DNA of 17,348 nucleotides from Candidatus Hydrogenedentota bacterium (GTDB lineage Bacteria > Hydrogenedentota > Hydrogenedentia > Hydrogenedentales > SLHB01): assembly GCA_029974275.1 (NCBI GenBank), contig JARKSN010000052.1, positions 1-17,348 on the forward strand, read 5' to 3'. This document shows positions 1 through 17,348 of the stretch, piece by piece. The position numbers and the translations under genes were made by a program. The notes under the pieces were generated by a model. The model searched no databases. It was not told the DNA's origin and was given only the letters and a program-made list of their open reading frames with translations. Numbering within the stretch: position 1 is the stretch's first letter; each line of letters begins with the position of its first letter.

Positions 1-101
1 CCGAAAACCGCCTCCACGCCCAAAAAGCCATCATGGTCGAACTCATGCGCAAAGACGACGACGGCCTCAGCCGCAAACGCCGCGCCCGACTGAAGTTCTA
101 G
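1..101 (+). CDS. argF: Ornithine carbamoyltransferase, C-terminal fragment (5'-truncated by the window)
   Basis: The frame starting at nt 3 reads ENRLHAQKAIMVELMRKDDDGLSRKRRARLKF*. ENRLHAQKA is the hallmark C-terminal OTCase motif. Not in the ORF track. Confidence 0.88.
   Translation, partial: ENRLHAQKAIMVELMRKDDDGLSRKRRARLKF
84..101 (+). repeat. Left copy of an 18-bp direct repeat (argF 3' end; attL-like)
   Basis: GCCCGACTGAAGTTCTAG, 17/18 identical to 989-1006. Confidence 0.85.
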
Positions 102-169
102 ATCGCTGGTCTGCTCTCAAGACCCGAATGGTACGTTCGCAGCAGCGAAAAACAGGGCAATTCAAACTG

Positions 170-199
170 TTGACAGATCTCTGGATGCAGTGGCATAGT
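170..199 (+). promoter_or_regulatory. Putative sigma70 promoter of hicBA
   Basis: TTGACA (170-175), 18-bp spacer, TGn extension, CATAGT (194-199), about 40 nt upstream of the hicB ATG. Confidence 0.55.
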
Positions 200-238
200 G
201 AACGCCACGGAAAACCCATATCGAACGCGAGGTAGCCA

Positions 239-457
239 ATGAATGCGGGAAGCACGTTCACAGCGGTGATCAAACAGGATGGGCCATGGTGGATTGGCTG
301 GATCGAGGAGATTCCCGGTGTCAATTCGCAAGGTGAGACCCGTGAAGAATTGATTGCCAATCTCCGGTCTGCGCTCGAAGAGGCCGTCGATATGAACCGT
401 GAAGAAGCTCTCGCATTCGCTCATGATGGTTATTCCGAGGAACGTATTGCGCTGTGA
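239..457 (+). CDS. hicB: HicB-family antitoxin (short form, no DNA-binding domain)
   Basis: FTAVIKQDGPWWIGWIEEIPGVNSQGETREELIANLRSAL fits the HicB partial RNase H fold (PGxxxQGxTxEE). GAGGT RBS upstream. Confidence 0.88.
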   Translation: MNAGSTFTAVIKQDGPWWIGWIEEIPGVNSQGETREELIANLRSALEEAVDMNREEALAFAHDGYSEERIAL

Positions 458-639
458 AGCGGCAGTACGTTATCGAACACCTGCGGGCATGCGGCTGCCG
501 CTTGGTACGTGAAGGCGCATGTCACTCCTGGTGGGAAAATCCCGTCGAAAACCGCCGCTCCTCCCTTCCCCGACACACCGAGATTCGCGACAACCTCGTT
601 ATCAAGATATGCAAGGACTTGGGAATTCCAAAGCCTTGA
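454..639 (+). CDS. hicA: HicA-family mRNA interferase toxin
   Basis: 61-aa basic protein with GCxLVREGxxHSWW, PRHxEI and ICKDLGI motifs. Its GTG start overlaps the hicB TGA stop (GTGA). Confidence 0.88.
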   Translation: MKRQYVIEHLRACGCRLVREGACHSWWENPVENRRSSLPRHTEIRDNLVIKICKDLGIPKP

Positions 640-756
640 CAGGAAAAAAGCTTATGGCGGTACGCTTGTGGTGCGGACGCACACAAAACGAACCTGATAG
701 CCACAAAGCAACAAACGGAGTGCCGACCTGTTTCTTTCTGCACCGGACATCCGTGT

Positions 757-988
757 GGTAGTTTTTCGGCCGGTTTCAACCAATCACCAAAATTGGACTT
801 CTGCGTTTTGCGAGGGGCTATCACCATGCGGCAAGAACACTGGTGGAGGCACTCTTGGCCAAGCCATTTTTTTGCAGACTGCGAAGCCTATCCGGTCATC
901 TTTCTTTACCGTATGCCCTTGAATTGAATCTCAAGCACATCGTCTACAAGGCGGCATTACTCTCAAAGTTTCGAGGGATGGACTCGTT
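757..988 (+). pseudogene. Frameshifted, truncated remnant of a HEPN-like hypothetical protein
   Basis: Joining frames gives FARGYHHAARTLVEALLAKPFF/ADCEAYPVIFLYR/(H)ALELNLKHIVYKAALL. The YPxxFLYRHxLELxLK motif is recalled from HEPN-like proteins. Shifts lie at the T7 run (867-873) and at ~913; no start codon; ends at the right repeat. Confidence 0.6.
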
Positions 989-1006
989 GCCCGGCTGAAG
1001 TTCTAG
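989..1006 (+). repeat. Right copy of the 18-bp direct repeat (attR-like)
   Basis: GCCCGGCTGAAGTTCTAG; the single difference (CGA vs CGG) is synonymous in the argF frame. Confidence 0.85.
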
Positions 1007-1048
1007 CGCATTTTATTTCGCATGCATCCGGCCTGTGCTGCGAGTGCA

Positions 1049-1975
1049 TTACAACAGAGATTCGATCAGCAATCGCTTGAACGCGGGCAGATCTTTCCAA
1101 TTCATAGCGCAACGCACAGGCCGGCCCTCGGGAGTTTCGACGGTGCAGCCCGCATCATCAATGACAAGACGCATGTCTTCCATAACGCACAACGATTCTT
1201 CCCAGCAAAGGTATGCCGCGACGCAATCGAAAAGAACGCTCGACGCCTCCGGCCCGAATTCCCCGCGCCGACTCCACAGATCATAGTTCTCGATGACAAC
1301 GCGGGCGCGCTCGGAGGCGGCGTTCTCGACCCTCTTGTAGTCATTGCCGCTCAGCGCGACCGGCATGCAACTATCGAGCGGCGCTAGGGTGATAGGCCAG
1401 GGCGCCGCGAACACGGCCCGTGCGGCGGCCACATCTTGAAATACATTGTATTCGGGCTCGGCTGCGGACCCGGGTCCATAGCCCGTTCGCACGCTTCCCG
1501 CCATCGCCACGACCCGCGCCTTCCTCGCGATGCCGGGATCGCGTTCCAACGCCGCTTTCAGATTCGTCATCGGCCCAATGGACAACACAACGACCGGGCC
1601 CGGCTCCGCATGGATAACGTCAATCATGGCGCCGACGCCGTCGCGATGCACCACGCCGGGATAGCGGGTCATCTCATATTCTCCCGCCCAGCGCATTTGA
1701 TGGATCGGAGCGGAGCCGGTGGCTACGCCCGTTCCAATGGGTACATCCATGCGATCCATGCGCTCCAGCATCTTCGCGACAAGCCGCGTTCGCGCCGATG
1801 TATCGCCGAACCCCGTCACGATCAGCCGCAAGGCCAATTCCGGACGACCCAGCGCCATCGCCAGTGCCCACGTATCATCGATATCATCCCCGATATCTGT
1901 GTCCAAAATGACGGGGATCACGGTATCCGCATCAATAAACGAGTCGGTCGATGGTTGCGCCTGCGTCATCGTCAC
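1049..1975 (-). CDS. Inosine/uridine-preferring nucleoside hydrolase family protein
   Basis: VILDTDIGDDIDDTWAL Ca-binding motif, IGPMTNL, EYNVFQD. Start placed at GTG 1975 (alternative ATG 1969) behind an AGGAGG RBS rather than at 2020. Confidence 0.9.
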   Translation of the reverse strand: MTMTQAQPSTDSFIDADTVIPVILDTDIGDDIDDTWALAMALGRPELALRLIVTGFGDTSARTRLVAKMLERMDRMDVPIGTGVATGSAPIHQMRWAGEYEMTRYPGVVHRDGVGAMIDVIHAEPGPVVVLSIGPMTNLKAALERDPGIARKARVVAMAGSVRTGYGPGSAAEPEYNVFQDVAAARAVFAAPWPITLAPLDSCMPVALSGNDYKRVENAASERARVVIENYDLWSRRGEFGPEASSVLFDCVAAYLCWEESLCVMEDMRLVIDDAGCTVETPEGRPVRCAMNWKDLPAFKRLLIESLL

Positions 1976-2087
1976 GTTTTCCTCCTGCCGTTCCCGCGGA
2001 CGTTCTCTAAGCTTCCCCACAAACGCCTCAAATCGTATGGAAGACCCATTCCCCAGCGCAAATGAAAACTAACGAGCGCGGATTTTT

Positions 2088-2116
2088 TTGATTTCGGCGG
2101 CGCGATGACGTACAAT
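2088..2116 (+). promoter_or_regulatory. Putative sigma70 promoter of tRNA-Leu
   Basis: TTGATT-N17-TACAAT followed by a GC-rich discriminator (CCGCGCGCC), typical of stable-RNA promoters. Confidence 0.65.
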
Positions 2117-2159
2117 CCGCGCGCCTGAACGGGTTCGCTCAGGCAGGATAGCCCAACGT

Positions 2160-2246
2160 GCCGGGGTGGCGAAACTGGCAGACGCGCCGGACTCAAAATC
2201 CGGTTCCCGCAAGGGAGTGGGGGTTCGATTCCCTTCCCCGGCACCA
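2160..2246 (+). tRNA. tRNA-Leu (anticodon CAA)
   Basis: Acceptor stem GCCGGGG/CCCCGGC plus A-CCA; D arm TGGCGAAACTGGCAGACGC; anticodon arm CCGGA-CTCAAAA-TCCGG; long variable arm; GTTCGAT T loop. Confidence 0.97.
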
Positions 2247-2648
2247 CTTGCCATTCGTGCAAGCCCTTTTTCTATTTGTGTAAATGCAATTCTCGGCATG
2301 CATATTTCCGCCATTCCCAAATGCTTTTGCACATCCGTGCGGCTCCAAAATTCGGGAGTGATCAATGCAAAGCGCCGAACATTGCGCCATGCATGCAAAA
2401 TCGTCATTACAGTATATTCAATGCTCTGGAAAGAAACATAAGAATTCTCATGCGTGCACCAAAGAAAAATGCATTCCGATGTCCCCGCTGGCGCATGCTG
2501 AATGCAGGCGAGCCGGTGAAGCAGGGAAAACGTTCAAAACGCAGCTGCGCCGTTCTTATGCGGAATGATGGCCTTTCGCAGCGTGTTATGCTGATGAATG
2601 CATCCATGCATAGGTCGATGCTGTAAACGAATACGAGGAATACGAAGC

Positions 2649-4517
2649 ATGTTGTCAACTCGCACGCCCCGTCCGAATCTTCTTTCCCGCGGAGTGTCCA
2701 CCGCAGAAAACAGAGGAAAGATTCGTTTTCCGCGCCGTCGTGGATGGGTTGCCTCCCTGGCAATCCTTACGGCGACGCTTGCTCTAATCCTCTCGGGATG
2801 CGTGACGGCAAAGCCCGCGCTCGAGTCCGGCACGCCGTACATCGGAAAATCTTGGGGCGCTGCCGGCAGCGAACCCTTCCGATTTGCGCTTATCGGCGAC
2901 AAGACCGGCGCCACCCCGGGCGATTGGCCTCTGTTCGATCAAGCGCTCCAGGAAATCAATGCGTGGAAACCCGATTTTGCGGTGATGATCGGCGATATGA
3001 TTCAAGGGGATAGCATTGACGCCGGGCGCATCCAAGAGCAGTGGGGGGAGTTTAACAGCCACATTCGCGCGCTTGAAGTCCCCTTGTTCGTTATTCCCGG
3101 CAACCACGACATCTCGAATCCTTTCATGCTCGAATGGTGGCGCGCGACGCTGGGGCGCACCTACTACTCTTTCACCTATCGCGATTGTCTCTTCGTCATG
3201 CTCAACACAATGGAATATTGGAAGGACTTTGCGGCATACCTCGGAGACGAGCAGATTCGTTACGCATTGGACGCCATCCGCAAGCACCCGAACGTGCGTC
3301 ATACCTTTGTCTTCCTGCATGTGCCGCATTGGCTCGACGAGACCAACGCCGAATGGCCTATCCTCGAACAGGCCCTGGCATCCCGGCCCCACACTGTTTT
3401 TGCGGGCCATATTCATCGGAATACATATGAGGAACGCAACGGAGGCCAATACCTAGTGGTCACCGCGACCAAAGGCGACAAGCCTCTAGTCTCCCCCCCC
3501 AAGGCCCCTGAATTGGGCGTCTTTCCGGCCTGGGCGCAGATTTCCGTGGAGGGAAGCCAAGCCCAGCTTACCCTTGTAGAACCTGGCGCAGGCCGCACAT
3601 GGCCCGCCAATATCGCCCCGACAGCAAACCTCAAGGCCTTGCGGAACCTAGTCACGCAAGAGGCCTTGATGCCGGAGAAAGTCGGCGACGGCATATGGAA
3701 AACGGGATTTGTCACAACGGTCGTCAACCAATTGCCGGGCGTCGTAAAGCTCCAACTCGCCGTGCAACATCCATTTGGAGACGCCTGGAAACCCATTTCG
3801 GAAAAGGACGCCGCCCTTTCTTTGGAAGTGCTTCCGGGCGAAAAGCAGGCCATCGTCCAGACGTTCCATGTCCCCGAATCACAACTAACGCCAGCGCCTC
3901 GAATCGCCACGGAATTGACCTATAAAGGTGTATCGCTCTACCGGCAAGCCGAGCGCAATGTCCCGGTCTTTCCCAAAGAGGCATTGCGTTGGCCGCGCGA
4001 GTGGATGGTTCTTGCGTCCCCTTACGACTCAGGGGATATGTCCGACGTCCCCTCGGACGATCCGCGATCCGAATGGCCGTTGCTGTTTGTCAATCATCCT
4101 GCGGAAAGCGGATACAAACCGGACGAATCGCTTGCCGAAAACGGGCGTGTCTTGACGTGGAGGGCTCTGCCCGTGATGGAAAGAGAAGATTCGGCAATTG
4201 TGGACTTGGGGCCGTTGTCCGACTTGCCGCTCAAGGTCTTCACCTATGCCTCGACGTATGTGTACAGCCCGACGGCTCGCATCGCATACGCACAGTTCCG
4301 GGTGGACGACTACGGACAAATTCTCGTGAACGGGAAGATGATCGAGGATGGTCGAGTGTTTCGCACGCGCCGCGATCCCATTTTTGTTGCGCTTCCCCTT
4401 CACGAAGGCTGGAACAACGTCACCGTGAAGCCCATCAACATTGTCGGCGGCTGGACCTTCCGCTTTCTTTTCGCGGATCCCGACCAGGAACTCCGGTTCG
4501 CCAACGTGCCGCAATAG
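2649..4517 (+). CDS. Lipoprotein with calcineurin-like metallophosphoesterase domain and C-terminal beta-sandwich modules
   Basis: Hydrophobic stretch with LSGC lipobox; motifs GDKTG, GDMIQG, PGNHD, HVP, GHIH; C-terminal VDDYG..VNG..GWNNVTVK module. Start at ATG 2649 (GAGGA RBS); exact start uncertain. Confidence 0.82.
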   Translation: MLSTRTPRPNLLSRGVSTAENRGKIRFPRRRGWVASLAILTATLALILSGCVTAKPALESGTPYIGKSWGAAGSEPFRFALIGDKTGATPGDWPLFDQALQEINAWKPDFAVMIGDMIQGDSIDAGRIQEQWGEFNSHIRALEVPLFVIPGNHDISNPFMLEWWRATLGRTYYSFTYRDCLFVMLNTMEYWKDFAAYLGDEQIRYALDAIRKHPNVRHTFVFLHVPHWLDETNAEWPILEQALASRPHTVFAGHIHRNTYEERNGGQYLVVTATKGDKPLVSPPKAPELGVFPAWAQISVEGSQAQLTLVEPGAGRTWPANIAPTANLKALRNLVTQEALMPEKVGDGIWKTGFVTTVVNQLPGVVKLQLAVQHPFGDAWKPISEKDAALSLEVLPGEKQAIVQTFHVPESQLTPAPRIATELTYKGVSLYRQAERNVPVFPKEALRWPREWMVLASPYDSGDMSDVPSDDPRSEWPLLFVNHPAESGYKPDESLAENGRVLTWRALPVMEREDSAIVDLGPLSDLPLKVFTYASTYVYSPTARIAYAQFRVDDYGQILVNGKMIEDGRVFRTRRDPIFVALPLHEGWNNVTVKPINIVGGWTFRFLFADPDQELRFANVPQ

Positions 4518-4532
4518 ATCCGATCGCGAATA

Positions 4533-4790
4533 TCAACGCAATGCATCCAACGGAATGGCCTCGTCGATGATCATTTCCGGGATGTCGTCGCGAATGGGAT
4601 AAAGGTACTTGCCGTCTTCGCGCACCAAGCCGCCTTCAATCGGGGCGTCAACCGCCTCGCCTGCGCGATTCGTTACGCCGCCTTGGCGAATGGCGGCATT
4701 GATGCGCGCCACCAGCGCATCGTCCGCCAGAGCAAGGGCCGTCTTGTTGTCAGGACACACCAACAGCTTGAGCAGTTCAACATCCACCAT
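4533..4790 (-). CDS. Trm112-like (YcaR/UPF0434) protein
   Basis: LLKLLVCPxxKxxL ... YPIRDDIPxMIIDEA signature; GGAGA RBS. Confidence 0.88.
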   Translation of the reverse strand: MVDVELLKLLVCPDNKTALALADDALVARINAAIRQGGVTNRAGEAVDAPIEGGLVREDGKYLYPIRDDIPEMIIDEAIPLDALR

Positions 4791-4817
4791 GGCCGTCTCT
4801 CCATGCCAATTTCAGGT

Positions 4818-4847
4818 ATTGTAGCGTGCTGAATCGCGCGCTTACAA
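4818..4847 (-). promoter_or_regulatory. Putative sigma70 promoter of the Trm112-like gene
   Basis: Minus strand TTGTAA-N18-TACAAT. Confidence 0.5.
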
Positions 4848-4889
4848 GAGAACACACGCACGATCATTGCAGGCGTCGGCTCCTTTCCC

Positions 4890-4963
4890 AAAATAGAAAT
4901 CCCCTTTCCGCCTTGCGCGCCTTCCTCTTTGACGGAGCAAGGCCGCGCGCCGCGGAAAGGGGA
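4890..4963 (-). terminator. Long hairpin with U-rich tail downstream of gdhA
   Basis: TCCCCTTTCCGC (4900-4911) pairs with GCGGAAAGGGGA (4952-4963), with further inner pairing; followed on the minus strand by TTTCTATTTT. Confidence 0.6.
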
Positions 4964-5036
4964 CCGTCTCTATCCATTCACCGAAGCGAGCCCGATTTTC
5001 CCGGCGACCTGCATGCGTCGCCGGATGTAATCCGGT

Positions 5037-6377
5037 CTACACCAGTCCCTGATCCAACATCGCGTTGGCGACCTTGGAGAAGCCGGCGATATTGGCGCCG
5101 GTGACGTAGTTGCCGGTTTGCTCGTACTCCTCCGAAGCCTTGTACGCTTGCGTATGAATTTCCTTCATGATGTCGCGCAACCGGTTGTCCACTTCCTCGC
5201 GCGTCCATGCGGTATGCTGCGAATTCTGGGCCATTTCCAAGCCCGACACCGCCACGCCGCCGGCATTGGCCGCCTTGCCCGGCGCGTACAGAACCTTGTT
5301 CTTCAGAAAAACCTCGACGCCATCGGGATCGGTCGGCATGTTCGCCCCCTCGCCCACCAGGAAACAGCCGTTCTTCACGAGCGTCTCGGCGTCTTTTCCG
5401 GAGATCTCGTTCTGCGTCGCGCTCGGAAACGCGCAATCGCACTTCACGCCCCACGGCGTCGCGCCTTCCATGTACTTCACGCCCGAAAATTTGTTCGCAT
5501 ACTCGGAAATGCGGCCGCGGCGGACGTTCTTGAGGTCCATGATATAGGCCAGCTTTTCCTCGTCGATGCCTGCGGGATCATGAATGGTGCCGTTCGAATC
5601 GGAAAGCGTGACGGCCTTGCCGCCAAGCTGATTGATCTTTTCGATGGTGTACTGCGCCACGTTGCCGGAACCGCTGACGACGCAGATTTTGCCCGCTATC
5701 GAATCGCCGCGGACCCCCAGCATGTTCTGCGCAAAATACACGCATCCATATCCCGTGGCCTCGGGACGAATCAGCGAACCGCCCCAATTGAGACCCTTAC
5801 CCGTCAACACGCCCGTGAACTCGTTGCGCAAGCGCTTATACTGACCGAACAGGAACCCGATCTCGCGTCCGCCAACGCCAATATCGCCCGCGGGCACGTC
5901 CGTGTCCGCCCCGACATGCTTGGCCAATTCGATCATGAACGATTGACAGAACCGCATCACCTCATTGTTCGATTTTCCCTTCGGATCAAAATCCGAACCG
6001 CCCTTGCCGCCGCCCATGGGAAGAGTCGTCAAGGCATTCTTGAAAATTTGCTCAAACGCCAAAAACTTCAAAATGCCGAGATATACCGTGGGATGAAACC
6101 GCAGTCCGCCCTTGTACGGCCCAATGGCGCTGTTAAACTGAATGCGGAATCCGCGATTGACCTGCACGTTTCCATGATCGTCCAACCACGGAACCCGGAA
6201 CATGATCACGCGCTCCGGCTCCGTCAGCCGCTCCAAAATGCGGTGCTTCTGATATTCCGGATGCCGCTCGAGCACCGGAGCCAGCGAATCGAGCACCTCC
6301 TTCACCGCCTGATGGAATTCAGGCTCCGCAGGATTGCGTTTGACGACCAGACTCATTACGTCAGTGATGTACGACAT
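5037..6377 (-). CDS. gdhA: NADP-specific glutamate dehydrogenase
   Basis: GPYKGGLRFHP, GGGKGGSDFDPK, DVPAGDIG, RPEATGYG, GSGNVA, PGKAANAGGV. Start MSYITDV at 6377 behind a GAGGGAG RBS. Confidence 0.97.
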   Translation of the reverse strand: MSYITDVMSLVVKRNPAEPEFHQAVKEVLDSLAPVLERHPEYQKHRILERLTEPERVIMFRVPWLDDHGNVQVNRGFRIQFNSAIGPYKGGLRFHPTVYLGILKFLAFEQIFKNALTTLPMGGGKGGSDFDPKGKSNNEVMRFCQSFMIELAKHVGADTDVPAGDIGVGGREIGFLFGQYKRLRNEFTGVLTGKGLNWGGSLIRPEATGYGCVYFAQNMLGVRGDSIAGKICVVSGSGNVAQYTIEKINQLGGKAVTLSDSNGTIHDPAGIDEEKLAYIMDLKNVRRGRISEYANKFSGVKYMEGATPWGVKCDCAFPSATQNEISGKDAETLVKNGCFLVGEGANMPTDPDGVEVFLKNKVLYAPGKAANAGGVAVSGLEMAQNSQHTAWTREEVDNRLRDIMKEIHTQAYKASEEYEQTGNYVTGANIAGFSKVANAMLDQGLV

Positions 6378-6455
6378 GCAAGACTCCCTCATCAGTTTCG
6401 GGGATTGCCCCGGAATCCCGGCGCGCGCCCCAGTTTCCCTGCCGACTCACGCAAG

Positions 6456-6471
6456 CGGCAGCATATAGCCG
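6456..6471. promoter_or_regulatory. Candidate NrpR operator
   Basis: CGGCA-GCATAT-AGCCG has the CGG-N10-CCG geometry of the archaeal GGAA-N6-TTCC operator and lies just downstream of the predicted gdhA +1. Confidence 0.4.
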
Positions 6472-6480
6472 TATCGCGCA

Positions 6481-6509
6481 AGCGTACCGGCAGCGGAAAT
6501 GCTTGTCAA
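6481..6509 (-). promoter_or_regulatory. Putative sigma70 promoter of gdhA
   Basis: Minus strand TTGACA-N17-TACGCT. Confidence 0.65.
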
Positions 6510-6661
6510 GATCGTGAAGACCCTTTGGAAACGGTTTTTTGTTCCGGCAAATTGCCGGAATTTTCCGAAAAACCCCGCGAATGCCCTGCCCCCGAAGAAC
6601 CGTCTCACCGCAGAGACGTTGGCGCATCCCAAACAAAGATACGGCAAATTTTCCGGTTGTA

Positions 6662-6690
6662 TTGAACCATGAAAGCGTACGCGCTATGAT
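6662..6690 (+). promoter_or_regulatory. Putative sigma70 promoter of nrpR
   Basis: TTGAAC-N17-TATGAT. Confidence 0.55.
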
Positions 6691-6767
6691 GAACGCCAGA
6701 CGAGGCCCTGCAGCGCCGCGCAGATTTCGCGCCGCGGACCTCCGGAGCGATTCGACGCAGGTCTGGC

Positions 6768-7787
6768 ATGGATATCAAAACACAGCGAAAAATGGTGAGC
6801 ATTCTGCGCGTGTTGCGCAGCGACGAAAGTCCCATGGGAAGCGAACGGATAGCGCACGACCTCGAACTTGCCGGCGCGCCGCTCACCGAACGCACCATCC
6901 GGAATTACCTGGCCTTAGCCGATGCCCTCGGTTGGACGGAAAATCTTGGGCGGCGCGGACGCCGCATCACCAGCGCAGGCATTCGCGAGGTCGAGCGCGC
7001 GCTCGTCATGGACAAGGTAGGGTTCATCGCGGCGCGCGTTGAAGAACTCGCCTATCAAATGGATTTCGATCCGCACACCCGCAAGGGCAAGGTCATCCTG
7101 AACATCACGACCTTCCCCCTGGCGGACGTTCGGGCCGCGTTCGCCGCCATGGACGAGGTCTTTCGCGCCGGATTGGGCATGGGACATCTGTGCGCGCTCG
7201 CGTTTCCGGGCGAACGCCTTGGCGGCATTCAAACGCCCAAAGGGTGCTGCGCGATCGGAACCGTATGCAGCGTCACGATCAACGGTCTCCTGTTGCGCGC
7301 CCGAATCGCTGCCACATCCCGCTTCGGCGGACTGCTCGAGCTAGAAAAGCGGCAGCCCAAACGTTTCGTCCAAATCATCACCTACGATGGCACAACCCTT
7401 GATCCCCTCGAAATATTCATCCGGGGCCACATGACCAGCGTTGCCCAGACCGCCCAGACCGGATCCGGCTTTGTCGGCGCCAGTTTCCGCGAGATCCCCA
7501 TGTCATGCCTTGGAGAGGCTCGCCGACTTATCAGCGAAGCCGATCGCGTCGGCCTTGGCGGCGTGCTGGTCGTGGGCAACCCCGGCCAGCCCCTGCTCGA
7601 TGTTCCCGTCACCCAAGGACGCGTGGGCCTCATCGTGTTCGGAGGCCTCAACCCAATCGCCGCCGTCGTGGAGACCGGCATCGCGGTCACCAGCACCGCC
7701 ATGTGCGCCTTGTGCGACTATCCCAGCCTTGTCGACGTCGCCCAACTCCCCAATCTCTTTTCCGCCAAAGGCATATCCGTGCGATAG
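6768..7787 (+). CDS. nrpR: NrpR-family (DUF128) nitrogen transcriptional repressor with a single regulatory domain
   Basis: N-terminal wHTH (ILRVL..PMGSERIA..LTERTIRNYL..GRRIT) plus GTVCSVTING, YDGTTLDPLEIFI and GGLNPIAA motifs; divergent from gdhA. Confidence 0.88.
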   Translation: MDIKTQRKMVSILRVLRSDESPMGSERIAHDLELAGAPLTERTIRNYLALADALGWTENLGRRGRRITSAGIREVERALVMDKVGFIAARVEELAYQMDFDPHTRKGKVILNITTFPLADVRAAFAAMDEVFRAGLGMGHLCALAFPGERLGGIQTPKGCCAIGTVCSVTINGLLLRARIAATSRFGGLLELEKRQPKRFVQIITYDGTTLDPLEIFIRGHMTSVAQTAQTGSGFVGASFREIPMSCLGEARRLISEADRVGLGGVLVVGNPGQPLLDVPVTQGRVGLIVFGGLNPIAAVVETGIAVTSTAMCALCDYPSLVDVAQLPNLFSAKGISVR

Positions 7788-7819
7788 ACGTCCGGCGCTT
7801 TGGAGAAGGCGCGGTTGAC

Positions 7820-9223
7820 TTACGTGCGGTGCTCGCTAAAAAGACGACGCAACAGATCGGGATCGTTGGCCACTCGGAGCGCCGTCTCCATCTCGATTTC
7901 ACCGCGCTGGCACAGATTTCTCAAACTGTGTTCCAGGGTGTAAGCGCCAGGAATCGCCGCAAACAGATTGGGGATATGATCCAGCTGGCCGGCGCGGAGG
8001 GCGTGGCGGATGGCGTCGTTGGGAATCAACGCCTCGCTCGCCAACGCGTGGCCCGCGCCGTCCCGCGTCGGCACGAGCCGCTGCGTGATGATGCCCCGAA
8101 TCCCGGAAGCCAAAATGTGCAGCGCCACGGCGCGTTGCTCGCGCGGATATGTCAAAACAAGACGGTGAAGAGCCTCGACGGCGTTTGAGACGGGCATCGT
8201 GACCAGCATCAAACAGTTCATCTCAGACGCATGCACGACGAGCTCCAGGGCCCCCGGCTCGTTCAGGCCGTCGAGTGCGATGACATCGGGATCTTGCCGG
8301 AAAGCCTGACGCATCCCTTCCAGAAAAGAGGGCGCATCGACGCCCAATTCCCGCTGCTTGATGACACTGCGCCGAGTCTGGTGAGCAATCAAGATCGGGT
8401 CTTCCAGAGTGACGATGATCTTTCTGAACTCGTCGTTGACAACGCCGATCATTGCCGCCAAGGTCGTGCTCTTGCCGCTACGGGCAGGGCCCGTGACCAG
8501 GACCAACCCGTTGGCGCAGCGGGCAAGATTGCGCACGCCGGGGGGGAGTCCCAACTCCTCAATCGCGGGAACATACTGCTCGATCCGCCGAAAGGCCGCT
8601 TCGATCTGGCCGCGTTGATAATGCACGTGCGCACGCCAAGCGCCCAATTCTGGAACGGCAAAGGGGAGATCGAGGCTTCGAGCCCGTGAGAGGTCCTTGC
8701 GCTGACGTTCGTTGAGGATGCCCAACAACATGGCTTCAAGCTGCAACCCGTCGAGAGGGGTTTCGCCTATGGGGAACAATTCGCGGCGAACGCGGCCCAT
8801 GGGGGGAGCCCCGCCGCACAGATGCAGCACAGTCGCGTCCAGCTCGATCGCTTTTTGGAGAAGGGGCGCCACATCAATAGCCATGACAAATTGCGCCAAA
8901 GCGTCTGCCGCATCGACACGATCAAATTCAATGGCGTATTCGAAACCTTCGCCCGGTTGCTCGGGGCCTATGATTCGGACCAAGGCGCCCCGCGCTCGAA
9001 TCTCGATAGGAGGGCTTGGCAGCGAAATCTTGGCCTGAAGATGTGCATGAATGGGGAGGGAGACGGGGGAGCGGAAGCTGACCCCGCCGCACGATAGCGA
9101 GGTTGTCAGGGCCTGCACGGAACGTCCCGGATCGCCGGAAAAACCGACCGACTCGAATTCAAACGGCAACTCGACGCAAACGCGTCGGAAGCGGCGTCTT
9201 TCTCTCGGCACATCGGCTGGCAT
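7820..9223 (-). CDS. PilZ domain fused to a PilT/PilU-family ATPase with degenerate catalytic motifs
   Basis: N-terminal ERRRFRR...SLSCGG...RGALVR (PilZ); then LHLCGGAPP, Walker A GPARSGKST, TLEDPI, QRELG, RQDPDVI and AIRHALR (AIRNLIRE-like). AAGGAGG RBS. Confidence 0.85.
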   Translation of the reverse strand: MPADVPRERRRFRRVCVELPFEFESVGFSGDPGRSVQALTTSLSCGGVSFRSPVSLPIHAHLQAKISLPSPPIEIRARGALVRIIGPEQPGEGFEYAIEFDRVDAADALAQFVMAIDVAPLLQKAIELDATVLHLCGGAPPMGRVRRELFPIGETPLDGLQLEAMLLGILNERQRKDLSRARSLDLPFAVPELGAWRAHVHYQRGQIEAAFRRIEQYVPAIEELGLPPGVRNLARCANGLVLVTGPARSGKSTTLAAMIGVVNDEFRKIIVTLEDPILIAHQTRRSVIKQRELGVDAPSFLEGMRQAFRQDPDVIALDGLNEPGALELVVHASEMNCLMLVTMPVSNAVEALHRLVLTYPREQRAVALHILASGIRGIITQRLVPTRDGAGHALASEALIPNDAIRHALRAGQLDHIPNLFAAIPGAYTLEHSLRNLCQRGEIEMETALRVANDPDLLRRLFSEHRT

Positions 9224-9394
9224 GCATTCTCCTCCTTATCCGTTCGCGCGCACGTTCTAAAAACTCCGCGTTGAAGCAATTTCATTGCAGGAAGCGATAG
9301 AACCCCGCTCCGGAGTGTAGCACTGCCTCATTGAAAACGGCAACCCGCAGGCAGTCGTCGCCACATTTTCGAGGATGAATCGCGATGCGAGGGC

Positions 9395-9423
9395 TTGCCT
9401 GATGACGAAGGTTTGGATATACT
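9395..9423 (+). promoter_or_regulatory. Putative sigma70 promoter of the lytic transglycosylase gene
   Basis: TTGCCT-N17-TATACT, ending 6 nt before ATG 9430. Confidence 0.55.
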
Positions 9424-9429
9424 CTTGAC

Positions 9430-10434
9430 ATGTGGATATCGGGGAGAGAACCTCGGGTGTCAGGGCGGCATTGCAAGAACGCGCGGATCTGGGGTTTTGC
9501 GCTGCTCTGGGCGTTGGCGGCGTCCTGGTGCGTGGCCATGGACGGCCGTGCCACCTCTGGCATGGAGCCGGAATCCCGGGAGCAGGCGCTGCAGCAGCGA
9601 CGCGTCCGTCTCGAACAGGAAAATCGCGAGCGAGCCAAAGCCTACGCGAACGCGCGCCCCGAACAGCGCATCCGCATTTTCAAGGACAAGAACGGCGTTC
9701 CCACCTTTACGGACAACCCGTCAAAGTATCTGCGCAAATCCCGCGAATACGTCGAGATCGCGATCCATTACGACCCCATCGTTGTGCCGAATCGCCTGAA
9801 AACGCTTAGCGAACGCGACAAGATTTCGGCGGGCAATCTTTCGACGCTGGTGCAACATTATGCTCGGATGTATTCGCTGGACGAGCATTTGGTCTACGCT
9901 ATCATCAAAGTGGAAAGCAACTTCGTGTGTGACGCCGTTTCACGGGCAGGCGCGCGCGGTCTGATGCAGTTGATGCCGGGCACGGCGGCGGAAATGGGAG
10001 TGGCGGACATCTATGATCCCGCACAGAACATCGCCGGCGGCACGCAGTACATTGCCAAAATGCTGAATTATTTCAACAACGACATGAAGCTTTCCCTCGC
10101 GGCCTACAACTCGGGTCCGGAGACCGTCAAAAAATACGGCGGCATACCCCCGATTCGAGAAACGCAGGAATACGTCAAGCGCGTGCTGCACTACCAGAAA
10201 GAATACAAAACGAAAGGAGTGGTCGGCATTGACGTGACGCCCGGCAAAGCGCGAATCACGATCGCGTCCAAGCCCGCTCCGGTCAAAAAATACTTCACCG
10301 TGGTGTTCAAAAGCCAGCTTACGCAGTATGCGGATCGTGTGGTTGAGGAAGACGTCTACTATTACCTCAACTTCGAAGGCCGGACTGCGCGCGTGCCCAA
10401 GGATGTGGTTCAGGAAATCATCGCTCCAAGCTGA
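9430..10434 (+). CDS. Lytic transglycosylase (SLT domain) with N-terminal membrane/signal segment and DUF4124-like module
   Basis: Catalytic IKVESNF, GARGLMQLMP, AAYNSG, ETQEYV; FKDKNGVPTFTDNP module. Start uncertain. Confidence 0.9.
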   Translation: MWISGREPRVSGRHCKNARIWGFALLWALAASWCVAMDGRATSGMEPESREQALQQRRVRLEQENRERAKAYANARPEQRIRIFKDKNGVPTFTDNPSKYLRKSREYVEIAIHYDPIVVPNRLKTLSERDKISAGNLSTLVQHYARMYSLDEHLVYAIIKVESNFVCDAVSRAGARGLMQLMPGTAAEMGVADIYDPAQNIAGGTQYIAKMLNYFNNDMKLSLAAYNSGPETVKKYGGIPPIRETQEYVKRVLHYQKEYKTKGVVGIDVTPGKARITIASKPAPVKKYFTVVFKSQLTQYADRVVEEDVYYYLNFEGRTARVPKDVVQEIIAPS

Positions 10435-10454
10435 TCGCGGCCGACGCGCCGACG

Positions 10455-12188
10455 TCAACGCAACGGAAGCGAGATGGTTTGGTTGCGAGCGAGCGAGACG
10501 GTCTTCTGCGTGGTCTGATGAACGAAGATCACTTCGGCGGGCCGGTTGCGGATTTCGGCGATGATCCACCCCTGTTCGATGGCGTCTCCCGCTGCGGCGA
10601 GAATTTGCTTGGGCCGCGCCTCTGGGTGCACGGTCACGGTGAGAGAGACGCGATCGCCCACTCTTCCGGCATAATGCACCACAATCTGTGGCAGCGCCTC
10701 GTCCGTTCGAGCGCTTGAGACGGGACCCGCCGCTATGGGAACCGGCAAGGCTTCGGCGGGAGACTTCAATGGCGGCATGGGCGGCGGCGTCCGAACCCGT
10801 CCTTGTTCGCGCGTTTTCTCGGCGGCGTCGGGAATGGCGGTGAGACGGACCGGAAGAGATGCCTCGAATGCCGCGAATTCCCGCCCGGATGCGTGGGTGA
10901 ATGCCAGCCGCACCCGCACCGGATTCAATCCATTCTCCAGCAACCGGCGCGCATCGAACACGAGACGCTGCGTGGCATGAGGCGCAATCACGATCGAGGA
11001 CAATGGGGCGATCGCCGCGTTTCCAGCGGAAATCCAACAGGCCGAGGGGTCTGAGACCCGTATGAAGTCTTGCGAGTCGAGTTCGGACACCCAAACCTGT
11101 GCGTCGATCATTCCGGGAGCGCCGCGCTCGTTGGCAGTCGCCGTGCGCAGCGTGATGGCGCGACGGTCGTTGTTCAGGATTTCCACGTAGATGACGCCGC
11201 TCGCGGGATCGCGCAGCGAGGCGGCGATTTCGGGATCGTTTGGGGAAGCGGGCAACAGCATAGGGACGAGCGGGATGGCGAAAATCGCCGCGACCCAGGC
11301 GGTCAAGACCGCCGCGCCGATAAGGGTCGTGTGCACGACGTCCTGCATGGATCGGATGCGCTGTGCACCGACAAGAGCAATCGAGATGCCTCCTGCACAA
11401 TAGACGATGGGCCCCAGTCCAATCAGCCGCCACAACGCTGCATGGTCCTGCATCGAGGGGGCGTGCAATACGGCCGCACCCACAGGCAGACAACTCATCC
11501 AAGCGAGGGTCGCTCCCAACAGCAGCAGTCCCCAACCCATATACCGCGCGGCGGGATAGCGCAACGCCGCCAGCGCCAACAAGGGGAGCGACGCATACGG
11601 CAAACCAAGGATCGAAAGAAGCGGGGCGGTTGCGGTCGAGTCCGGCGCGAATGGATCGACAAACAGACGCGGCAGGGCCAGAAGGGAAAAGAGACCGTGC
11701 GAGGGAAGCGGCCAAGGCAGCAAGACGCTGGCGGCCATCGCCGCTGGCATGGCGATCAGAACCCACGCGATGAAGGTGCTTGCAGAATAGACCGCCTCTG
11801 AAAAGTCCTCCCCATAGGCATCCAAGGGCTTGTCCACAAAACCGCCCACAGCCTCGGGAAATTCGGCCTGAACGAGCAAACGCCGCGAAGCGGCTTCGTC
11901 GTGCAGCTGCGCAATCTGCGCGGCGATGCGTCGGCTCGCTTCGTTTGCTTTGCCTGCGGTCATTCGTCCAGTCGAGAGGAGACGGCTCAACTCAAGCTGT
12001 GCATTGCCTTCCCGGCGGATCTGGCGTTCGATTGTGCGCAACCGGTCGCACTGAAGGCCGCGCAGGCTCTTCAGGACGGATTGTGCGGCGCGCAGGTGAC
12101 GCCGCCCGGCGCGCGTCTCTCGGAGGGAAGCCGCTTTTTGGCGGTACGACAGCGCCATTTGGAACAGCCGTTTGTCATCGCTGGACAT
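10455..12188 (-). CDS. Uncharacterised multi-pass membrane protein
   Basis: 577-aa ORF: helical basic N-terminus, about five hydrophobic segments, a beta-rich domain, a Pro/Ala linker and a small C-terminal beta domain. Co-directional with pyrG, 52 nt downstream. Confidence 0.75.
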   Translation of the reverse strand: MSSDDKRLFQMALSYRQKAASLRETRAGRRHLRAAQSVLKSLRGLQCDRLRTIERQIRREGNAQLELSRLLSTGRMTAGKANEASRRIAAQIAQLHDEAASRRLLVQAEFPEAVGGFVDKPLDAYGEDFSEAVYSASTFIAWVLIAMPAAMAASVLLPWPLPSHGLFSLLALPRLFVDPFAPDSTATAPLLSILGLPYASLPLLALAALRYPAARYMGWGLLLLGATLAWMSCLPVGAAVLHAPSMQDHAALWRLIGLGPIVYCAGGISIALVGAQRIRSMQDVVHTTLIGAAVLTAWVAAIFAIPLVPMLLPASPNDPEIAASLRDPASGVIYVEILNNDRRAITLRTATANERGAPGMIDAQVWVSELDSQDFIRVSDPSACWISAGNAAIAPLSSIVIAPHATQRLVFDARRLLENGLNPVRVRLAFTHASGREFAAFEASLPVRLTAIPDAAEKTREQGRVRTPPPMPPLKSPAEALPVPIAAGPVSSARTDEALPQIVVHYAGRVGDRVSLTVTVHPEARPKQILAAAGDAIEQGWIIAEIRNRPAEVIFVHQTTQKTVSLARNQTISLPLR

Positions 12189-12240
12189 GAACTGGCCCCT
12201 TCTGCATCCCTAGTGAGATTAAGGGGCCCATATCCCATTT

Positions 12241-13878
12241 TCAAGGTTTACGCGCGGACTGTTGGAGCGCCAAGGCCGTTTTAACGAAATCCCGGAAAAG
12301 GGGCTGCGGTCTGAGCGGCGTGCTCTTGAACTCCGGATGAAACTGGGAGGCGCAGAACCAAGGATGGTCGCGTAGCTCGATCACTTCCACCAACTCATGG
12401 TCCGTGCGCGGATTGATGCCGCTGAACACGACCCCCGCCTCTGCCTCGAAACGTTCACGATACAGGTTGTTGAATTCGTACCTGTGCCGATGTCGCTCTT
12501 CAATGACGTCTGCGTCGTATGCCGCGCGGGCTTTTGTGCCCGGCTGCAATTCGCAACGGTATGCCCCCAGACGCATCGTGCCTCCCATGTCCCGAATGCC
12601 GCGCTGCTCCGACAACAAGGAAATCACGGGGTCGGGCGTTTCGGGGTTGAATTCGGTCGAATTCGCATCCGAAAGCCCCAACGTGTTGCGTGCCATTTCG
12701 ATCATGGCGATTTGCATGCCCAGGCAAATGCCCAAGAAAGGCTTTCCCGTGACGCGAACGTAGTTGACGGCTTTGATTTTGCCCTCGATGCCGCGAGATC
12801 CGAAGCCGGGACCGATCAGAACGCCGTCGTAGGACTTGAGATATTCCTCGGGATCAACGCCGTTCTCGAACTGCTCGGAATCGACCCACTCGACGCGCAC
12901 CTTGCAGTTGTTGGCGATGCCAGCGTGTACAAAAGCCTCGTTGATGCTCTTGTAGGCGTCGTCGTGACCCGTATACTTGCCCACCGCCGCGATGCGAAGC
13001 GTATGCGCGGGAGATTTCAAGCGCTCAACGATACGAGTCCATTCCGTCAGATCGCTCTCGGGAGCGTCGATGTCGAGCGAACGCAACACGGTGTCGTCGA
13101 GTTTCTGCTTTTTGAGACTGAGCGGAATCGCATACAGCGGGGAAACGTCGGGCGCGCCGATGATGCCGTCCGGCGTGACGTTGCAGAACATGGCGATCTT
13201 GCGCGCCTGATCCTCGCCGAGTTCGTGCGACCCGGTGCGACACACGACGACCTGCGGCTGCATGCCGATGTCGCGCAGGGCGCGGACGCTGTGCTGCGTC
13301 GGCTTGGTCTTGAGTTCGCCCGCCGCTTCGATGAACGGCAGCAGCGTGACGTGTATATTGCAACAAGGCGCGGGCGCGACATCCAACTGAAACTGCCGGA
13401 TGGCCTCGAGGAAGGGCAAGCTCTCAATGTCGCCGACCGTGCCGCCGATCTCGATAATGGCCACGTCAACCTCGTCCTCCGGCTCCGCGGTCAACATGCG
13501 GATGCGCAGCTTGATCTCGTCCGTGATGTGCGGGATCACCTGCACTGTTTTGCCGAGATACTCGCCGCGGCGTTCCTTCTCAATGACCGCGTGGTAGACG
13601 CTGCCCGAAGTGATGTTGCTCTTTTTGGAAAGGCGCGAATGGGTGAAACGCTGGTAATGCCCGAGATCGAGGTCGGTCTCCGCGCCATCGTCGGTGACGA
13701 AGACCTCGCCGTGCTCGTAGGGATTCATCGTGCCGGGATCGACGTTGATATAGGGGTCGAGCTTCATCATGGCCACTTTCAGGCCGCGCGCTTCGAGCAA
13801 CAGCCCAAGACTCGCCGCCAGCACCCCCTTGCCAACGCTGGACACCACGCCTCCGGTTACAAACACATACCTCGCCAT
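12241..13878 (-). CDS. pyrG: CTP synthase
   Basis: MARYVFVTGGVVSSVGKG, KLDPYINVDPGTM, GGTVGDIES, KTKPTQHS, GICLGMQ, RHRHRYE, QFHPEF. True start is 13878, overlapping the kdsB stop (TAATG). Confidence 0.98.
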   Translation of the reverse strand: MARYVFVTGGVVSSVGKGVLAASLGLLLEARGLKVAMMKLDPYINVDPGTMNPYEHGEVFVTDDGAETDLDLGHYQRFTHSRLSKKSNITSGSVYHAVIEKERRGEYLGKTVQVIPHITDEIKLRIRMLTAEPEDEVDVAIIEIGGTVGDIESLPFLEAIRQFQLDVAPAPCCNIHVTLLPFIEAAGELKTKPTQHSVRALRDIGMQPQVVVCRTGSHELGEDQARKIAMFCNVTPDGIIGAPDVSPLYAIPLSLKKQKLDDTVLRSLDIDAPESDLTEWTRIVERLKSPAHTLRIAAVGKYTGHDDAYKSINEAFVHAGIANNCKVRVEWVDSEQFENGVDPEEYLKSYDGVLIGPGFGSRGIEGKIKAVNYVRVTGKPFLGICLGMQIAMIEMARNTLGLSDANSTEFNPETPDPVISLLSEQRGIRDMGGTMRLGAYRCELQPGTKARAAYDADVIEERHRHRYEFNNLYRERFEAEAGVVFSGINPRTDHELVEVIELRDHPWFCASQFHPEFKSTPLRPQPLFRDFVKTALALQQSARKP

Positions 13879-14633
13879 TATCTCGCTCCTCGTAGGCTTT
13901 CCGCGATGAGTTTCGCCACGCGATCCAGGTCTTCCGGCGTGTCGACGCCGATGCTTTGGTAGTCCGTATCCACGACAACAATGGCGTGGCCGTGCTCCAA
14001 TGCGCGCAATTGCTCGAGTTTCTCCAGTTCTTCCAACGGCGTCACCGGCATGGCGGCGTATGCCAAGAGAAACGCGCGCCGGTAGGCATACAACCCGATA
14101 TGTTGCCAGTGGCAGGGCAACGCCGGCTGGCCATCGCGCACGTGAGGAATGGGACACCGCGAAAAATACAATGCCCGTCCGTTCAGCCCGCACACGACCT
14201 TGACGACGTTCGGGTTATCGATGTCTTCTGGATTCGTGATGCGGCGCCGCGCCGTGGCGATGGAAACGTCAGGGTCTTCCAGCAACGGCTGAATGGCGGC
14301 GTCGATGGTATGGGGATCGATGAGCGGCTCATCGCCCTGCACATTCACCACAATAGCCGCATCCGTTTGCCGCGCCACCTCCGCGATCCGGTCCGTGCCG
14401 CTCGGATGATCCGGGCGCGTCATTACGGAGGGAATGCCGAGCGGCTCCAACGCGTCGCGCACCCGGACATCGTCCGTCGCGATCACAACGTCCGAAACAA
14501 GTTTCGATTTGCGAGCTTGGTCATAGACATGCGCCACGAGCGGACGACCCGCTATGGGGGCAATCACTTTGCCGGGAAAACGAGACGAGCCGTAACGAGC
14601 TGGGATAACGGCCATAATTTTCGGGAGTTCCAT
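13878..14633 (-). CDS. kdsB: 3-deoxy-manno-octulosonate cytidylyltransferase
   Basis: IPARYGSSRFPGK, SGTDRIAEV, VNVQGDEP, ALYFSR, HIGLYAY, EKLEQLRALE, GVDTPED. Confidence 0.96.
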   Translation of the reverse strand: MELPKIMAVIPARYGSSRFPGKVIAPIAGRPLVAHVYDQARKSKLVSDVVIATDDVRVRDALEPLGIPSVMTRPDHPSGTDRIAEVARQTDAAIVVNVQGDEPLIDPHTIDAAIQPLLEDPDVSIATARRRITNPEDIDNPNVVKVVCGLNGRALYFSRCPIPHVRDGQPALPCHWQHIGLYAYRRAFLLAYAAMPVTPLEELEKLEQLRALEHGHAIVVVDTDYQSIGVDTPEDLDRVAKLIAESLRGAR

Positions 14634-14774
14634 ACAGGCGCATATCCTTCAGCTCATGGACCGGACAATCGGCCCCAAACACACAAAATGCCCAAAACAA
14701 GCGAGATACGGGCTTTTCTGCAACGGATTTGTTAGCGAAAGGTTTTGGAAGACCCCGTCCCCTAACGGGAGCGT

Positions 14775-14803
14775 AATGTAGCATAGCCGCCCGATCTTTT
14801 CAA
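14775..14803 (-). promoter_or_regulatory. Putative sigma70 promoter of kdsB-pyrG
   Basis: Minus strand TTGAAA-N17-TACATT with TGn extension. Confidence 0.55.
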
Positions 14804-14829
14804 CAGGCAGGCAGTCGGGCGCGTGCCCA

Positions 14830-15600
14830 TTAGGCGCGGGGACGCTGCCGGAGTTCACGAGATCCCGCGCCGAGATGTTTCTTCAACAGGCGCGAGAGGT
14901 GGTATTCGTTGCCAAGTCCTACGCGCGGAGCGATCTGTTTCAACCCCAGCGACGTAGTGACAATGAGTTTTCGCGCCTCTTCGATCCGGATGCGGCGGGC
15001 GTCCCGCATAGGGGACATCCCGGTCAGAGCCTTGTAGGCGCGTGCGAAGTAGAATTTGCTCAGCCCCGCGGCCGCCGCGAGATCGTCGAGAGAAAACGAA
15101 GCATCGAGATGCGCGCGGACATAGGCGCGGGCCCGATCGACGACCTCATGTTCCGTGTCATCTGACAAACGCACGTATTCCGCCAAGATCGCCGCCAGCA
15201 GGATTTGCCGAAATGCGGGCGCCTCGGAAAAATAGGCATCGTTCTCCGCACAAAGCCAGGCCGCCATTTCTTGCAGGCGCCCAAGCCAGTCGCGGACGAC
15301 GCAAGGCGGGCGCGGCGTCCACCCTTGCCACCGGAAAGCCAGGCAAGTCGTCAAAAGAGGCGTGGACCCTTGCGCCCATTCTTCATGAAGGGTGTCGGCC
15401 GGATAGAAAAGAATGTCCCCCGGCTTTGCGCGCAGCAAGACGCCTTGCGTTTCAACGCACATGCGCCCGCGGACCACCACGATCATTTCGTGAAAAGGAT
15501 GTGCGTGCGGCGGAAGGCGCCACTGCGCGTCTACTGCGATCGGGACCGTGGAAAGATGGTCGCATGACAGAATGCCGGGGTGGGCAATTTCAGATAACAT
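14830..15600 (-). CDS. AraC-family transcriptional regulator with cupin sensor domain
   Basis: HAHPFHE..H cupin motif; C-terminal double HTH (LDDLAAAAGLSKFYFARAYK..IAPRVG..YHLSRLLKK). Confidence 0.92.
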   Translation of the reverse strand: MLSEIAHPGILSCDHLSTVPIAVDAQWRLPPHAHPFHEMIVVVRGRMCVETQGVLLRAKPGDILFYPADTLHEEWAQGSTPLLTTCLAFRWQGWTPRPPCVVRDWLGRLQEMAAWLCAENDAYFSEAPAFRQILLAAILAEYVRLSDDTEHEVVDRARAYVRAHLDASFSLDDLAAAAGLSKFYFARAYKALTGMSPMRDARRIRIEEARKLIVTTSLGLKQIAPRVGLGNEYHLSRLLKKHLGAGSRELRQRPRA

Positions 15601-15616
15601 AAAGCAATTCCTGACA
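15584..15616 (+). promoter_or_regulatory. Candidate AraC tandem half-sites
   Basis: GCAATTTCAGATA (15584) and GCAATTCCTGACA (15604), direct repeats 20 bp apart; a weaker GCAATCTTGGCGC at 15718. Confidence 0.45.
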
Positions 15617-15765
15617 TTTACAATCGCGGCGTTAGAGTCGGAAAATGTCGCTTCTTCTAGAGTCCGAAGCGCCAGTATAGCAAAAAATACAGGCGTGCGG
15701 GAGGCGTCCTAAAAAAAGCAATCTTGGCGCATGACCGAGATGCTTTCACGAGAAAAGGAGGGGAT

Positions 15766-16851
15766 ATGCCGCTGGTCTTTCGCAAAGTTTTGATCGCCGA
15801 TCAACGGTACGAATCGGCGGGGGTGTTTGATGTCGACAACGACGGCGTGCTCGATATCGTCTCGGGCGCATACTGGTACCAGGGACCCGATTTCAAGAAG
15901 GCGCACCCGGTCGGCCCAGTGATGGCGGCGGATGAGTACTACGACGATTTTTCGACCATTGCCATGGACGTGAACGGCGATGGGAATCTTGACTTTATCA
16001 CCGGCGGTTGGTGGGGCGACACGGTCCGGTGGCGCGAGAACCCCGGCGAAACGGGCAAGGAATGGCCCGAGCACATCATCGCGCACTGCGGCAACGTCGA
16101 GACCACGCGTGCGTGGGACATCGACGGCGACGGCGTGCTCGAGGTCGTCCCCAACACGCCGGGCGCGCCGTTAGTGGTCTACAAACTCAAGACAGACGCG
16201 CAGGGCAGGGGCGCGGGCGCATTCACCGCGCACATGATTTACGACAAGCCGCAGGGCCATGGCCTTGGGTGGGGCGACATTTCCGGAAGCGGGCGCGGCG
16301 ATTTCATTGTCTCCGGCGGCTGGCTTGAAGCGCCGGCGGACCGATACGCGCAGCCGTGGACGTTCCACCCGGAATTCGACCTCGGGTGTGCGAGCGTGCC
16401 GATTCTGGTGGTCGACGTGAACGGCGACGGGTTGAACGACCTCATCGTGGGCCAGGCGCACAACTTCGGCCTGCACTGGTACGAACAACGCAAGAACGCC
16501 GACGGCGCCCGCACGTGGGTGCGGCACATCATCGATCCCGACAACAGCCAGTATCACGACATGCAATGGGCGGACATCGACGGCGACGGACAGTGCGAAC
16601 TCGTCACGGGCAAGCGCTACCGTGCGCATTGCGGCCACGACCCCGGCGAGGCCGGGCCCCTCGGCATTTATTATTTCAAGTGGAATGGCGAGAGCTTCAC
16701 CAAGCAGGTGATCGACTACGGCGGGATCCGCGAGGGCACGGGATGCGGCATCCATTTCGCCCTCGCCGATCTCACGGGCAACGGTTTACTCGATCTCGTC
16801 GCGCCCGGAAAAGACGGCCTGTATGTGTTCTACAACGAGGGCTATAAGTAG
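15766..16851 (+). CDS. FG-GAP/VCBS-repeat beta-propeller protein, no signal peptide
   Basis: Seven DxxGDGxxD-type repeats (DVDNDGVLD, DVNGDGNLD, DIDGDGVLE, DISGSGRGD, DVNGDGLND, DIDGDGQCE, DLTGNGLLD). Start ATG 15766 behind an AAGGAGG RBS. Confidence 0.88.
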   Translation: MPLVFRKVLIADQRYESAGVFDVDNDGVLDIVSGAYWYQGPDFKKAHPVGPVMAADEYYDDFSTIAMDVNGDGNLDFITGGWWGDTVRWRENPGETGKEWPEHIIAHCGNVETTRAWDIDGDGVLEVVPNTPGAPLVVYKLKTDAQGRGAGAFTAHMIYDKPQGHGLGWGDISGSGRGDFIVSGGWLEAPADRYAQPWTFHPEFDLGCASVPILVVDVNGDGLNDLIVGQAHNFGLHWYEQRKNADGARTWVRHIIDPDNSQYHDMQWADIDGDGQCELVTGKRYRAHCGHDPGEAGPLGIYYFKWNGESFTKQVIDYGGIREGTGCGIHFALADLTGNGLLDLVAPGKDGLYVFYNEGYK

Positions 16852-16875
16852 CCCCTGCGACAAGGAGTTTTCGCG

Positions 16876-17348
16876 ATGTCTGAAAAAAAAGTGCGGATTG
16901 GATTCGTTGGCGTCGGCGGCATGGGACAGTGCGCCCACCTCAAGAATTATGCGACCTTGCCGGAGTGCGAAGTGGCGGCGATCGCCGAATATCGGCAGGG
17001 CATGGCGCACGCCGTCGCAAAAAAGTACAACGTGCCGCGCGTGTATCCCGACCACACAGCGATGCTGGAGGCCGAGGACCTCGACGGGATTGTCGCGTCG
17101 CAGCAGTTCGTGCGCCACGCGGTGCTCGTGCCGGACCTGCTCAAGGCGAATGTCCCCATTTTCACGGAAAAACCGTTGGCGGGTTGCATCGAAGCCGGCC
17201 AAACTATCCTCGACGCCCTGGCCGCCAGCAACACGTGGCACATGGTCGGCTACCACAAGCGCAGCGACCCCGCCGTCATGTATGCCCGCGGCGTCATGGA
17301 CGACTGGAAGCGGTCCGGGAAGATGGGCGCGCTCCGGTATGTCCGGCT
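16876..17348 (+). CDS. Gfo/Idh/MocA-family NAD(P)-dependent oxidoreductase (3'-truncated by the window)
   Basis: MSEKKVRIGFVGVGGMGQCAHL (GxGxxG) ... IFTEKPLA ... MVGYHKR; AAGGAG RBS. Absent from the ORF track because no stop falls in the window. Confidence 0.92.
   Translation, partial: MSEKKVRIGFVGVGGMGQCAHLKNYATLPECEVAAIAEYRQGMAHAVAKKYNVPRVYPDHTAMLEAEDLDGIVASQQFVRHAVLVPDLLKANVPIFTEKPLAGCIEAGQTILDALAASNTWHMVGYHKRSDPAVMYARGVMDDWKRSGKMGALRYVR

Follow-up and report, generated by a model that had tools for sequence, protein, structure and literature searches.

A gene on the reverse strand of contig JARKSN010000052.1 encodes a PilZ domain fused to a PilT body that is modelled as a complete two-domain fold and whose catalytic motifs are degenerate. 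The host is an uncultured wastewater bacterium (Candidatus Hydrogenedentota), and the whole stretch of 17,348 nucleotides that was analysed is hereafter called the window. Established in this work are the architecture and fold of the protein, its motif losses, the conservation of such losses in a clade of relatives, and the presence of canonical PilT paralogues and of GGDEF genes in the same genome. On balance, we lean towards regarding the protein as a c-di-GMP-sensing, nucleotide-binding and hydrolysis-deficient PilT paralogue, predicted to regulate type IV pili in a non-motor capacity.

Gene, domain architecture and motifs

Features of the gene are listed in Table 1. The original prediction had counted the intact frame and the strong ribosome binding site as arguments against simple decay, and both were found again. 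Promoter and terminator scan of positions 7600-9500 gave nothing interpretable for this gene. DNA contigs from another study (run X3), which represent an independent metagenome, span positions 8132-9450 without a single differing letter. Since this stretch takes in the Asp-box, Walker B and His-box codons, assembly errors can be discarded as the source of the motif substitutions. Two metatranscriptome libraries, from two studies, likewise contain identical pieces of the gene. These are short contigs of the 3' part only (gene parts without cover carry no meaning here), and they provide a weak hint of transcription, DNA carry-over being possible.

Table 1. Features of the PilZ-PilT gene and its product (positions refer to the window)
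Feature	Residues	Position	Strand	Basis or remark
Whole ORF, PilZ-PilT fusion protein		7820..9223	(-)	Intact frame, 467 aa + stop
Shine-Dalgarno AGGAGG		9231..9236	(-)	7 nt upstream of ATG at 9223; read from sequence
PilZ domain, beta-barrel then C-terminal helix	8-113	8885..9202	(-)	Pfam PF07238
RxxxR motif of PilZ N-terminal loop	R10-R-F-R-R14	9182..9196	(-)	Read from sequence
SLSCGG, replacing (D/N)xSxxG	42-47	9083..9100	(-)	S44 and G47 kept; D/N position is Ser42
PilT body, N-terminal PAS-like and ATPase domain	117-462	7838..8875	(-)	TIGR01420, PDB sequence search, Foldseek
Walker A GPARSGKST	245-253	8465..8491	(-)	Agrees with GX4GK(S/T); Lys251 kept
Asp box EDPIL	274-278	8390..8404	(-)	E274 and D275 kept; last Glu replaced by Leu278
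Walker B region DVIALDGLNE	313-322	8258..8287	(-)	Canonical Dh4GE-M-R reads Dh4DG-L-N
His box EMNCLMLVTMPV	334-345	8189..8224	(-)	Both His replaced: Cys337, Pro344
AIRHALRAG, partial AIRNLIRE-like helix	404-412	7988..8014	(-)	Read from sequence

The N-terminal domain scores 30.9 bits with PF07238, above the gathering threshold of 22.5. An AF2 model of residues 1-119 (pLDDT 80) has 18 PDB matches at E <= 0.001, and those displayed are all PilZ (MotI, BcsA, Alg44, PA0012, MapZ and others). The best one is MotI/DgrA (5vx6, E 4e-6, TMq 0.73); the PilZ domain of BcsA and Alg44 are also matched. As modelled, the fold therefore resembles c-di-GMP-binding PilZ structures. The T2SSE_N (MshEN) domain is absent from this N-terminus, where Pfam gives PilZ instead. 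A PF07238 scan of the whole genome missed this domain, which was found by direct hmmscan and by fold search.

The PilZ motifs were compared within a clade of 22 relatives defined below. The RxxxR arginines are present in 19 rows, the remaining three being N-terminally incomplete. The D/N position of the second motif is occupied by N (15 rows), T (4), S (2) or G (1). According to the available part of a review, loss of c-di-GMP binding was reported for motif mutants that include Alg44 D44A. Judged by the motif, Ser42 at the D/N position would weaken the c-di-GMP-binding reading for this particular copy.

PilZ joins the PilT body without linker, directly at the helix that opens its N-terminal domain, and the boundary residue D117 is invariant in all 42 aligned fusions. 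PDB sequence search retrieved PilT at E 1e-63 (alignment with Aquifex PilT 2ewv, E 7.7e-64). Pfam places T2SSE at residues 232-386 with 75.6 bits, the lowest score among family members tested (six homologues scanned reach 108-148). TIGR01420 matches over positions 4-341 of its 343, with 277.2 bits, under the cut-off of 319.1. The AF2 model of the whole protein (pLDDT 91) was aligned by Foldseek with T. thermophilus PilT2 (5FL3), G. metallireducens PilT4 (6OJX/6OK2), P. aeruginosa PilU (9N32) and Aquifex PilT (2EWV) at target-normalised TM 0.89-0.92, rmsd 2.1-2.5 Å and 32-35% identity over about 350 columns. The model thus indicates a complete two-domain PilT fold, in line with the earlier view of a PilZ domain joined to such a fold.

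All motif strings quoted in the original prediction (RxxxR, SLSCGG, WRAH, FRRI, GPARSGKST, EDPIL, DVIALDGL, NCLMLVTMP and AIRHALR) are present at the residues given for them, the N-domain arginine motifs being located at 196-199 (WRAH) and 211-214 (FRRI). AIRHALRA is identical with AIRNLIRE in four of eight positions. In the 2ewv alignment, L278, D318-G319, C337 and P344 face the canonical Glu, Gly-Glu, His and His, respectively, so the Asp box, Walker B and His box are degenerate as had been proposed. Within Walker B, the catalytic Glu is replaced by Gly319 and the Gly position by Asp318. In addition, the adjacent Arg of GEMRD is replaced by Asn321, a loss that had been overlooked. E292 and D313 are kept. 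The atypical Walker B, Dh4GE with catalytic Glu, is defined in the available part of PMC6762196; roles of the residues lost here are described in the parts available of that paper and of PMC6858323.

Conservation of motif losses among relatives

Phylogenetic relationship was estimated with IQ-TREE from 62 rows after masking of the five motif columns. The protein falls inside a clade of 22 PilZ-PilT rows (SH-aLRT 99). It had been suggested to check whether homologues share the losses, and in this clade they largely do. The His box is degenerate throughout: no row has both His, two have the first one and four the second. Walker B Glu is kept in only six rows. On the other hand, Walker A Lys is kept in 21 of the 22 rows, Walker A being wholly lost in P0139, and the last Glu of the Asp box (278) in 17. 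E274 and E292 are kept in every row, E334 in 21 and R354 in 19. Replacements are free, position 337 being R, Y, F, C or S and position 319 being R, A, K, C, G, H or N.

All 26 PilZ-PilT fusions outside the clade retain Walker B Glu, with P0153, P0132 and P0133, the sister fusions, being canonical throughout. The fusion is thus probably older than the catalytic degeneration. One or both His are nevertheless missing in 13 of these 26 Glu-competent fusions; loss of the His box by itself may therefore be tolerated without necessarily abolishing function in the PilZ-PilT family.

Intact ORFs of about 465-470 aa and about 40% identity occur in the genomes of nine other genera of the phylum (contig ends truncate two of these ORFs), and this speaks for purifying selection. 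Distribution is patchy, with fusion-size ORFs in 10 of the phylum's 135 genomes. The nearest relatives for which DNA is at hand share 38-46% protein identity (saturated), while the P0022 group consists of close metagenome proteins. The family is of considerable size: at least 35 clusters (50% identity) were counted among the best 150 matches. It has members in those Hydrogenedentota relatives that were scanned, and one in a Candidatus Omnitrophota MAG. Search of genome contigs with the single query protein yielded no more than a match of 32 residues in a Myxococcales MAG and was uninformative.

The same clade bears on the question of whether the protein in fact still works as a retraction ATPase under c-di-GMP regulation and has a rewired site, in which Asp318 (Glu or Asp319 in relatives) serves as base and the His residues are substituted by others. 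An acidic residue occupies position 318 or 319 in 19 of the 22 rows (Asp318 in 10), so residual catalysis by these residues may be retained. Walker A, E274, D275, E292 and D313 are kept, and the His pair is incomplete in half of the Glu-competent fusions as well. We nonetheless consider a working ATPase unlikely. Five residues with described roles (E278, E319, R321, H337 and H344) are gone together, and in P. aeruginosa, E204A and H229A each abolish twitching according to the available part of PMC6858323. Moreover, free variation at 337 and 319 resembles relaxed constraint rather than a new fixed catalytic solution, and P0139 has even lost its Walker A.

Genome context

Seven other PilT-family ORFs of the genome pass the TIGR01420 cut-off (335-472 bits), and all of them have canonical EDP(I/L/V)E, GEMRD and GHL..LH motifs. 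Within the genome, catalytic losses are specific to the PilZ-fused paralogue. N-terminal extensions of two canonical paralogues (C249 and C287) contain no Pfam domain. Tandem PilT-PilT proteins, considered as a possible analogue with one dead half, were rejected, both halves being canonical in all seven examined. The genome further possesses c-di-GMP signalling, as nine GGDEF ORFs and ten other PilZ matches show. About ten platform (T2SSF) proteins and eight PilB/GspE-like ATPases provide many candidate target machines.

In the window, the gene is accompanied by a divergent SLT transglycosylase, an NrpR-like regulator and GDH. Neighbours in the loci of seven relatives include TrpS, an epimerase, a radical SAM enzyme, Rho and RtcB. 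Pfam detected pilus genes beside the PilZ-PilT gene neither in the window nor in these seven loci, and no neighbour is universally conserved in the latter (23 ORFs scanned, from 66 called). In two GC-rich loci antisense shadow ORFs were called, and the fusion ORF was placed by hand. Because no pilus gene adjoins the gene or its seven relatives, the link to pili is drawn from homology alone.

The lack of adjoining pilus genes would suit a protein repurposed beyond type IV pili, a c-di-GMP- and nucleotide-binding scaffold (for example in envelope or glycan processes) that does not dock to pili. The divergent SLT transglycosylase, the NAD-dependent epimerase found downstream in two of the seven loci, the radical SAM enzyme nearby in two, and the AIRNLIRE motif kept only in part point in the same direction. 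However, neighbours vary between loci, so no alternative pathway is indicated. The full PilT fold is kept including its N-terminal domain (TM about 0.9), and type IV filament machines abound in the genome. Repurposing is thus improbable in our view.

A decaying pseudogene or an assembly artefact, to which the low T2SSE score and 277 instead of 319 bits with TIGR01420 might point, can be practically dismissed given the intact frame and ribosome binding site, identical sequence in contigs of an independent study, the clade of 22 intact ORFs with the same kind of losses, and the confident AF2 model (pLDDT 91). As canonical paralogues, identical independent codons and the degenerate clade together show, the motif losses are not strain-specific decay. 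The original prediction would have been contradicted by orthologues with intact catalytic residues, and on this point the outcome is in its favour.

Proposed mode of action and comparison with known systems

The regulatory reading that we prefer can be formulated as follows. The protein would be a selected and conserved PilT paralogue with its motor function lost. Because it runs straight into the opening helix of the PilT N-domain, PilZ would lie N-terminally in every subunit, in the position of the c-di-GMP-binding domain of extension ATPases. The ATPase core combines the kept P-loop Lys and a gained classical Walker-B-type Asp with the loss of five residues: the Glu that activates water, the Arg next to it, one Glu of the Asp box and the two gamma-phosphate histidines. 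Since P-loop Lys is kept and catalytic residues are lost, nucleotide is predicted to be bound and its hydrolysis to be poor or nil, which would make the protein a natural analogue of 'ATP-trap' mutants. The protein would assemble into a PilT-like ring which, depending on c-di-GMP, would take the place where the motor docks on one of the several type IV filament machines encoded in the genome. Once docked, the ring could bar active PilT and act as a retraction brake, or it could recruit another PilT-family ATPase and act as an adaptor. That nucleotide is trapped, that c-di-GMP is bound and that a ring is formed, as well as which machine is targeted and in which direction it is affected, is what we infer here.

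The original prediction envisaged a subunit that dopes or blocks the motor. No precedent for 'doping' of mixed PilT hexamers was found in the literature searched, and a separate ring that competes or serves as an adaptor is no less likely than a doped mixed hexamer. We put forward a bolder version only tentatively, and with clearly less confidence than the general reading: that the fusions represent undescribed direct c-di-GMP control of retraction, and that this clade forms a pseudo-motor ring of the ATP-trap type that is loaded with c-di-GMP and parked on the platform, locking pili in an extended and adhesive state.

If the preferred reading is correct, a PilT with its own PilZ receptor would constitute a direct c-di-GMP input on the retraction side. 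A conserved hydrolysis-dead form would represent a pseudoenzyme that evolved naturally within the pilus motor family, and it would offer a ready tool for dissecting motor competition at the platform and the contributions of ATP binding versus hydrolysis.

Several known systems resemble parts of this proposal. The PilZ domain finds its best PDB match in MotI/DgrA of B. subtilis, whose PDB title reads 'inhibitor of motility'. This protein serves as a clutch on the flagellar stator under control of c-di-GMP; unlike the fusion protein, it is stand-alone, has two PilZ domains, acts on flagella and lacks an ATPase part. Canonical PilT and PilU share the two-domain fold, Walker A, the N-domain arginines and much of the core. 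The fusion protein differs from them in its N-terminal PilZ, in the five catalytic positions described above, in its score below the TIGR01420 cut-off and in its location outside a pil operon. PilT and PilU are called homohexamers in the available part of PMC6821130.

The original prediction also held that c-di-GMP inputs are known mostly for the extension ATPase, and the accessible part of a review (PMC11656802) agrees, describing direct binding by the N-terminal domain (MshEN/N1D) of extension ATPases. MshE and PilB, as presented in the portions available of PMC11656802 and PMC12943098, are secretion-superfamily ATPases with an N-terminal c-di-GMP receptor module, an arrangement predicted for our protein as well. 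Here, however, the module is PilZ and not MshEN, and the ATPase is of the retraction type (PilT) and degenerate. In the FimX-PilZ-PilB system of Xanthomonas, a PilZ-fold protein is likewise physically coupled to a pilus motor ATPase (PMC8389850 and a bioRxiv paper on PilZ, available in part). That PilZ is a separate protein without c-di-GMP motifs and binds the extension ATPase, whereas the PilZ domain studied here has RxxxR intact, retains Ser44 and Gly47 of the second motif and forms one polypeptide with PilT.

A functional parallel to a hydrolysis-deficient ring as a non-motor partner at the machine comes from V. cholerae, where PilT with inactive Walker boxes still supports retraction via PilU, according to the available parts of PMC11656802 and PMC6762196. 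Those Walker A and B variants are laboratory point mutants of the primary PilT, while the protein described here is a paralogue that occurs naturally, is conserved, has several losses and carries a sensor domain in addition. No description of a PilZ-PilT fusion was found in the openly accessible literature that was searched. Where members of the family are named in the sources, they are called plainly 'PilT', a label that masks both the sensor domain and the catalytic losses.

Domain organization and catalytic motifs

The PilZ-PilT protein (hereafter the query) joins two known domains in an architecture that is undescribed in the literature searched, and one conserved subclade of such fusions is without the catalytic residues. 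By Pfam, PilZ spans residues 8-113, scoring 30.9 bits against a cut-off of 22.5, and T2SSE spans residues 232-386 at 75.6 bits. The alignment to the NCBIfam PilT/PilU model covers practically its full length (4-341 of 343 positions), but its 277 bits remain below the cut-off of 319. Among proteins of known structure, those nearest in sequence are Aquifex PilT (E 7.7e-64), Geobacter PilT4, Thermus PilT2 and P. aeruginosa PilU. A whole-query AlphaFold2 model, for which 42 fusion proteins were aligned, reaches a mean pLDDT of 91 and a pTM of 0.83; Foldseek aligns about 350 columns of it with PilT2, PilT4, PilU and Aquifex PilT at TM 0.89-0.92 (target-normalised). The PilZ domain and complete PilT fold of the original prediction are thereby recovered.

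Residues 1-119 were also modelled separately (pLDDT 80; only seven sequences as input). A PDB search with this model gave 18 matches at E <= 0.001, and every match listed is a PilZ domain. B. subtilis MotI/DgrA ranks first (E 4e-6, TMq 0.73), ahead of the PilZ domain of BcsA, Alg44, PA0012 and MapZ; several of these were solved with c-di-GMP bound. The C-terminal PilZ helix (106-116) continues directly into the first PilT helix (119-127), and D117, the residue at the junction, is the same in 42/42 aligned fusions. As modelled, a PilZ receptor fold is joined rigidly to a PilT fold.

Residue-by-residue alignments reproduced every motif string of the original prediction, with the deviant residues exactly opposite the canonical ones. 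Lys251 and Gly319 correspond to PilT K136 and E204, and the offset of 115 holds across the whole ATPase domain; therefore, Pro344 corresponds to H229 and Asn321 to R206. The other two replacement residues, Leu278 and Cys337, presumably have E163 and H222 as counterparts. Judging from its motifs, the PilT fold of the query still has its P-loop but no longer the hydrolytic apparatus. ATP binding depends on Walker A, the catalytic glutamate comes from the atypical Walker B (Dh4GE) and magnesium is coordinated by the Asp box; both His-box histidines are needed, and R206 is normally invariant (PMC6762196). In P. aeruginosa, E204A and H229A are each reported to abolish twitching (PMC6858323).

Catalytic motifs of the query and retention of their residues among aligned proteins
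Motif	Query	Canonical	State in query	Residue counted	Query's clade	Other fusions	Canonical PilTs
Walker A	GPARSGKST	GX4GK(S/T)	Lys251 retained	Lys (251)	21/22	24/26	14/14
Asp box	EDPIL	EDPIE	Glu to Leu278	last Glu (278)	17/22	25/26	14/14
Walker B	DVIALDGLNE	DVILVGEMRD	Gly-Glu to Asp318-Gly319; Arg to Asn321	Glu (319)	6/22	26/26	14/14
Walker B				Asp at Gly position (318)	10/22	0/26	0/14
His box	EMNCLMLVTMP	ETGHLVxxTLH	both His lost (Cys337, Pro344)	both His	0/22	13/26	13/14
His box				first His (337)	2/22	19/26	14/14
His box				second His (344)	4/22	17/26	13/14

Phylogeny and distribution of PilZ-PilT fusions

The degenerate gene is neither an artefact nor strain-specific decay. In a run from another study, DNA contigs span 8132-9450, and with it each of the three degenerate motif regions, with zero differing letters. 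Besides the query, seven PilT-family ORFs of the genome itself (4.38 Mb, 342 contigs) exceed the TIGR01420 cut-off, and each of them has canonical motifs. That homologues share the losses, a check proposed originally, was found in the clade to which the query belongs: none of its 22 members keeps both His-box histidines and six keep the Walker B glutamate.

This clade emerged from an alignment of 64 rows, comprising 42 fusions from two protein searches, eight ORFs of related genomes, seven paralogues of the own genome and seven other canonical PilTs; two rows were left out, L012, which had been trimmed incorrectly, and L014, truncated at a contig end. An unrooted IQ-TREE quick tree of the PilT core, with five motif columns masked, places the query among 22 fusion rows (SH-aLRT 99), two of them identical to each other. 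E274 (22/22), E292 (22/22), E334 (21/22) and R354 (19/22) are retained throughout most of the clade; N-domain Arg212 is kept in 10/22 and is His in 9/22. Residues substituting the catalytic ones vary between lineages of the clade, the pattern expected of relaxed constraint at catalytic positions in a protein that is conserved elsewhere. Among the fusions, the nearest outgroups (P0153, P0132 and P0133) have canonical motifs throughout. Most simply, PilZ would have been fused first and catalysis would have degenerated later in one lineage, an order we infer from an unrooted quick tree. Two canonical paralogues of the own genome, C249:68388-69401 (locus L006, 1438-2928) and C287:5304-6317 (locus L007, 1411-2931), group together (SH-aLRT 99); each is extended at the N-terminus by some 140 aa without Pfam match.

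Using the PilZ part alone, fusion-size ORFs were recovered in related genomes. With a profile of seven sequences they occur in 10/135 genomes of the phylum, namely 8/54 in the taxonomic family of the window (own genome included) and 2/14 in a second family; each of the ten genomes represents a different genus, and two of the ORFs are cut by contig ends. Six further genomes of the phylum have short stand-alone PilZ ORFs only. A seven-fusion profile run against 1.84 billion cluster representatives yielded, among its best 150 matches, at least 35 further full-length PilZ-PilT proteins. Both Pfam domains were present in all six homologues rescanned out of 47 other fusion rows. A Candidatus Omnitrophota MAG encodes a near-identical member of one canonical fusion. 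Where the fusions are named at all, they appear as "twitching motility protein PilT" or as "PilT/PilU family type 4a pilus ATPase", and the architecture is very likely already listed in domain-architecture databases. In the open full-text literature searched, including a preprint surveying PilZ domains and a 2024 PilB review, no mention was found of a PilZ-PilT fusion or of natural catalytically degenerate PilT paralogues. Top word-index matches (proteins P0002-P0109) are mostly PilT-PilT tandems some 720-750 aa long, with canonical motifs in both halves in 7/7 examined; named sources are Polyangiales, Chondromyces, Kiritimatiellaeota and Lentisphaeria.

Possible role in c-di-GMP signalling

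The RxxxR motif is present in all clade rows that have an N-terminus (19/22, the remaining three being N-terminally incomplete). In the second PilZ motif, Ser44 is found in 20/22 and Gly47 in 22/22 rows, and the D/N position holds Asn in 15, Thr in four, Ser in two (including the query) and Gly in one. Since the query has Ser here and Alg44 D44A is among motif mutants reported without c-di-GMP binding in a review (PMC12564702), binding by this copy is uncertain but plausible, and we lean moderately towards it. With nine GGDEF ORFs and ten other PilZ matches, the own genome is predicted to make c-di-GMP and to read it elsewhere. The whole-genome PF07238 scan did not list the PilZ domain of the query, a sensitivity miss of its first look.

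The own genome also encodes filament machinery: seven intact PilTs, some eight PilB/GspE-like ATPases and roughly ten platform proteins. One of its several type IV filament loci, C336:54633-60100, is a compact cluster of two PilB-like ATPases, a canonical PilT and a PilC-like platform protein.

The query would bind nucleotide without turnover. Walker A combined with an hhhhD-type Walker B lacking the following Glu resembles classic trap mutants of P-loop ATPases. Two observations count against a hydrolysis-dead protein: position 318 or 319 is acidic in 19/22 clade rows, and half of the Glu-competent fusions have lost the His box as well. The query would further form a PilT-like ring, acting at the pilus platform as a c-di-GMP-dependent regulator. 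As a brake, the ring would compete with active PilT and stabilise extended pili, which would agree with the common association of high c-di-GMP with adhesion. As an adaptor, it would recruit another PilT-family motor, just as ATPase-dead V. cholerae PilT is reported to do with PilU (PMC6762196, PMC11656802). Doping of mixed hexamers, part of the original proposal, is possible; no precedent was found in the literature, and PilT and PilU are described as homohexamers in PMC6821130. Against the proposed regulator speak the patchy distribution of the fusions in the phylum and the gene neighbourhoods, with no pilus gene beside the fusion in the window or at the loci of seven relatives; neighbours in the relatives are TrpS (two loci), an epimerase (two), a radical SAM enzyme (two), Rho, RtcB and others.

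Locus, habitat and neighbouring genes

The reading frame is intact and follows a strong ribosome-binding site, as originally described. Because its neighbours are divergent and convergent, respectively, the gene forms a transcription unit of its own. Pfam scan detected no pilus genes in the 17-kb window.

Features of the locus
Feature	Position	Strand	Remark
PilZ-PilT ORF	7820-9223	-	467 aa
AGGAGG	7 nt 5' of ATG of PilZ-PilT ORF	-	
SLT lytic transglycosylase gene	9430-10434	+	divergent from PilZ-PilT ORF
NrpR-like regulator gene	6768-7787	+	convergent with PilZ-PilT ORF; NRD1_2 domain (263 bits) and winged helix
Glutamate dehydrogenase gene	5037-6392	-	adjoins regulator gene
577-aa ORF	10455-12188	-	between SLT gene and pyrG; no Pfam or NCBIfam match
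608-aa ORF	9940-11766	-	other frame, overlaps 577-aa ORF; competing gene call
pyrG, longest frame	12241-14193	-	650 aa, GTG start; overlaps kdsB
kdsB	13878-14633		

Identical contigs over 7813-8096 and 7988-8139 occur in two metatranscriptome libraries from two studies. As such libraries can contain DNA, this is a weak hint of transcription of the PilZ-PilT gene. At least part of the stretch was found in 20 runs from 17 studies, three of them with at least half of the sampled words; all are labelled as wastewater, activated sludge or anaerobic digester metagenomes, with the sole exception of one biofilm sample. Contigs of four of these runs were aligned with the stretch. The CTP synthase of the window is 74-83% identical to its best matches, and 15/19 of those with an organism name are Candidatus Hydrogenedentota/-es/-ales MAGs.

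NrpR is best known as an archaeal nitrogen repressor, and the regulator and glutamate dehydrogenase genes may represent a bacterial nitrogen-regulation pair. In its longest frame, pyrG begins some 105 codons ahead of the CTP synthase domain; the true start is probably near 13875.
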